The notes below the pieces were generated by a model. The model made no database searches, had not been told where the DNA came from, and saw nothing but the letters and a program-made list of their open reading frames with translations. Shown one piece after another: positions 1 to 64,000 of a stretch of DNA of 64,000 nucleotides. The stretch's first letter is position 1. Each line of letters starts with the position of its first letter. The stretch lies in UHGV virus genome UHGV-0076294; one strand, written 5' to 3'. The DNA is from a virus. Made by a program: the position numbers and the translations under genes.

Positions 1-89
1 CAACAGTTTCTTTGAGGGGGGAGGTTGCGTTAAACCCGGCTGACGCTACGCCACCCGAGACGGTGTCTCGCGCTAAGAAGAAAAAATAA
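1..89 (+). CDS. 3' end of an upstream gene (partial, product unknown)
   Basis: Frame open from window edge to TAA 87-89 (...ETVSRAKKKK*), immediately followed by a strong terminator hairpin. Confidence 0.3.
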   Translation, partial: TVSLRGEVALNPADATPPETVSRAKKKK

Positions 90-91
90 TT

Positions 92-127
92 AGAGGGTGG
101 GGTAATCCCCACCCTCTTTTCTTTTTT
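92..127 (+). terminator. Rho-independent terminator
   Basis: Perfect stem AGAGGGTGGGG/CCCCACCCTCT, TAAT loop, then T-run. Confidence 0.8.
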
Positions 128-151
128 GTGTAAAAGAGGAGTTAAACGAAA

Positions 152-742
152 ATGGCTGAACGTTGGTCTAAAGAAGGTATCATTGAATCCAAAACCGATT
201 TGGAAGGTGGGTACGTAAACGACCCTGACGACAAAGGTGGAGAAACCTGTCACGGTGTAACTTTAGCTACTGCACGCGAATACGGCTACACAGGGAAAAT
301 GAAAGACCTCACCCGTGCACAAGCGTTTGATATTTACGATCGCGGTTGGTGGAAGAAGCTCAAACTCGATGAGATTTTCGCTATCTCACCGTTACTCGCA
401 GACCGGATGTTTGATTTTGGTATTAACGCAGGGCGTGCTAACTGTGTGAAATCGTTACAACGTATTCTCAACGTTTTAAATAACGAAGGGAAACTTTACG
501 CAGATATTGACACCGACGGCGGTATGGGTCCTAAGACACTGGGTGCGTTGAACGCGTACCTGAAATATCGTAAAGATGAAGGATTGAGCATTTTAATCTT
601 TGCGTTAATCTCGCACCAAGTAACTTACTACACGGAAATCTCCGAAAAACGTAAGAGAAACGAGAAATACACCTACGGATGGTACGGCCGCGTCTTCAGA
701 GAAATGGCAGATTATACGGTAAAAGCGGGGTTAGTAAAATGA
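152..742 (+). CDS. Endolysin: GH108-type lysozyme domain plus PG_binding_3-like C-domain
   Basis: EGGYVNDPDDKGGETCHGVT motif typical of glycoside hydrolase family 108. C-half DTDGGMGPKTLGAL peptidoglycan-binding pattern. GAGGAG RBS. Confidence 0.85.
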   Translation: MAERWSKEGIIESKTDLEGGYVNDPDDKGGETCHGVTLATAREYGYTGKMKDLTRAQAFDIYDRGWWKKLKLDEIFAISPLLADRMFDFGINAGRANCVKSLQRILNVLNNEGKLYADIDTDGGMGPKTLGALNAYLKYRKDEGLSILIFALISHQVTYYTEISEKRKRNEKYTYGWYGRVFREMADYTVKAGLVK

Positions 743-843
743 ACTGGTTTGCTAAACTCTTAGCGTTATTGTGGAAAGCGTTAACGTCTGGTCGAAAACG
801 TAAAGACGAAAAGCGTGGACAAGAGTTCTTCTGGTTTTTGTAA
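739..843 (+). CDS. 34-aa amphipathic/basic peptide (possible lysis accessory)
   Basis: ATG overlaps endolysin stop (ATGA). MNWFAKLLALLWKALTSGRKRKDEKRGQEFFWFL. Below the ORF-track size cut-off; read by hand. Confidence 0.3.
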   Translation: MNWFAKLLALLWKALTSGRKRKDEKRGQEFFWFL

Positions 844-858
844 GGAAAGGTGTGGGTA

Positions 859-1524
859 ATGGAAAAGCTTCAATATAAACGTTTAGACAATAAGTGGTTT
901 GTATTAACGGAGGATTACCATTATCCGTTTACGTTACGTGAGATTTATCACGACCACGTACACTTAGACCGTGCGGTTTATTTAACGGGCGTATTGCCTG
1001 ACACGCAACTGTGGTTAACAGCACCGAAAGGGTTCGTTACCGATTTAGCGTCAATTCCTGAACACCTCCAGGGAATTTTCCATCCTGACGGGCCTTGGGC
1101 ACCCGCAGCCTGTATTCACGACTTGTTATACCAAAAATGCAGTACGGAACGTAGCTACCCTATGACTCCTGGCGGTAACGTTTCGCGTATTATCGATAAA
1201 GAGTTCTCTGACTTAACATTCCTGCGTATTATGCAGTCGTTAGAAATCTCACCGTATATCTGCCAAACGTTTTATAAAGCCGTGGCGGGGTTCGGTTGGG
1301 ATGCTTACGTAGACCCTAACGCGAAACCGTCTTATACCACTAACGATTACCGTACGTTAGATTACAATCGAAACTATTTGTTCGTTCGTGAGTTTAGGGA
1401 GCCTGCTATTCCTGACCACGAACGTGTTGATATCACCACAGGTTGTCCCGTTAATGTCAAATACCTGAACATCAAACGGGCTTTTCTGTCTGGGAGGGAA
1501 GATGTTTCATCCAAATCCGAGTAA
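859..1524 (+). CDS. DUF1353-family protein
   Basis: GFVTDLASIP ... IHDLLY signature of DUF1353. Start moved to ATG 859 (AGGAAAGG about 8 nt upstream) instead of GTG 850. Confidence 0.7.
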   Translation: MEKLQYKRLDNKWFVLTEDYHYPFTLREIYHDHVHLDRAVYLTGVLPDTQLWLTAPKGFVTDLASIPEHLQGIFHPDGPWAPAACIHDLLYQKCSTERSYPMTPGGNVSRIIDKEFSDLTFLRIMQSLEISPYICQTFYKAVAGFGWDAYVDPNAKPSYTTNDYRTLDYNRNYLFVREFREPAIPDHERVDITTGCPVNVKYLNIKRAFLSGREDVSSKSE

Positions 1525-2017
1525 CTTTAAACTCAAAGAGTTAGTACCACAATCGTACATCGCCAAATACGGTGATTCTGCAATTCGGTTTATGAACCCG
1601 TTGTTAATGATCTCCCTACAACAGATTCGTAACCGTTTCGGCAGAATGGTGATTAACTCGTCTGCTGCGCAACAGCGTGGCCTAAGAACCTTAGACTTTT
1701 TCATCAACCAAGAAAAGCCTAAGGGCGGTAACTATAAACAACGTGCGTTACAACTCTACTCTGATTCAGGGAGTCAACACAAGTTCGGTAACGCAATTGA
1801 CGCGACACTGTTAGACTCAACGGTAAAACAAGTCCACGACTATATCGCCGCTAATCCTGACGAATTTCCATTCATTCACTTTATCGAATGCGACATCAGT
1901 TGGTTGCATATCGACGTTCGTAACCAACCGAATATCACGTTCTGGTCACCGAATCGCGGTACTGTGAAAGTCGTGAAACAAAGCCCTATCGATTGGAGCG
2001 CCTTAGTTAAAATCTAA
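1502..2017 (+). CDS. Peptidase M15-like cell-wall metallopeptidase
   Basis: SQHKFGNAIDA (HxxGxAxD) and later WLHIDVR histidine as in M15/VanY-like peptidases. GGGAGGGAAG RBS. Overlaps upstream gene by 23 nt. Confidence 0.6.
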   Translation: MFHPNPSNFKLKELVPQSYIAKYGDSAIRFMNPLLMISLQQIRNRFGRMVINSSAAQQRGLRTLDFFINQEKPKGGNYKQRALQLYSDSGSQHKFGNAIDATLLDSTVKQVHDYIAANPDEFPFIHFIECDISWLHIDVRNQPNITFWSPNRGTVKVVKQSPIDWSALVKI

Positions 2018-2108
2018 GCGCATAATCCTTAACTTAGGGTGATTGTACCTTATTTTGTATAAACCGTCTTAGAACGCGCTAGAACGCGTTCTACGGACAA
2101 AATAAACC

Positions 2109-2140
2109 TACCCTCCTGCTTAGCAGGAGGGTATTTATTA
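2109..2140. terminator. Bidirectional terminator between convergent genes
   Basis: CCCTCCTGC/GCAGGAGGG stem flanked by A-rich and T-rich runs. Confidence 0.7.
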
Positions 2141-2617
2141 TTCTACCGGGTGCAGCATAGTGCCGGTATCCGGAATGCTACCTTCGTGACATCTGAAGAA
2201 CGTTACGCCTTTCCCTTCACCCGTTTTGTAGTTGATGGTAGAATACGCAAACGTTGGGGTTTTCGACAGTAACCCGTTTACACGGTAATAGCGCTCACCG
2301 GTAACGACGTTTAAGTTACCGTCAACTTTTCCTAACAAATCTTTATAAAGTTGCGGAGATTCGATTTTACCTTCGTTCCATGAAGCGACCCAATTCGCCC
2401 CTGTATCCATGACTAACACCGAAAGGGGCATCAGTTTTAGGCTAGACGGTACCGGTTTAAAATCAACGAATTCTTGGGAAGCGCCTGTACAGGTGTAAAT
2501 GACCATATCATGTTGGTCAACAGGTACGGTAGAGAACTGACCTTCTGCGTTCGGCTGAATAGCACAACTTGCCAATGTCATTACAAAAGCAACGACCACG
2601 AGAATGCGTTTTAGCAT
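2138..2617 (-). CDS. Lipoprotein of unknown function
   Basis: Signal peptide with lipobox LASC (MLKRILVVVAFVMTLASCAIQ). Confidence 0.75.
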   Translation of the reverse strand: MLKRILVVVAFVMTLASCAIQPNAEGQFSTVPVDQHDMVIYTCTGASQEFVDFKPVPSSLKLMPLSVLVMDTGANWVASWNEGKIESPQLYKDLLGKVDGNLNVVTGERYYRVNGLLSKTPTFAYSTINYKTGEGKGVTFFRCHEGSIPDTGTMLHPVE

Positions 2618-2683
2618 AATCTCACCCTTATTAAAATTAAGAAAAAATATTTTTTCAGGTTAGCGCCTACTGCCAACCGTCAT

Positions 2684-2700
2684 ATCTATATTTTACGAAA
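2684..2700 (+). promoter_or_regulatory. Candidate phage promoter motif (ATCTATATTTTACGAAA)
   Basis: Related to the AGATAT(AT)TTAC element found upstream of other + strand gene blocks. Lies in an AT-rich divergent intergenic region. Confidence 0.25.
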
Positions 2701-2757
2701 TGTCTAAAATAACATTCTTATGCAATCCACCCCTACCACTTACGAGGTAAAAAAAAG

Positions 2758-3285
2758 ATGGCTAAAGCCTTCAATCAACAGCTCATCGAAGCTGTAATTG
2801 CTAAAAACTCAGGAACCGCTTCTAATCTGACGGTTGGTGATGTCGATTTTGGTGCTGTTGCTGAGTTCAGCGGAGACGCTGGCCGCAACACTAAAATTAC
2901 ACTGACCGCCAAGGCAGAAAGCCAGAACTTCAAAGGCGAGAAAGAATTCCACTACACTCGTCTGGTCTCGCAAAGCCTCATTACGCTGACGGAAGTTACA
3001 GCAGAAACTACTGAAGTCGAAGATTCTGTTATCATCGCAAAACTCAACGAAGATATAGTCGCTAAAGGCTATACTGACGACGAGTTCAAAGCCGAAGAAT
3101 TGACCATTCAGAAAACTGATGCAGGTGAAGGTAATTTCAATTACACCGTTAGTGTAAACGAAGGTCATATCAAATTCTTAGCTGGACAAATCGCTGTTTA
3201 TAGCTATAAAAAGCCAGCGCCTGAAAAAGTAGCTCTGAGCGGTCTGGAAGGTGAGCTCGACGCCTTCACAGCTCCAGTAGCCTAA
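2758..3285 (+). CDS. Hypothetical protein, paralog pair member 1
   Basis: Paralogous to 3337..3870 (NTKITLTA..NFKG..HYTRL and C-terminal GELDAFTA). GAGG RBS. Confidence 0.75.
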   Translation: MAKAFNQQLIEAVIAKNSGTASNLTVGDVDFGAVAEFSGDAGRNTKITLTAKAESQNFKGEKEFHYTRLVSQSLITLTEVTAETTEVEDSVIIAKLNEDIVAKGYTDDEFKAEELTIQKTDAGEGNFNYTVSVNEGHIKFLAGQIAVYSYKKPAPEKVALSGLEGELDAFTAPVA

Positions 3286-3336
3286 TGCTTTTAACAACCA
3301 AACTAAGGCGGTAAATCCGCCTTATTAGGAGAAAAA

Positions 3337-3870
3337 ATGGATAGTCAAGCTACTAACCAAATGCAGCTAGTCGAGTTATATAACGCTGCCAACACTGGTT
3401 TGCCGCACAAATTGGTGTCGTCTGAAGTAAAATTTGGTCTGCCCTCTGCAAACGACGACGGTGAAAAAAATACCAAAGTTACAATGACCGCTTTACCCGG
3501 CTCAGAAAATTTCCGTGGTCAGATTGAACTTAAGTACGACCGATTAAACCCCTCCATAATTTCTGATTCTCTGGGAGTGGTCAAACTCGAGGGGGAGATA
3601 GAAAAATGGCGGGAAGATAACTATGTTCGCGCCTATCTGCAACATTATATTAACCAAGTAAAACCCAAAGACACAATAGCCACAGGCGATATTGTTTATA
3701 GTTACGAAGAAGTAAAAGAACAGGATAAACTTGTCGCACTACGAGTTACCTGCACTGTCGCTGAAAGAAACCATAAATATCTGCAAGGCGTAATGCTTGT
3801 CTTTGAAGTTAGTCCAGAAAAGATCGATCTTTCCACCACCAACGGTGAGTTGGACGGTTTTACTGCTTAA
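3337..3870 (+). CDS. Hypothetical protein, paralog pair member 2
   Basis: NTKVTMTA..NFRG..KYDRL and C-terminal GELDGFTA shared with 2758..3285. AGGAG RBS. Confidence 0.75.
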   Translation: MDSQATNQMQLVELYNAANTGLPHKLVSSEVKFGLPSANDDGEKNTKVTMTALPGSENFRGQIELKYDRLNPSIISDSLGVVKLEGEIEKWREDNYVRAYLQHYINQVKPKDTIATGDIVYSYEEVKEQDKLVALRVTCTVAERNHKYLQGVMLVFEVSPEKIDLSTTNGELDGFTA

Positions 3871-3908
3871 TCGCTAAGTCAACTATTATAACAAAAAAAT
3901 AATAAGTT

Positions 3909-3943
3909 TACCTACCTCCTTTACGGAGGTAGGTACTTTTTTT
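3909..3943. terminator. Bidirectional rho-independent terminator
   Basis: TACCTACCTCC/GGAGGTAGGTA stem followed by T7. Sits between convergent genes. Confidence 0.8.
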
Positions 3944-4616
3944 ATTTTATCCCCATTTCTAAAGCGTACGCTCGGATGGTATCATAATCACGCTGCTCGG
4001 CTAAAAGTCGAAGCTCTTTTTTCTGCTCGGTTTTCTGATTATGCAATTTCTGATCGCGTTTCACAATCGTTGCCATCAGTTCCTTACACTGCTCCAATGT
4101 GAACGGTTCCACTCGAGCGTTTGATGTGTCCAACCAGTAATCCGGTGCGGTTTCTGATTGGATATACTGACTTAACATCTGTCTTGACGTTGAGTCTGTT
4201 TGGAAATAACGTCCGTTTAATTCAATAGGCGCATAACGTTGCTCCTCATAAAGACGCTCCATCTCTATCATGATTTTCTGAACATCCTGATAGATATACC
4301 GCACCGTAGAACGAACGTTATTTCGTATTTCTTCTAAATCAATCTCAAGAACATCAGAGATAAATTCTTTCGCTTTCTGTAGCGTAAAATTAGCCTCAAT
4401 CTCTGACATATCATAACTGCGCATCTGTTCGATTGCGGCCTTATCTTCCAACCCTTCGATTAATTTGTAATGTAGAAGCGCACAAAAACCTGCACGGCCA
4501 CGATCCTCATTGCCAATTCGTTCCATGTAATTACCGTGCCGATCGATTGGAAGCCCTCGTGAGAAATAACGTTGGCGTATTTCCTCTTTCGTTAAGCTTT
4601 CGTCAATAACAGACAT
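3942..4616 (-). CDS. DUF4376-like domain protein (fibre-operon accessory)
   Basis: C-half IELNGRYFQTDSTSRQMLSQYI...WLDTSNARVEPFTLEQCKEL fits my memory of the DUF4376 pattern seen next to phage fibre genes. AAAGGAG RBS. Last gene of the operon. Confidence 0.45.
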   Translation of the reverse strand: MSVIDESLTKEEIRQRYFSRGLPIDRHGNYMERIGNEDRGRAGFCALLHYKLIEGLEDKAAIEQMRSYDMSEIEANFTLQKAKEFISDVLEIDLEEIRNNVRSTVRYIYQDVQKIMIEMERLYEEQRYAPIELNGRYFQTDSTSRQMLSQYIQSETAPDYWLDTSNARVEPFTLEQCKELMATIVKRDQKLHNQKTEQKKELRLLAEQRDYDTIRAYALEMGIK

Positions 4617-5164
4617 TCATCATCTCCTTTAACTAAACCCAGTTCAATTAACAATTCAAAATCGATTTGGCGAAATTTGTTATCAAAACCAGAATCCCAA
4701 TCGATATGTAACCCTTGTCGTTCTTCATCGGTAAGTTCAGGATAAATTAAACCAAGGAACGCTTCACGTTCTTCGTAAAATCCATCGATAGTAGAATCTG
4801 GATTTCGTGTTGCATAGATCGTAATGCCCGGAAAGGATAATCCTAATGCTGTTATAGATTCGACGCTCGGTTCTTGCAAGGCCCTGCGTAAAAGCACGAT
4901 TTTATGTCGTGGAAATTCTAGTACACGTTGTTCAAATCCAGGATTCCGTTTCTCAATTTCTGTAACTGAAAGATCGGTGAGTTCTGTGCAATACATTGGG
5001 ATAACTACGGTTACTCCGTGACGAATTAATAGTCGTTTAACATCGTCAGTGAAGTCTTCACCGTTAATTTGCACATAACAACCAAACAGTTTTGTGCTCT
5101 CTAAAAACTTTTCCAAAAAACGGAATTTACGCTTCGTAATATTGTGGATCAGAATTGGTTTCAT
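4592..5164 (-). CDS. Hypothetical protein
   Basis: 190-aa ORF overlapping both neighbours (translational coupling). No recognisable motif. Confidence 0.6.
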   Translation of the reverse strand: MKPILIHNITKRKFRFLEKFLESTKLFGCYVQINGEDFTDDVKRLLIRHGVTVVIPMYCTELTDLSVTEIEKRNPGFEQRVLEFPRHKIVLLRRALQEPSVESITALGLSFPGITIYATRNPDSTIDGFYEEREAFLGLIYPELTDEERQGLHIDWDSGFDNKFRQIDFELLIELGLVKGDDECLLLTKA

Positions 5165-6449
5165 CTTTGGCTTCTCTCAATTGTTTTTCTTTCTGGGCAC
5201 GTTCACGTACGCAACGAGGGCAATAACACATGCTATTATCGTGAAAATCTTTCACTGACGTCGTGCCCATTTTCTGTTTCCAATATTCCGCAACCATCAA
5301 TTTTGCAGTTGTCCAGCCGCATTGACGGCGTTCGGCGTGATAAGCTTTGCGATCTTCTAGCGTCCCTTCTCCATTCTCGTAAGATGCAGCCGCACAACTA
5401 CCACAAGCGTGCTTCATTGGACAACCTAAACAGGTTTCAGGATAGTTGGTATATTGCGTCTGAATCTCTTCCAGCAATTTCCCGTCATCTAAGCTAACGA
5501 ATTCCCGGCCAACTAATTCAAATACGGCAGAACGTGATGTTACGGTTGACATGAAACGGTTACAACCGAAGATCTTACGATCGAATCCTAAGCAGGTCAT
5601 GTGTGTTAACGTACCGCAGAACGGACGTAAACGTTCTGGATTCAAACGTACAGTATCGTTATACAATAATTGGTCGCGCCAGTTTGGTTCCCAGATAGTA
5701 TCAAAATCTAACCCGTCTGGAATGATGTGCGACAAGGTGTTACGTGGGTTGGTGTGTAAGCCCTTCTCAACCCAATAATCAACCACATCCATCATCTGCA
5801 ATGCGATTGAAGTAGCCATGCTCCGTGGCATAATGTCTTCGAAGGTTACGTTGCCGGAAATAGTTCCACCGCCAGTAATATCAATTAATGATTTCATTCC
5901 AGCAGCATAGAACGGTAACGTTTCCAACGTAAAGGTCGCTTTTACACCAAGTTCTGCAATACCGACTTCTTTTAAGTAATTATAGCCCCGCACAGCGGCC
6001 TCGTAAGATCCTTCACGAGTTGTTGTAAAAATCCGGTACTTATCGTGCGATTCGGGCAATCCATCAATAGACACCCCAATAGAAAGCCTGTCTTTCCAAC
6101 GTTCAATAATTTCTCTATTCAAAGGTCTATCTAACAATGTTCCGTTAGTAGAAATGCTAAACATAAACGGCCGATTATGTTTTTCGCATAACTCTTCTGC
6201 GGTTTCAAATGCCGCCATTAATAACTTAGGCTGCATAAACGGCTCGCCGCCGATAATGTCGATAACGACCTCGATGTTTGTCAGGTCTTTATCCCTTTCG
6301 AAACAGGCATGTAAAAAATCAACGATATCTGCCGCTTTGTTATTCCGAGGATACTTACGTTCGTAACAATACTCACAGTCTAGGTTACACGATAAATTTG
6401 TAACGATCTGATAAGTCAGTTGTTTAGGATAACTATTTTCTTGACTCAT
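5127..6449 (-). CDS. Radical SAM enzyme with SPASM-like C-terminal auxiliary-cluster domain
   Basis: CNLDCEYC (CX3CX2C) at about residue 21, GGEPFM, C-terminal CLGCPMKHACGSC (CX2CX5CX2C) plus further Cys. 440 aa, similar in size to AnSME/SCIFF maturases. GAGGGG RBS. Confidence 0.85.
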   Translation of the reverse strand: MSQENSYPKQLTYQIVTNLSCNLDCEYCYERKYPRNNKAADIVDFLHACFERDKDLTNIEVVIDIIGGEPFMQPKLLMAAFETAEELCEKHNRPFMFSISTNGTLLDRPLNREIIERWKDRLSIGVSIDGLPESHDKYRIFTTTREGSYEAAVRGYNYLKEVGIAELGVKATFTLETLPFYAAGMKSLIDITGGGTISGNVTFEDIMPRSMATSIALQMMDVVDYWVEKGLHTNPRNTLSHIIPDGLDFDTIWEPNWRDQLLYNDTVRLNPERLRPFCGTLTHMTCLGFDRKIFGCNRFMSTVTSRSAVFELVGREFVSLDDGKLLEEIQTQYTNYPETCLGCPMKHACGSCAAASYENGEGTLEDRKAYHAERRQCGWTTAKLMVAEYWKQKMGTTSVKDFHDNSMCYCPRCVRERAQKEKQLREAKDETNSDPQYYEA

Positions 6450-7356
6450 TTTCCGCCCCTCTATTACGTTCTGCCATCACTACACGACGAATGTACTCGT
6501 AAGCTTCTACACCTATTGAGGAGGCTAGTTGGTTACACCCTGCTTTCGTAGCTATTGGTACATTTTTAAGTTGGTTTTCTTCCCCGTCCGCGTCTATCCT
6601 GAGACTTTCGCTACAGGCGTTACAAGCATGATCGAAGAATCTGTTTACAATAAAGCCGCAGTCTCTAGAATTTAGAACATTCAGTCTTTCTATATTCTCC
6701 TGAATTCTAAAATACCCGTAAATAAAGTTCATAACGTGATCGGGAGATAACGGTTTTGGCATGTTTTTGTCTAGTAATAAGGACATAGAACGAAAACCGT
6801 AATGGTAGATAGCAGTATATAATTGAATGATATCTTCATGCCATCTTTTATTGGATAAATTCTCCCTCGTAACAACAGCCCAAGTGTTAACATTATTCAA
6901 GCTGTAAATTACTTCTAACGCCTCATGGCAATTATCATCAATAAAGCGCTTAAAAGGCCGTTCAGAAAGATTAAACCCATCGATGCTAACATATATAGCA
7001 TCGAATTGTTTTAACAACGGTAGATGCGATTTACGCATTTTTAAACCGTTCGTGAACATTTGGTGTTTGAGTTCAGGACGGATCGTTTTTAATTCGTCAA
7101 CAAACGCCTCAATCTTTCGAGTTGCCAGTAGCGGTTCACCGCCAGTCCACTGAATTTCAGTAATGGTTGGGTTAGACGACAACGCTTTCAAAATTCGTTC
7201 ACGTTGAAACTCTCGCGGAGAATCTTCACGATGCATGTAATAGGCTCCGCCGCAGAAGCTACAGTCCAGATTACATTTGGATGTAGCAACTACGGACAAT
7301 ACGGTGGGTTTATTGTATAAACGATTCGATAACCTTGGCTCTACGTCGGTTGTCAT
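6433..7356 (-). CDS. Radical SAM enzyme (small paralog 2)
   Basis: SKCNLDCSFCGGAYY, GGEPLL, C-terminal CNACS...GC cysteines. Start set to ATG 7356 by length alignment with paralog 9406..10320 (ORF track gives 7371). Confidence 0.85.
   Translation of the reverse strand: MTTDVEPRLSNRLYNKPTVLSVVATSKCNLDCSFCGGAYYMHREDSPREFQRERILKALSSNPTITEIQWTGGEPLLATRKIEAFVDELKTIRPELKHQMFTNGLKMRKSHLPLLKQFDAIYVSIDGFNLSERPFKRFIDDNCHEALEVIYSLNNVNTWAVVTRENLSNKRWHEDIIQLYTAIYHYGFRSMSLLLDKNMPKPLSPDHVMNFIYGYFRIQENIERLNVLNSRDCGFIVNRFFDHACNACSESLRIDADGEENQLKNVPIATKAGCNQLASSIGVEAYEYIRRVVMAERNRGAENESRK
6679..6773. repeat. 95-nt block 100% identical to 9643..9737
   Basis: Checked base by base. Lies inside the rSAM paralogs at constant offset 2964. 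Confidence 0.95.
7010..7047. repeat. 38-nt block identical to 9974..10011
   Basis: tttaacaacggtagatgcgatttacgcatttttaaacc in both copies, offset 2964. Confidence 0.95.
7231..7281. repeat. 51-nt block identical to 10195..10245
   Basis: atgcatgtaataggctccgccgcagaagctacagtccagattacatttgga in both copies (encodes the CX3CX2C region), offset 2964. Confidence 0.95.
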
Positions 7357-7377
7357 TGCAGGTGACTCCATCTATTT

Positions 7378-8265
7378 TTAAATATAGCCAATGGATAACA
7401 AAGGATCGTCGTAAGCGTTAACTCCGGGTTTTAATACAAATGGTGAATTGTAAGCCTCGATAATGCGATTAAGGTCCTTATAACGCACGTTTAAACGTTC
7501 TAAATCCGCCAACGTTACGTTACGTTCCAATACCGCCGACACTGCTGCTTTTTCTTCATCAGTTAACGTGACTTTCGTCATTAAGAAACTAACAAGTTTT
7601 GCTAAATCTGCTTCCGATGACGGGTGTTCACCAATACGTGTTTGAATTAAATGTTGCATCCACGGCTTACGAATACGTTTTGTGATTTCATGTTCATCTG
7701 TAAGGGCAACCCACACAGAGCGTTCGCGATCCCACACAAATTTATAACTGTACGCCATCAGATCGGCTAAGCAGTTGATGCCAAGCTCCTCGTAACCTTC
7801 TATTTCAATGTACGGTTCGGTATCAACATAGTTTTTTGTTTCTACAGGAACCAGTGCATAAAAGTACGGGAATGAACCGAGATAGTCTGGAGACCACCAA
7901 CGACGTGCTACAGGCTTCGCATTCAACTCTTTAAATGGCGTAAAGAACAATTCCAAATCTACAGAATTATTCAGAATACCGTCACTAAAGAAATATTTAC
8001 CGTCAACCAATTTACCGCGTAAATCTGAATCACCGGTAAACACCACTACGCTTTCTGCTGACAGATCGCGTATTTTAAAAGTGTTTTCTACTGAATAGTT
8101 ATTGCGATCGGTAAAAAAACGACCGCGCACTTTGGGCCATTCGCCAGGTAACTGAGTTAACAAACGAACTTTATCTTCCAAATGAGCGCGTATTGAATCG
8201 GGGGAAGAAATATGAAGTGGGTGGTTGAAAATTGTTTTATAGGCTAAATGCAAATCGTTTTTCAT
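7378..8265 (-). CDS. Hypothetical protein
   Basis: 295-aa ORF between the Cys-rich genes and rSAM 2. TGGAG RBS. No recognisable motif. Confidence 0.7.
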   Translation of the reverse strand: MKNDLHLAYKTIFNHPLHISSPDSIRAHLEDKVRLLTQLPGEWPKVRGRFFTDRNNYSVENTFKIRDLSAESVVVFTGDSDLRGKLVDGKYFFSDGILNNSVDLELFFTPFKELNAKPVARRWWSPDYLGSFPYFYALVPVETKNYVDTEPYIEIEGYEELGINCLADLMAYSYKFVWDRERSVWVALTDEHEITKRIRKPWMQHLIQTRIGEHPSSEADLAKLVSFLMTKVTLTDEEKAAVSAVLERNVTLADLERLNVRYKDLNRIIEAYNSPFVLKPGVNAYDDPLLSIGYI

Positions 8266-8277
8266 TGATTACTCCAA

Positions 8278-8568
8278 TTATTTTACGGTCAATCTGACGT
8301 TCAAGGTATAGAACCCGCCACGCCATTGCCTGCCGGTAACTTCAAATTCCGCAGTAAAGCCGTTTGATTTACTCGGTTGCTGCGTAATCGCCATGGTTCC
8401 GCCGGAATTACTTAATACTTCTAACGAGATAGAAACAGAAGATGCATTACCGATAGAGTCTATCTTAAAACTAGCCGCGTCTGTAAAATTGACACTGATA
8501 CCGTTACCCATCGCAACTTGTGGATAGGCGTAAGACTTGCCAGACAGTAACGATTTAAAGATCCTCAT
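8278..8568 (-). CDS. Beta-rich domain ORF, probably the -1 frame continuation of 8739..8945
   Basis: No SD before ATG 8568. Its frame is open upstream to 8757, across the G10 run. Confidence 0.6.
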   Translation of the reverse strand: MRIFKSLLSGKSYAYPQVAMGNGISVNFTDAASFKIDSIGNASSVSISLEVLSNSGGTMAITQQPSKSNGFTAEFEVTGRQWRGGFYTLNVRLTVK

Positions 8569-8945
8569 CGGTTTTTCTTTACCGGTTAATGTTGCGCATT
8601 GAATAAAGACGGTCCCAGTAGAGAAATTGATACGGACAACATCTTTAGCGTGTAGCTTAGACTCAACATAAACAACGGCTTTGTTATCGTAGGCGGGTCT
8701 TGATGGGGTTGGTGTGGAACCGCCGCCGGAGGGCTTACTTACCCCCCCCCCGCTCCCTTACTACAGCTACCGCTGCACGACCAACTACAACCACCGTTAC
8801 AATTATAATGACTTAAAGGTAACCCAGCTAGATTGTTGGTTGAAGAAACCGTCCCTTGGTTTGCAATATAGTTGTTTGCATTAGCGGTGGTGATATATCC
8901 CTCCGCTGTTACTAACCTGTCGCGTATGTTTTTAAGACTTATCAT
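8278..8945 (-). CDS. Candidate fusion product (fibre-like N-terminus, mini CX3C segment, G/P/T linker, beta-rich domain) via -1 frameshift
   Basis: Hand translation: frames differ by exactly -1 and overlap only across GCG GGG GGG GGG TAA. No stop in the linking segment. Confidence 0.5.
8739..8945 (-). CDS. Cys-rich fibre-like protein 3 (short form, 4 Cys)
   Basis: MISLKNIRDRL... N-terminus and NCNGGCSWSCSGSCS junction homologous to the two longer Cys-rich proteins. Confidence 0.7.
   Translation of the reverse strand: MISLKNIRDRLVTAEGYITTANANNYIANQGTVSSTNNLAGLPLSHYNCNGGCSWSCSGSCSKGAGGG
8742..8751 (-). repeat. G10 homopolymer (C10 on + strand), a slippery or phase-variable tract
   Basis: Ten consecutive C at 8742..8751, directly abutting the TAA of the 68-aa ORF. 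Confidence 0.95.
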
Positions 8946-8948
8946 TTC

Positions 8949-9347
8949 TTATCTTCCAGTACACGATTGCTGACATCCGCCTCGACATGAACCCGAACAT
9001 GTTCCGGTGCAACTACTTGAACAACCACCCGAGCAGTTACCTGTGCACCCTCCTGAGCAGGTACTGCTACAACCTGTACAACCTGTACTACATCCTGAAA
9101 CACAGTTCGCTGAACAGGAAGAACCGCAGCCACCGGAGGCGTTGCCGGTGCAGCCGCCCGAACAACTTGAGCATGTCCAGCTACAGCTACCTCCGCAGTC
9201 ATAGTGAGTTCTCGGCTGTCCTCCAAACAGATCGCTATTATTAGTGGCTTTACCACGAATATAGTTCTGCACCGCACCAGTGTTTTTTAATGCAGTAGAG
9301 TCTATGTTATCCAGCCGGGCCTTTAAAGAAGATAAACCAATCGCCAT
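8949..9347 (-). CDS. CX3C-repeat Cys/Gly/Ser/Thr-rich protein 2
   Basis: 132 aa with 20 Cys in the last ~82 residues, mostly CX3C. Conserved N-region and DCGGSCSWTCS junction. Confidence 0.85.
   Translation of the reverse strand: MAIGLSSLKARLDNIDSTALKNTGAVQNYIRGKATNNSDLFGGQPRTHYDCGGSCSWTCSSCSGGCTGNASGGCGSSCSANCVSGCSTGCTGCSSTCSGGCTGNCSGGCSSSCTGTCSGSCRGGCQQSCTGR
9167..9200. repeat. 34-nt block identical to 10555..10588
   Basis: ttgagcatgtccagctacagctacctccgcagtc encodes DCGGSCSWTCS on the minus strand in both Cys-rich genes. Confidence 0.95.
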
Positions 9348-9405
9348 TTTAATACCTACTGGTTTAGTGCCCCCTAGGACACATTATAATTCATTTTCTG
9401 TAAAA

Positions 9406-10320
9406 TTATCGTAGTTTTTCTGAGACTCTATTCTTAGCCCCTACCACACGACGTATATAGTCGTAAGCATCTAATCCAACCTTTCTGGCCAAGTCACTAC
9501 AACCATGCTGCGTTACGATTTCAACGTTCTTTACTTGGTTCTGGGCACCGTCAGACTCAATGCGAAAACAACGACTACACGTATTACAGGGTTCATCAAA
9601 TAACGCATTTAGCGTAAACGCACATTCACTTCGATTGGACGAATTCAGTCTTTCTATATTCTCCTGAATTCTAAAATACCCGTAAATAAAGTTCATAACG
9701 TGATCGGGAGATAACGGTTTTGGCATGTTTTTGTCTAAAACCAGCGACATCTCACAAAAACCATAATGGTAAATGTGGTTATGTAACGCAATTATATCTT
9801 CGTACCAACGTTTATCCCCAATACGCTCGCGTGTCAAGACCGCCCAAGTACGAATATTTTTCAATTCGTAAATTGTCTCCAAAACCTCGTATTGTTTTTC
9901 TTCGATAATCCTCATGAACGGACGCTCTGATTCTTTGAATCCATCCATGCTAAAAAAGATACTATCAAAACCCTTTAACAACGGTAGATGCGATTTACGC
10001 ATTTTTAAACCATTGGTATACAGGTAATGTTCGCAACGAGGATACTTCTCCCTTATCTCTTCTATAAGGGTATCAATTTTACGCGAGGCAAGTAATGGTT
10101 CGCCCCCTGACCATTGGATATTTGTGATAGTCGGGTTATTTTCCAGCGCCTCGATAATACTTTCCTTTTGTACTTCTGTGGTTGTATCCTCTCTATGCAT
10201 GTAATAGGCTCCGCCGCAGAAGCTACAGTCCAGATTACATTTGGACGTTGTAATCACGTTTAACGTTCTCGGATTACTGTAGAGCTTATCGGATACCGTC
10301 GGTCTAGTAAGTTCTTCCAT
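9406..10320 (-). CDS. Radical SAM enzyme (small paralog 1)
   Basis: SKCNLDCSFCGGAYY, GGEPLL, C-terminal CNTCSRC...GC. Paralog of 6433..7356. Confidence 0.85.
   Translation of the reverse strand: MEELTRPTVSDKLYSNPRTLNVITTSKCNLDCSFCGGAYYMHREDTTTEVQKESIIEALENNPTITNIQWSGGEPLLASRKIDTLIEEIREKYPRCEHYLYTNGLKMRKSHLPLLKGFDSIFFSMDGFKESERPFMRIIEEKQYEVLETIYELKNIRTWAVLTRERIGDKRWYEDIIALHNHIYHYGFCEMSLVLDKNMPKPLSPDHVMNFIYGYFRIQENIERLNSSNRSECAFTLNALFDEPCNTCSRCFRIESDGAQNQVKNVEIVTQHGCSDLARKVGLDAYDYIRRVVGAKNRVSEKLR
9643..9737. repeat. 95-nt block identical to 6679..6773
   Basis: See 6679..6773. Confidence 0.95.
9974..10011. repeat. 38-nt block identical to 7010..7047
   Basis: See 7010..7047. Confidence 0.95.
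10195..10245. repeat. 51-nt block identical to 7231..7281
   Basis: See 7231..7281. Confidence 0.95.
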
Positions 10321-10339
10321 TCGAACTGATCCTTATTTT

Positions 10340-10732
10340 TTATGGGTTAGAACAACCACCTGCACAAGAACCACTACACCCCGAGGAACAACGTCCAGCA
10401 CATCCCCCAGTACAAGTCCCACTACATCCTGAACAACCACCCGAACATGTTCCGGTGCAACCACTGCATTGATTACCACACGCAGAGGAACAGCTTCCTA
10501 CGCACACCGATGTACATGTACCTGAACAACTCGTACAACCATGCGTACAACCGTTTGAGCATGTCCAGCTACAGCTACCTCCGCAGTCTAATCGACCGGG
10601 TGTCCAACCTGAAAATGAATCAGCAGCATTATGTGCTTTCGACGCAACTTGCGGATCAACACGTGGCCCAGTTGCTATTCGGTTCTCTACGTTGGTGATT
10701 CGGTCACGTACGTTTTTAACACTGATCGCCAT
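10340..10732 (-). CDS. CX3C-repeat Cys/Gly/Ser/Thr-rich protein 1
   Basis: 21 Cys in the last ~82 residues. MAISVKNVRDRI N-terminus. Start set to ATG 10732 (AAGGA 6 nt upstream) rather than GTG 10735. Confidence 0.85.
   Translation of the reverse strand: MAISVKNVRDRITNVENRIATGPRVDPQVASKAHNAADSFSGWTPGRLDCGGSCSWTCSNGCTHGCTSCSGTCTSVCVGSCSSACGNQCSGCTGTCSGGCSGCSGTCTGGCAGRCSSGCSGSCAGGCSNP
10555..10588. repeat. 34-nt block identical to 9167..9200
   Basis: See 9167..9200. Confidence 0.95.
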
Positions 10733-10743
10733 CACATATCCTT

Positions 10744-10789
10744 AAAATAAAAAAGAATGGAGGACTACGTCCATAAACATAGTTCCTCC
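10744..10789 (-). terminator. Candidate terminator/attenuator between fibre gene 4 and the Cys-rich/rSAM cluster
   Basis: Minus strand: 9-bp stem with one bulge (GGAGGAACTA.../...TAGTCCTCC) followed by TTCTTTTTTATTTT. Confidence 0.5.
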
Positions 10790-10799
10790 TGTAATTAAA

Positions 10800-11999
10800 T
10801 TATTTCGTACCCGCTTCTGCTTGTACGTCATCACGAGACGTCAGGTTAGCGTTAACGTGCACTGGGGCCTGAACCACGCCACCGTATCTCTTGTGGAGAT
10901 AACCTGTATGTGGGTTATCTGCCGCAATGTGGTTTTGTAGGTTTTGGTTCGCCTGACTGATTGCGTTCGTGTTATTATTAACCTGCTGTTTAAGCGCATC
11001 CAGGTTTTGTTGTAACTGATCGATTTTCTGATCGGTTTCTTGGCCATGTTGCTCTAACGCTTCAACACGCTGAATAACCTGATTCAGTTTTGTATTTAAA
11101 TCGTTGACACTCTTTTGCAGTTGTAACACTAACGAGTTCAGGTTCGCTAACGCTAAAGCCATTTTCTGGTAGTTTTGAGCAACCACGTTAAGTTGGTCGT
11201 TCCACGCTTCCAGAGAGCTGACAACAGCGTCAATACGCTTACCTAAAGCTTCATCTGCTTTCTTCAGTGCATTGATTTCCGTAATCGTTGCGTCGATAGC
11301 AGACTGGACGTCACGAATAAGCGCACGGATTTCAGTTTCTGTTAGTCCATTAACCTGATGGATATCAAGTTGGTGGACGTTACCGGTTGCATTGATGTGC
11401 GCATTTAAAGCGTCCAAGAAGTCGTTTTTCAGACTTTCCAGAATCGCTTTAATGTTCTCTAACTGTACCGCATCGCCAGAACTGATCGCGTCCTTAATGC
11501 CCGCCAATACAGCGATGATATATTCAAAGCCATAAATGTCACCTACGTCTTTATACGTCGGCGCTGACGGGAATGTATCTGGTACGTTACGTAAGTCTTT
11601 AAATGCAACTGTACGGTTATCGAGGTTTAGCTCAGCAATCGCTTGTTCGATAGCCACGATGTTTGCAGACTGTGGGCCACCAACTACCTGCGCAGATACC
11701 GTAATGTCTGTCGGAATCGCTGTGTTAGTGACCACAACCGCCATGACAATCTCGCGGTTTTTAGTCAGCTTTTCATAAGCCGGGTGTGCAAAAATCAACT
11801 CATAATCGGTACCACGTTCGTAGGTTGCATCCGGTCGGTTAGCAACGCGCAAACGAAACGTGTCCGCAAAGAACGGGCCGTCAGGAAAAGCAAAAGCACG
11901 GTTTACTTTACCTGTACCTAACGTAACCTGACGCTCCACAGCGTTAGACGTTAGCGAGCCTGTTAAATCTAAAGGATATTGGTAAACAATGGAGGCCAT
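10800..11999 (-). CDS. Tail fibre protein (short, coiled-coil shaft)
   Basis: N-terminal FPDGPFF...GTDYEL module shared with the three giant fibre genes. Long heptad-like Q/N/L-rich segment. Start set to ATG 11999 (AAGGAGAG RBS). Confidence 0.8.
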   Translation of the reverse strand: MASIVYQYPLDLTGSLTSNAVERQVTLGTGKVNRAFAFPDGPFFADTFRLRVANRPDATYERGTDYELIFAHPAYEKLTKNREIVMAVVVTNTAIPTDITVSAQVVGGPQSANIVAIEQAIAELNLDNRTVAFKDLRNVPDTFPSAPTYKDVGDIYGFEYIIAVLAGIKDAISSGDAVQLENIKAILESLKNDFLDALNAHINATGNVHQLDIHQVNGLTETEIRALIRDVQSAIDATITEINALKKADEALGKRIDAVVSSLEAWNDQLNVVAQNYQKMALALANLNSLVLQLQKSVNDLNTKLNQVIQRVEALEQHGQETDQKIDQLQQNLDALKQQVNNNTNAISQANQNLQNHIAADNPHTGYLHKRYGGVVQAPVHVNANLTSRDDVQAEAGTK

Positions 12000-12039
12000 G
12001 GCCACTCTCCTTTATTCGAGACGTCCTTGTCCCGAGTCA

Positions 12040-15000
12040 TTAAGATGTAAACATAAGATTGAACTGGAGTTTGTCGATATCTCGAGTTTCAGCCGGATTC
12101 AACGCATCGAACGTAGTTGCCACATAAACCGTTAGCGTACCATCATCATACGAAGATTTCACCGGCGGATTAGTTCCAGTCTGACCATCTCTCACAACGA
12201 GTGCAGGCTCGCTGGGAAGATTATCAAACTGCCCTTTAACCGCTTTGTATACCAAACCGGACTGTGCAGATAACTCCGTGTCTGTGTACACACAGAACGG
12301 TGTATCGATGTCAGCTTGTTTGATAGTGGTACCGGATTCGACATCAATCAACTGTACTGCTCCAAACTTCGTGCGATAACTTTCATATTCGTTCTTCGGA
12401 ATAACAAAAGTAACGTGAACACGAACTTCTTCAGCGGGCTTAAAGCCAGTATGTTCTTTTTCCAAATACTGATTGGCTGATAGCGTCACTTTTTGTTCGG
12501 CCATCGAACCACCTGCCTGATTTATTCCGTACCGGGCTTCAACAATACCGGTTGGTGCAGCAAGTCGCAATTTCAGAGTTCGATTCGCCGTTCCTGGATT
12601 ACCTGGCACTTGAACGCGCAAACTCAATGCTAAGTAAGCATACGTTCCGGTAGTCGGTTTCGTATACGCACCTATCCATTTCATGTTCGCAGACGCTGCC
12701 TGCGAGTTCTCAGAAGCAGTAGCTGTCGCAATGTTAGCAGCTACCGCTTTCTGCCAGAATTGGTCGGCGCAGTTCTCATACGCTACTCTGGCCACGCTCT
12801 TATAACCCGAATACGTTTCCTGGATTGGTATCTTAGGACGCGTCGTGATGCCAGACAATGAACCCCATTTCTGGCCGTCAACATACCCTTCGCCCTTCGA
12901 CGCAGACGCCGTAGGTGCTTTAACGGGCTTGTTAATCAGTGTTAATAGAGGACCCGTCTTTCTGTCGAACGCTGCCGCTACATCGTGTTGGTCGATAATT
13001 GCTGCGTGGTCTTCCAGCTCTTTCACACGACCCAAGCGTTTTACTTTGTCGATACTGATATCAGTAATACGGCTGGAATCGGTGGTTACTGTCCCAACGA
13101 ACAGTCTTGTTGAAGTATCGGCTAACTGCTCCAAACCGATGCGGTATTGCGCGGTAGAACCCGACACCTCAGCGTGCACGTAGAACGTCTGGTTAGCGTG
13201 ATTGGACGGGAACTCGCTGCTTAAATCCACAGACCACGTTGGGAGTGTATAGCTGCTACTACCGAAATCTAACTTGACTTCTTCAGTCAGATACAGAATC
13301 CAACCTTCCGCTGTTTCCACACCGGCGATGATAACAGCCTGACCTCCGGTTGAGAAGGTCGTGTCGTTAACAAACTCTGCGGCTGTATACGCGTTACCTG
13401 AGCAGAAAACGCGGTCAGCTTTAGAGAAAATCAACGCCATCTTGTCCCAGTTACCCGCACCCATATAGCACCCAGATTCTGGGTTATGTGCAGGAGCCAT
13501 CTGTCGTAACTGCGACTTACCAGGAACGCGAGACCAACCTGAACCTGGGTCGTAGGTATACTTCGCGGCGTAACCTAGTGCGTTTAAGTCCCCGATATTT
13601 CGGATAGTTAACGTATAAGGTAGCCAGATACCGAAGTTAGTTCCATCCGCAGAAGCGAAAATAGGCTGTCCGACGCGACGGGTCTTATTACCAGCCTCCT
13701 CTCTTAACGACTGATAACTTAAACCGTAATCTTTATCCAGGAACCAATCCACCAACTTAAAGGTAGCTGAGTTGAACCGTAAGTAGCCATTCTCTTTAGA
13801 TGGACTCACCATGAAGTAATAGATATCAAGAATTCGACGTCCGTTACTTAAGGTTTTCATGCACGAAACTTGCAACAAGTCAAACTCGCACACGGTATTG
13901 ATACCCAACATCCAAAGAGCAAACAAGGCATTACCGGTTTGATGTGCAGCACTAATACGCTCGTTTGCGTATCCGTTCGCTTCACCAGAAGGCGCACCGT
14001 CAACGATCATCTGAATCATTTTCTGACGATCGGTTTCTTCTAACGTTAAGCGTTCAGAAGACAACGCAAAGTTACCGTAGATGTTACGATACGGGAACGT
14101 TTCTGCTTTGGTCAAATACCAACCATTTAATTGACCGTGACGTTCTTCAGGGATCATGCACGCCGCCATACAGCTAAGCTGTTCGTAAAGCGTTGCATCG
14201 ACTTCACGACGGTTGTTATTCGGTCCGTAGCCACTGTAACCCGGAACGTCGTAAGGTTTATTCGGATCAACTTCCACTTCGATGGTATAACGGTTACGTG
14301 GGTTTGACAACCACACCTTATTCGAACCACCAATTCCGACAGGATGAGAAAGACCGATGGTATAAATAGAACCACGACCTTTATCCCAGGTAAACGTTCC
14401 TTCGCCTGAGGTATTGTTTGGGTTATCGTAACGCAGATAATCGAAAAGCTCTTTGCCTTGCGTTCCTTTAATAGAAACGTTAGGCATCTGGTCTGCATCG
14501 TTAATCTGCCAACAGGAAAGCATCATTCCCGTACCGTTGGGTTTAGCATACGTCGCGAAACAACGATTGTTTGCTTGACCACCGCCCCACTTACGGCTGG
14601 TTTCTACAGTTGAACCATCCGCGAAAGAGAGTGTAGTAGCATCAGCCTTGATGGGGAAGCGTTCGCGGCCTTCTAACGTAACCTTGCCCGTCGACGTATC
14701 GATTGTAAAACTTGTTGCCCATTGACGAAAGTTAATTTGTGAGCTGTCAGCCGCTGCAAACCACACAGTAGGCATATGGTTCACACGAATCACGCCGTCG
14801 CGCACTGCACAAGCATGGTTACATTCTGGACCGTGAACAAAGTTGCAACCAATTGTCCATTTAGCCCGTGCTTCCGGCGTCAAATACGTAAAGAACTGAC
14901 CCGTTTGTGACTCTTCGGTTTTCTGGCCAATGCGTAGGCAGAGGTTATCTCCAAATTGTCCCATCTCCCCGTTTAGTGTTACGCGTTCAAACTCCAGCGT

Positions 15001-17223
15001 GGTGCTAGTAGACAAATCGTCCTTACGTAGACGCCAAGCTGCTACTGCGTAAGCAGAGTTATTTACCGTAGAGCGGAGAAGATAAACGTAATCCTCAACC
15101 AACACAACATCATCGGCTTCTGGCCACGGATTCCAGGTTTGTTCCACAGTACCGCTGGGGTTGCCGTTACGGTACACGGGCATCGTAACGCGACATACCA
15201 CCGTGTGTTTAGTGTGATCCATCGAACCATTAAACAACACCAAATAACGGTTATTATCAGAACCCAGACAAATAATCGCTTCCTGACCACCGATCAATAT
15301 AGCTTTCAGGGTCACTTCAGGATATTTACTCATCCCGGCAGGGTGATATTTCACTGAGGTCTGCTGCGGATTTACAAACGCGTTTGACGTGTTAATGTCA
15401 GCATAGCCGTAATAAATGGCTTCTGTACCCGGTACGCCGTTAGAACCGTTACGGAGCGAATAAACCTTACCCTGCTGATACCCAACAACCCCTTTTTGAT
15501 AAGACTGGTTTTTGGTATAACCCGAATAGTTACCTAGCGCTGGGATAGGTAAGAAGTTCTTGTTACCGAACTTCGCACCACCTACCGTCCACGCCGGTAA
15601 GATGGTATTCAGTTTATCAGAGACTTTCTTAATCTCTTTTGCGAACAGCCACCCTTGACGCGACGTGACAGCTTTATCGTTAGTAGTGTCAATCGCATCC
15701 CAGAGCTGCAAGATGCCGTCAACCGTTGCACTACCAATTGGAATGTTAACCAAGTCAGCAGTGGTGTGTGTATGCGTCTTCAAACTCTTGTTTTTCAACA
15801 CGTTCGTTAACGCTTTCGTCACCGGCTTAGCACTTGGCGTGGTGTTATCCATCTTATCGATACCGAAATCGGTTTTCGTTAAGGTTAACACCATACTGTC
15901 GCCTACCTTAACAAACCCTTTACCGTTAACGGTATAGTCATCGTCAACGTACAGGTCCAAGCGGTCTTTTAATTCGGTTACGGCTTTCTGGGAGATAGCA
16001 GTACCTAACGCCGCAGACGTGGAGATATTCGTAATCGAGAACAACCCATAAACTGATTCGGTCGCTGTGGGAATATTCGCGTTTAACGTAACCGGGTTAG
16101 TCTGTTTTGCGGTACCGTACGGTTTTACAGTGTCTGACGCTTTGAAATACGCGTTTGCTTCGAGCAACGTTACTGACGTCAGGTACATGTTCACCATTTC
16201 TGGCGTAACCAGATACACGGAGTTATAAACTGGCGCTAATACATCCTGTTCTGACCCCGAGTGAACCCAAAGCGTATTCAGACCCGCACTGAATTCAACC
16301 GCTAAACCCGATTCGTTGTTGTCCTGGTCTGCTTTAATCACCAACGGTTGTGGCGAGGTAATTAACCACTTATCACCACGAATACTGATGATGTGGCCAC
16401 CTGACGTTTTAAACGTTAATTCATTACTGTTCGTGGTACCCCATCGACCGTAAACGGTGCCGAGGGCTTCACCCATTAACTGGTCAACGTCCGATTGCTC
16501 AATACCCGCTGAACCCATCAGCGTAGCCAACTCGTCAATCGTCAACCCAAACGCTTTTGTAGCGTCAACAGCACGTCCTAATACGGGAAGAGCAGCAATG
16601 TCATCAGTGGTATAATGATGCGCGTTAGGGTTACGGTGATGCTGGTATAATTCTTCGTCGAAAACCTTTTTCCCGTTCTCGTAAATCAGGTTAGTGACTT
16701 CACTGAACGCAGCATCTAACTCCGTAGAACGCTTAATGATTTTCTTGCGAATGTCTTCTAACGCCTTAACAACCTCATCCCTCAGAATCGCTTCTTCTAA
16801 GTTAGCAGGCGGGTCGATAGGCTGAATAACCGGCGCATACGCCATTAGTTCAGACCAGTCCACGTTACGTGGGTCTTTCAGGTCAGTACGAACTAAGAAC
16901 TTCCCGATTTCAGATTGCGGTACACGATATTGACGTGCTACCCCTAAAATCTCATATTCGATTTCTGTTGCAGTAAGCAACATAAACCCGCCGTAAATCT
17001 GATCTTGTTCAGCTTCTGCGAGTTCTTTAAAGTAATAGCCTAAATAGTAGTCCAACCCCTCAATCAGAGTACGACGTCCGTTAGGCGCGGTATCGTCGGC
17101 TACTGTGAGTTTTAATCCGATACGATAAAAAGGTCCTTCAGGTGGAATGACCACGTTAAATCGGTTAGGGTACGTTGCTGTGCTTAGCGTACCGTTAAAC
17201 TGCGCCGCGTCTTCTCTCGGCAT
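12040..17223 (-). CDS. Giant tail fibre / host-recognition protein (1727 aa)
   Basis: PPEGPFY...GLDYYL N-module. Fibre-type motifs (FGIDKMDNTTPSAKPVTKAL, KTHTHTTADL, NPNAHHYTTDDIAAL). AGGAG RBS. Confidence 0.8.
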   Translation of the reverse strand: MPREDAAQFNGTLSTATYPNRFNVVIPPEGPFYRIGLKLTVADDTAPNGRRTLIEGLDYYLGYYFKELAEAEQDQIYGGFMLLTATEIEYEILGVARQYRVPQSEIGKFLVRTDLKDPRNVDWSELMAYAPVIQPIDPPANLEEAILRDEVVKALEDIRKKIIKRSTELDAAFSEVTNLIYENGKKVFDEELYQHHRNPNAHHYTTDDIAALPVLGRAVDATKAFGLTIDELATLMGSAGIEQSDVDQLMGEALGTVYGRWGTTNSNELTFKTSGGHIISIRGDKWLITSPQPLVIKADQDNNESGLAVEFSAGLNTLWVHSGSEQDVLAPVYNSVYLVTPEMVNMYLTSVTLLEANAYFKASDTVKPYGTAKQTNPVTLNANIPTATESVYGLFSITNISTSAALGTAISQKAVTELKDRLDLYVDDDYTVNGKGFVKVGDSMVLTLTKTDFGIDKMDNTTPSAKPVTKALTNVLKNKSLKTHTHTTADLVNIPIGSATVDGILQLWDAIDTTNDKAVTSRQGWLFAKEIKKVSDKLNTILPAWTVGGAKFGNKNFLPIPALGNYSGYTKNQSYQKGVVGYQQGKVYSLRNGSNGVPGTEAIYYGYADINTSNAFVNPQQTSVKYHPAGMSKYPEVTLKAILIGGQEAIICLGSDNNRYLVLFNGSMDHTKHTVVCRVTMPVYRNGNPSGTVEQTWNPWPEADDVVLVEDYVYLLRSTVNNSAYAVAAWRLRKDDLSTSTTLEFERVTLNGEMGQFGDNLCLRIGQKTEESQTGQFFTYLTPEARAKWTIGCNFVHGPECNHACAVRDGVIRVNHMPTVWFAAADSSQINFRQWATSFTIDTSTGKVTLEGRERFPIKADATTLSFADGSTVETSRKWGGGQANNRCFATYAKPNGTGMMLSCWQINDADQMPNVSIKGTQGKELFDYLRYDNPNNTSGEGTFTWDKGRGSIYTIGLSHPVGIGGSNKVWLSNPRNRYTIEVEVDPNKPYDVPGYSGYGPNNNRREVDATLYEQLSCMAACMIPEERHGQLNGWYLTKAETFPYRNIYGNFALSSERLTLEETDRQKMIQMIVDGAPSGEANGYANERISAAHQTGNALFALWMLGINTVCEFDLLQVSCMKTLSNGRRILDIYYFMVSPSKENGYLRFNSATFKLVDWFLDKDYGLSYQSLREEAGNKTRRVGQPIFASADGTNFGIWLPYTLTIRNIGDLNALGYAAKYTYDPGSGWSRVPGKSQLRQMAPAHNPESGCYMGAGNWDKMALIFSKADRVFCSGNAYTAAEFVNDTTFSTGGQAVIIAGVETAEGWILYLTEEVKLDFGSSSYTLPTWSVDLSSEFPSNHANQTFYVHAEVSGSTAQYRIGLEQLADTSTRLFVGTVTTDSSRITDISIDKVKRLGRVKELEDHAAIIDQHDVAAAFDRKTGPLLTLINKPVKAPTASASKGEGYVDGQKWGSLSGITTRPKIPIQETYSGYKSVARVAYENCADQFWQKAVAANIATATASENSQAASANMKWIGAYTKPTTGTYAYLALSLRVQVPGNPGTANRTLKLRLAAPTGIVEARYGINQAGGSMAEQKVTLSANQYLEKEHTGFKPAEEVRVHVTFVIPKNEYESYRTKFGAVQLIDVESGTTIKQADIDTPFCVYTDTELSAQSGLVYKAVKGQFDNLPSEPALVVRDGQTGTNPPVKSSYDDGTLTVYVATTFDALNPAETRDIDKLQFNLMFTS

Positions 17224-17256
17224 CGTAAAGACTCCTACTTTTTAAATAAAATGGAT

Positions 17257-17281
17257 ACCCCTCCCCATTACAGGGAGGGGT
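17257..17281 (-). other. Intercistronic GC hairpin
   Basis: CCCCTCCC/GGGAGGGG stem with 7-nt loop between fibre genes. No clear T-run. Confidence 0.4.
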
Positions 17282-17318
17282 TACCTACGGACACACAACT
17301 GCCCGCAGGCAGCCTGTC

Positions 17319-20300
17319 CTAAGTACGATCCCCTAACTGCTTCCCGTTAAGTTCTCGTTTCAGTACAGAAAGTATCCATTTCCACGCTTTACTCGTGATA
17401 TGGTACGGATTCCGTTTCTCCATTAAGAACTGCTTTTCACCGCTACGCAGTTCGAAGCTCTGCGCATTAAGGTAGTCCTGACGATAGATTTTCTCATCAA
17501 AAACTTCCAATGAACAGGTAAAGTTAAGTTCGTACCCTTCAGGATTATTACCTGGTGGTTCTAAGACAATATAAATGTCCTGACCTACGCGTAAATCCCT
17601 TGGAGTGATGGTAATCGCTTTACCTACATCAGCGCTTGTTGACAGTGCAAACTCCGCACTATCGGTGGACGCTAAGTACGGGTCTTTCCCTGCATCGCCT
17701 ATAATTACCTTACCCGGCCAGTTGCACTTCACCGTCCCGGACACCTTTGCAATCCGATATTGTTGTCTCTCAACACCTTGTGCAAAACGGAGAATGAGTT
17801 TGTGACGATAACGACTTGCAGCGGCTTTAGTCGTACTCCACTCATTGTTCCAGGAGGTATGAAGTTCATTTTTCTTGGCCATTAATGCGCCACGAGACAG
17901 CTTACGTGGGAAGAATTGTGCTGGTAATTGCCCATCGTGGGAGGTCGCCACTCCCCCTTGTCCGGTTGGAAGTGCTATTGTTTCCGTAGGACAATAACTT
18001 AACTCGTACTCGTATGTTGCAGGATCGATCAATTTCTGATAGTAATCGCCGTCCTTACTGTTTGCTAACCAACCAACGGAAGAGTCCATATACGATTCAA
18101 ACAGTGAACGTAAATAATGATACTTATCAATATCGATATTACCCGTTTTTGGATCAATCAGCGCATGGTTAATAGTGAGGAGACACTTTTCACTCAAACC
18201 TTTAAACGCTAAACCCACTCCATCGCCGGTAAAGTAGTCTACCAGGTCAAATGGAAACGCCATCTCTATTTGTCGCAAGTCGATAGTCGTTGAACCAAAC
18301 TGCGAAAAAGATAGTGCTAATCGAAGTACACGAGTATTAACGTTATAACGATAACGAATCATCCCACGTGGCGCATGGTTAGCGGAGATCTTATCACCGC
18401 TTGGTCCCCAGCCAATTAAGTCGAGTATTTCGGCATTCGTTACTTCTCCATTAAACAAAACGTCTTTAGTCGTGACTTCAACCGATGTTTCCCTTCCGGC
18501 ATCCATTAACATCGAACCGTTATTCAACTCGAAGTTCTTAAGCCAGACTTCTGAAGTCGAACCGGCACCTACGCCCACCTTACAAGTTTTACTAGTAAGG
18601 TTAATACGCACATAACGACGTCCCGCCGTACCGCCCTGCGAGCTTGCACACAAAATAAGATCAGGTGCCGCAGACAGTGCCTTGGTCCCTCCAATGTCGT
18701 CGACATCGAAAACGAATGAGCCTTCGAACGTTGGTGCGTTATTTTCCTTCGGGTTAAATGGCGTAAACCAACAATAAGGCGTCGCACCCTCGGTTGAGAA
18801 AATCAACTCTAAGTCAGTTTTAACATTTAATCCGTGGGAATAAGAGAAAAGTCCCCGACTTAAGGTACAAAGCGTACCGCCACTTCCGCTACCTAACATT
18901 TTTCGATAAACTAAGGCACGTGGTTCAGCAATAGCGCGATTTAACAACGGCAGTCGTGGGTTATCCGTTAACGTCCAGTCGACAGAGCTGAGTCCGTGTG
19001 CCTTGCGAGTACCAATGTGTTCACTAACCTCGGCACTTTTCCCGAAATCGAACGTGGTTTCAAATCTCACGGTTTTATTCGCGTAGGATGATACACCCGC
19101 AACAATATCAACATAGCCGATATAACCACGCTCAGGATCGACCTCAAATCCTTGAACTGGTTCAGCACGCGAATACAAAGAGCCTGTGAGCATGTTAACG
19201 TACAGATAATGACGAATCCCTACATGCGTTGTAACAAACTCCTGAAGAAGCTCTACGCGCGTTTCAGGGCCACTGAAGTAAACAGGATAGTCACCATCGT
19301 AAACTTCAAATTGTACAGCTGCCGATTTTGCAGTATCGCTACATTCTGCTTTAACAGCAATTGTGTAGTTTTCAACATCTGGAGACGTTCCATAGTTCAT
19401 TAACAATGGCGACTCACCAGTAGCACCCACAACACCATTTACATAAACGGTTATTGTCCCACCGCCAGCGGCATAAACAAACAGCCTTTTCTGATGGGCT
19501 TTGACGCGCGTTTTAGCCAGCACCGATACAACGGACTGATCGCCCATCTGCGTAGCGCTTTTACCTACCGGAACTGACTGAAACCCCATTATTGGAGGAT
19601 CAACAATTCCATCCCAACTAATCCCGGTACCTTTACTAACCTTACCCGTAGGCCAAGTCAGTTCAAGCTGGTTATTCGGTGAGAACCAGTTAAACATTGG
19701 GGTAGTTTGCAGGTCAATCGCACCGGTAACGGTACTGTCGCCTTTCATACCGTTCAGCAAATAGAAACATTTCAAATCCTGAACAGAAATTGCAGTACCC
19801 TGGCTATTGAAACGCCAGTCTGCGCCTTTCACAGCAGCGAAATCCGTTACTGTTCCTTCTTTCGCGTTTGCTATCGCAGCAGCCACCACATCTAAACGGG
19901 CTGAAAGCTCTTTTAAGATGTCCGGTACAACCGCACGGTTCTCAACCAACCCGTTCTGGTTAGATGCATAACGACCAATACCGTAAATCGACTGCGAGGC
20001 TTTATAAATGCCTAACTCTGACCAGTCGTGGTGGTGACCGACATCTGCTAAACCACTAACCGATATATTCAGTTCAGTAGACAACGGTTTGTCGAGGTCT
20101 GCGGTGTTATCCGCTTGCCCTAATCCCAGGTCAGCTTTCGTGATCGTCCTGGAGCCGTCGTTCATTGACTTACCGTTAATCATGGTCGTTTTAGTCACGT
20201 ACCCTGATAAGTCGGTTGAATATGGCGTTAGTGACGCAGGGGTTGCTGCAACCCCAACCGTTTCTGTGCCTTTACCGGTTTTAAGTTTAACGACACCTTT

Positions 20301-21524
20301 TTCAGTGGTTGACGCTTTCGTCGGGTCGATAGCCCCCACGATAGGATCGGCTCGAGAACCTTTACCAGTGAAACTGATCCCATTACGGCCTTCGATATAC
20401 ACTTTGGAGTCATCAGGGTCGCTACCGCCACCAGAACCCGCATCCGGGTCTTGTTGGTATTCCATAAGTGCGGTGGTGGTCAGTAACGGGTTACCGTTTA
20501 GGGTGAGTTTGTTCATCCCTAAAGCATCTCCCGTTGACTCGATGCGTAACGTGTTTTTACCAGCACGCCAGTTAATGTAACGTCCCGCATCAGTGCCTTC
20601 CAGATGCCCTACCGCTAATACCACAGAACCATCGGATTTTAACGTAAAGCCGTCATTTGCAAAAACGATTTCTGACTCGCCGTTTTTTGAACGGAACTGT
20701 GCGCGGTTTCCTGACACCGTACAGTTAAACACACCCTGTACTTCCGAAGAAATCCAGTGGGAGATATACGTGTCGATAACCGACTGTGGCAAACGAAACG
20801 CTTTCAGTTCTTCCGTTAACGCTTTCAATTTTAACCCGTACGCCATAAAGGTGTCAGGTGTTTTCAGGTCAACGGGATGTGCATTAATTTGTGCGCTCGT
20901 GGTTTCGTGCGGGTTCGTCGCGGCGATATGTGCTGGGTAGTTAAACGCCTCGATTTCTTTACCCAACGCAGTCACTAGCGCTTTAACTTCGGCTAATTTA
21001 TCTTTAATTAGCTGGTTAGCGTCATCGGTTTTCAACTCAATATCGTGAATCGCTGACGCTAAGTATTTTTTGTTCAGCAAATCCGCCCAGGACGTTGCCG
21101 CAGGCGTAGCTGGGTATAACGACGGTCTACCGTCTAACAACAGCCAGTCTACACTGACTGGGTTATTCAAATATTTCACCAACTCGTCGAGCATGTCAAC
21201 GAACGGGTCGTAGAACGTACCGCCGAGCATTTGTCCTTCAAAGGTTACAATACCTTTAATGGATGGGTTGATAAGGTGTACCCCACAATACACGTTGGCT
21301 GCTACCGAGTCATCCAGTTCTGTCAGTTGGTATTGCAGTTCGTAGTCCACCCCACGACTTAGTGGGGTGGTTGAACCCGGTTGTCTGACGACCAAATCTT
21401 CAAAGAACGGGCGATGGTCTAAAATCACCACCCGATCGTTGTTGTTTTCTGACCCGATGATACGCTCCTCTAAGAAGTGATTCTCGGTTTTCGTCCCCCG
21501 AGGATCGTAAGGATACGCTTTCAT
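17319..21524 (-). CDS. Giant tail fibre protein (about 1401 aa)
   Basis: DHRPFF...GVDYEL N-module. ADLGLGQADNTADLDKPLS and HHHDWSELG fibre motifs. ATG 21524 preferred over TTG 21527 (AAGGAG RBS overlaps the upstream stop). Confidence 0.8.
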   Translation of the reverse strand: MKAYPYDPRGTKTENHFLEERIIGSENNNDRVVILDHRPFFEDLVVRQPGSTTPLSRGVDYELQYQLTELDDSVAANVYCGVHLINPSIKGIVTFEGQMLGGTFYDPFVDMLDELVKYLNNPVSVDWLLLDGRPSLYPATPAATSWADLLNKKYLASAIHDIELKTDDANQLIKDKLAEVKALVTALGKEIEAFNYPAHIAATNPHETTSAQINAHPVDLKTPDTFMAYGLKLKALTEELKAFRLPQSVIDTYISHWISSEVQGVFNCTVSGNRAQFRSKNGESEIVFANDGFTLKSDGSVVLAVGHLEGTDAGRYINWRAGKNTLRIESTGDALGMNKLTLNGNPLLTTTALMEYQQDPDAGSGGGSDPDDSKVYIEGRNGISFTGKGSRADPIVGAIDPTKASTTEKGVVKLKTGKGTETVGVAATPASLTPYSTDLSGYVTKTTMINGKSMNDGSRTITKADLGLGQADNTADLDKPLSTELNISVSGLADVGHHHDWSELGIYKASQSIYGIGRYASNQNGLVENRAVVPDILKELSARLDVVAAAIANAKEGTVTDFAAVKGADWRFNSQGTAISVQDLKCFYLLNGMKGDSTVTGAIDLQTTPMFNWFSPNNQLELTWPTGKVSKGTGISWDGIVDPPIMGFQSVPVGKSATQMGDQSVVSVLAKTRVKAHQKRLFVYAAGGGTITVYVNGVVGATGESPLLMNYGTSPDVENYTIAVKAECSDTAKSAAVQFEVYDGDYPVYFSGPETRVELLQEFVTTHVGIRHYLYVNMLTGSLYSRAEPVQGFEVDPERGYIGYVDIVAGVSSYANKTVRFETTFDFGKSAEVSEHIGTRKAHGLSSVDWTLTDNPRLPLLNRAIAEPRALVYRKMLGSGSGGTLCTLSRGLFSYSHGLNVKTDLELIFSTEGATPYCWFTPFNPKENNAPTFEGSFVFDVDDIGGTKALSAAPDLILCASSQGGTAGRRYVRINLTSKTCKVGVGAGSTSEVWLKNFELNNGSMLMDAGRETSVEVTTKDVLFNGEVTNAEILDLIGWGPSGDKISANHAPRGMIRYRYNVNTRVLRLALSFSQFGSTTIDLRQIEMAFPFDLVDYFTGDGVGLAFKGLSEKCLLTINHALIDPKTGNIDIDKYHYLRSLFESYMDSSVGWLANSKDGDYYQKLIDPATYEYELSYCPTETIALPTGQGGVATSHDGQLPAQFFPRKLSRGALMAKKNELHTSWNNEWSTTKAAASRYRHKLILRFAQGVERQQYRIAKVSGTVKCNWPGKVIIGDAGKDPYLASTDSAEFALSTSADVGKAITITPRDLRVGQDIYIVLEPPGNNPEGYELNFTCSLEVFDEKIYRQDYLNAQSFELRSGEKQFLMEKRNPYHITSKAWKWILSVLKRELNGKQLGDRT

Positions 21525-21537
21525 CAAAAAAATCTCC

Positions 21538-24500
21538 TTAATCGCGAATGATTACCGCCTGCACTTTATTGCTGGTGTCGATAAACGACATTACGCGCTC
21601 CTTATTAAGATAAGGAGGTATCGGTAACGCAGCATAATCCGCCAGGTTGTTATTAAATTCAGTTGCCACTAACGCATTAAGCGTTTCGGGGTCTGAACTG
21701 GCACCGGCCAATTCCATAACGCGCACACGATTTAATGAGGAATAGTTGCTAATATAGTCCAACAACGTACCATAGACTTTATTCGCAGTTGCACTGTCTC
21801 CCGCAGAACGGACGTCGGCACGGACCTCATCCTCATAAAGTCCCCCTAAACCGTAGTAAATAGGGGTATACGGATCGTTAACGATAGGTTCAATATTGAA
21901 GCCAGTTAAACGGTCGGTTAATGGGATTTTCTGCGTAGTTCCCCCTGCTGCCGTACAGCTTACATATTTGTCCGTCGCAGATAAATGCACCCCGACAGTA
22001 TACGCAGTCCCCGCTAAGGTCAGTCTTGCACTAAACGTTATTGCGTTGGTTGCACTACGGGTGTGGGTAAATGATACTACAGGTTGTAATGAACTCCACG
22101 GTGCAGGTGTAACACGTTTCGTTGGTGTGAAACCTAACACTACTGATTTCCCGCTACCGAAGTTCAAACCGAACCCTGCGTAACAATACTCACCGTTACT
22201 GTCAGTTAAACGATATCCGCGAGTGATAAGTAACGACAACCGCATAAACTCGCCATCGGTGTTTTTCCAACAACCTAAAATGGTTTCTAACACCGTGCCG
22301 GTTTTTGCGTTGCTTTCTGTTTCCCAACTTACCCGCATTCCTGCGTTCTTAAAAGCTGGGAACATGTTGTGGATAAACCCGTGAACGTTATCGCTTACCC
22401 CTTTCGCATCAAACACCCACTTCGACGCAAGCTGATCGTATTTCACACCATCGAGTGCTTTATATCCACCGCCAACCACATAACGCCAATCTGCCTCGCC
22501 ACGCACAACCGCTTGAAGTCCAGAAGCCCAGCAGGGCGCACCTACTGTTAAATTGCTTAACCCCAGCACTGCACGCGGAGCAGAACGCTGAATATGTGCG
22601 TTGTCATTAGCGACGTGGTCTTTCAGCTCACGGAAATCGCCTAACCGTGTCACGTTTCGGAGTTCCACTACGTCAACTTGGGAAAGTTCGTTAACAATAA
22701 GCTTCCCAACACGCGTCATGGTGTCGGTTTCAGCTTGATTGTAACTATCGTGGACGATATACATTGCTCTATTGTCGACGATATCAACAAAGATCCCTGC
22801 GTGGATTAACGTTTGTGGGTTTGTGAAACGTTCGGTAACGTTAACCGTCATTAACGGTACGTCATACGTCTCACCACCAACGAAATACGTTGAAGCGGGG
22901 AGTGTAAGCAGAATGTTATCCTTAACGGTAACGTCAATTAAGTCGTTACCGGACTTACCAAAGCGAATAATGTCAACGCGAGCACCCGAGTCAACGCCAC
23001 CGACGGTATTCTCCAAATCTTCAATCTGGGAAGTCTGCGCCATCACCACACTACCATCGAGTGCTAAAGTGGCATCATCCACTTCCAGACCGAATTTAAT
23101 CAGACCCCGTTTCGTGGTGTCTGCGTTCGCAACACCGAATACGGAAGACGGGTGTTGGTGAACCTTCGGTGAGTATTTGTCCAGCTCGGTCTGCTGTGCA
23201 ACAGAAATCGGTAAGTCAACGTCCGGGGTATTCGCAACGTTACCTAAACCAAAGGTAATTTTGTCGATAGTAACCGAACTGGTAAGCTGCATGTCGTTGA
23301 TGTACGACTTGGCGGCAACTAACTTACCGGTAAACTCTGCGTCCAGTTTTTCAATTAACGCAGGGGTTGCTGCGAGGTTTTCAGCCGTACCGAATTCGTC
23401 CGTTAACTGCCAGCAGGCTAACGTCGTGACGTCGTTGGCAACCGGAAGGATAAACGTTGCGACAAACGGCGACGCTTTAATCCCGCTACCAGTAAGTTCC
23501 ACTGTAGCTGTAGATGCACCGTAGAATAATCCCGTGCCGCCTGCGGTATTACCCGGCAAATACGGCGCTACCGTAGTGGGGTCTAAGAGTTTCTTACCAC
23601 GCCACAATAATCCACGATCATCAGGGTATAGCACAAGCTGGTTATCGCCCGCCTGTAACGTTACCGGGTTGTTACCCACGTTAACGTCAGTAGAACCTTG
23701 ACCGATGAACTTAATGGATTTCGGATCAACGACAAACTGGGCACCTAAACGTGTCTCGTCAACAACATCAGGTGCTTTCTTAATGGTAACCGTGTTACCT
23801 TTGTTTTGCGAACTAATGGTGACAGCATCAGCAACGTTGTTAATCCACGTTTTAAAATGATATTGATTTTCCAACGCTTCTAGCGCAGAATCCATGTTAT
23901 CAAAATTAATTCTGGCACTGTAAGTTTTACCGTTTACCGTAACGACAGCATCGAACACGTTCCCCGTGCGCTTCAACTGGAAACGTAATGAGAAATCGCT
24001 GTTAGGTATTGCCGGATCAGGAGCTTGAGAAATATACCTTACCTGCGGAACTGTACCAACAGTATTAAGGCTTAGCGAAACTTCAATAGAGATAGTATCG
24101 CCCCAGATTCCGGCTTTTATCTCGACAAACTTGCCAGCGTTTGTGCCCGAGTTCTCGTAAAACCGCATAATCGCGGAACCGACCGCCTCATTACCCGACG
24201 CAGTTTTTATACCAGTGGCAATAAAGTCAATATCTTGCAGGTTAGCGGGTACCGCATTAAAAGAAGCACTAAATCCATTCTTCGTTCCTGTGTAACGAAG
24301 CTCGCCGTGATACCTGTGACCACTACTAACATAGCTTTCGCTAAAATAAGGGCTCACGTATTTAGACATCGAAACCGGATCAACTTCTGTCGTGAACGAA
24401 GTAAAACCGGGCAGCGTTCCAATGGTTCCGTCGGCCGTTTTCGTAGTTGACGTGCGCAGTAGTTTCTTTTGCGCAGTCAATGTTTCTTGCGTTGGATACT

Positions 24501-25863
24501 TAGCATTAACATAATCTGTTAACTGCGGCTTCGTTTTTCCGTAAGCTAACGCTGTATCCGTCGCAATACCGTTCAACTCTAACGCACGGATCGGGCCCCA
24601 CGTGTCGCTATGCGGATTGTCCTTACGTGTAACGTGTTCGTGCGCAGGTGCGTTGCGATAGAGCTGTTCTACTAACTGATGGTACTTAACGATTAGCTGA
24701 TAAACGTCGTTACTTACGTCTGCTTCTGGCGCACCAGGTAACGCAAGGAATTGAGCGTAATCGTTTTCAGCCGCCCACCAGTTTAAGTTAACGTTGGTTT
24801 TGTATTTCAGCCACTTCGCAACATCCGTTTTGGTGTAACCTGCTGAGAATTCGTCTGGCGGTGTGTCAACGTTAAAGGTGTAGTCCATAGACTGTTTGTT
24901 GGTCTTCACCTCGATAACGTATACACCGTTACCCGGTTGACGAACAACGCTAAACGTTAACTCGCCTTTTAATTCATCGTCGGTCAAACCGTTGATTAAC
25001 GTATAATCATAATCAGTTGAACCGCTGCCTAACGCAACCGTCAGTCGTAGGCCGATTTTACGTTGTTTTAATTGGAGACGAAGGATACTTGCGCCACCGT
25101 TCGCGTAGCACAACATCCAATCGATTTGTTCGTTCGGATTAATACTCCCCATGTTCGGAAAAATAGCCGGGATACGGTATTTCATCGACAGGGAATATTC
25201 ATTTAACGTGGTGGTTTTGTACGTAACGGAGAAACGACGTTTAGCGGTATTGTAAGTATACCCACCTTTGTTGTCGTACGTTGCGTACTGTTCAGACGTG
25301 ATAACCGTACCATTAGCGCGATGCTCGATATCTAACGTGTTACGCGCAATCGGGTCTACCCGATTCACCACGTTACCTAACGAATCACCTAAGCCTGCAA
25401 TGGCTTGCATTAATTCCAGTTCACCTTTCCAGTTTTCCCAGTCGAACTGAATGTCGACCGGTGGAAAGTAAACATCGCCGATAACGGTATCCCATTGACA
25501 CGCAGACGGGTATTTATCTTTATTGAGTTCGCGTTCTGCGGTAATCTGTTCTTGGGTCGCTTCACCGCAACCTACGGCGTGGTAATCTACCGTGAAATTC
25601 GATTTGTATTTGTCGTTAACAATCCAAATCATCCCGTGCACGAGGTAGGCTGTGCGCAACATACCGGTCTCGTACGGGTGTGTAATAACGTAATCGTCGC
25701 CTAAGGTCAGTATTTTGCCGCCGCTCTTGACCACCAGGGATGTGGTGAAAAAAGGGGCGTGGGCAGGTACCAACATTCGGTACTTCGTACCAATGACGGC
25801 GACCGCTTCACCGGTTATTTTATTCCCCGGTTCTTTGAAGTGTGGGTCTAGGACGACAGCCAT
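21538..25863 (-). CDS. Giant tail fibre protein (1441 aa), first gene of the operon
   Basis: AHAPFF...GDDYVI N-module. FGLGNVANTPDVDLPISVAQQTELDKYSPKVHQH fibre motif. AGGAG RBS. Confidence 0.8.
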   Translation of the reverse strand: MAVVLDPHFKEPGNKITGEAVAVIGTKYRMLVPAHAPFFTTSLVVKSGGKILTLGDDYVITHPYETGMLRTAYLVHGMIWIVNDKYKSNFTVDYHAVGCGEATQEQITAERELNKDKYPSACQWDTVIGDVYFPPVDIQFDWENWKGELELMQAIAGLGDSLGNVVNRVDPIARNTLDIEHRANGTVITSEQYATYDNKGGYTYNTAKRRFSVTYKTTTLNEYSLSMKYRIPAIFPNMGSINPNEQIDWMLCYANGGASILRLQLKQRKIGLRLTVALGSGSTDYDYTLINGLTDDELKGELTFSVVRQPGNGVYVIEVKTNKQSMDYTFNVDTPPDEFSAGYTKTDVAKWLKYKTNVNLNWWAAENDYAQFLALPGAPEADVSNDVYQLIVKYHQLVEQLYRNAPAHEHVTRKDNPHSDTWGPIRALELNGIATDTALAYGKTKPQLTDYVNAKYPTQETLTAQKKLLRTSTTKTADGTIGTLPGFTSFTTEVDPVSMSKYVSPYFSESYVSSGHRYHGELRYTGTKNGFSASFNAVPANLQDIDFIATGIKTASGNEAVGSAIMRFYENSGTNAGKFVEIKAGIWGDTISIEVSLSLNTVGTVPQVRYISQAPDPAIPNSDFSLRFQLKRTGNVFDAVVTVNGKTYSARINFDNMDSALEALENQYHFKTWINNVADAVTISSQNKGNTVTIKKAPDVVDETRLGAQFVVDPKSIKFIGQGSTDVNVGNNPVTLQAGDNQLVLYPDDRGLLWRGKKLLDPTTVAPYLPGNTAGGTGLFYGASTATVELTGSGIKASPFVATFILPVANDVTTLACWQLTDEFGTAENLAATPALIEKLDAEFTGKLVAAKSYINDMQLTSSVTIDKITFGLGNVANTPDVDLPISVAQQTELDKYSPKVHQHPSSVFGVANADTTKRGLIKFGLEVDDATLALDGSVVMAQTSQIEDLENTVGGVDSGARVDIIRFGKSGNDLIDVTVKDNILLTLPASTYFVGGETYDVPLMTVNVTERFTNPQTLIHAGIFVDIVDNRAMYIVHDSYNQAETDTMTRVGKLIVNELSQVDVVELRNVTRLGDFRELKDHVANDNAHIQRSAPRAVLGLSNLTVGAPCWASGLQAVVRGEADWRYVVGGGYKALDGVKYDQLASKWVFDAKGVSDNVHGFIHNMFPAFKNAGMRVSWETESNAKTGTVLETILGCWKNTDGEFMRLSLLITRGYRLTDSNGEYCYAGFGLNFGSGKSVVLGFTPTKRVTPAPWSSLQPVVSFTHTRSATNAITFSARLTLAGTAYTVGVHLSATDKYVSCTAAGGTTQKIPLTDRLTGFNIEPIVNDPYTPIYYGLGGLYEDEVRADVRSAGDSATANKVYGTLLDYISNYSSLNRVRVMELAGASSDPETLNALVATEFNNNLADYAALPIPPYLNKERVMSFIDTSNKVQAVIIRD

Positions 25864-25930
25864 TATCTACTCCTATAGTCCGTGGGCGTCGAGTTCATAC
25901 TATGACTTGAATCTATTGAGGAAAAGAGCT

Positions 25931-27193
25931 GTGACTACTGCTTATCAAGTACGGCCTGACAGCGCTTTTGGCTTCTCTCGAGAGACCCGTACCTGGGGAG
26001 CCATCGACGTCACGCAACCCTTAGAAACCTTGTGTTCTGATTACCATATTTTCGAAGTCGGTCTGAGTGCGCTTGGTAAAGACTATACGTTAATTAGCCA
26101 ATATCACCTCGCTGACTTACAAAACCGTACCGATACGTTACAAGACTGGCTGAATGAAAAAGCCGGTGTGGTTATCTCTGCGTTGAAAGACGGTTTACCG
26201 ACGTTAGAGTTTGATTGGGCACACTACCAATCGATTAATGCTGATGTTCCAGTAGAAACCTACCTGTGTCCTCACGGTTATCACTACAGTCAAGATTTCA
26301 GTATAGACGATGCTGACGACGTTGTGATTGTTTGCGAAGATAAATGGAGAGACAAATACCGTAACGGGGTGTTGTACAACATCAACGGACAATGGGTACC
26401 ACATCAGTCGGATACTGTTGGTGTACGTTTACCGGGTGCGGGTAAGATAGTACGTCGTGCAGGGACACCGGATATCGGGTGCATGGTCTTTAGTAAATTG
26501 GGGAATGTTAAAACGTACCCCATTGCTAATTTGACCTTAAACAAACTCGACACCACCCGTGACTATTATTCCACGTTAATGATTTCTTTACCGGAATCTA
26601 TTACGGGTAAAACCGTGGGGTTTGTTATCGGGGGTCTGATACACTGGTTACCGGTTACTGGGTACTTCTCCGACAAAGCCATTATGGTCTCGTTACCGAA
26701 CTTTGACGTTGCGCGTACTGTGCTAGAAACCCGACGTTATTACGACTGGGATAGCATCGGCGTTGGCGATCTGTCATCCCCGACCAGCGTACAGCGTATC
26801 CGCAACCCAGAAACGTTAAAGGCGCTTTTAACCCACGAGTCGTCGTTTATCTTTACGGTGGATAATCCGTATCTGGAAGAAGAAGTTGTGGGGGTTTCTC
26901 ACAACGCTATCTGGGGACGTTTATACCTTAAAGATCCTAATGATCCTGATGGGGAAAAACAACTGGGCTATCTGTTAAACCGCTTCGGTAAAACCGTTGC
27001 TTATTGGCCGACGTGGGAAGAAGGGGAATGGGTATTTAACACCACGGAATTCGACAGTCAAAACTACGTGTTCCGTGAAGCCCGCTGGTATAACCAGAAG
27101 AAAATTAACGATGCACAGGCAATCGTAGGGCCTTTCGGTCCCTGGGAAAAAGTCTATTTGGAAATGCATCGTTTCCGTGCAAGAAAAAAATAA
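25931..27193 (+). CDS. Hypothetical protein (divergent from the fibre operon)
   Basis: Start set to GTG 25931 (GAGGAAAAG RBS). The track start 25715 would overlap the fibre gene 5' end. Confidence 0.6.
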   Translation: MTTAYQVRPDSAFGFSRETRTWGAIDVTQPLETLCSDYHIFEVGLSALGKDYTLISQYHLADLQNRTDTLQDWLNEKAGVVISALKDGLPTLEFDWAHYQSINADVPVETYLCPHGYHYSQDFSIDDADDVVIVCEDKWRDKYRNGVLYNINGQWVPHQSDTVGVRLPGAGKIVRRAGTPDIGCMVFSKLGNVKTYPIANLTLNKLDTTRDYYSTLMISLPESITGKTVGFVIGGLIHWLPVTGYFSDKAIMVSLPNFDVARTVLETRRYYDWDSIGVGDLSSPTSVQRIRNPETLKALLTHESSFIFTVDNPYLEEEVVGVSHNAIWGRLYLKDPNDPDGEKQLGYLLNRFGKTVAYWPTWEEGEWVFNTTEFDSQNYVFREARWYNQKKINDAQAIVGPFGPWEKVYLEMHRFRARKK

Positions 27194-27198
27194 GTAAC

Positions 27199-27240
27199 CT
27201 CCTACCCTCTAAGAGGGTAGGAGTAGCACGTTTTTTTTTT
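27199..27240. terminator. Bidirectional terminator
   Basis: CTCCTACCCTCT/AGAGGGTAGGAG stem. T10 downstream on + strand and a T-run on the minus strand. Confidence 0.7.
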
Positions 27241-27243
27241 CAC

Positions 27244-27453
27244 TTAGTCTTTTTTGTAGACGATCGCGTTACCGTGCAGTTTGTTGTTACCGGAAATACC
27301 GATAACTTTAAACGCTTCACCGCCGATCTTTTCAGCTTCGACAGCCAGCTTAGCAGTAACGTCGTCTACGGTGTCACCGAAAGCGCTTACGTTACCGATT
27401 TTCTTGAACTCTTCAGGAATGTGTTCAGCAGAAGAGAATTCTTTAATAGCCAT
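27244..27453 (-). CDS. DUF1471 (YhcN/BhsA/McbA family) domain protein without signal peptide
   Basis: KIGNVSAFGDTVDDVTAKLAVEAEKIGGEAFKVIGISGNNKLHGNAIVYKK matches the enterobacterial DUF1471 pattern (..NNKL.GTA.IYK). No N-terminal leader. GGAGAG RBS. Confidence 0.75.
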   Translation of the reverse strand: MAIKEFSSAEHIPEEFKKIGNVSAFGDTVDDVTAKLAVEAEKIGGEAFKVIGISGNNKLHGNAIVYKKD

Positions 27454-27514
27454 AGCTACTCTCCAGTTAAAGAAAGGAAGGACTGTATCGTGTTACAACC
27501 AAAGCATAAGATAG

Positions 27515-27534
27515 CTCCTCCCGGAAGGGAGGAG
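27515..27534 (-). terminator. Candidate terminator after the spike gene
   Basis: CTCCTCCC/GGGAGGAG stem, GGAA loop. Only a modest T-rich tail. Confidence 0.4.
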
Positions 27535-27653
27535 TAGAGTGCGCGAAAAAAAGTGGCCTGCTTAACTAAACGATGAGGTTTAAGAAAAGTGTTGATAAGA
27601 AGCTTACCAACGTCAGGTCACAATATATAATACCAACGTAAGAAAAAGGGGAA

Positions 27654-28619
27654 TTATTGTGGTGGTGAAGTTGGGCCATGCTTGCCTTGGTGAATGTGTA
27701 CACTGAAGGTAATACCGGAAATCACCGCATCCTTAACTGTAAAGACACCCACACCTTCACCCGTACCACCGTATTTGAAGTTCTTAGCAACTTCCAAATT
27801 ACCGGTGAACATCGCTTCATTACCTTCTTGCTTAAAGTTCGGCGTTTTATACGTTGTGGAACCGGAGGCTTCGGTTAGCCATGTTTCTGTTTTAAAGGTA
27901 ACCGATTTCGACGCTTCAGTATTCCGAACTTCGCATTTCTCATTAATCGTTTTCGTTTCCAGGTTAATCGAACGTTTTGCGTAAATGAACGCATCTTCTT
28001 TGTTGATGTTCACTTTCGAAAGCATCGCGTTCTCAAAACCTAAATCGTCTTCCACCGAGTTAATGTAATACTTATTCCCTTTATGGTCAACGCACTGCCA
28101 CGATCCGTTAGCGTTATCGAATTGGAATAACCACGCCGCTTTCTCCCCGTTCACCATACTTGTTCTTAGCGTAACGTGTTTGTCAATCGTTGAGACGTTT
28201 AACACATACGCGTTCGACAAGTCATCCGCCATCTGGTTTTCAGGGTCAGCCGACCACGCGTAAACCGCATCTTCTAATCGCTTAACGTTAGCGAAGTTCA
28301 GATCAATCCAAAAATAAATATCCGTTTTCCCCAAACGTAACAAGATAACGTAATCTTCTCGTTTAACGTCAGGGGAATTAATTCGATTGGAGTTAAACTT
28401 CCACCACTTTGCCGTTATCGTGTTACCCGTCTTAATGGTTAGGTTATCTGTTGCACCAGATGTTTCATGCGTCTTTTCAGTTGCTGAAGAAACAGATTGT
28501 ACCACGGTAGGGTTAGCAAAGTTGGTTTCAATTGGTATCACTTTTACCCGATCTGTACCACGGGGTTTGTCTTCCGCGACGATACCAATTGAGAAAAAAT
28601 CAACGCTGGATTTCTCCAT
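27654..28619 (-). CDS. Baseplate central spike / hub-like protein
   Basis: C-terminal ...SVHIHQGKHGPTSPP resembles the HxH...G.T..P apex of Mu gp45 / P2 gpV-type spikes. Beta-rich repetitive C-half. AAGGAA RBS. Confidence 0.5.
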   Translation of the reverse strand: MEKSSVDFFSIGIVAEDKPRGTDRVKVIPIETNFANPTVVQSVSSATEKTHETSGATDNLTIKTGNTITAKWWKFNSNRINSPDVKREDYVILLRLGKTDIYFWIDLNFANVKRLEDAVYAWSADPENQMADDLSNAYVLNVSTIDKHVTLRTSMVNGEKAAWLFQFDNANGSWQCVDHKGNKYYINSVEDDLGFENAMLSKVNINKEDAFIYAKRSINLETKTINEKCEVRNTEASKSVTFKTETWLTEASGSTTYKTPNFKQEGNEAMFTGNLEVAKNFKYGGTGEGVGVFTVKDAVISGITFSVHIHQGKHGPTSPPQ

Positions 28620-28648
28620 TAGGTCGTTCCTTAGATCGGAAATGTAAT

Positions 28649-28671
28649 CAGATATATTTTACTTAGGTGAG
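28649..28671 (+). promoter_or_regulatory. Candidate phage promoter (CAGATATATTTTACTTAGGTGAG)
   Basis: 22/23 identical to 32954..32976. Followed directly by a hairpin. Confidence 0.4.
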
Positions 28672-28672
28672 T

Positions 28673-28699
28673 AGGGGCTGAAGTGCGAATTCAGCCCCT
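28673..28699 (+). other. Hairpin just downstream of the promoter-like motif
   Basis: AGGGGCTGAA/TTCAGCCCCT 10-bp stem, 7-nt loop. Confidence 0.6.
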
Positions 28700-28748
28700 A
28701 TAGGCACGTTTCTTTTCGAAACGGATACTAACAATAGCGGAGGCTACC

Positions 28749-28826
28749 ATGCTTGCTGAACAGAAAGACGGTATCGAAGAGGTAGTGAGACTCTTCCGTC
28801 ACTATTCACCTTATCTACCACGGTAA
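28749..28826 (+). CDS. Possible 25-codon leader ORF
   Basis: GGAGG 5 nt upstream of ATG. MLAEQKDGIEEVVRLFRHYSPYLPR. Read by hand in the long intergenic region. Confidence 0.2.
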   Translation: MLAEQKDGIEEVVRLFRHYSPYLPR

Positions 28827-28847
28827 TCATAGTATTACTTAAAATTT

Positions 28848-28906
28848 ACAGATTGTCCCTTTATTCTGCTACTCGGGATACCGGTAGGGGGTAGGGGGCA
28901 ATCTGT
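28848..28906 (+). other. Long-range imperfect hairpin
   Basis: ACAGATTGTCCC ... GGGGCAATCTGT (one mismatch) enclosing a tandem GGTAGGG GGTAGGG. Confidence 0.4.
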
Positions 28907-29004
28907 ATACGGATATAAATAGCGGAGGTATACGTAGTATACCGACATACTCTTCCCAGAGGAACGTAGTGACTTCCTTATTCCTTTTTAGGAGAATAAA
29001 CCCC

Positions 29005-29739
29005 ATGAGAGAATTATTAGACGATATCTTTACCAACACCAGTTTAGAACTTTCTTCTACGCTGGTTAACGAATTAATAAAACAATACCAACCTGCTAAG
29101 TTAGTCACTGTCAGGGTAGTTAACCCTAAAGATTATCTAGGCTGCGATATCATAGACGGTACGATCGATGAGTACGCAATTGGTATTTACGCCGACCGGG
29201 TCTTCTTTGTTCTTAATACCGAAACCGGTGTCATGTTAACCTACACGATGAGTAGTGATGCCGAACACGAAGTTGTAGCGGAACATATTCGCCACATTGC
29301 CAGCACGCCTACCTTTTCCGACGTTACGTTTATTGGGGGAAGCACTATGCTGACGTTATTCTCTTACTTCCCACTGTTTAGACATGGGGTAGGGCTAATC
29401 AAGCATGTAGAAAACCTTCCCGCTGATGTAGAATTAACGTTGCTCGGTCGGGACATCAGTCTTTATCCCTTAAAAGATAACGGTAAGTTATACGGTTTAC
29501 GTATCTATGTTTCTTGGTTAAAGGGATACCGTGTTATTGAACTGATTGCATCAGATTTAACAAAACAAATCCCAGAAGTGGAAACGATTTCTAAAGCCAC
29601 CCACCTAGTTGAGATTAACCCAGACGATCCGTTTTTACAGTATCACACAGAAATTGCCCTTCGTGGTATCGCTGCCGTAAAAGGGTGGGGGCGTGCTGAG
29701 CTTACGAAGGACTATCTGCTGTTAATTAAAACCGCGTAA
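29005..29739 (+). CDS. Hypothetical protein, GW..(Q)LLF C-terminal family member (divergent)
   Basis: Start at ATG 29005 (AGGAG RBS). C-terminus KGWGRAELTKDYLLLIKTA resembles the next three genes. Confidence 0.7.
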   Translation: MRELLDDIFTNTSLELSSTLVNELIKQYQPAKLVTVRVVNPKDYLGCDIIDGTIDEYAIGIYADRVFFVLNTETGVMLTYTMSSDAEHEVVAEHIRHIASTPTFSDVTFIGGSTMLTLFSYFPLFRHGVGLIKHVENLPADVELTLLGRDISLYPLKDNGKLYGLRIYVSWLKGYRVIELIASDLTKQIPEVETISKATHLVEINPDDPFLQYHTEIALRGIAAVKGWGRAELTKDYLLLIKTA

Positions 29740-29765
29740 GTAAAAAACCTAAAGGAGAAAATATC

Positions 29766-30323
29766 ATGTCTACTATTGAACTGAAACAACAAGTTATTGG
29801 ATTTGTTAAGCTGGGTGCAGGTAAACACCAACTTGATTATCCTTGCGTTATACAGTCTAACATTATCCCGGTCGATACAATGATTACCGGTCTTCAAGTT
29901 GAAGAATTTGATGGAGATGCTGTGGTTTGGGAACGCCATTTCACACGACTTAATTATCGTAAAGTCGGAGATAGTTTTACCGAAATATTCCGTCATCTGT
30001 TTTCCGGTACCGGATGGAAAGTAACGAGTGCGTTCTACGGTGGGAATGTTATTACGCTTCTAGACACGGGGAATGCACGTTATCTCGTGAACTTTACTTT
30101 CGCAAGACGCTACGCATATTTCCCCAACCCGCTTACGTGTACGTTAAGTAACCCAGGAATGCTACTAACAGATAAAGAAGCAGACGTTCTACTCGCCGAA
30201 CTGCGAAAAGACGGTTGCGACGTTGACGATTGGGAAACATTGATCGCTGTCGCTAAAGCACACGGTTGGTATACCGTACGTAAAATCGGTCGACAGTTGT
30301 TGTTCTTAGCTTATAATGTTTAA
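29766..30323 (+). CDS. Hypothetical protein, GW..QLLF family
   Basis: C-terminus AHGWYTVRKIGRQLLFLAYNV. AAAGGAG RBS. Confidence 0.75.
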   Translation: MSTIELKQQVIGFVKLGAGKHQLDYPCVIQSNIIPVDTMITGLQVEEFDGDAVVWERHFTRLNYRKVGDSFTEIFRHLFSGTGWKVTSAFYGGNVITLLDTGNARYLVNFTFARRYAYFPNPLTCTLSNPGMLLTDKEADVLLAELRKDGCDVDDWETLIAVAKAHGWYTVRKIGRQLLFLAYNV

Positions 30324-30334
30324 AGGATGATATC

Positions 30335-31462
30335 ATGCATATCTACCATAACTCACCGTCACATAAACTTTATCTTGAATTGCTTTTCGAGGATTACAAG
30401 AAAGGTGTACCGAAAATACTACTCAGTATCCCCTGTGCCACACAAACTGATTTGTTCGGTCGCGTTTTTGGTTGTACTGTTAACGCTTTGCCAGAACCAA
30501 TCTGTGCACCTATAGATAATTGTGTTTTCGACGAGCGAATTGAGGGTTTTCAATTCACCTTTTACGTAAACGATTCTTTACCGTACGACAAACTTTACGT
30601 TCGTGAGTTGAAATCAAATCAGCGGTTAATGTACCGCGTCTACCCACCCCACAAAGGATCGTTACTGGAGTATAAAATCAGGCGGCTACCTTACGAGGGT
30701 GTGAAATTACTCGACCAGCAGGATATAGCTTTTCTGGAAGAACTTTGCGGATTCGAAATTGAGAAAATTCACGTAACCCAGGAAATATCCCGAAACGTAC
30801 CTAGTCGTCTCACCCCTAACGGCGGGTTTCCGTACGAGTTCACCGACACAGGGCTAAGGCTCGTAACCGAATTTAACGACGTAATGTATTACGCAGTGTG
30901 TATTGAACGTAAAGTAGTGGAGAAAGAAATGGCAAGTACATTGAAAGAAGAATTAGCTCAATTCATTCGTGACGTCGAAGAGAAAAGCAAGAGCGATCAC
31001 ATTTTCTCACAACGCTATCCTGAACTTATTGACGAAACCACCGATAGTGTCGTCGATGGTATACGCATTTTCCCAAGCAACCTTGCAACTTACCGACTGC
31101 CCAGCCTTAACCAGCTTAAAGTCATGGAAATGCTAAAAGACGTTTTAGCAAAAGCGGGTTGGGAATATCGTTTCGATTGCAATTTCGAAGGGATGGCGTT
31201 ATTCGTTACAAAGAAAAATTATAATTTGACAATCGATCTGCCCAAAAGTCAGTATTACAGTTTCTTCCCGAAAGCGGATGACCGCACTGAAAAAGAACCT
31301 GCGTTGTTACTTGATGCGGCAGAATCCAATACGCTAATGATGCGTCTGCGGATGGTTGACAAAAAGTTAAATACCGGCCATCTAACGACGATCGGTAAAG
31401 ATTACGGTTGGAAATCTGTCGAACCGTACGGCAGTCAGCTGCTGTTTGTTGCTGACCTTTAA
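30335..31462 (+). CDS. Hypothetical protein, GW..QLLF family
   Basis: C-terminus DYGWKSVEPYGSQLLFVADL. Confidence 0.75.
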   Translation: MHIYHNSPSHKLYLELLFEDYKKGVPKILLSIPCATQTDLFGRVFGCTVNALPEPICAPIDNCVFDERIEGFQFTFYVNDSLPYDKLYVRELKSNQRLMYRVYPPHKGSLLEYKIRRLPYEGVKLLDQQDIAFLEELCGFEIEKIHVTQEISRNVPSRLTPNGGFPYEFTDTGLRLVTEFNDVMYYAVCIERKVVEKEMASTLKEELAQFIRDVEEKSKSDHIFSQRYPELIDETTDSVVDGIRIFPSNLATYRLPSLNQLKVMEMLKDVLAKAGWEYRFDCNFEGMALFVTKKNYNLTIDLPKSQYYSFFPKADDRTEKEPALLLDAAESNTLMMRLRMVDKKLNTGHLTTIGKDYGWKSVEPYGSQLLFVADL

Positions 31463-31488
31463 TAAGTGAAACTACACTTTCTCTAACT

Positions 31489-31513
31489 GCCGCGCTTTAG
31501 TCGCGGCTTTTGT
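31489..31513 (+). terminator. Candidate terminator
   Basis: GCCGCG/CGCGGC stem followed by TTTTGTT. Confidence 0.5.
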
Positions 31514-31529
31514 TAAGAAGGAAAAAGAA

Positions 31530-32303
31530 ATGAAAATCCATTTAGACGACCTCTTTAAATCTGAACCGTATATGGTTAAAGGTTCGCTGGCTTCATTGTT
31601 GCTAGACGATAGATTTCATCGAACGCTGCAATTACAATCGGTCGAATCCGCGCCAACAGAAGACGTGGGTCTTTATCAACGTATCACTTATACGCGCGGA
31701 GAATATCGGCGATATAAACCTGATACGCTAACCGTTAAACTCTGGCAAGTGGCCACAGGCAAAGTATTAACTTATCGCGCTGTTGGTCTGTACTACGTTG
31801 AACGTGCCTACGCATGGTTAGAAGAAGTTAAAGAAATGGATTACGGCCGTTTAAGCAAAAGACTGCGCGATAATAACGCCAGTTTACCGCTACGTAATTA
31901 TTTCTCCACAATTGAAAATAGTCGTTGTTTCGTTTCACGCGAATCCATGATATTGCCTGGGGCTGATGTTCAGACGACACTAAAAGATGTGGTTGTGAGG
32001 AAAATCTTTCATGAATCTGAACACGTTGGATTTCGTATCTATTTAACGCACAAGAGGCCATTTACCGTGATTCATCTTGTTACCGTACCCGAAGGCTCGG
32101 CAGTCGTACGTGAACTTCCTGACGCACGTGACCGTAGTCCTAATGAGCCACTTTACTTAATGTCAGGAACAAAATCAGAATCTTTGATGTCCCGTTACAG
32201 CATGGTTGATGTTGTTGATACTGCTATGAAATTAGGTTGGAAAGAAGTACAACAGCACGGCAAACAATTGCTGTTTATCGCAGATGTAAATCTCAATAAC
32301 TAA
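31530..32303 (+). CDS. Hypothetical protein, GW..QLLF family
   Basis: C-terminus KLGWKEVQQHGKQLLFIADVNLNN. Confidence 0.75.
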   Translation: MKIHLDDLFKSEPYMVKGSLASLLLDDRFHRTLQLQSVESAPTEDVGLYQRITYTRGEYRRYKPDTLTVKLWQVATGKVLTYRAVGLYYVERAYAWLEEVKEMDYGRLSKRLRDNNASLPLRNYFSTIENSRCFVSRESMILPGADVQTTLKDVVVRKIFHESEHVGFRIYLTHKRPFTVIHLVTVPEGSAVVRELPDARDRSPNEPLYLMSGTKSESLMSRYSMVDVVDTAMKLGWKEVQQHGKQLLFIADVNLNN

Positions 32304-32315
32304 AGAGGTGGTACC

Positions 32316-32894
32316 GTGTACCGATTAATAGAAATGAGAAAAGACGTTTGGTTGGAAAACCTCGTCGACGGGGAGCTTGAGGGAATAGAGCTTTCCTTAC
32401 CAGAGAGAGCGGACACGGTATTGGCCTTTCTGGTAAAACAGGCAGACCGTGAGCCGGTAGGAATCTTCAGCGTGGACTATAAAGACCCGCGAGGGATTCA
32501 TTTACGGAACATTTGCAGTGGTTTGGAAAACTTACCGGCTAATCCGTTCTTAAACTACGCAAAACGTAAACTCCGACCGGGACAACACCTCTGGGTAACG
32601 TTAGCGCCTGACATTAGAATCATGCGTGACGATTACTCGGCGTTTGTACAGGCAACGAAAGTCAGTCTGTATAACCCGAACGCAGAGCGTACCGATATGC
32701 CGTTTATAATTACCTTAGAAGACGATGGAACGCAAGAAGGTATTGAGGCAATTACGGAATTAGTAAACTCTTATCCGGTTGCCACTATCGAGTTAGAAAA
32801 CCCAAGTCGTTTACAACTGGGTGACCTGCTCGAATGGATTGAACTGAATACAGAATTCTTAATCAATTCTCGTCAGTATCGATTCGACGTTTAA
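32316..32894 (+). CDS. Hypothetical protein
   Basis: GTG start with AAGAGGTGG RBS. Last gene of the block; family membership not supported. Confidence 0.65.
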   Translation: MYRLIEMRKDVWLENLVDGELEGIELSLPERADTVLAFLVKQADREPVGIFSVDYKDPRGIHLRNICSGLENLPANPFLNYAKRKLRPGQHLWVTLAPDIRIMRDDYSAFVQATKVSLYNPNAERTDMPFIITLEDDGTQEGIEAITELVNSYPVATIELENPSRLQLGDLLEWIELNTEFLINSRQYRFDV

Positions 32895-32898
32895 CAAC

Positions 32899-32930
32899 GG
32901 TGGGGTGTAAACCCCACCTTTTATTTTTTG
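32899..32930 (+). terminator. Rho-independent terminator
   Basis: GGTGGGG/CCCCACC stem plus TTTTATTTTTT. Confidence 0.8.
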
Positions 32931-32953
32931 TTCTCTAACATTAAAAATAATCT

Positions 32954-32976
32954 CAGATATATATTACTTAGGTGAG
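32954..32976 (+). promoter_or_regulatory. Candidate phage promoter (CAGATATATATTACTTAGGTGAG)
   Basis: 22/23 identical to 28649..28671. Followed by hairpin AGAGTTAA/TTAACTCT. Precedes the exported-protein block. Confidence 0.4.
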
Positions 32977-33023
32977 AGTTAAGATTAACTCTTTTACTTG
33001 TTAACCCCACGAGGAGAAAAACA

Positions 33024-33485
33024 ATGAAAATCTTCACTTCCTTTTTAATCGGCCTTCTCGCAATCGGATTCAATACTGCACACGCTGCAATCAATAGTTG
33101 GGAACAACTACAGAACCCAGGTCAAGCTGTTTACGAAATCGAAGACACCACCGGAAACGGACTGTCTATCAACTGTGACACTGAAACCGCGAATCGCAAA
33201 TTTTACGGTCGCATGGTTTGGTATTACGGGGAACCTGTAGGTGCAACTAACGCTGAAGACAACACGCTGGATATTGTCGTAAATGGCAAAACTTACAACA
33301 TCCCTACCGTGGATGGTAGTGACAAAGCAGAACTCGCTTGGGTGGCTTTCGTTAATGCTATCGGCAATGCCAAAACTTTCAGTGTGAATATCAACGGAAA
33401 CGAAGCCGCTAACTTTACCGTAGAAGGCGAACGTCTGTCTGAAACTTTCTTCCAGAACTGTGGACACACCCGTCCTAACAAATAA
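33024..33485 (+). CDS. Exported protein (signal peptide)
   Basis: MKIFTSFLIGLLAIGFNTAHA/AI cleavable leader. GAGGAG RBS. Confidence 0.75.
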   Translation: MKIFTSFLIGLLAIGFNTAHAAINSWEQLQNPGQAVYEIEDTTGNGLSINCDTETANRKFYGRMVWYYGEPVGATNAEDNTLDIVVNGKTYNIPTVDGSDKAELAWVAFVNAIGNAKTFSVNINGNEAANFTVEGERLSETFFQNCGHTRPNK

Positions 33486-33512
33486 GTATTAATCTTTTTA
33501 GAGTGCGTGAAA

Positions 33513-33899
33513 ATGAATATCAGAACTATACTTTATACCATCATTATTTTCTGTGCAGTCGGTATTACTGCCACTTATGCTTTCGGTGATTCGGATGTCC
33601 GCTATTACGAACCGGCTCCTGACTCACCGATTATCAACCCGGATGAGTCGCCTACGTTAATGCGCAGTTTCGGTAAACTGCAAGTTTATCGTTTAGTGCG
33701 TGGTGAATCGTGTACCGGATTACTCATTGCTGACACCCGTGCACAAGTCTACCAACGTCTGACGGATATCGCCTGCGAACAACCAAAAGTCATGTCGGTC
33801 AGTATTCATCCGTTAGAGGTCGGTAACTATACTGCTGTGGACTTCTTCCATAATGCAGAACTGATTGGTCGTATTACTTTAAATCGTAGCGCTGAATAA
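33513..33899 (+). CDS. Exported or membrane-anchored small protein
   Basis: Hydrophobic N-terminus ILYTIIIFCAVGITATYA/FG. ATG 33513 preferred to GTG 33507. Confidence 0.65.
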   Translation: MNIRTILYTIIIFCAVGITATYAFGDSDVRYYEPAPDSPIINPDESPTLMRSFGKLQVYRLVRGESCTGLLIADTRAQVYQRLTDIACEQPKVMSVSIHPLEVGNYTAVDFFHNAELIGRITLNRSAE

Positions 33900-33917
33900 T
33901 TTAATGGAGAAATTACA

Positions 33918-34400
33918 ATGAAACGTTTACACACCCTGATGCTCTTCGTGGCTATTCTGTTCACGGGCTTTAACTTTAACGCAGAAGCGGCTAGTGTAAA
34001 ACAAGCACTTAGTTGTAACCCGGAAGCCTGGGCTGAACAACCCGGTGCGTGTCCTGATATCAATACGCTCTATACCGACGACGCTACTTATAAAGCCGCG
34101 ATCGATAAAGCGTTGAAACCGGTCGGACTGGACGGATTATTCGGTAAAGATGGTGTAATGAATGGTCCTGGCGGCGATGTTATTCCCGTGCAAATCAACG
34201 GCAAAATCTGGCTTGAAGCTACTGGTTGTAAAAGCAATGCTTGTGGTTGGGAATACATCACGACGCTTTATAACCCGCAGACCCATGTCGTGGTAGGTTA
34301 CTATTACAACGTCGACCCAGGTTACCTGGTTTGGTTTGGCGATATCGGCGTTAATGAATTCGCCTATCTGGTTAAGAAATACGTAGCTACGGTTAATTAA
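33918..34400 (+). CDS. Exported protein, Ivy-like (inhibitor of vertebrate lysozyme family) candidate
   Basis: Leader ...NFNAEA/AS. TYKAAIDK...VQINGKIWLEATGCKSNACGWEYITTLYN is colinear with E. coli Ivy TTKAAFNQ...VTLGDETYQVMSACKPHDCGSQRIAVMWS, but the loop His is absent. Confidence 0.4.
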   Translation: MKRLHTLMLFVAILFTGFNFNAEAASVKQALSCNPEAWAEQPGACPDINTLYTDDATYKAAIDKALKPVGLDGLFGKDGVMNGPGGDVIPVQINGKIWLEATGCKSNACGWEYITTLYNPQTHVVVGYYYNVDPGYLVWFGDIGVNEFAYLVKKYVATVN

Positions 34401-34415
34401 TTTAAGGAGTCTGTC

Positions 34416-34826
34416 ATGAAAACGTTTATCAAAACTTTACTCGTTGCTGTAACTGTTCTGTTCTCTCTTAACGTAGCAGCAAAAACAGTAAAACTACCGG
34501 CGGGTATCAAATACGTCAACAGTACCGATGAATTCTACTGCACAGAAATCGACGGTCTGTATTGCCAGACAAAGAATTTGTTTGAATACAAAGGTAACAG
34601 ATATGTTTTCGTTGTTGAGCAAGGTGGTGCCTGGTGCTACGACAGCCCTATGTCGGTACTCAACCTGGAAACTTGGAAAGCACAGAAAATTGAATACAAA
34701 GACAACCAATTGTGTTCAGGCGAAAACAAACCGTTCTTCAAAATCAAAAATGGTGTCCCGACTGTAGGTATTATCGACACCTCTGGAGCACCAATCGTTG
34801 TAGCTCAGGACAAACTTAAAATCTAA
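34416..34826 (+). CDS. Exported protein
   Basis: Leader MKTFIKTLLVAVTVLFSLNVAA/KT. Cys pattern resembles the next gene. Confidence 0.75.
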   Translation: MKTFIKTLLVAVTVLFSLNVAAKTVKLPAGIKYVNSTDEFYCTEIDGLYCQTKNLFEYKGNRYVFVVEQGGAWCYDSPMSVLNLETWKAQKIEYKDNQLCSGENKPFFKIKNGVPTVGIIDTSGAPIVVAQDKLKI

Positions 34827-34836
34827 GGAGTAAACC

Positions 34837-35226
34837 ATGCGTCTTATCTGCGCTTTGTTGGCGTTTTTCTCAATCGGAGTTATGGCTTCTACACACATCG
34901 ACGATTTATTACTTACCCCGGCAACGAACACAGACTATCACTACAACCCACCGGGTTTTGAAGTCTGCGAAGGCGATGCAGGCGAATGCCAAGAAGTTGG
35001 CGCAGATGGACGCTATATACTCGTAAAAGCAGACGGAGGAACAACCTGCCCTGCGGGTTATTATTTCGTACTTGACTCTGTAGCAAAAGAGGTACTTCCT
35101 GTAACGACCAAAACGTGTGACCCCACAGTTGTACTAACGCTTGCGAAAAGCAAATCACGTGACCGTCACTTTATTGTCATCGAAGAACGCGGTGAGATGT
35201 TAGGTGCTATCGAATTAGATTACTGA
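34837..35226 (+). CDS. Exported protein
   Basis: Leader MRLICALLAFFSIGVMA/ST. C..(5-6)..C...RY(I/V)(L/F)V...GG..C pattern shared with 34416..34826. Confidence 0.75.
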   Translation: MRLICALLAFFSIGVMASTHIDDLLLTPATNTDYHYNPPGFEVCEGDAGECQEVGADGRYILVKADGGTTCPAGYYFVLDSVAKEVLPVTTKTCDPTVVLTLAKSKSRDRHFIVIEERGEMLGAIELDY

Positions 35227-35237
35227 TGTGTAGTCTT

Positions 35238-35275
35238 GACCCCGGCACGTGCCGATTCGTCCGGGGTCCTTTTTA
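35238..35275 (+). terminator. Rho-independent terminator
   Basis: GACCCCGG/CCGGGGTC stem followed by CTTTTT. Confidence 0.7.
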
Positions 35276-35305
35276 CGACCTGTTTTACCTAAAGGAGAAT
35301 TAAAA

Positions 35306-35782
35306 ATGCGTTTATCTAATGTTTATCAAGCGGCCCAATTCCATCACGAGCTGACGGCTAAGCCTGAATATATTCGCCACAACTTAACGGTGGCTTGGAA
35401 ACTGCTATTGATTGCTGATGCTGCACGACACAACGACCAGGAAACTATTATCAAAACCGTGCGTACTTTACGCCCTATTGACCTGGAAACAATTTGGTCG
35501 TTTGACTTAACTCGAATTTATCATCGTCGCTTTAATGCGGCGGTGGATGCGATACGTCCTTATTTCCACTATTTGCAAGCAACATCAGACTGTGGTCCAT
35601 CCTTAGAGTGGGTCTTGGTACAAAGCGTATGGAGCGATTACATTTATCTCCTATCTTTAGAGACGGGTGAATGCATTATCGCTAACGAGGTATTCTCAAC
35701 CAACGCCGAAATGTATCGTTCCCACGCTACTATCCAGGGTGTCTCACAGCCTATCTTATCACTCACGCACTTAGGGCTGTGA
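35306..35782 (+). CDS. Hypothetical protein
   Basis: Start at ATG 35306 (AAAGGAG RBS). The track start 35249 would run through the terminator. Confidence 0.7.
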   Translation: MRLSNVYQAAQFHHELTAKPEYIRHNLTVAWKLLLIADAARHNDQETIIKTVRTLRPIDLETIWSFDLTRIYHRRFNAAVDAIRPYFHYLQATSDCGPSLEWVLVQSVWSDYIYLLSLETGECIIANEVFSTNAEMYRSHATIQGVSQPILSLTHLGL

Positions 35783-35790
35783 TTAGCCCG

Positions 35791-35819
35791 GCCCCGCTGT
35801 GTACGGGGCTTCTTTTTTG
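35791..35819 (+). terminator. Rho-independent terminator
   Basis: GCCCCG/CGGGGC stem plus TTCTTTTTT. Confidence 0.65.
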
Positions 35820-35836
35820 CCAAAGGAAACTGAAAC

Positions 35837-36445
35837 ATGAACGAAATTACTTTGGTTCGTTTTATCGAAGCGATGCGACTAAACGAAGCTAATCCTCACT
35901 CTCCGTTATTTATCGATTTAATGGAGGAAGAAGTCGAAGGGTTCTTAGCGTACCCGCGTTTGAAAGCGTATTTCGAACGTAAAACACCAACCGCTTACGA
36001 AAAGCTGATGTACGCGTTAGATAACCGTACTACGCTAAATAATACGCCGTTTAAAGCGCTGGAAGCAATAGACCCTACCGGGGGTGCAGGTATCCCACAA
36101 CGTGTTGTGTTCTACTACATCGACAACGGTCGTATTAAGGCCGACGTTGTAAATTGGATCTCTGAAGGGGAAATTCCAGAAACGCGTACTTTTAACCTCT
36201 GCCCGGTAGAAGAAGGTTGGGTCGCAGGAACACATTATTCCTATCCGTATCAAAGCATCAAATCACCTTATCTGTACCCGGTGTATTTGGATGACGTTAC
36301 GCCAGGCAAATGTGTTCCCGTTACCAATCTGATTTGTTTACTGACGATGGAAGTTGTTGCGTCTGACGCAGGCCAGGCTTGGGTTGAGCAATCGAAAAAT
36401 ATCCAAAACTGGCAGGGGATGGGTTACAAACTCTACCAGCCGTAA
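35837..36445 (+). CDS. Hypothetical protein
   Basis: 202-aa ORF, AAAGGAAA RBS. Confidence 0.7.
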   Translation: MNEITLVRFIEAMRLNEANPHSPLFIDLMEEEVEGFLAYPRLKAYFERKTPTAYEKLMYALDNRTTLNNTPFKALEAIDPTGGAGIPQRVVFYYIDNGRIKADVVNWISEGEIPETRTFNLCPVEEGWVAGTHYSYPYQSIKSPYLYPVYLDDVTPGKCVPVTNLICLLTMEVVASDAGQAWVEQSKNIQNWQGMGYKLYQP

Positions 36446-36451
36446 TACCAC

Positions 36452-36500
36452 GAGAGAACCTTCGGGTTCTCTCCCTTCTCTTTTATTTTTTTCTTTTTAC
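36452..36500 (+). terminator. Rho-independent terminator
   Basis: GAGAGAACC-TTCG-GGTTCTCTC followed by a long T-rich tail. Confidence 0.8.
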
Positions 36501-36528
36501 ACCACGCTCCGTGAATATGGAGGTGGAC

Positions 36529-39033
36529 ATGTTAAAAGTTGAACGTATTGTACTTAAAGGGTTTACCGGAATGGGATTACACGAAATCGAAACCTTCGAT
36601 TTTACTATCCATTCCCCAACCACCATTATCCTCGGTGGTAACGGCTGCGGTAAGACCAGCTTACTGTCCGTGTTTCTACCTATCGCACCTTCGAAATCCG
36701 AATTCCGTGACGGGGGTTCTTACACCAACATCTGTTTGGTTAACGACCATCGTTACAAATTTAAGGTTGCACGTAAAGGCAACTCACTGGTTTGCGATAT
36801 CGAGAACCTGACGACGGGCACCAAAATCGTCGAACAAGGTAATGCGAAAGTGTATAACTCTCGTGTAGAAGAAATCACGGGCATTACAAAAGAGATTAAA
36901 GAGTTACTGAACGGAGAAGTGCTTTTAACGGATGCAGGAACGGAACTGCGTCGTAAGTGGTTCTACCGTTTAAGTACGTCAGACTTAACTTACGCGTTAG
37001 GTTTTTATCAACGTTTACGAAAAAACCTGACGATGTTAAACGGCGGTATTGAAATCACCAGCCGCAAGATTGCAGAGTTGCGTACCCGCGTGATTGATAA
37101 CGAGGAAGAACGTCAGCAGTTAGCAACACGGTTAAAAGCATTAGAAGTGGATTTACGTGAAGTCAACAAACAGATTGAACAACTGCCTGGTCTGAATCGC
37201 GACGTTACGGTGGCAACGATTCAATCGCTATTGCTTAAAATCGAAGCACCGATTAATGCTATCTTGGAACACCGTGGCGGATTACCTACGGAAGAACGGG
37301 TAGAGGAAGCACGACGCGTTGAAGCCACTGCCCGTGAAGCGGTGGTCTCTGCTGAAACAGAACTGTCCATGCTAAACAAAGATTTGTCTTTGTTGATGGA
37401 CGAGTCTACCCGCCAAGATTACCTGATGCGGAATCACGAAGGGTTAAAGAACACGGTTGCAAAACTGCGTGAGTTATTAAAGCAGTGGGACACCGAACAT
37501 CTTTTCCCTGAACTGTTTGCGGAGACCGTTAACATCGACCAGCTTAAAGCAGCGACGGATGCGCGTGTCTGGGGACAACGTTTAGGAACAACGCTGGACG
37601 CCATTAAATCGACAGAACGGTTGAACGTACTGGAAGAGAAACTGTTGACCTTAGACCAAAACTCATCTGGGTTGCGTGACCGACTACAACGCGTTGAAAA
37701 CGTATTGCAGAACCTCAACCACGAACGGAATCACTATTTGGAAACCGCCGAGGTTGATTGTCCGCAGTGTCAATTTAAATTCCGTCCGGGCGTGCGTCGT
37801 TCTTTGCCTGAATTGGAAGAAGCCATTCGTGGACAAATGGAGCAACGTAATACGTTACAGACTCAGCTTGATTCCGTATTGCGAGACCGTACGGAATTAG
37901 AGTCGGACGTTAATTACATGCGTCAAGTACGAGAAATCGTTTTAACATACTCGAAAGACCCGGTATTGAGTTTGTTCTTTAAACGTCTCCAGGAGCGGAA
38001 TGTCTTTACGGATAACCGCAGTCAATTCGGCAGTTTGTGTGCAGAGTTCGATCGTGAACTTTATTCCGCAATTGAATACCACGAAACGAAACACCGTTTT
38101 GCTAAAGCGGAAAAAGAGTGGGCAAACGCAGTTGCAGCGGTAGGTAACGTTGACGGTGCACTACAGCAGAAAATTGCCTTCCAGCAGGAGCGTTTGGGTA
38201 AGGCGACAGAAACGCTCTCAGAGCGCCGTAGAGAGCACGCAGTTGCTAATGATACCTTTTGTTATCTAAACGAACTTAAAGCCACTGTAGACAATTTTAA
38301 TGCGGTTTTTGAGCGTTTAGAGAACGATGTTAAGGTAACATTAACCAATACGGTGGTCGAAACGTTATTAAACGCCCGAGAAAACAAGTTGGATGCGTTC
38401 ACCACAGCACGGGAACGGTACCGTCAGATGGAAAACGAGCTCAACCAACTTACTGCGTTAGAAAAGGAGTTATCGGATTTACAGGCACAGCAATTCAATA
38501 ACAAACTGATGATTCAAGCGTTCTCGCCCGAGAAAGGGGTATTACGCAAATACTTCTACAACGCTATCGTGAGAATCACAGAATTAATGACGCGCTATAT
38601 CGAACAAGTCTGGACCTACCCTATGCGGGTCATGCCGTGTGACTTAACCGATGGTGACTTAGACTACACGTTCCCAGTGCAGTTAAAAACCCATCCTGAA
38701 CCGGTACCTGACGTGCGGAAAGGGTCGAAAGCACAGCGAGCCATCTTTAATTTGATGTTTCGTTTAACCGCTTACAAAGCCCTGAAACTTCATCAGTATC
38801 CGCTACTGTTGGATGAACCGTCAGAAGGGATGGATGAGGAACACCGAAATAACCTCGTCGGGTTTATTAAAACCCTGGCGAATTCCGGTGAGTTCTCTCA
38901 GTTACTGGTGGTATCTCACGAAGCAGAAATTCATTCAAAACTTAACGAAGCCGCATACTGTGTTATTGAACCTGAAGGCGTAACACTGCCTGCGGTATAC
39001 AACGAGGGAGTAAAAATTGTCTACGCAAACTGA
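36529..39033 (+). CDS. Rad50/SbcC-like (T4 gp46-like) SMC-type ATPase
   Basis: Walker A GGNGCGKTS, long coiled coils with a central CxxC hook (VDCPQCQF), C-terminal LLLDEPSEGMD Walker B. Start at ATG 36529 (GGAGGTGG RBS). Confidence 0.8.
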   Translation: MLKVERIVLKGFTGMGLHEIETFDFTIHSPTTIILGGNGCGKTSLLSVFLPIAPSKSEFRDGGSYTNICLVNDHRYKFKVARKGNSLVCDIENLTTGTKIVEQGNAKVYNSRVEEITGITKEIKELLNGEVLLTDAGTELRRKWFYRLSTSDLTYALGFYQRLRKNLTMLNGGIEITSRKIAELRTRVIDNEEERQQLATRLKALEVDLREVNKQIEQLPGLNRDVTVATIQSLLLKIEAPINAILEHRGGLPTEERVEEARRVEATAREAVVSAETELSMLNKDLSLLMDESTRQDYLMRNHEGLKNTVAKLRELLKQWDTEHLFPELFAETVNIDQLKAATDARVWGQRLGTTLDAIKSTERLNVLEEKLLTLDQNSSGLRDRLQRVENVLQNLNHERNHYLETAEVDCPQCQFKFRPGVRRSLPELEEAIRGQMEQRNTLQTQLDSVLRDRTELESDVNYMRQVREIVLTYSKDPVLSLFFKRLQERNVFTDNRSQFGSLCAEFDRELYSAIEYHETKHRFAKAEKEWANAVAAVGNVDGALQQKIAFQQERLGKATETLSERRREHAVANDTFCYLNELKATVDNFNAVFERLENDVKVTLTNTVVETLLNARENKLDAFTTARERYRQMENELNQLTALEKELSDLQAQQFNNKLMIQAFSPEKGVLRKYFYNAIVRITELMTRYIEQVWTYPMRVMPCDLTDGDLDYTFPVQLKTHPEPVPDVRKGSKAQRAIFNLMFRLTAYKALKLHQYPLLLDEPSEGMDEEHRNNLVGFIKTLANSGEFSQLLVVSHEAEIHSKLNEAAYCVIEPEGVTLPAVYNEGVKIVYAN

Positions 39034-39217
39034 TTGGTGGCGTCAGTTACTAAGCGTTTTAGGGTTTAGCGTCATGGTGCTGGTTGCCATTCTGTACGTG
39101 CTATTTTGTATAACGGCGATTTTATGGGTGGTCTTAGCGTACGCGATTAGGCTCACCTGGGGTTCAATTTGGCACCAACGCGAATGTGAGTGGCGGTGTG
39201 TTGGAGGGAAGTCATGA
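39017..39217 (+). CDS. Small two-TM membrane protein
   Basis: TTG start with GAGGGAG RBS. Hydrophobic segments LLSVLGFSVMVLVAILYVLF and ITAILWVVLAYAI. Confidence 0.45.
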   Translation: MSTQTDWWRQLLSVLGFSVMVLVAILYVLFCITAILWVVLAYAIRLTWGSIWHQRECEWRCVGGKS

Positions 39218-39324
39218 TTGAGGGTATTCTGTTAACACTTGGGTCGTTGTGGATTATTGGGAAATCCCTCAACTGGCTGATTAATAAGTACGGATGGGCT
39301 TTCAAAGGCTCTACGCACAGTTAA
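39214..39324 (+). CDS. 36-aa membrane peptide
   Basis: ATG overlaps the upstream stop. MIEGILLTLGSLWIIGKSLNWLINKYGWAFKGSTHS. Read by hand. Confidence 0.35.
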   Translation: MIEGILLTLGSLWIIGKSLNWLINKYGWAFKGSTHS

Positions 39325-39374
39325 GTTAGGACCCCCTCCTGGGTAACTGGGAGGGTGTTTTACGAGGGAAAACC

Positions 39375-39503
39375 ATGACTGTTGTCAATACTACCAATGC
39401 TGCAATTGGCGCTTTATACAACGCGGAACTAACATGGGGTGCGGGTTTTATTACCGTACTACTTCTTGCCGCAGCCGCTTTTATCATTGGACGTTGGTTT
39501 TAA
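39375..39503 (+). CDS. 42-aa tail-anchored membrane peptide
   Basis: GAGGGAAAACC-ATG. ...GAGFITVLLLAAAAFIIGRWF. Read by hand. Confidence 0.35.
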   Translation: MTVVNTTNAAIGALYNAELTWGAGFITVLLLAAAAFIIGRWF

Positions 39504-39535
39504 TTTCATCTTTTTGCGTCTGTAAGGTCTGATAA

Positions 39536-39979
39536 ATGGAAATTTATTTGTTGAACGCACTTTCTAAAATCGGTGAAGAACAAGCGAAAGATTTACTCGC
39601 ACTTCATTACCGTTACTTAGATCATCAAGCAACGATGCTGAAAATCAAAACCGCTGTACCGAAATTAAACGTGCGTCAACTGATCGAAGGCAACTGTGTT
39701 GTTCTGATTTATATCGACGATGTTGCGGCGGGTTATTGCAGTTACCGTAATCGCAACGGGGTACTCAAAATTCGTTCGCTATACGTGCTGCCCGATTACC
39801 GTCAGCGTGGGGTAATGAAAGAAATCTTCAAAGCGATAGCCGCTGATGAAGCATTCGGTGAAATTGCAATTGGGATGTACACGAAGTGCAAAGAAGCGAA
39901 AGAGTATTTCATTCGTCGTGGCTACAAAGCAACCTATTCTCACGATAAAGAATGGGTGGATTTCAGTAAAACTTTCTAA
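39536..39979 (+). CDS. GNAT-family N-acetyltransferase
   Basis: Acetyl-CoA motif region RSLYVLPDYRQRGVMKEIFKAI, 147 aa. Confidence 0.7.
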   Translation: MEIYLLNALSKIGEEQAKDLLALHYRYLDHQATMLKIKTAVPKLNVRQLIEGNCVVLIYIDDVAAGYCSYRNRNGVLKIRSLYVLPDYRQRGVMKEIFKAIAADEAFGEIAIGMYTKCKEAKEYFIRRGYKATYSHDKEWVDFSKTF

Positions 39980-40045
39980 AACAATAAAGGCTCTCTTGAC
40001 GTTCCTCACTATGAGTGTGAGAATTTTACGTCGGGAGAGCTACTT

Positions 40046-40282
40046 ATGTTAAACAGTTTCGGTGTAGGTGGAATGGATACAAGCATTTGCTGGAAAGAAT
40101 ACGAACGCGCAAAGGCATTTCTCCAGCATCCCAACGTGGGTAAGATCGGTCAGGTGTGCTTTGGTAAACCTGCACTGACAGCCTGTATTCAAGGTGCGTT
40201 AGGGACGCTGCCACCTGAATCACCTTTCGAGCCTAAGGAGAATCCAGATGTTACCAGGAACCCAAACCCCGTATCTATTTAG
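40046..40282 (+). CDS. Hypothetical protein
   Basis: 78-aa ORF, GGGAGAG RBS. Confidence 0.55.
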   Translation: MLNSFGVGGMDTSICWKEYERAKAFLQHPNVGKIGQVCFGKPALTACIQGALGTLPPESPFEPKENPDVTRNPNPVSI

Positions 40283-40622
40283 TGAACCACTGGATAACAG
40301 CGACATCTTACAAATCTGCTATCAGTGTCACGAAATCGGTGGTAGTGAACTTACGCGGGTTAATAAACTGCTGTGGCTGATTCCAGAAATCGAATTACCG
40401 TTTGTTAAGCCTAGCTTGTGGCGTCGTGGTGCGTGTCGCGAAGCGTATATGCTGTCAAAATTTAACATTAATCTGGAGAAGGTCTGGGAGAAGATGAACG
40501 ACACCCAAACCCGAGAACAGATTACTCACACGCTGGAATTGCACCTTGCCATGAAACGCCTCGGTCTCGAACACGAAGGACTGGAGTCCGTTATCAGTCA
40601 ATGGGTGAAAAGGAATCGTTAA
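40248..40622 (+). CDS. Hypothetical protein
   Basis: 124-aa ORF, AAGGAG RBS. Confidence 0.65.
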   Translation: MLPGTQTPYLFSEPLDNSDILQICYQCHEIGGSELTRVNKLLWLIPEIELPFVKPSLWRRGACREAYMLSKFNINLEKVWEKMNDTQTREQITHTLELHLAMKRLGLEHEGLESVISQWVKRNR

Positions 40623-40695
40623 TGTCTAAAACGTATATAGCGATTTTGGTTGAGTTGGCGATTGGTGGTACGCGGTTTATCCCTGTGCATCAATT

Positions 40696-41220
40696 ATGCT
40701 TACCTCACTCGGTAAGACCGTTATGCTAACGATACTTCCAGAATCGGATATTGACAACGACCTGTTTAACGCCCCTGAGCGCTTCAAGGTCGTTACGATA
40801 AATTGTGTAGGGGCAATGGGTCGGGGTATCGCTTTAGCGTGCAGAGAACGCTATCCTGGTCTTTATCAGGACTACCGAGAACGTTGCTTCGCTAACGAGA
40901 TACGAATAGGGAATGTGTACGTTTATCCCGAGGAAAACTGCATTCTCTTACCAACTAAAACACATTGGAAACTGAAATCCCAGGTTTCTTATGTTATCGC
41001 GGGTATCACCGCGTTGGCAGATGCCGCAGAAAACTTAGAGGGTGGGGTGGCTTTACCGCCGTTAGGGATGGCCACCGGTTGGTTGACAAAAGCTGAACGT
41101 CAACAAATCTTTTTGTTTATCGAAAAGAAACTCGTACCAAGGAGACAACATTACCGTTTCTATTTACCCGAACCGCTTTACCAAGAAGCAAAACCTTTAA
41201 TTCCAAACCTTTTTAAATAG
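40696..41220 (+). CDS. Macrodomain protein, DarG/TARG1-like class
   Basis: VTINCVGAMGRGIALACRERYPGLYQDYRERC...LLPTKTHWKLKS...VALPPLG is colinear with the DarG macrodomain pattern NCVGVMGKGIALQFK..YP...FPTKKHWR..S...PPLG. Start codon uncertain (40696 or 40723). Confidence 0.7.
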   Translation: MLTSLGKTVMLTILPESDIDNDLFNAPERFKVVTINCVGAMGRGIALACRERYPGLYQDYRERCFANEIRIGNVYVYPEENCILLPTKTHWKLKSQVSYVIAGITALADAAENLEGGVALPPLGMATGWLTKAERQQIFLFIEKKLVPRRQHYRFYLPEPLYQEAKPLIPNLFK

Positions 41221-41235
41221 ATATTATCATTAGGG
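41219..41235 (+). promoter_or_regulatory. Candidate phage promoter motif (AGATATTATCATTAGGG)
   Basis: Member of the AGATATTAT family, about 100 nt upstream of the transglycosylase gene. Confidence 0.3.
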
Positions 41236-41320
41236 CACACAACAAAGGAGTACCAGCTGTCCGCGCCGTGATTTCGTTCTACGGAATACGGAAATGTATA
41301 AATCCAACTGGAGAACTAGT

Positions 41321-42007
41321 ATGTTTCGTATCTTCTTTCTTTTACTGGTAACACTTTTCGCGTTTAACGCATACGCATCCAAATCCGCACCCAGTGCCAA
41401 ACACCATCGTGAATTCGAAATGATTCAAGACCGTTTCGAACGGGTAAAACCGTTGATTGTGGAAATCTCTCGAAAGCAGGGTGTTGATCCTAATTTAATG
41501 ACCACGCTAATCTATCGAGAGTCACGGTTTAATCCGAAGGCGTATAATCGAACGTCTAAAGCGCACAGTCTGGTTCAGATGCTACCGAGCACAAAGCGCA
41601 ATTTGCTAAAACTCTACGGTGCCGAAATCGGACTTAGTCGCAATGCGGATTTGTACAATCCTCGTAATGCGGTGCTATTGGCTTCCGTCTACGTTAAACA
41701 TTTAGAAAAGGGGTTAACTAAACGACTCAAACGCAAGCCCACTATTGCAGAAATAGCATTGGCTTATCACTGGGGTGAAAGCGGTGCACACGCCAGGATT
41801 AAAAGCAAGTCTCGGGCAGCACAACGAGAAATGGCGAGCTTTATGAAAGATGCAACGTTCTACAGTGCGAAAATCAACAAGCCTGTAGCATCTCGTCAGC
41901 TTGCGTTTGCGAAGAAACCAGAACGCCAGATTCAGTTAGCAGAAGTTAACCGAATTTGGGATACGATAAACACCAGTTTTCCATTTAAACAAGGAGTCAC
42001 CCTTTGA
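41321..42007 (+). CDS. Exported lytic transglycosylase (SLT domain)
   Basis: YRESRFNPKAYNRTSKAHSLVQMLPST (E-S..F.P.A.....A.GL.Q pattern). Leader MFRIFFLLLVTLFAFNAYA/SK. Start at ATG 41321 (GGAGA RBS). Confidence 0.75.
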   Translation: MFRIFFLLLVTLFAFNAYASKSAPSAKHHREFEMIQDRFERVKPLIVEISRKQGVDPNLMTTLIYRESRFNPKAYNRTSKAHSLVQMLPSTKRNLLKLYGAEIGLSRNADLYNPRNAVLLASVYVKHLEKGLTKRLKRKPTIAEIALAYHWGESGAHARIKSKSRAAQREMASFMKDATFYSAKINKPVASRQLAFAKKPERQIQLAEVNRIWDTINTSFPFKQGVTL

Positions 42008-42513
42008 GCATCGTTGTAACCGATTGGTATAAAGGTATCACTAAGGCTACCCAAATTACTGCCCAGGACGTGTACAGTATCGTTCGTAGCAGTAACGAAG
42101 ACCAGATAAAGTCCGACGAAGACTTTGCAACGCGTCATGAGTTTTACGATGCCCTTAAAACGGCTTTCGGTGACGACGAAGAAGAAGGTTTAGAGTTTGA
42201 CTGGAACGTCAACCTTGCCTTATTGTGGATTTGCGGATTGCGTCCGAGTGTGAGAGACACGGAGCAAGGAAAAGTTCTGTTGTGGCATCACACCGGTAAA
42301 TACAATCCGAACCAGGTCTTTAAAGAAGCGTATATGGAAGCCACTGTAGAGTTACAGAATCTGCTGTTGGGTGAGAACACCTACTGTCAACGCAGCTTCC
42401 TGACGATTCTGGAGAAACTGGCGTCTACACACAAAATCTGGCGTCAGGCAGATGCCCCTGAGCACATCTTCGTTCTGGAATTTGCTGTGATTCCAAACCA
42501 GCCGTTCTTTTAA
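42004..42513 (+). CDS. Hypothetical protein
   Basis: TTG start, AAGGAG RBS 7 nt upstream. Confidence 0.6.
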   Translation: MSIVVTDWYKGITKATQITAQDVYSIVRSSNEDQIKSDEDFATRHEFYDALKTAFGDDEEEGLEFDWNVNLALLWICGLRPSVRDTEQGKVLLWHHTGKYNPNQVFKEAYMEATVELQNLLLGENTYCQRSFLTILEKLASTHKIWRQADAPEHIFVLEFAVIPNQPFF

Positions 42514-42519
42514 TACTTG

Positions 42520-42555
42520 CCCCTAATCCAATCGGATTAGGGGTACTTTTATTTA
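42520..42555 (+). terminator. Rho-independent terminator
   Basis: CCCCTAATCC-AATC-GGATTAGGGG plus T-rich tail. Confidence 0.8.
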
Positions 42556-42576
42556 TTCCCCTAAAGGAGCAAAGGT

Positions 42577-43056
42577 ATGTTGAAGTTTATCTGGCGTTAC
42601 CCAACCCGCTTTTGGTTCGTGGTATTAGAGGTAATCACCGTTTTACTGTTAGTGACGTTCGTAAACGCCTCTACGAAACAAATGGTGATTTTCTGTGTAT
42701 TCGACGCTATACCGTTGTGGGTATTTGCAAAGATTATTAAGTTTTACATGATAAGCTGGGCGAACTACACCTGTCCATTTAAACCCAGAGAAATCATGAA
42801 CTGGTTGATGTATATCGAAGACCGTTTACCCGCTCAGTCTAAAACGTTAGGCTGGCAATCGATGTTGGATATTGCGCTAGAAACAAACGCAAAATTCCCT
42901 GGGTCAAAGAATCCTTATTTGCTGCTGGCTGTTATTGTTGCCCAGCAGAAACGTGCAGGCGAACGTTGGTTACCGAAAGAAGCGAAAGAGTATATTCGTA
43001 AACATCCGAAGGCTTTCTATTCCGTAGGTCAATGGCGTAACCTCCCACTCTTTTAA
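42577..43056 (+). CDS. Membrane protein
   Basis: Two N-terminal hydrophobic helices (FWFVVLEVITVLLLVTF, MVIFCVFDAIPLWVFA). AAAGGAG RBS. Confidence 0.7.
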   Translation: MLKFIWRYPTRFWFVVLEVITVLLLVTFVNASTKQMVIFCVFDAIPLWVFAKIIKFYMISWANYTCPFKPREIMNWLMYIEDRLPAQSKTLGWQSMLDIALETNAKFPGSKNPYLLLAVIVAQQKRAGERWLPKEAKEYIRKHPKAFYSVGQWRNLPLF

Positions 43057-43109
43057 CTTTTTTACAAAACCCTTAGTTGATTTGAATAAACCTAAAGAGG
43101 ACTATTAAA

Positions 43110-44045
43110 ATGACTTTTCCATCTGAAGTAATTTACGAACTGGCTAACACACTACGTCGTCACTATAGCGCCAAGATGATGCAAACCCATGTGGGTGCGA
43201 CCGCTGACTTTTTGCGCGGCCATTTCCTGGGCAATAACCCGCCATCTATTACACAGGAAACGGTTTTCTCTATCGATCGTGCCTCCTTAATTCTTCCAAT
43301 CGACCACGCCATTGCGGTTCAAGAAGGGAATACGTTCAACTTCTCTATGGGAATGCGACGTTCGTCTATCGCCGTTAACTCAAACATGGGAAATAACCCG
43401 TCTTTCGTACAGAACACGCACTCTGCAGAACACGGTAACTGGTTCGTTGTTGTAGAACAAGGCGTGAATCAGTATGACGTTGTTGCAGCTCGCGATGAAT
43501 CTTTCTTTGAGCTGGGACAGATTTCTCGCCGTCGTGAAATTGCGCTTGACCTACGTCAAGGTAATATCGGATTAAGTGGGACCAGTGTCTATTTCATCCT
43601 GAGCAGTTGGGCACATGTAAGTTATGTGCTGAAAAATGCCAGTCCGACGTTCCACGCAACGACGGTAGAATTTCGTGGCCTTGAGATAGAATATCGTGAC
43701 GAAGAAGAAACGGTACCTGGCACAGAGGTCGCCATTTGTGAAAACTACGATGATCTGAAATCTGTGCTTGTTAAGCGTGATGTTTTCGAATCGTTAAACT
43801 TGGATTTCCCCGGCGATGAAAATGAAATATCCGTAGCTGACCTGGTAGAAACATTGTGTCAGAAAGACCAAGCTAACGAAATTAGCGACGAAGAAGCAGA
43901 ACTCTTCCAAGTTCAACAACTCATCAGCAAGGTTATCGGCGGTCAGGAAATTGTTGACACCCTTATGGCTTTACCACCGAAGAAACGTACTCAAAAGTAC
44001 ATTCGTGAACTGGTTCTTGAAAACCTGGGTCAAGCCAAAAAGTAA
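43110..44045 (+). CDS. Hypothetical protein, paralog of 44107..44655
   Basis: Shared N-terminus (M)FPSE..L.LA..(L/I)RR and (G)(T/D)(S/T)VYFI..(S/T)W..V segment. Confidence 0.75.
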   Translation: MTFPSEVIYELANTLRRHYSAKMMQTHVGATADFLRGHFLGNNPPSITQETVFSIDRASLILPIDHAIAVQEGNTFNFSMGMRRSSIAVNSNMGNNPSFVQNTHSAEHGNWFVVVEQGVNQYDVVAARDESFFELGQISRRREIALDLRQGNIGLSGTSVYFILSSWAHVSYVLKNASPTFHATTVEFRGLEIEYRDEEETVPGTEVAICENYDDLKSVLVKRDVFESLNLDFPGDENEISVADLVETLCQKDQANEISDEEAELFQVQQLISKVIGGQEIVDTLMALPPKKRTQKYIRELVLENLGQAKK

Positions 44046-44053
44046 TTTAAATC

Positions 44054-44087
44054 CCCTACTCCCGGAGGAGTAGGGTTAATTCTTTTT
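44054..44087 (+). terminator. Rho-independent terminator (CCCTACTCC stem family)
   Basis: CCCTACTCC-CGGA-GGAGTAGGG plus TTAATTCTTTTT. Confidence 0.8.
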
Positions 44088-44106
44088 CCATCTTAGGAGT
44101 ATTAAA

Positions 44107-44655
44107 ATGTTTCCATCATCTGAATATTTAACCCACCTGGCTTACGGTATTCGTCGAGGTTCTGTTTTCCGTACACGTTTAAAGGACGTAAATTTCCTGG
44201 CTAATTTCTTATTTAACCATTTGGGAGATGGAACTAACGTTTACAAAAAGATCACCACAACACAACTTTATTCCCTTATAGCGGCGTCTGAAATTGTACC
44301 TACAGATATTTGGCGATTCAAGCGTTATAACGGAGATATTACGATCAGTTTTCTTGATCATTCTCCTATTACCGTTGAAATCGTCGAACGCGTTGATATT
44401 AATAGTGAAGTGTCTGGTTGGAAGATTCTGTTTGATTGTGGCAATCGTTATGCGGTACTTGGCTCCTCTGATGAACGTGACTTCCCATTCGACAAACCCT
44501 ACTACTACCTCAGCGAAGATGATTTCCCGGATAAAGAATCCAATATCTTTTTAAACGGGGATACCGTTTACTTCATTTTTCGTACTTGGAACGATGTTGC
44601 TGCTATGATTGCTCAAGGTGTCATCGATTACCGTAAACTAGAAGTCGACATTTAA
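44107..44655 (+). CDS. Hypothetical protein, paralog of 43110..44045
   Basis: See 43110..44045. AGGAG RBS. Confidence 0.75.
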   Translation: MFPSSEYLTHLAYGIRRGSVFRTRLKDVNFLANFLFNHLGDGTNVYKKITTTQLYSLIAASEIVPTDIWRFKRYNGDITISFLDHSPITVEIVERVDINSEVSGWKILFDCGNRYAVLGSSDERDFPFDKPYYYLSEDDFPDKESNIFLNGDTVYFIFRTWNDVAAMIAQGVIDYRKLEVDI

Positions 44656-44664
44656 AATAAAAGC

Positions 44665-44700
44665 TACCCTACTCCTTTTCGGGAGTAGGGTAATTTCTTT
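44665..44700. terminator. Bidirectional terminator (CCCTACTCC stem family)
   Basis: TACCCTACTCC-TTTTCG-GGAGTAGGGTA between convergent genes. Confidence 0.8.
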
Positions 44701-45323
44701 TAGTTAACTAACCCGTTAGCTTTAAGAATCTCTAACATCTGGTTGTTTAACTCTTTTAATTTTTTGTTTTCGTTTGTCAACGAAGTAACTTGTTCTGACA
44801 ACGGAATAGCCTCTCGAATTTTCCTTTTCCGAGCCGCTTCCATTTGCAGGTGTTGCTCCTCCGTCACTTTCCCTTCATACTCCATGGTCGTGATTTCGAC
44901 TTTCGGGTCGATACCCAACGTACGGGTAAGAATATCCGAAACGTCTTTAGTCATCACCGACACATCTACATAATCCGGTACAAACGATAAGTCCACCACC
45001 ATCACATTACGCTGGTACGCGATTCCCGATAAACCGGGGCACGATTCTACGTAAGTGTCGGGGATATAAACGACTTGACCATCGCGTGATTTAAACGTAA
45101 GTATTGACGCGTTAACAGTGGCATCAGCAAGATATTCTTCTCGCTCCAACCCAACGGGCTTGTAATACTCGTTGTAAACATCAATATTCTGACGTACTAA
45201 ATCTGGGAAGGTACGTGATGCCTCCACCGTGAAGATAACCGTTTCGGCTAACGTAAACGGTGTTTTTACCTTAAATAAACCCGTTGTGTTAACGGGAACC
45301 AAAAGAGGTAAACGCGTAGCCAT
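44700..45323 (-). CDS. Hypothetical protein with C-terminal coiled coil
   Basis: 207-aa ORF, GAGGAG RBS, coupled to the upstream gene. Confidence 0.7.
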   Translation of the reverse strand: MATRLPLLVPVNTTGLFKVKTPFTLAETVIFTVEASRTFPDLVRQNIDVYNEYYKPVGLEREEYLADATVNASILTFKSRDGQVVYIPDTYVESCPGLSGIAYQRNVMVVDLSFVPDYVDVSVMTKDVSDILTRTLGIDPKVEITTMEYEGKVTEEQHLQMEAARKRKIREAIPLSEQVTSLTNENKKLKELNNQMLEILKANGLVN

Positions 45324-45326
45324 TCA

Positions 45327-46700
45327 TTACTCCTCGTCGATTTCAGTGTACCATTTCGCTTTACGAGACAGTATGCGATATTCGACGTTATCGTATTCAA
45401 ACACCCAGAAGTAGTTATCGGGATCAGCTTCATCAACGAGTTTCACGACATCCAGACTGGTCTGGTACGGATGGTATTCTTCCGCTGCTATTAGTGCCTG
45501 GAAGAACAATGCTAACCACTCGGTGGTGGATTTTGACATTCGTGCAATGTCTGGGTTCGTTGTTGCAATCAGTGCGTAGTCTGGTAACGTCTCGTGTAAG
45601 GTATTCTTACGAGTGTCGTTCTCAGGGCCACTGATAACCACCATGTTCAGCGATTTATACACGGTAGGTAAATCGGTAACATCCGTTGTCGGTTTGCTTA
45701 CCGTATTACTATTTCTTTCTGCAACAGACTGATCAGACCATTCCCCAAACTTTGTAATGGCTTTGACCCAGAAATCATATGGAAGGATGGGGGAATAGAG
45801 AGCCGCCACGTCTTCCTCATTCGGTATACCACGGATTTTCCACCCCGGAACCATTGTGAATTTCGTAGTGGTAAAGATCTCAGGGAATACCTTCACCCCA
45901 ATCGGAACCGTAAAGCTGGAGTTTGCAAGAATATGTTCACGCAACGCTTGCTTTATTTTCGTTGGGTTTTTTCCTGCACGTCCGTAAATGATAACCGACA
46001 TTGGAACAACCAGTGTTGACTCGTAGTTTTCTTGGTCATGCCAGGTGTAGTAGTTAGTTTGGATGGCAGTATACGGGAACCCTGCCATTAACTCGTTGAT
46101 TTTCTTATGGTGTTCGGTAAGGTTAAACCCTTCCATCGCTTTTTCAACGACTGACTTTGTGGCCAAGAATGTGTCGATTGGCTCAATCGGCATCTGTACT
46201 TCGATTTCAAAACCCGTGTAGTCCTGGTCGAAGTCTTCATCCGAGAACCAAACTATGATTTGGTTATCTACATCAGTGTCATCTTGTACTTGATCTGCTG
46301 TTGCTTCATATTTCCAGCTCACCCAACGTGGGAACCAGTTACTGTTCGTCTGGATCATCGCACCGGACTGAACACCGGAAATGGTTGTTTGGAATTGACC
46401 TAATAATAGGCGCTGGAATTCAAGTTCGTCATTTCTCAGATTCCCCAAGATGGCTTGCTGGTAAATCCATTGAGAAACGGTTAGAATATGATCAGAAAAC
46501 TCGGCTGGAACAACAACCGTCTGTTTTTCTCGTTTAGACGTAAATGTCACCAACTGCACTTGCAGATTGGATTTAGTAAACGTCTGTTTACTCTTCGCGT
46601 ACGAGAGGGTCAGATCAGACAGCTCACCTACCGGAGCGGTGACGCCGTCCTGATTGTCAAACAGAGCCGGTATCTGAATAAAACCTTGTAAGTCTAACAT
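45327..46700 (-). CDS. Hypothetical protein (457 aa)
   Basis: Start set to ATG 46700 (MLDLQGF). The track start 46760 would overlap the divergent gene. Confidence 0.7.
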   Translation of the reverse strand: MLDLQGFIQIPALFDNQDGVTAPVGELSDLTLSYAKSKQTFTKSNLQVQLVTFTSKREKQTVVVPAEFSDHILTVSQWIYQQAILGNLRNDELEFQRLLLGQFQTTISGVQSGAMIQTNSNWFPRWVSWKYEATADQVQDDTDVDNQIIVWFSDEDFDQDYTGFEIEVQMPIEPIDTFLATKSVVEKAMEGFNLTEHHKKINELMAGFPYTAIQTNYYTWHDQENYESTLVVPMSVIIYGRAGKNPTKIKQALREHILANSSFTVPIGVKVFPEIFTTTKFTMVPGWKIRGIPNEEDVAALYSPILPYDFWVKAITKFGEWSDQSVAERNSNTVSKPTTDVTDLPTVYKSLNMVVISGPENDTRKNTLHETLPDYALIATTNPDIARMSKSTTEWLALFFQALIAAEEYHPYQTSLDVVKLVDEADPDNYFWVFEYDNVEYRILSRKAKWYTEIDEE

Positions 46701-46725
46701 AATTAAAAATACTCCGAGGTGAGCA

Positions 46726-47229
46726 ATGGGTTCATTTCTTAAAGTGCTTCCGTTCTTCATTCAGATGTTGATGGAAGCATTTAAACCAGGAGAAGGAGAG
46801 AACGTATCAAGAGCAAACAAGATAATGACTTTAATCATCACGGTCTTGTTATCCTACTCGGCTTTCGTCTCCTATGCGTACGTAGTGCAGTTTCACAAGC
46901 TCGTTACAGTACAATCGCATGATCAATACATGTCGCAATCTTACCAAGAGATGAAGCAAGATCGTGACAAACTGAAAGATGATAATGGTAGATTATACGA
47001 CAAGCTCTTTATTTGCCTCGGCCAGAAACCGCCATATGAAAGCGGGTACAGCTCGGTAAAAGAAGACGTCTCTGCCAAAGATTTAACACCTAAGAAACCA
47101 GAAACTCCTGTTAGCCCAGCTTCAACACCAGAACAACGCAAAGAAGCTTCGGCACGACCTGTTGGTAGTCAAGACGCTAACAGTTTCCGTCAGGAGATCA
47201 TAAAGACGTTATCGTCACCTAAGGAGTAA
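46726..47229 (+). CDS. Membrane-anchored coiled-coil protein
   Basis: TM IMTLIITVLLSYSAFVSYAYVV, then a coiled coil and a Pro-rich tail. GAGGTGA RBS. Confidence 0.7.
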   Translation: MGSFLKVLPFFIQMLMEAFKPGEGENVSRANKIMTLIITVLLSYSAFVSYAYVVQFHKLVTVQSHDQYMSQSYQEMKQDRDKLKDDNGRLYDKLFICLGQKPPYESGYSSVKEDVSAKDLTPKKPETPVSPASTPEQRKEASARPVGSQDANSFRQEIIKTLSSPKE

Positions 47230-47232
47230 CTG

Positions 47233-47688
47233 ATGAAATCGCTGTTATTCATCATGATTTTGTGCGTGGGTTTGGTGAGTAATAGCTATGGAGAACCCGG
47301 TAAACGGTCATCCTATACTGCGTTACAGCCTCCGCCAGCGCCACCTATCATGTTAAATTGGAAAATTGATAAAGACGCGATGCGGGAATATGTTGCGGAT
47401 GTGAATACATACGCTTATTACGTTTATCTCTACACACGAAACTTAAATCAGCAAGCAGTCAAACGCGGGTGGAATCCACCGATGTTAGCACCTATCTGCG
47501 AACGGTTTGAAATTCCTAAATTACATTCCGTTCCAGAAAAGATGCTATTAGACGAGAAAGCGTTAACGCCACAAGAAATCAGTCGGGATTTATCACGTAA
47601 ACTGAATTCGTTGTTGTGGAATTATCGCTCTGACCGGCAAGCTTTATTAGACGCCTACGATCAGTATCTGACAACGTGTTTGAACTGA
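47233..47688 (+). CDS. Exported protein
   Basis: Leader MKSLLFIMILCVGLVSNSYG/EP. AAGGAG RBS. Confidence 0.7.
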   Translation: MKSLLFIMILCVGLVSNSYGEPGKRSSYTALQPPPAPPIMLNWKIDKDAMREYVADVNTYAYYVYLYTRNLNQQAVKRGWNPPMLAPICERFEIPKLHSVPEKMLLDEKALTPQEISRDLSRKLNSLLWNYRSDRQALLDAYDQYLTTCLN

Positions 47689-47693
47689 CAACG

Positions 47694-47733
47694 CCTCCTG
47701 TATCCTTCGGGGTACAGGAGGTATTTTCTTTTT
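47694..47733 (+). terminator. Rho-independent terminator
   Basis: CCTCCTGTA ... TACAGGAGG stem plus TATTTTCTTTTT. Confidence 0.8.
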
Positions 47734-47775
47734 AACGTTTAACCCCCTTCTAATGTATAGAGAAAGGAGCTTAAC

Positions 47776-48510
47776 ATGACATACCCGAAAACGATTCAAC
47801 CCACCTTACCGACGCTGGTAATTGGTGCTGACGCAGAAACCAAATCACTGCGTCCTGATGCGTATTTGTTAACCACAGGCTTAGTTGCCTTTGACGTACC
47901 GACTTTAAAAATGGTAGGGTCGTCGTATATGCGTATTGATCCTAACGACCCTAAAGCAAAAGCTGTGTTCCACGAAGACCCGCAAACCGTGGGGTGGTGG
48001 GAAGGTAAAGGAGAACCTGAATACGCGCCGTCTCGTGAAGCCTACACGGAAGCATGGGGTGGTACAACTCCTATGCCGGAAGCGCTGTGGGCAATGCGGA
48101 AGTGGTTAGACGAAATCACCGGCAAACACAATTTCGTTATTACCATGCGTGGGCCAGATTTCGATTCTCCGATTTTCATGAACGCGTTCGCACAATGTGA
48201 CGTCCCTCCAGGTAAGTTCCGTAAGTTTAGTGCGTTAGACAGCGACCGCACCGCAGAGCGTTTAGCGCTGGCGTTTGGTTTTGAGCCTGACTTGACCGTT
48301 GAGCAAGTTTACTGGACGCGGGGTAAACCGGCATTTGAACACCATGCTTTGTGGGATGCCGCGAAAGAAGCGTACACCACCGCACGTATTTATCACCTTG
48401 CACTGATTACCCGCGAGTATGGGTACGAACGTGCTAAAACCTGTCACGAAGAACTGAAAACCGGTGAGTATATTCCACCACAGATTCGTGATCAGTTAAC
48501 CAGGGATTAA
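47776..48510 (+). CDS. DEDDh-type 3'-5' exonuclease (DnaQ-like fold)
   Basis: Exo I VIGADAET, Exo II GPDFDSPIF, Exo III HHALWDAAKEA (Hx4D). AAAGGAG RBS. Confidence 0.65.
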   Translation: MTYPKTIQPTLPTLVIGADAETKSLRPDAYLLTTGLVAFDVPTLKMVGSSYMRIDPNDPKAKAVFHEDPQTVGWWEGKGEPEYAPSREAYTEAWGGTTPMPEALWAMRKWLDEITGKHNFVITMRGPDFDSPIFMNAFAQCDVPPGKFRKFSALDSDRTAERLALAFGFEPDLTVEQVYWTRGKPAFEHHALWDAAKEAYTTARIYHLALITREYGYERAKTCHEELKTGEYIPPQIRDQLTRD

Positions 48511-48512
48511 GA

Positions 48513-50024
48513 ATGAAGAACGTTGATGTTGCTGTACTTTATACCGACGGTAGCCATTTAACCTCACCGATGGGAACAGGCGGTGGGATTCACGGCTACC
48601 TGTTTAACAAGGAAGAGATTGTTGACGGTGGCGTTTATCGCCACCCTACCATTCCCGAAGGGATTACGACCTCTGGTTATCGTCAGATTAACAAAGAGGA
48701 AAAACTTCCTGCGTTACCAGACTCTGTTGAGTTCGTAGACTGTGTTATTCCGGTACCGAAACACCACCACTCTGATGTTGCAGAGATTGTTGCTTTTTTA
48801 ACCGTTTTCGAAAAAGCACCGTTCGTTGCAAAAAACTACGTTATCTATATCGACGCGTCTTACGTTGTGAATACGTTTAACGATTGGATTGACGGTTGGG
48901 CTAAGCGGGACTGGCGACGGGCTGATGGAACCCCTATCGCGAACCTTGAACTGGTTCAACGGATGTGGGAAATTAAGAAACGTCTGAAGAGAGAAGGGAA
49001 AGGGATTCGTGTTCTTAAAATCAAAGGACACTCTGGTCACTACGGTAACGAACGGGCTGACGGGCTGGCACGAAAGGGATCATCCATCTCTGCGCACGGA
49101 GAAGGTTTAGATTATCAGGCGTACTGGTCAGCAGACGAAATCCCGGAAGAACAGCAGGAAGAAATCGTCAGTGAAGGCGTTAACGTTGCCGCGTTTCCTG
49201 ATATTTGCGTAACTAAGTTCTGTTACCCGATGGTAAATGAGCAACACCCTACGGTTAAAGTAAACGGTGAAAATCTCTATTACATGTTCGGGGGTAACCA
49301 CGCAAAACAGAAGGACGATATTGTCTTCGTCGGAAAATACATCCCTGATGCGCAGTTTTGTGTGATGTTTACACGTGAACCGTGGACGAACGTTTACGAT
49401 TTGGTTAACGCCCACGCTGCTAAAGCCTGGGAGGGCGTACCACGTTTGCGTCAGTTTGACCCTATCGCTGTTGTGTTCAACCTGTTCGTAAAACGTAAGA
49501 AGTTTGCGGAAGCAGCGGCTAACGGTATCCCGGTTGACAAAATGCACTTTAGCGAAGACAAAAACCTGTGGATGTACGAAGACTTGTCTATCAGTCGTAT
49601 TCTGCGTCCCGCGTTATTGTCATACCGCTGCGTAACCATTCGTGATGAACTGGCAGAGTGGCTGCGTGACTGTTTGGAAGGCAAATCGAACGTTGTCTTA
49701 AATGACATTACCGATTTGCTTTATGACGAAAAAGGTAAACCCACCAAAGACTTTTACCGAAACGTGGATAAAGGGTTTGACGTTTCCATTAAAATTCCTA
49801 ACGGGAAGGTTGACGTTAAAACTATTCTGACGCGTGCTATCGACATACCGACACGTACGGAAATCAACCGTATCAAAGAACCAAACGGGAGATTCTACAT
49901 TGCCGTACGACGTCCAGAACGTCAGTATATTGAATATGCGTTAGTGTATATCGGTGAGAAGTATCATGGTCTGTGGTGTGGTTATTATTCAAACAAACGA
50001 ATATTGACCGATAAGGAACTTTGA
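48513..50024 (+). CDS. RNase H domain fused to a ~320-aa unknown C-terminal domain
   Basis: LYTDGS, AEIVAF, IDASYV, GHSGHYGNERADGLARKG: full RNase HI catalytic pattern in the first ~185 aa. Confidence 0.75.
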   Translation: MKNVDVAVLYTDGSHLTSPMGTGGGIHGYLFNKEEIVDGGVYRHPTIPEGITTSGYRQINKEEKLPALPDSVEFVDCVIPVPKHHHSDVAEIVAFLTVFEKAPFVAKNYVIYIDASYVVNTFNDWIDGWAKRDWRRADGTPIANLELVQRMWEIKKRLKREGKGIRVLKIKGHSGHYGNERADGLARKGSSISAHGEGLDYQAYWSADEIPEEQQEEIVSEGVNVAAFPDICVTKFCYPMVNEQHPTVKVNGENLYYMFGGNHAKQKDDIVFVGKYIPDAQFCVMFTREPWTNVYDLVNAHAAKAWEGVPRLRQFDPIAVVFNLFVKRKKFAEAAANGIPVDKMHFSEDKNLWMYEDLSISRILRPALLSYRCVTIRDELAEWLRDCLEGKSNVVLNDITDLLYDEKGKPTKDFYRNVDKGFDVSIKIPNGKVDVKTILTRAIDIPTRTEINRIKEPNGRFYIAVRRPERQYIEYALVYIGEKYHGLWCGYYSNKRILTDKEL

Positions 50025-50692
50025 TGCTGATTGTTTTTAGTCAAGCGTTATCGATGGCACCGAGTTATATCCAGATACGCTTTTCAGCAATTGCGCGTCA
50101 GCAGTGGGGCTTTAAAGCCCCCTATTCTGACGACCACTATACACTCGGTGAAGTAGCACTTGAACTTGCTTTACGTTCATTGTGGGAAATCATTGCATTG
50201 TACAATGCAGGTTGTGATATACCGAAAGATTGTTTCCCACAGCGGGTGATTGCACAAGGCACTACGAACACTTACGGTAATCCGGCATTGGTGGAAGAGT
50301 GCTTAGGCTACGCTAACCAGTCTGGGGAACTGCAACATAACTTTAATCTGGTGATTAACAAAGTCTGGAGTGAGCTGGAAAGCTACCCTGAAAAGATTAT
50401 CTGGTTTGATCGTAACCAATTCGTTAAGGAGGTGGCCAGTAAACGACCCGTACGTTTAGTTGCCTTAAAGCCCACCGACCTTGATTTGAAACAAACCTAT
50501 CCCTTCCCAGAGGAAATTCGACTTTCTCCAGAAACCGTAGGTCACACTATTTTCAAACAAGGTGACGCCTGGATACTTCCTCACGATCTAGACCGTTTCC
50601 TGCTCAACTCCGATCAGATTCACTCCGGCTATGATTCTCTCGTAAAAGAGTTTCACATCGATCCCTATTTCGCTAAAAACTTTCTTAGATAG
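50021..50692 (+). CDS. Hypothetical protein
   Basis: 223-aa ORF, start overlaps the upstream stop (TGATG). Confidence 0.65.
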   Translation: MMLIVFSQALSMAPSYIQIRFSAIARQQWGFKAPYSDDHYTLGEVALELALRSLWEIIALYNAGCDIPKDCFPQRVIAQGTTNTYGNPALVEECLGYANQSGELQHNFNLVINKVWSELESYPEKIIWFDRNQFVKEVASKRPVRLVALKPTDLDLKQTYPFPEEIRLSPETVGHTIFKQGDAWILPHDLDRFLLNSDQIHSGYDSLVKEFHIDPYFAKNFLR

Positions 50693-50707
50693 ATATTATT
50701 CAGGTGT
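50689..50707 (+). promoter_or_regulatory. Candidate phage promoter motif (AGATATTATTCAGGTGTAG)
   Basis: AGATATTAT family member overlapping the upstream stop, 41 nt before the next start. Confidence 0.3.
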
Positions 50708-50729
50708 AGAACCCTCGGAGTTAATCACC

Positions 50730-51467
50730 ATGTTGAAAGTTTATGTCCCTCAATTACAACGTATTAATCCCTCGTTGTTCGAGGGATTCTTTTATAAAAT
50801 TTGGCCACAATACTTCAATGAACACCTGAAAGACTCAAAATGGTCATCTGTCCAAGGAGAATTCTTTTACACCGCACAATCAGCCTGTACAAATGTCTTT
50901 ACCCACCTCATCTCTGAGGTTATTGACGCTGTCAACACCAACCGAAACTTTGACCTTCGTGACGTCATAATAGATCTCTCAGCGATCTTCGATAACTACG
51001 ATTGCGATGACGCAGTATTCGAACATTTCTCCTCTGAAGATGTGTGGGAGGCCGTTTATCAATGGCTAGAATACTACGTGAATTTTCTACTTTCCTCGAA
51101 CATGTTAGAAAATTACAATAAAGCACTCTTTCCCATTTATAACGACTTAATGAACGTTAAACTGACAAAGAATCTCGTTGGTTTTTGGTATTCGACCTAC
51201 GACGCTGAAAGCAGGTTGTGGGAAAAAGAAATGATCGCTTACGGCATCGAGCGCGGCGATTATGATGAATTATATCGATGTTATTGGCCATTCAATCATT
51301 ACGAAAAAGGGTGTCAAGGCGATCCGTATTTGTGGTCTTTTTATTTCTGTAATCAGACTGGTGTTATTTATCTTGAAGACACCGGTGTACGAATCCCTAA
51401 CGGTACTGATGTAACATACTGCCAATTACGTAAAGACCGGGCTGACGCCATTTATCAGGATTATTAA
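50730..51467 (+). CDS. Hypothetical protein
   Basis: 245-aa ORF. Confidence 0.7.
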   Translation: MLKVYVPQLQRINPSLFEGFFYKIWPQYFNEHLKDSKWSSVQGEFFYTAQSACTNVFTHLISEVIDAVNTNRNFDLRDVIIDLSAIFDNYDCDDAVFEHFSSEDVWEAVYQWLEYYVNFLLSSNMLENYNKALFPIYNDLMNVKLTKNLVGFWYSTYDAESRLWEKEMIAYGIERGDYDELYRCYWPFNHYEKGCQGDPYLWSFYFCNQTGVIYLEDTGVRIPNGTDVTYCQLRKDRADAIYQDY

Positions 51468-51468
51468 C

Positions 51469-52011
51469 ATGAAATTACTTATCGATTTTTCTCTGAGTTC
51501 GTCACGCGACAGGCTAAATAAAATACTTACTGAAATGCGAAGTAAAGTGACGTTAGAATTGCACGATGCGATAGCGGTATACGAGAGAAAGCTAACGAAA
51601 GAGAACAACGGGGAGACCGTGGTGATCTTAGACGCTAAAGCGATGGTGGATTTTCTGGTAGACGTTTTAGAAAGACGGATACACGCAGTGATAGAACGAC
51701 CCTACCTGGTTCGTGTGACCGACCCAGACACTACGGTAGATTCGATACTGGAAAAAGCATTCGTTGACGCAGCACACTATTTACAAAATCATTCCCCAGA
51801 CGATTTCGAAACGATTTACGTTGGTGTTATACAGCAACAGAATGCTGAAACCAACATAGTCGATACTGTGTGCTGGAGCGATATTCTTACTAATGAAACC
51901 ATGTCTCGCATTCGAGATATCTTTATTGAAAATTTGGCATTAGTAAAAAGGGTGTGTAGTTCCGAGATTATTTATTTATCATCGAAATACGAAAAACCTA
52001 AAGGGGTATAA
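51469..52011 (+). CDS. Hypothetical protein
   Basis: 180-aa ORF, tightly packed operon. Confidence 0.7.
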   Translation: MKLLIDFSLSSSRDRLNKILTEMRSKVTLELHDAIAVYERKLTKENNGETVVILDAKAMVDFLVDVLERRIHAVIERPYLVRVTDPDTTVDSILEKAFVDAAHYLQNHSPDDFETIYVGVIQQQNAETNIVDTVCWSDILTNETMSRIRDIFIENLALVKRVCSSEIIYLSSKYEKPKGV

Positions 52012-52013
52012 CC

Positions 52014-52538
52014 ATGGATATTTTAATTCAGCTTCGTAAGAAAACAACCATTGCCACGCCGATAGCGTTAGAGGAGAAAATCTCTGGCGCGGTTGCACGC
52101 AAGCTCTGTGGTGCTCACGGCTTTAGCAGTCATCAGGAACAGGTCGTTACTGCCGCCACATTACACAACTTACGGCACACAGTACATTACTGTTTAGCTG
52201 ACAACGTCACCATCACTCTTGATGATGGCGCAGCAGCCGACCAACTGCGTCGTGAAATTGACCACAAGATCGGCGTTTATAAAAGACGTTTTGATCGTGC
52301 CTGTGCACGTTTAACCGATGACAAGGAATTATGGAAACGTTTGAAACTTGAAATTGAGTATGCGGCGCAGCGTTACGGGATTGGCGGTACCGAACCGTTG
52401 CTGTCCGAACAAGAAATCATGTTAGCAATCGAAGTTTACATCACCGTTTGTATCGCCATCCTGAAAGAAACCGACTACGAAATTACAAAAGCGTTGTTAA
52501 ACACCGCAGACAGACTCACCCCAATTTTAGGACAGTAA
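52014..52538 (+). CDS. Hypothetical protein
   Basis: 174-aa ORF, AAGGGG RBS. Confidence 0.7.
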   Translation: MDILIQLRKKTTIATPIALEEKISGAVARKLCGAHGFSSHQEQVVTAATLHNLRHTVHYCLADNVTITLDDGAAADQLRREIDHKIGVYKRRFDRACARLTDDKELWKRLKLEIEYAAQRYGIGGTEPLLSEQEIMLAIEVYITVCIAILKETDYEITKALLNTADRLTPILGQ

Positions 52539-52539
52539 A

Positions 52540-53025
52540 ATGAACTTAAATGCAATTATCAATCTCTCTAATAGCGACATTGTCCACGAGTTTCTGAACC
52601 ACTGCGATCGCACAGAACAGTCTATCCGTAACATGTTAGCTCCGAAAACAGTGGATGCCATTTGGATAGCTTCACAGGCAGCGGGCGTTATCGTTGCAAG
52701 ATATCGCGCGACATTACTAATGAGTCTGGACATTTTCTTCGATCGACCAGGGCCTATTACATGGACTTCTATCGGACGTCGGCTTTATGACATACGTATC
52801 GAAACCCTACGCTCGATAATTAATGGCTGGCACAACGGGTATATGCCTGACGTAATAGTACCCTACACTGTTCCCGAATGGCGACGCTTTTATAGTCAGA
52901 TTTGGAGTAATGAAAGCGTTTATCATGAAATAGTGGCTCTTATCAGTGCTGACCAAAGCCAACTTGCATACCAGCTATGGGAGTGGCTAAAAGCTAATTA
53001 TCCTGATTACGTCAAAATCGACTAA
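52540..53025 (+). CDS. Hypothetical protein
   Basis: 161-aa ORF. Confidence 0.7.
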   Translation: MNLNAIINLSNSDIVHEFLNHCDRTEQSIRNMLAPKTVDAIWIASQAAGVIVARYRATLLMSLDIFFDRPGPITWTSIGRRLYDIRIETLRSIINGWHNGYMPDVIVPYTVPEWRRFYSQIWSNESVYHEIVALISADQSQLAYQLWEWLKANYPDYVKID

Positions 53026-53029
53026 TAGA

Positions 53030-53062
53030 CACCCTAGCTTCGGCTAGGGTTACTTTATTTTT
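53030..53062 (+). terminator. Rho-independent terminator
   Basis: ACCCTAGC-TTCG-GCTAGGGT plus T-rich tail. Confidence 0.8.
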
Positions 53063-53084
53063 AACCATTTTAGGAGAATATACC

Positions 53085-54017
53085 ATGTATTTGTACAAAA
53101 GTAAAAAAGTAAAAGGTATTAAAGACTGCCTTAGACAAATGGGGAGTCAGCATCTAGAAAATGTCATGGAAGAAAATCAAACAAAAGAAAATCCTGTCTC
53201 GAAATGGATAAAAAAGAATCGTAATCATCTAACCAATAGCTTTATACCGTATAATGAAGATTTAGGTCTCAAAGATCCACGTTCCCTTCACGCTCAAACA
53301 TTGGCAATTGGATGGCTATACGGCGGGGCTTCCTTAATATCCGATCGAGCACTTAGAGAACTTGTTTTTGAGACTGAGATGCCCAGTAAATTCCCTGAAG
53401 AATGGTTGGACTTTATACCTACTTGGACTGTGGCAATCGATGTAGGTAAAGAGGATGAGACTTTCTTTCTCGGTTATCGAAAAAATGGGAAGAGAAGGTT
53501 TATTATAATTGCTACAAATACTGATTACGGGTTAACAGAAGGCGTTACCACGATTGCCACTTGTTCGTTAGAGCTTCGTAGTGCAGGAAACGGACTTGTG
53601 GAAATCGACTATGCCGACGGTGTGGAGAACGAACAAGAAAAGATGCTATGGTTATCTCTGGCCAAAGCCGCCACATCGATGATATTTCTGTGTACGCTAA
53701 TCCCACCTAATCTCAAAACGTCTTACAATGACGTTAAGTTCAAAGAAATCAAAAAGAACGGCAGTATTAGCTACGAAGTCAAACCTCGTGAACGTGATGT
53801 TAAAGTGGATATCACACCAGGACAAGTAAAATATCTAAAAGGATTTAACACCGACTTGAAAGCCATGCAGGGTATCAAACACGCTAAAGCTGCGCACATT
53901 CGTCGTGCCCACTGGCGTAGATACTGGGTTGGTCCAAGAAACGGTGAAAGAAAAAGAAAACTTTGCTGGATTCCACCGACATTTGTTCGCGGCTACGTAC
54001 CCCACACGCAAGACTAG
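53085..54017 (+). CDS. Hypothetical protein, AHIRRAHW-motif paralog 1
   Basis: C-terminus AAHIRRAHWRRYWVGPRNGERKRKLCWIPPTFVRGY shared with the next gene. AGGAG RBS. Confidence 0.75.
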   Translation: MYLYKSKKVKGIKDCLRQMGSQHLENVMEENQTKENPVSKWIKKNRNHLTNSFIPYNEDLGLKDPRSLHAQTLAIGWLYGGASLISDRALRELVFETEMPSKFPEEWLDFIPTWTVAIDVGKEDETFFLGYRKNGKRRFIIIATNTDYGLTEGVTTIATCSLELRSAGNGLVEIDYADGVENEQEKMLWLSLAKAATSMIFLCTLIPPNLKTSYNDVKFKEIKKNGSISYEVKPRERDVKVDITPGQVKYLKGFNTDLKAMQGIKHAKAAHIRRAHWRRYWVGPRNGERKRKLCWIPPTFVRGYVPHTQD

Positions 54018-54027
54018 GAGAATTATA

Positions 54028-54912
54028 ATGTTAAGACGCAGAATTTATGGAGACACGCTTCGACGTATTAGTGAAGCTATAGAGACTGCACACAAAGACT
54101 TGTTTGGTCTGAAGGAAGATCGTTTTCTAACGTTTGTCAGGGAACACAAGAGGCAACTTCCTGTAACCTTTCTGCCCGTTAACGACCCAACGTACCGTGT
54201 GTTCGGCACCACCAAACAGGTGCCGTATTCTATTCGCCAATCGTTAGGTTTGGGCTGGCAATACGCAGGTATTGAAATTATCTCTGATAAAGAGTTGATG
54301 GGACTACTTGCAGACACAGAACGTTTAACGGATATTCCGTACGCGTGGATTGAAGCAATTCCTTCATTCACCTTTTCCGTGACTGTAAAGATTAACGAAC
54401 TACCCGCTACGCTCTTTATCGGTCGTCGTAAATTCGAAGGTGAGGAAGTATTGTTCGTTTTACGATGGGTGGAGATAAATCAGCGGCACTGTTGGTCAAC
54501 CAAGATTTATCGGTTCAACAGAAAGGCAGATGACTTTGTTAGTTTAGAGCCTTACTTTGCTAACGAGTCAAAGGACGAGGAACTTCTGGATGAGGTACAT
54601 ATCGGTTTATATCTTTCCTCGCGGGTGAAGAAATCGGAACGCGAGAGACGGGAATACCGTGGTAGAACGACACGTTACGTACCTGATACAGAAATCCTCC
54701 CACGCAGAGAACCTGTCGTCGTTGACGTAAGTCCAGTACAACGCGAAGACTTAGAAAAACAACGCAGGGAAGGCAGGAGAATCTGTTTAACGCCTCATCG
54801 CGCAGCACACATACGCAGGGCTCATTGGAAACGGGTCTGGTGTGGGCCAATGACAGGACCACGCTGGCAGGAGTGGCGATGGATTGCACCCACCTTTATA
54901 TCTGGTTTTTAA
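54028..54912 (+). CDS. Hypothetical protein, AHIRRAHW-motif paralog 2
   Basis: Start at ATG 54028 (AGGAG RBS). C-terminus AAHIRRAHWKRVWCGPMTGPRWQEWRWIAPTFISGF. Internal GLGWQYAG vs AIGWLYGG. Confidence 0.75.
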   Translation: MLRRRIYGDTLRRISEAIETAHKDLFGLKEDRFLTFVREHKRQLPVTFLPVNDPTYRVFGTTKQVPYSIRQSLGLGWQYAGIEIISDKELMGLLADTERLTDIPYAWIEAIPSFTFSVTVKINELPATLFIGRRKFEGEEVLFVLRWVEINQRHCWSTKIYRFNRKADDFVSLEPYFANESKDEELLDEVHIGLYLSSRVKKSERERREYRGRTTRYVPDTEILPRREPVVVDVSPVQREDLEKQRREGRRICLTPHRAAHIRRAHWKRVWCGPMTGPRWQEWRWIAPTFISGF

Positions 54913-54927
54913 TGTGAAAATAAAGAT

Positions 54928-54977
54928 TACCCCTAGACCACAAGGTCTAGGGGTAGCTTTTACTTTTTATTTTTTGT
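54928..54977. terminator. Bidirectional terminator
   Basis: TACCCCTAGACC-ACAA-GGTCTAGGGGTA 12-bp stem plus T-rich tail, between convergent genes. Confidence 0.8.
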
Positions 54978-55722
54978 TTGCCTTCAGCGCTTTCAGGCGT
55001 TCAGCCGTCACGTTCAGACATTCAATCAATTCGTTCACCTGTTTCATGAACAAACCAAACAGTTCAACCCAATCGGATGCAAAGTCTAACATCGCTGTCA
55101 GTTCTTTTGCCACGTTAGGATGAATGTTTTGTTCAGACAGAATCGTTGCAGAGGCTTTAATAGACTCGATGGATTTGTCGATGTTCGTACGAAGTTTCTT
55201 CGTGATTTCAACGTTCAGTGCTTTTGCACGGTTAAACGCAATATCGATCTCCGTAGCACTGTGGTACGTTTTCTCAATCGGACGCTGGTCAATAACGTTG
55301 TTGATGTAAGACTTAGCCAACTGGTTAACCAGGTCTTTCGGATTCACGTTACGTAACGGAATGTTAACGTTTTTATAACGGAAACCGATAGGTAATGACA
55401 GTACGCCCACATCATGTGTAAGGGCGGAAAGTTGCAACTCAACAGGTAAAAGGACACCGTCGTAGATCTTCTGTAATGAACTCCATACCGATTCTAAGCG
55501 GTTAATGTGATCCATTACGTAGGTATTGAAGCCTGGCGGTACAATAACCAACATGCCTGCAAAGTGTAAGAATTTTTCCTGTTGCATCCACTTGGAAACG
55601 TCTGACATGTCGTCGTAAGTGGTTAATGCAATCTCTTGTTGAGGGCCACTGAACCCTTTGGGTAAGATTGCAGACGCTTTAGCGGCAAAGCTAGTTAACG
55701 CTGCAAGTGGATTTACGTTCAT
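54967..55722 (-). CDS. Hypothetical protein
   Basis: 251-aa ORF, GAGG RBS. Lone minus-strand gene. Confidence 0.7.
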   Translation of the reverse strand: MNVNPLAALTSFAAKASAILPKGFSGPQQEIALTTYDDMSDVSKWMQQEKFLHFAGMLVIVPPGFNTYVMDHINRLESVWSSLQKIYDGVLLPVELQLSALTHDVGVLSLPIGFRYKNVNIPLRNVNPKDLVNQLAKSYINNVIDQRPIEKTYHSATEIDIAFNRAKALNVEITKKLRTNIDKSIESIKASATILSEQNIHPNVAKELTAMLDFASDWVELFGLFMKQVNELIECLNVTAERLKALKANKK

Positions 55723-55792
55723 TTAAAACCTCGGATTATAAGTCAGGGTTACATAGTAAAGTCTTTTTACAGTTCATCCTGAACTTATGACC

Positions 55793-55815
55793 GAGATTAT
55801 CTCATAAAGGTAAAG
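55793..55815 (+). promoter_or_regulatory. Weak member of the promoter-like motif family (GAGATTATCTCATAAAGGTAAAG)
   Basis: Partial match only. Confidence 0.15.
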
Positions 55816-55819
55816 CTCG

Positions 55820-56119
55820 ATGAAAATCAAATTACTGACTCGAAACACCACGCCTCGTCTGGAACCGGAAATCTATCTTACCCCGGTGAAAAAAGACAAA
55901 GAAGGTAAGCCTATTCAAGTAGGTAAGATTCTTAGCGTGACCTCTTTACCTAACGGTAAGCGCGTGATGGAATTAGAAATCGACGAGCGCAACAAACGTC
56001 GTTTCGAGTCTATTGAGAACCCCTATCCTGAAAAATCGGAAGAAGTCACCGAGTGGGTAGAGACCTACTTTGAATTCTGGCACAAACGCCGTCTTCTTCT
56101 TCCGACCAAGAATCGTTAA
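55820..56119 (+). CDS. Hypothetical protein
   Basis: 99-aa basic ORF upstream of the recombinase-like gene. Confidence 0.6.
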   Translation: MKIKLLTRNTTPRLEPEIYLTPVKKDKEGKPIQVGKILSVTSLPNGKRVMELEIDERNKRRFESIENPYPEKSEEVTEWVETYFEFWHKRRLLLPTKNR

Positions 56120-56134
56120 TTATTGGAGCGCTAA

Positions 56135-57631
56135 ATGGCAGGCCCAACTAAGCAAGTTATCGGTGAAGTAATTCGTCCTCGTTTTAACGTTTATACCATC
56201 ATGGACCACGCCTTAGGCAACTACGAAAGAGGCGAAGATGGTTTATACTACCTTAACGGTGGTTTTGCCCACATCATGGGTTTCGCGGGTCGTGGTAACA
56301 CCTTCAAATCCACACTGTTGGATTTCTGTATCTTCCAAATCCTACAACGCTATAAAGCAGAGTGGGGTTCGAAATACGATACCGAAGTGTCTGCTGCCCT
56401 CGATCGCTTAGAGACCGGTTATATTTCTGCCATGCACGCCAACGGTATTGACGATGGAACTTCGGTACTGGAACTTATTCACGAAGGTCGTTATAACCTC
56501 GTTGGTTCTGACGTGATGCCAGGGGAACAATATTACAGTGACTATATTCGTGATGAAGTGGAAAAACGCTTCAAGCAGTATATGTCTGGTAAAACGCGTG
56601 TAACGCCGTTCCTCGACCCGGTTCGTCGTAAGCAAAAAGAAATCCTTGACCCGTGGCTGTATTCTATCGACTCCCTGTCGGAGTGGCACTCGTCTTCTCT
56701 GGAAGACAAGCACGCTAAAACGGATATCGGTGATTCCGATCAGAACATCCTCAACGCCCACGACGCCTTACAGAAATCGAACATGATGAGCCGTTGGCCG
56801 TCTGCGTTTGCCCGTGGTGGTTTCTACATGGGCTTTGTTGCACAGATGGCCGATGACTCCGGTAAGGCGATGGCAGGCGGTCGTCAAGGACAGAAAGCAA
56901 ATGCGAAACTGCTGGACGATGCGAACGACGATCTCAAATTCGCAGGGATTCCTCGTCGTCAGTTAAGCTTCCTGACTAACTCGTTTATTGTTGCGACAAA
57001 ATCAGGCGAGCTGAAAAAAGACCAGAGTTATAACGCCCAGACCGGTGTTAACGAAGAACTTTACCCAACCGCACGTTCAAAAGCCATGAACGCGTCGGTT
57101 AACGACCTGAAAGTTATCACCTTTACGCAGTACCGTGCTAAAGGCGGTCACACAGGCGTGAAGTTCCAGATGATCTTCTCGCAAGAGATGGGTCTACTGT
57201 ATCACCTGAGCCTGTGGCACTACCTGAGTGATACCCTGAAAAAATCCGAATTTGGATTTACATCCAGCGGTAGCGGTGGTTCCATTAAAGAACTCCAGAT
57301 TCTGCCTGGTGTTAAATTCCAGCGTACGACGATTCGCGACATGATCGACGATAACCCGAAACTGCGTCGGGCATTAGAAATCACGGCCGCGATTGCGTAC
57401 ATGCAGAACAACTACCATCGTTTAGAGGTTAAATACCACCTCACGATGGAAGAAATCTACAAACTCATTGATGAAAAATGGGATTGGAATGAGATTCTGG
57501 AGAACACCGTAGAATACTGGATGTTTAAAGACCAAGAAACGAAAGGTGGTAAACGTACGTTAACTGCCCGTACGATTCTGGGTATGGCCGTGGACGGCCT
57601 GGAACCGAAGTTCCTCACCAAAAAGAAATAA
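56135..57631 (+). CDS. RecA-superfamily recombinase, UvsX-like
   Basis: GFAGRGNTFKSTLLD vs T4 UvsX ILAGPSKSFKSNFGL. YDTE vs YDSE. LYSIDSLSE vs VFIDSLGN. Later KFQMIFSQEMGLLYHLSL vs KFFIDVKFDGGIDPYSGLL (from memory). Confidence 0.55.
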   Translation: MAGPTKQVIGEVIRPRFNVYTIMDHALGNYERGEDGLYYLNGGFAHIMGFAGRGNTFKSTLLDFCIFQILQRYKAEWGSKYDTEVSAALDRLETGYISAMHANGIDDGTSVLELIHEGRYNLVGSDVMPGEQYYSDYIRDEVEKRFKQYMSGKTRVTPFLDPVRRKQKEILDPWLYSIDSLSEWHSSSLEDKHAKTDIGDSDQNILNAHDALQKSNMMSRWPSAFARGGFYMGFVAQMADDSGKAMAGGRQGQKANAKLLDDANDDLKFAGIPRRQLSFLTNSFIVATKSGELKKDQSYNAQTGVNEELYPTARSKAMNASVNDLKVITFTQYRAKGGHTGVKFQMIFSQEMGLLYHLSLWHYLSDTLKKSEFGFTSSGSGGSIKELQILPGVKFQRTTIRDMIDDNPKLRRALEITAAIAYMQNNYHRLEVKYHLTMEEIYKLIDEKWDWNEILENTVEYWMFKDQETKGGKRTLTARTILGMAVDGLEPKFLTKKK

Positions 57632-57637
57632 AGTCGT

Positions 57638-57662
57638 TAGGGTAGGGTAATCCCCTACCCTA
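57638..57662 (+). other. Intercistronic hairpin
   Basis: TAGGGTAGGG ... CCCTACCCTA stem directly before the next RBS, no T-run. Confidence 0.5.
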
Positions 57663-57676
57663 GCTAAGGAGTCGTT

Positions 57677-57976
57677 ATGCGTTATCAAACGGAGATTGTG
57701 GAGCGCTTAAGCGAAGGTTTAGCCAGCGTCAGTCTGGAAACAGCAGCGGCATTTCGTGAGACTTTCGCTACTTTCTTTCCCGATCGTGAATCTTTTTGTT
57801 TAAAGGTCGGTGAATATTATTCCAAGTTACTCGAACACTACGGTTACCCGCCGGTGAAATTCGACGTACCTGAAAACACCGACGACATCAGTTATTGGAT
57901 TGAAACCCTCGAAGCAGGGACACTTTCCAACTTGCGTAAGGCGGTAGAAAATGAGACTCGATCCAGCGCGGCGTAA
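57677..57976 (+). CDS. Hypothetical protein
   Basis: 99-aa ORF, AAGGAG RBS. Confidence 0.65.
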   Translation: MRYQTEIVERLSEGLASVSLETAAAFRETFATFFPDRESFCLKVGEYYSKLLEHYGYPPVKFDVPENTDDISYWIETLEAGTLSNLRKAVENETRSSAA

Positions 57977-58619
57977 AAAAGCAGAAGCTTACGCCTTACA
58001 AATCTTAAACCTGGTTGACCCCTCTGGGATTAATGCAGAGGCAGCAAAGAAAGCTTTTGCTCGAATGACAGACGAACAGTTTAATCGTCTTCGTGAAGGG
58101 CTACCGATTTACAACCCGGTTGGCAGCAAAGTTAAAATAGACCACATGCGAAACGTTGAGCTATGTCGTGTTTTAGGTTTGAACCTGGAACAGCGGTTGT
58201 GGTTAACTGAGCCGAAAACGGGTGTTTTCCATCGTACCCGCTACCCACATCTGGTATTGCGCTTGCCTGCGCGTCGTCAAACGCAGATGCAAGAAAAGAA
58301 AATGGCAGTAGCGAAGAACGACAAAGTTCGTGATAAACTCTCCGGTCAAGTTGTTGGTCCTTCTAAAGCATCTGGTGTATCTTTCCCAGAAGCGTACATC
58401 ATGTACTCCGATGGTCACGACTGGACACTGAAAGAGTTTCTGTGGGCGCGTGGGGGTAACGAAGCTTTACAACGTGCGTTCTATCAATCGTTACGTCAAA
58501 CCGGTAAGGGACGTATTGACCTGCCGGGAGCAGAACGTACCAGTTCGAAAGCAACACGTACCTGGTCTGCGTATCTGAAAGCGATGCACATTGGTAACAA
58601 CATAGGCCATCCGTCATGA
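57951..58619 (+). CDS. Protein resembling the C-terminal ~190 residues of bacterial RNA polymerase beta (candidate split-RNAP fragment or mimic)
   Basis: Colinear anchors with the E. coli RpoB C-terminus recalled from memory (see finding). No catalytic GNKG-type motif. Confidence 0.4.
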   Translation: MRLDPARRKKAEAYALQILNLVDPSGINAEAAKKAFARMTDEQFNRLREGLPIYNPVGSKVKIDHMRNVELCRVLGLNLEQRLWLTEPKTGVFHRTRYPHLVLRLPARRQTQMQEKKMAVAKNDKVRDKLSGQVVGPSKASGVSFPEAYIMYSDGHDWTLKEFLWARGGNEALQRAFYQSLRQTGKGRIDLPGAERTSSKATRTWSAYLKAMHIGNNIGHPS

Positions 58620-59338
58620 GATTTTCTCGACGTTTTTTGATTGATATCGATGCGTTGTTTGACACCCGAATCGGTTGGGTCAAAGCCATCAAACCTGAAA
58701 GATTGGAAATTATGGATTACGACGTTTATCGTCGTCGTTTTACGGAGGAATGGGCGACTGTCTTGGGGTTTGAGAATTGGAAAGAGGAATATCAGAAACG
58801 TGATAAACGCGCGTTAATGAATGCGGAACCCACCGAACTGTTGTTGACGATGAAGAACGAGTTCGAATGTATGTTACTCGAAATCGAGATGCATTCGCCT
58901 ATCGAAAAACCGACGCTGACAATTAACACCTGGCCGTATACTGATCTTACTGACCAAGAAATGCAAACGTTCTTGCAGATGTTCCGTATCTATTACGATA
59001 TGGTGCAGGTTGAGTTAGTGTCGTGGCCGCATTCGGAACTTACGCCGGGTCGTTTAGCGACAGCTTGGGATTGTTGGATAATGTACGATTGGTTCGCTTG
59101 GATTGAACTCAATGCGAAACATCTGAAAAAGCCTATCCCTAGCTTTACCATTACGCACCCTGCCCTGCTAACGCCGGAACTTACAAAAGAGACGGTAGAG
59201 CAGCTTAAACGCGATGGTGTGAATCCGTTCAAGGAACACATCCGGTTTATGGCAGAGTGGGTCGGTGTCGACCCACGTGATTCTGCGCTATTTAGTCTGG
59301 CTCGTCCGAAGAAGGACGCGCAAACGCCGCAGTCATAA
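58616..59338 (+). CDS. Hypothetical protein
   Basis: 240-aa ORF, ATGA overlap with the upstream gene. Confidence 0.65.
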   Translation: MRFSRRFLIDIDALFDTRIGWVKAIKPERLEIMDYDVYRRRFTEEWATVLGFENWKEEYQKRDKRALMNAEPTELLLTMKNEFECMLLEIEMHSPIEKPTLTINTWPYTDLTDQEMQTFLQMFRIYYDMVQVELVSWPHSELTPGRLATAWDCWIMYDWFAWIELNAKHLKKPIPSFTITHPALLTPELTKETVEQLKRDGVNPFKEHIRFMAEWVGVDPRDSALFSLARPKKDAQTPQS

Positions 59339-59756
59339 TGGACTTCACGTCAATTTGTTCGCCAACCGGAGCCAACTCCCCTTCCGAGATTTCTACGTTA
59401 GGAATGTCTGGAAGGGTGGGTTGGTAACCATTATTTTCATCAAGTTCTTCATCGTGACGTTTTATTTTCACGTTACCGCGTTGCATCAGAATTGTATTCA
59501 GTGCGTTAGCCAAGTCTTGGTTCGCTTCACTGTTTTTCTGGGCAGCGGCAACACGACGTTTAGAAATGATCTGCTTATCTAGGTCGTTTAATAACGTCCC
59601 GATACGATCCACAGTCTTTAAGTCTTTGTGAGCATTAGGATCGTCTAAGATTAGATTGACGATTCTGACACGGGCTTGTTGCGTTTGGCGGAGAAGCGAT
59701 TCTTCGTCGTCTACTTCACCATCTAACGCCTGGTATTTCACTTCTTCTTCAGCCAT
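59292..59756 (-). CDS. Acidic hypothetical protein
   Basis: GAGGTGG RBS. 154 aa. Its 3' end overlaps the convergent gene by 47 nt. Confidence 0.6.
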   Translation of the reverse strand: MAEEEVKYQALDGEVDDEESLLRQTQQARVRIVNLILDDPNAHKDLKTVDRIGTLLNDLDKQIISKRRVAAAQKNSEANQDLANALNTILMQRGNVKIKRHDEELDENNGYQPTLPDIPNVEISEGELAPVGEQIDVKSIMTAAFARPSSDEPD

Positions 59757-59790
59757 TTAAAACCACCTCATTTTCAAAAAGAAGTCAGAC

Positions 59791-59810
59791 AGATATTATT
59801 TACGTGAGAC
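59791..59810 (+). promoter_or_regulatory. Candidate phage promoter motif (AGATATTATTTACGTGAGAC)
   Basis: AGATATTAT...GTGAGA family, 38 nt upstream of the next start. Confidence 0.35.
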
Positions 59811-59828
59811 ATTCTTTCGGAGTGAATT

Positions 59829-60377
59829 ATGTTTACAGGATTAATAACACGTTTTAAGAAACGTCTACAGCAAAAGCGTTTACAGGCTCTCAGAGAGTCT
59901 CTAAGGCAGGAGTTTCATAAGAACATCCATAACCCCTGCGCGAGAACGTTTAGCGGCTTACGGTTGCTTACGTTGCCTATAAACGTAGATACCGAACCCT
60001 ACCACCCCAGCTTACGTGGTAATCTCGAGTTACGTATCGCTAATCTCGATATTCTTTACCAACGTCTTGCTTTTTATATCAACGAATACCAACGCACGAT
60101 TAATGGAACCTCTATCGAGTGGTTATCATTGCCAGAGTCGTTAAGTAAACAAAAAGACTCATCGGAAAACCGCTGGTTAGACACTTATTTTGGGACGTCC
60201 AATCCGGCGGTTGCCTATTATAAGCTAACGCAGTTACTCGAGCTTATCGAACCTTACGAAGATATTTTCTTAAAGCCCAAGACCGATGAAGATCGGGCAT
60301 TGGTAAATCACTGTGCACATTTGTTTCGTGAAATGGAGGTACTCATCGAACACTACCTTTTAAACCGACCTGTTTAA
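59829..60377 (+). CDS. Hypothetical protein
   Basis: 182-aa ORF, GGAG RBS. Confidence 0.7.
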   Translation: MFTGLITRFKKRLQQKRLQALRESLRQEFHKNIHNPCARTFSGLRLLTLPINVDTEPYHPSLRGNLELRIANLDILYQRLAFYINEYQRTINGTSIEWLSLPESLSKQKDSSENRWLDTYFGTSNPAVAYYKLTQLLELIEPYEDIFLKPKTDEDRALVNHCAHLFREMEVLIEHYLLNRPV

Positions 60378-60407
60378 TAATCAGTTAACCCCTTGTAACA
60401 AGGTGAA

Positions 60408-61223
60408 GTGATGGATAACGAAGCAAAAGCAAAACTGCAACGAGACGAAGAAGAACGTGCGGGTAAACCGTTGCAAAAACTTTACTGGGAATATAAAACT
60501 CAGATTGGGTGGGAACCTAAAGATTATAAGCTTGCAGTTGCAAGACACATCCTGTCCCCTGATTTCCGCACACGTTCGAAGGCCGTTCTCGAAGATCGAG
60601 TACAACGCATCTCAACGAAACTTACCTCAGGTAACAACCGTGACTTACCAGTTGACCTCACGTGGCGAGGTTTCACGGAAGGGTTAGTGATTACCGGGGT
60701 GGAATCGTTGAGAATCTGTATAACGACTTACCGTGGACGTTTCCAGACAAAAACCATTTCTGAAGTCACCACACGAGTGCGTGACGATCTTATCCGCTAC
60801 GATTTTGAAGACTGTAACGAGAAACCGACGGCCAGTGCTAGTACGGAACTGAATCGTTTCTTCCGAGATTGTGCGGGGACAGCAAAGACGATGGAGCACC
60901 CCCTTTCGAGACTCCTGTGGACAATCTTTGCGAATATCAAAATGACTTCGGATTGGTGGCATCGACTTTCAACGAACTATGTTAATAATCCAGAGAACTG
61001 TCTTCCTATCGCTTCTAAACGCAATGACATGCGGCACAATATGCAGCACAACATGCGACTGAAAAAGAAGCTGTCTTGGAAATGGTTTATGAGGATACTC
61101 AAGGCGATTGATGTGAAGAAATTCGATATTCTGTTGACGTTAAAACGCAAAAACGACAACAAGATTTACGAAGTCGTTCACACGGTTGACCTCGAGGCTT
61201 ATCAATTTCGGAGTACAGAATGA
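60408..61223 (+). CDS. Hypothetical protein
   Basis: 271-aa ORF, AAGGTGA RBS. Confidence 0.7.
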   Translation: MMDNEAKAKLQRDEEERAGKPLQKLYWEYKTQIGWEPKDYKLAVARHILSPDFRTRSKAVLEDRVQRISTKLTSGNNRDLPVDLTWRGFTEGLVITGVESLRICITTYRGRFQTKTISEVTTRVRDDLIRYDFEDCNEKPTASASTELNRFFRDCAGTAKTMEHPLSRLLWTIFANIKMTSDWWHRLSTNYVNNPENCLPIASKRNDMRHNMQHNMRLKKKLSWKWFMRILKAIDVKKFDILLTLKRKNDNKIYEVVHTVDLEAYQFRSTE

Positions 61224-62494
61224 AACTCGATCAGATAACCGGCCAGATTAACAAAGGTCAATCGGCTATCGACAACTCGGTTAATACCGCGAAGAATGCG
61301 GTTAACCGAGTACAGTCTACGGTAGAGAACGCCGAACGTGGCATTCAGAATACCGTAGATAAAGTCAGCCAGCTTTCCGATCGTGCCGGTGAAACCTTTA
61401 ACAAACTCATCAGCGGTGGAAGTGAACTGACCTCAAAAATCGGTAACCTATTCGGCGGTAGTGACATTGCCAGCGTGGGGGGTACCAAAACAGCAGGCAG
61501 CTCCACCTCCGGTGTTTCCCCAGGACAAAAAGTTCCTGGGTTTGCTTCTAACACTAAAGAGACACTACCTGTTCTCGATCCGCAGAAGCGTGATGTTTCA
61601 GAACCTTTCAAAAAGGTTAATGAGGAAGGGCTTAAAGCACTAGGGTATCTGTCACCCGGTGACTCAGGAAGTTTACTGGGCAAAGGTTGGGACAGCATTT
61701 CGTCGCTGAGTGATTCTCTTCTATCAGGAATTGGTACTGACTTCTCCTCCGTGAAGAAGCGTCTCGAAGGAACGCTGAATATCGCAGGTCAACTGGCTAA
61801 GCTTCCTTCAGAAATCAGTCATGAAGTCAACAACTTTATGTCTGAAGTCAACAGTATGCGTTACCAGATAACCTCGGTTATTGATGACGTACAACACACG
61901 TTTGACAGCTATAAAGACCTTGACGATTTCTTAGCCATCGACAACTTGATTAACAGTTTCAAAGGCAGCGACAGTTTTTCAGCGTTAGACATTAACACGT
62001 CGTCTGCTTTGATCTACGGTCTGTCTACGAAACTTAACAGTTACGGATTGCCTGCAAAAATCGACCCGATGATTCAGGCTATCAGTGACGATCAAGCAAA
62101 AGAGGCGCTTTACGGGGAGCTGATGATTCAAGCTGCTGCTACCGGTAACTTGGACTCAACAGAATATTACCTGAACAAACTTCAGGAAGGTCAGGGCAAA
62201 CAGATTGCGGAAACCGTGATTCAAAACATCATGGCTAACTTGCGTGTGGAAACCGGTACGAGTTTTAGTACGTACGGTACACGAATGTTAGCATTATTTA
62301 AAGCACTTGATGCCAAATGGGATAAAACGAAAAACGTTACTCCTGAAACTACCGAACTGAAACTTTATACTTACGCAGGCGCTAACGCGATACAAGCGCT
62401 GATGACCACCGAAAAACGTAACTACGTTTTAGCGGCAGGTAGTGTAAGTTATCAGTCTACCGATGAAATCGTGGAAGACTACTTTGCAATCTAA
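61220..62494 (+). CDS. Hypothetical protein (Ser/Gly/Asn-rich, helical N-terminus)
   Basis: 424-aa ORF, GGAG RBS, ATGA overlap. Confidence 0.7.
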   Translation: MKLDQITGQINKGQSAIDNSVNTAKNAVNRVQSTVENAERGIQNTVDKVSQLSDRAGETFNKLISGGSELTSKIGNLFGGSDIASVGGTKTAGSSTSGVSPGQKVPGFASNTKETLPVLDPQKRDVSEPFKKVNEEGLKALGYLSPGDSGSLLGKGWDSISSLSDSLLSGIGTDFSSVKKRLEGTLNIAGQLAKLPSEISHEVNNFMSEVNSMRYQITSVIDDVQHTFDSYKDLDDFLAIDNLINSFKGSDSFSALDINTSSALIYGLSTKLNSYGLPAKIDPMIQAISDDQAKEALYGELMIQAAATGNLDSTEYYLNKLQEGQGKQIAETVIQNIMANLRVETGTSFSTYGTRMLALFKALDAKWDKTKNVTPETTELKLYTYAGANAIQALMTTEKRNYVLAAGSVSYQSTDEIVEDYFAI

Positions 62495-62504
62495 GAGGCC
62501 GGAT

Positions 62505-63326
62505 ATGTCCGAACCACAATTACTGCGCTCCGTATTAAAGAAAATCAAAAGTCAAAGTGAAGACATTCAATCACTGGCTTTAACGCTCGGTTATGCGCCG
62601 GGTGACTTACGTTCTAAATCCTACGTGAACGCGTCAAGCATTGTACTCACGCCTGATGAGCTCCTTGCTTATGTCCTATACCTGAGACGGTTAGGCTATG
62701 TTTGTGCTTTACCTGAACAACTCCCGTTTACCGATGGGGTGAACCACATCAACTTTTACTCCAACGGTCGTACTACCGTGGGTAAGATGATCAGTAACTT
62801 CTACGCGAAACCTGACGGGTCAAAATTCGACACGATACACGGTCAGTTCCTGACGTTAGAAGGTTACTATCACTACTTGCGTATCGTTGACTACATGTTA
62901 CACATGGGTTACTCGATTAAAACGATGGGACGTCTGGAGACTGAATTTCCTGATATTCTTCGTTTACGTACGTTAACGGGTGCTGAGTGTATTCAGTTAG
63001 GTCGTCGATTAAAAGCGGCAATTTACGGGAAAACGGATTACCGTCCCGGTGAGTTTAGTAGCTACGCGACTGGCGCATTTAAGAATGCGCTGCTGCGTAA
63101 GTTGCACCTGTTGCAATACGACGGGTCTTGTTTAGGTAATACCCTGTCTTACTGCCATTCGATGAATCTTCCGTTCTTGCATTATTACGTCATGAACGGT
63201 CGGGTGATTACACCACCACATTCTGAATGGCTTCCTAATCTGGTGGTTTCTATTGTTGAAAACATCGACTATAACGACTCGACGTTCGATATTACGGACG
63301 TCAGTGAACGTATGGGATTAATCTAA
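62505..63326 (+). CDS. NADAR (YbiA-like, DUF1768) domain protein
   Basis: INFYSNGRTTVGKMISNF...FLTLEGYYHYLR...GAECIQLGRRLK...FKNALLRKL vs E. coli YbiA INFYSTSDDYGDFSNF...WPTSEHYFQAQK...MVAARMGR...MRKALRAKF. Start at ATG 62505 (AAGAGG RBS). Confidence 0.55.
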   Translation: MSEPQLLRSVLKKIKSQSEDIQSLALTLGYAPGDLRSKSYVNASSIVLTPDELLAYVLYLRRLGYVCALPEQLPFTDGVNHINFYSNGRTTVGKMISNFYAKPDGSKFDTIHGQFLTLEGYYHYLRIVDYMLHMGYSIKTMGRLETEFPDILRLRTLTGAECIQLGRRLKAAIYGKTDYRPGEFSSYATGAFKNALLRKLHLLQYDGSCLGNTLSYCHSMNLPFLHYYVMNGRVITPPHSEWLPNLVVSIVENIDYNDSTFDITDVSERMGLI

Positions 63327-63985
63327 TGGGATTGTTCGATACCCTAGCGCGGCTGGATAAAGCGCAGGAAGAAGAAATCATTCGTGTTGCTGGTGAGTCC
63401 ATTAAACACGAAGTCGAAAAGGAATACTGCGTTTGGGTAAAACCTACGCAAGCGGGATGGGATTGGCTCCACGCACAAGAAGCCAAGATGTTCATGGACA
63501 TTCTCATGCCGATAGAAGGTGGGCGTCGTCGTATCCGTATTAAAGAAGACGGTACGGCACAGCTAACGCTTAAGCGTAAGTTCCAGGACGGAAAGGTTGA
63601 AGAGAATTCGGATATCGGTATTAGTTCCGCACTCTCTTTTTACAAAGACGGTTATTTGGCACACCTGGTGAAACGTATTCACTTAGAGCCGGGTGAATTA
63701 GCCGAGAAAGGGGCTAAGCATTGGGATATTGATATTTTCACTATCACCACCGGACACCCTGCCATTGAAGTTTCAGCTGACTTTAACGATCTCATCACCG
63801 AGATGCGTAGTAGCACCAGCGTTGGTGACTGGGTGAAAGTTGAACTGGAAGTCGAACGTTACGAGATTGCAGATGTGCTGTCTGTAATTCCGTTTGAGTT
63901 TGACGGCCATATTCCGGCTACGCCGAAAGATCCTGAAGACCAAGAATATCTTCGTGATTACTGGGATTCAGTTACCCGTATGTAA
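63326..63985 (+). CDS. CYTH-like (triphosphate tunnel metalloenzyme) domain protein
   Basis: ExExK-type HEVEKEY near the N-terminus, RRRIRIKEDGTAQLTLKRK, WDIDIF, VKVELEVERYE: alternating charged beta-strand pattern of CYTH domains. Confidence 0.45.
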   Translation: MGLFDTLARLDKAQEEEIIRVAGESIKHEVEKEYCVWVKPTQAGWDWLHAQEAKMFMDILMPIEGGRRRIRIKEDGTAQLTLKRKFQDGKVEENSDIGISSALSFYKDGYLAHLVKRIHLEPGELAEKGAKHWDIDIFTITTGHPAIEVSADFNDLITEMRSSTSVGDWVKVELEVERYEIADVLSVIPFEFDGHIPATPKDPEDQEYLRDYWDSVTRM

Positions 63986-63989
63986 CACC

Positions 63990-64000
63990 TACCCTACTCC
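63990..64000 (+). terminator. Left arm of another CCCTACTCC-family terminator (cut by window edge)
   Basis: TACCCTACTCC is identical to the left arm at 44665..44675. Confidence 0.35.

Follow-up and report, generated by a model that had tools for sequence, protein, structure and literature searches.

Adjoining genes for a NADAR-like protein and a probable CYTH-like head protein in an SPN3US-like jumbo phage

Two overlapping genes, here called A and B, lie within a 64,000-nucleotide stretch of phage DNA (the window), and they raise the question of what their products do and whether these products act together. A sequence-only reading had recognized NADAR-like motifs in A and CYTH-like motifs in B, and had presented B as the coupled, nucleotide-signal partner of A. 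The explanation that we favor, with a probability of roughly 0.55, is that A and B are two separate accessory enzymes whose genes adjoin in an array of late, structural genes in an SPN3US-like jumbo phage of the nucleus-forming kind. Both are further members of kinds that are already known, and the understanding of these enzyme families is unchanged. All features are given by their positions in the window.

Two overlapping genes in a tightly packed array

The source of the window is an SPN3US-like Salmonella jumbo phage of the nucleus-forming type. Gene A (62505–63326, + strand; 273 amino acids) encodes a predicted NADAR-superfamily protein that is the orthologue of SPN3US gp224 and Asesino gp246. 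It runs from an ATG at 62505 to a TAA at 63324–63326. Direct reading of the sequence places a ribosome-binding site, AAGAGG (62493–62498, + strand), at a spacing of 6 nucleotides from this ATG, and this element shares two bases with the stop codon of the upstream gene (62492–62494). The start is further backed by a 97%-identical homologue (P0001) that likewise begins with MSEPQLL. Gene B (63326–63985, + strand; 219 amino acids) encodes a candidate CYTH/triphosphate-tunnel-fold protein orthologous to gp225, a head protein of SPN3US. Its ATG (63326–63328) has one base in common with the stop of A, and its own stop codon occupies 63983–63985. The resulting TAATG stop/start overlap (63324–63328, + strand) can be read directly, whereas the orthologous gene pair overlaps by 14 nucleotides in SPN3US and Asesino. 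The open reading frames, coordinates and TAATG overlap described in the sequence-only reading are thus borne out by the sequence.

The gene immediately upstream (61220–62494, + strand) belongs to the same tightly packed array and is, by synteny, the orthologue of SPN3US gp223, a protein assigned to the 'Tail' category in the SPN3US proteome (PMC10052503). A promoter and terminator scan of the 59–64 kb region found no excess over shuffled sequences, and therefore a separate transcript for these genes is neither favored nor disfavored. Existing resources add little annotation. A megablast search against phage genomes returned zero matches, as the phage is too divergent; PHROGs places the window proteins in families of 'unknown function' (phrog_652 and phrog_7768); NCBIfam gives zero matches for A and B; and PDB sequence and profile searches with both proteins yielded chance matches only. 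One such match, an SltB segment resembling the TDG-NHINIYS stretch, was dismissed at E ~0.6. The Asesino paper mentions neither the A nor the B orthologue.

The NADAR-like protein A and its ADP-ribose context

Protein A appears to consist of two parts. The N-terminal domain (approximately residues 1–75; 62505–62729, + strand) is, by predicted secondary structure, a small alpha/beta add-on. This add-on is specific to the SPN3US/Erwinia jumbo-phage clade and is missing from relatives of 150–190 amino acids, which start at approximately residue 74 of A. The putative NADAR core (approximately residues 76–252; 62730–63260, + strand) was delimited by invariant columns and hhalign. The motifs that had suggested a NADAR domain (INFYS...SNF, FLTLEGYY, LGRR and FKNALLRKL) are all present and fall on columns that are invariant among 40 homologues, although INFYS and SNF are separated by 10 residues rather than the 11 originally counted. 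A template-free AF2 model of A is confident, with a pLDDT of 93.

An exhaustive HMMER search with A identified 1090 relatives, and the best 150 listed are mostly phage-type proteins of 150–190 amino acids. This wider NADAR-like family occurs in ~590 phage genomes on deposit; in a sample of 40 records, nearly all label its members 'hypothetical'. An hhalign comparison of a 93-sequence A-family profile with a 42-sequence YbiA profile gives a probability of 97.2% (E 3.4e-11 over 135 columns), and the same A-family profile aligns with T4 gp30.3 at 95.3% (E 2e-8), with His226 of A opposite a T4 His. Only the 93-sequence family reached significance, because comparisons of a narrow 40-sequence A profile with YbiA and gp30.3 by hmmsearch and hhalign did not. 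The window protein itself matches none of PF08719, PF08010 and TIGR02464, even at E≤10, such that the proposed HMM check with PF08719 comes out negative for A. Weaker signals appear among its relatives: the distant member P0167 has sub-threshold matches to PF08719 (E 7e-4) and TIGR02464 (E 9e-6), and the short relative P0090 has a trace match to PF08010 (E 0.24). By these sequence comparisons, A belongs to a large, unannotated clade of phage NADAR proteins that is divergent and separate from PF08010.

Codons for the key residues of A lie on the + strand at 62859–62861 (Glu119), 62880–62882 (Arg126), 63000–63005 (Gly166-Arg167) and 63180–63182 (His226). Glu119 is invariant (40/40 close homologues and 92/93 members of the wider family) and aligns with YbiA E48, one of the catalytic Glu residues that follow the second strand in NADAR proteins (YbiA E48, C7 NADAR E88 and P. 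nicotianae E43; PMC11543638). Seven residues past this Glu, characterized proteins carry a Lys that binds phosphate and adenine (K55, K95 and K50, respectively; PMC11543638). At the equivalent position 126 of A, 33 of the 40 close homologues have Arg and the other 7 have Lys, and the position varies in the wider family. The corresponding K95R change leaves the E. coli C7 NADAR active in vitro, yet cells are no longer rescued from DarT1 (PMC11543638). Gly166-Arg167 and Lys199 are invariant in the 40 sequences, and His226 is invariant in 40/40 close homologues and in 90/93 of the wider family. His226 stands opposite YbiA E125 in a MAFFT alignment, while its register in the hhalign comparison with YbiA is of low confidence. 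Overall, Glu119, Arg167, position 126 and His226 of A match E43, R79, K50 and E125 of an ADPr-bound NADAR structure (PMC11543638).

Protein A resembles T4 gp30.3/AdfN (PF08010) in being a stand-alone phage NADAR-fold domain from a large myovirus, and in having the SNF motif, the LEG(F/Y) motif with the catalytic Glu, the GR motif, and a last-strand His that replaces the YbiA Glu. It differs in its extra N-terminal domain of ~75 residues, in a hairpin inserted before the conserved Trp242, in the Arg at the phosphate-binding Lys position, and in the failure of PF08010 to detect it, which argues for a separate clade. The gene for A also lies in a late structural array rather than in an early region. 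With YbiA and the DarT1-linked NADAR/DarG1 proteins (PF08719; 2b3w, 8bat and 8bau), A shares the colinear INFYS/SNF, (T/S)xE, GR and A..K elements. In contrast to these proteins, it has His at the position of the last-strand acid (Glu in YbiA and Asp in DarG1), is only ~16% identical, and has no linked toxin gene.

By analogy with these proteins, A most likely cleaves base-linked ADP-ribose, and from this analogy we infer both its substrate and its target in defense. We propose that A would be a non-virion NADAR enzyme that breaks the N-glycosidic linkage joining ADP-ribose to a base of DNA or RNA, with guanine as the precedent for the base. Its SPN3US orthologue gp224 was not found in virions and does not figure even among the trace proteins listed as 'non-virion' (PMC10052503). 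All phage NADARs assayed so far remove guanine-ADPr, and T4 gp30.3/AdfN, which is a phage NADAR of the His type, counteracts DarTG1 (PMC11257639). It is plausible that A has an AdfN-like role and would undo a host DarT1-type ADP-ribosyltransferase defense, complementing the action of an AdfM macrodomain on thymine-ADP-ribose. The window does encode a macrodomain protein at 40.7 kb (40696–41220, + strand), which the sequence-only reading had already set beside A as a second countermeasure, a reasonable idea. Its assignment as the orthologue of AdfM, the chimallivirus anti-DarT2 factor, draws on Pfam (Macro, E 1.2e-3, below the cut-off), on tblastn against the phiKZ macrodomain gene (E 1e-17), and on 34% identity to the RAY gp152 Macro protein. 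AdfM is localized to the nucleus and shields nucleus-forming phages from thymine ADP-ribosylation (PMC13309987); the same paper mentions no NADAR. A NADAR protein in AdfM-bearing genomes is an obvious candidate for countering guanine-directed DarTG1. Against the anti-DarT1 role we count the Arg at position 126, in view of the K95R result, and the surroundings of A, which are late structural genes and not early counter-defense genes. In one study, T4 gp30.3 alone did not neutralize DarT1.

Gene neighborhoods elsewhere provide an ADP-ribose context for the family. In phage RAY, a Macro gene is directly followed by a NADAR-like-YAcAr/SLOG fusion, one metagenomic protein combines Macro, DUF4326 and SLOG domains with a family-A (NADAR-like) match, and in phage Munch an ADP-ribosylglycohydrolase (ARH) gene lies 600 nucleotides downstream of the NADAR-like gene. 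These associations support the NADAR assignment of A. A YbiA-like role as an N-glycosidase of riboflavin intermediates was set aside as less probable on contextual rather than biochemical grounds, given the Macro/SLOG context and the lack of flavin genes nearby. Transfer of the NADAR annotation to the family in ~590 genomes would be useful by itself.

The CYTH-like protein B and its predicted cleavable leader

A template-free predicted model of B (pLDDT 88) adopts a closed beta-barrel tunnel fold. The mature CYTH/TTM domain (residues 25–219; 63398–63982, + strand) was defined by invariant columns and predicted strands. The motifs that had pointed to a CYTH protein (HEVEKEY, RRRIRIKEDGTAQLTLKRK, WDIDIF and VELEVE) are present, again on columns that are invariant, here among 39 homologues. 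Candidate tunnel residues, all on the + strand, are E29-x-E31-x-E33 (63410–63424), R68/R69/R71 (63527–63538), T81-x-K83 (63566–63574), W133-D134-x-D136 (63722–63733) and K171-x-E173-x-E175 (63836–63850). R68/R69/R71, T81-x-K83, H113/R117, D134-x-D136 and K171-x-E173-x-E175 are invariant in the 39 sequences, as is the Glu pair of strand 1 (E29-V-E31-K-E33-Y-C35). Conserved residues alternate along the predicted strands, and this periodicity suggests that they point into the tunnel.

We compared B with BH2851 (2gfg), E. coli YgiF, NeuTTM (3typ), a class IV adenylyl cyclase (2fjt), and the RNA triphosphatases of yeast, mimivirus and vaccinia. Like these CYTH/TTM enzymes, B has a Glu pair on strand 1 and presents Arg-x-Arg, Thr-x-Lys, Asp-x-Asp and Lys-x-Glu-x-Glu on successive strands. 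Unlike them, B has no ExExK Lys in register: the position is occupied by Glu33 (or by Cys35 in the other register), and a conserved Lys/Arg32 is out of register. The presence of ExExE or ExExC in place of ExExK could mean that the activity of B is changed or lost. Sequence models are also silent, since PF01928 matches 0 of the 39 family members at E≤1 and fails to match the window protein even at E≤10. A B-family profile found no CYTH chain in the PDB, and its hhalign comparison with the YgiF TTM domain gives a probability of 0.2%. The CYTH assignment of B therefore rests on predicted structure and motifs. Two B homologues carry the automatic source name 'CYTH domain-containing protein'. On the basis of the structural models and the sequence comparisons, we judge the predicted NADAR fold of A and CYTH fold of B to be real, in agreement with what had been guessed from the motifs.

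B and SPN3US gp225 are 58.9% identical over their full length, have the same length, and occupy the same position in the gene order, after the gp224 orthologue. SPN3US gp225 is a low-abundance head protein (59–108 spectral matches per replicate in purified heads), from which the prohead protease gp245 removes 24 residues at ARE-24 (PMC10052503). The specificity of gp245 is A-X-E, with a preference for V at P4 and S at P1' (PMC10052503). Orthology to gp225 predicts a 24-residue propeptide in B (63326–63397, + strand), modeled as a low-confidence helix and likely to be a capsid-targeting leader. Residues 1–24 have low pLDDT, and the first strand of the barrel begins at residue 26. The predicted cleavage motif V21-A22-G23-E24↓S25 (63386–63400, + strand) fits the specificity of gp245 and the position of the gp225 site, with both proteins having A-x-E↓S after residue 24. 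Among the 39 homologues, V is found in 35, A in 38, E in 39 and S in 38, and the motif is present in 38/39. The propeptide and head-packaging signal had been overlooked in the sequence-only reading.

The head location and cleavage of B are carried over from the literature on its SPN3US orthologue and are thus expected by analogy. We propose that the leader would carry B into the prohead, where the prohead protease would trim it at VAGE↓S, and that the mature 195-residue protein would be kept in the capsid and presumably enter the cell with the DNA. Once inside the cell, B may hydrolyze or otherwise process a substrate that bears a triphosphate, for example PPPi, NTPs or dNTPs, or RNA with a 5'-triphosphate end; both these substrates and the ejection step are inferred. 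The published description of gp225 is that of a head protein of unknown function, to which the CYTH/TTM fold and tunnel residues are newly added here. Its predicted cleavable leader and capsid packaging set B apart from other CYTH/TTM enzymes, none of which has such features in the CYTH literature searched.

The internal proteins of T4 and its Alt protein are targeted to the capsid, trimmed by protease and injected (see also the introduction of PMC10052503). B would resemble them in having a short N-terminal leader cut by the prohead protease after Glu and in being a low-copy head enzyme, but it is unrelated to them in sequence and fold. If gp225 is indeed a CYTH/TTM enzyme made with a cleavable leader, jumbo phages may deliver an activity that processes triphosphates into the host cell. 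The assignments of A and B offer concrete, testable enzymology for two products of SPN3US-like jumbo phages that have been labeled 'hypothetical proteins'.

Separate enzymes, a single module or other activities

The arrangement of the two genes also invites the hypothesis that A and B form one module and, one after the other, process a single molecule derived from ADP-ribose or a nucleotide, either to degrade an immune signal or to remove a triphosphate before N-glycosidic cleavage. The gene overlap (TAATG here, 14 nucleotides in SPN3US and Asesino) suggests translational coupling, A lies directly upstream of B in 13/13 genomes that could be cross-checked, down to ~35–50% protein identity, and full-length A has the same clade distribution as family B. 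Iyer et al. 2021 moreover suggest the breakdown of unwanted NTPs as a role for the CYTH enzymes of phages. However, these 13 genomes are collinear over the whole block and therefore do not count as independent cases of adjacency. Relatives of A occur without a family-B neighbor in Ackermannviridae, Asteriusvirus-like phages and the chimallivirus RAY, and no CYTH neighbor is found beside the distant NADAR-like genes of LIMEstone1, a Vibrio Ackermannviridae phage and Munch. The family-B matches listed are, for their part, all from phages of this one clade. The SPN3US products also part ways, with gp225 in heads and gp224 undetected in virions. The earlier proposal of B as a functionally coupled partner is thus not supported, since the adjacency is seen in a single collinear clade only and the locations of gp225 and gp224 differ, and we regard a joint module as rather improbable.

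Other alternatives retain the two proteins as separate agents and change what each does. Rather than repairing nucleic acids, A might destroy soluble molecules derived from NAD+ or ADP-ribose, for example Thoeris signals (of the cADPR type or His-ADPR), ADPr-1''-phosphate, or side products of RNA repair. A soluble-derivative role for most phage NADARs was proposed by Iyer, Burroughs and Aravind, and the SLOG/YAcAr, Macro and DUF4326 fusions and neighbors of the A family form the context that they tie to soluble ADPr; a cytoplasmic enzyme would also need no import into the phage nucleus. We nevertheless consider this role unlikely, because all biochemically assayed NADARs, including T4 gp30.3, act on base-linked ADP-ribose in DNA or RNA, and the literature searched shows no NADAR that cleaves a soluble immune signal. 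A similarly doubtful alternative is that B is an enzymatically dead CYTH-fold component of the head with a structural or packaging role, whose charged tunnel would do no more than bind DNA, polyphosphate or a further internal protein of the head. The out-of-register position of the defining ExExK Lys and the failure of any CYTH sequence model to recognize the family agree with such a role, but E29/E31/E33, R69/R71, K83, R117, D134/D136, K171 and E173/E175 are invariant across 39 sequences down to 42% identity, in an acidic and basic pattern typical of a metal-triphosphate site. The low head abundance of gp225 likewise suits an enzyme better than a building block. The negative Pfam, NCBIfam and PDB sequence searches for both window proteins might even be taken to mean that the similarities are chance or modeling artefacts and that neither protein belongs to the proposed superfamily. 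This is most improbable given the template-free models with pLDDT values of 93 and 88, the independent profile-profile comparison for A (E 3e-11), and the weak matches of wider A-family members to PF08719 and TIGR02464.

Returning to the explanation of two separate enzymes, more specific versions of virion delivery can be imagined for B, although we hold them, taken jointly, to be very unlikely. B might be a virion-delivered triphosphate-processing enzyme that acts at the onset of infection alongside the virion RNA polymerase packaged with it. It might then serve as an RNA 5'-triphosphatase on early phage or host transcripts, which would recall the poxviruses, whose particles carry a capping triphosphatase of the TTM type together with the viral polymerase; the capping enzyme of mimivirus likewise has a TTM fold. 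Alternatively, B might destroy antiviral nucleotides that bear a triphosphate as soon as it enters the cell. The most far-reaching version would have A and B make up a two-enzyme counter-defense set specific to enterobacterial nucleus-forming phages.

Two adjacent genes in an SPN3US-like block

Gene A, which encodes a NADAR-superfamily protein, occupies positions 62505..63326 (+ strand, 273 aa) with an AAGAGG ribosome-binding site 6 nt upstream. It is followed directly by gene B (63326..63985, + strand, 219 aa), which encodes a CYTH/triphosphate-tunnel (TTM) protein and whose ATG shares one base with the stop codon of A (TAATG). A previous sequence-only reading had placed these two same-strand ORFs exactly, and all of the motifs that it quoted are present, although the spacer between INFYS and SNF comprises 10 residues rather than 11. 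An alternative in-frame ATG for A lies at 62463, inside the upstream gene. Because the resulting extension (62463..62504) lacks a ribosome-binding site, and because homologues of A begin at the methionine equivalent to 62505, the latter position is the likely start. The two genes form the end of a closely packed array (59829..63985) whose neighbouring genes overlap or stand apart by a few bases to about 30 nt. Within it, a scan of 59–64 kb did not reveal more promoter- or terminator-like sites than shuffled sequences contain.

None of 50,697 phage records matches the window at the DNA level. Clear relatives of both proteins are present in SPN3US-like jumbo phages of Salmonella, Erwinia, Cronobacter, Proteus and Escherichia, with identities of 44–47% for A and 49–59% for B. 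Genes A and B are orthologous to gp224 and gp225 of SPN3US and to gp246 and gp247 of Asesino, respectively, with the surrounding block in the same gene order. The comparison phages Asesino, RAY and phiKZ are nucleus-forming members of the Chimalliviridae. Proteins 97–98% identical to A and B (P0007, P0009 and P0012 among them) are encoded on contigs of about 222–226 kb, two of which belong to Salmonella Enteritidis genome assemblies. These findings suggest that the window comes from a jumbo phage, as yet unclassified, that Salmonella isolates carried or that was sequenced together with them.

The gene upstream of A (61220..62494, + strand, 424 aa) exhibits weak coiled-coil-type Pfam matches only and is the orthologue of gp223, a tail protein in the SPN3US proteome. 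Since gp225 is a head protein, A is flanked by tail- and head-protein orthologues, while its own orthologue, gp224, is unlisted in that proteome even among trace ‘non-virion’ proteins. The presence of either domain here is unsurprising, because nearly half of medium and jumbo phages reportedly carry NADAR domains, and CYTH triphosphatases have been noted here and there in jumbo phages. What is new is a matter of detail, namely the clade placement of gp224 relatives and the recognition in gp225 of a predicted CYTH/TTM enzyme that carries a cleavable leader.

Fold assignment and the NADAR family of A

No Pfam family for A or B was found even at E ≤ 10, nor any NCBIfam family. Matches in PHROGs were to families of ‘unknown function’ only, and PDB sequence and profile searches yielded chance-level matches. 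The HMM searches proposed in the sequence-only reading (PF08719 NADAR and PF01928 CYTH) thus matched neither protein, and by that measure its idea would be refuted. Because these sequence-level searches were negative, homologue alignments (40 sequences for A, 39 for B) and structure predictions without templates were prepared, according to which its fold guesses of NADAR for A and CYTH for B are correct. The alignments and strand periodicity served to infer how the active sites are arranged and which register two of the motifs take.

An exhaustive HMMER search with a profile of A identified 1090 relatives at E ≤ 1e-3, and the best 150 of these are mostly stand-alone proteins of 150–190 aa that match residues ~74–250 of A. 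Therefore, the first ~75 residues of A are an add-on, which is confined to the SPN3US/Erwinia clade. A total of 591 deposited phage genomes encode the small form, and they belong to Ackermannviridae, Asteriusvirus-like and other jumbo phages, and Ralstonia and Vibrio phages. It is labelled ‘hypothetical’ in nearly all of 40 sampled records, and no Pfam model covers it. A wider profile, comprising 92 of the relatives and the core of A, was compared by hhalign with a YbiA profile from 42 genomes (97% probability, E 3e-11, 135 columns) and with T4 gp30.3 (95% probability, E 2e-8). Two family members gave sub-threshold matches to PF08719 and TIGR02464.

Residues of A were mapped onto those defined by Schuller et al. 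(PMC11543638). Both Glu119, corresponding to YbiA E48, and the pyrophosphate-binding GR motif (Gly166-Arg167) are invariant, and position 126 (equivalent to K55/K95) is Arg or Lys throughout the close family. His226 is likewise invariant and aligns with a His of T4 gp30.3, such that the two proteins have in common the last-strand His described in the literature as a hallmark of ‘phage NADARs’. As judged from these alignments, SPN3US gp224 and its relatives fall within a large, unannotated His-type NADAR clade, with an extra N-terminal domain here, a placement that is new.

A predicted CYTH/TTM domain and leader in B

In the 39-homologue alignment and predicted model of B, invariant charged residues alternate along successive predicted strands. 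These comprise E29-x-E31-x-E33 in the first motif, a basic cluster (R68/R69/R71), T81-x-K83, a Glu pair (E92/E93), H113/R117, an Asp pair (D134-x-D136) and a late-strand motif (K171-x-E173-x-E175). Such residues would provide the usual triphosphate-tunnel make-up with one departure: the Lys of the CYTH ExExK motif is out of register, with Glu33 at i+4, or Cys35 in an alternative register. No sequence model recognises the B family, Pfam CYTH and the YgiF TTM domain (hhalign) included. Two homologues were given the label ‘CYTH domain-containing protein’ at source. The candidate substrates comprise PPPi, an NTP or dNTP, and 5'-triphosphate RNA.

Mass spectrometry detected SPN3US gp225, a protein of unknown function, at low abundance in phage heads, and the prohead protease gp245 cuts off its first 24 residues at ARE-24 (PMC10052503). 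This protease cleaves after A-X-E, with Val at P4 and Ser at P1' preferred (PMC10052503). B carries V21-A22-G23-E24|S25 at the same position, and the motif is kept in 38 of the 39 homologues. The leader is predicted as a low-confidence helix ahead of the first barrel strand, and the predicted cleavage leaves the Glu motif four residues from the new N-terminus. This arrangement would fit, because ExExK usually resides at the very N-terminus of CYTH proteins. Head location and cleavage are demonstrated for the SPN3US orthologue only. With the same site conserved in B, the favoured reading of this protein is an enzyme that is packaged in the head and probably delivered along with the DNA. No description of a capsid-packaged CYTH protein was found in the papers searched.

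Relation of A to B and to ADP-ribose chemistry

The sequence-only reading had regarded the CYTH protein as ‘coupled’ to A, but a functional module formed by the two is unlikely. Their stop/start overlap favours this idea, as does the location of A directly upstream of B in 13 of the 13 genomes open to cross-check. However, the entire block is collinear in those genomes, and therefore the adjacencies are not independent observations. Moreover, distant relatives of A lack a B-like neighbour, the listed matches to family B all come from phages of one (SPN3US-like) clade, and the SPN3US orthologues end in different places (gp225 in the head, gp224 unlisted).

All NADARs assayed free guanine of ADP-ribose in DNA and RNA, some act on cytosine, and none on thymine. 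T4 gp30.3 (AdfN) overcomes DarTG1 defence, as do two unrelated phage NADARs (PMC11257639). The window also encodes a macrodomain protein (40696..41220, + strand) that is orthologous to AdfM, with a match to the phiKZ macrodomain gene (E 1e-17) and a Pfam Macro score just short of the cut-off. AdfM, known from phiKZ, PhiPA3, Goslar and Asesino, is an anti-DarT2 factor that localises to the nucleus, and the paper describing it makes no mention of a NADAR in AdfM-encoding phages (PMC13309987). Given this base specificity, the activity of AdfN against DarTG1 and the orthology to AdfM, the most economical reading is the previously proposed one, in which the macrodomain would serve for thymine and A for guanine. 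Directly after the macrodomain gene lies a gene for an SLT lytic transglycosylase-domain protein (41294..42007, + strand; Pfam E 3e-14).

Several points call for caution regarding this role for A. Its phosphate-binding Lys is replaced by Arg, and the equivalent DarG1 mutant works in vitro but fails in cells. In one study, T4 gp30.3 alone left DarT1 un-neutralised, and Iyer et al. prefer soluble ADP-ribose derivatives as substrates of phage NADARs. In addition, A is located among late structural genes.

Other genomes also show an ADP-ribose-related context for the NADAR-like family. In the nucleus-forming Erwinia phage RAY, a Macro gene lies 30 nt upstream of a gene for a fusion protein with an A-type NADAR-like N-terminal half and a YAcAr/SLOG C-terminal half (RAY gp152–gp153; 2498..3855 of stretch L070), whereas 21 kb separate the Macro and NADAR-like genes in the window. 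RAY gp152 is 34% identical to the window macrodomain. A 1154-aa metagenomic protein (P0143) combines Pfam Macro, DUF4326, GDSL-like lipase and YpsA-type SLOG domains with a match to the A profile. Salmonella phage Munch carries an annotated ADP-ribosylglycohydrolase gene (Munch gp372; 4578..5543 of stretch L068) located 600 nt downstream of its NADAR-like gp371. The RAY pair resides directly downstream of a UvsX-like gene.
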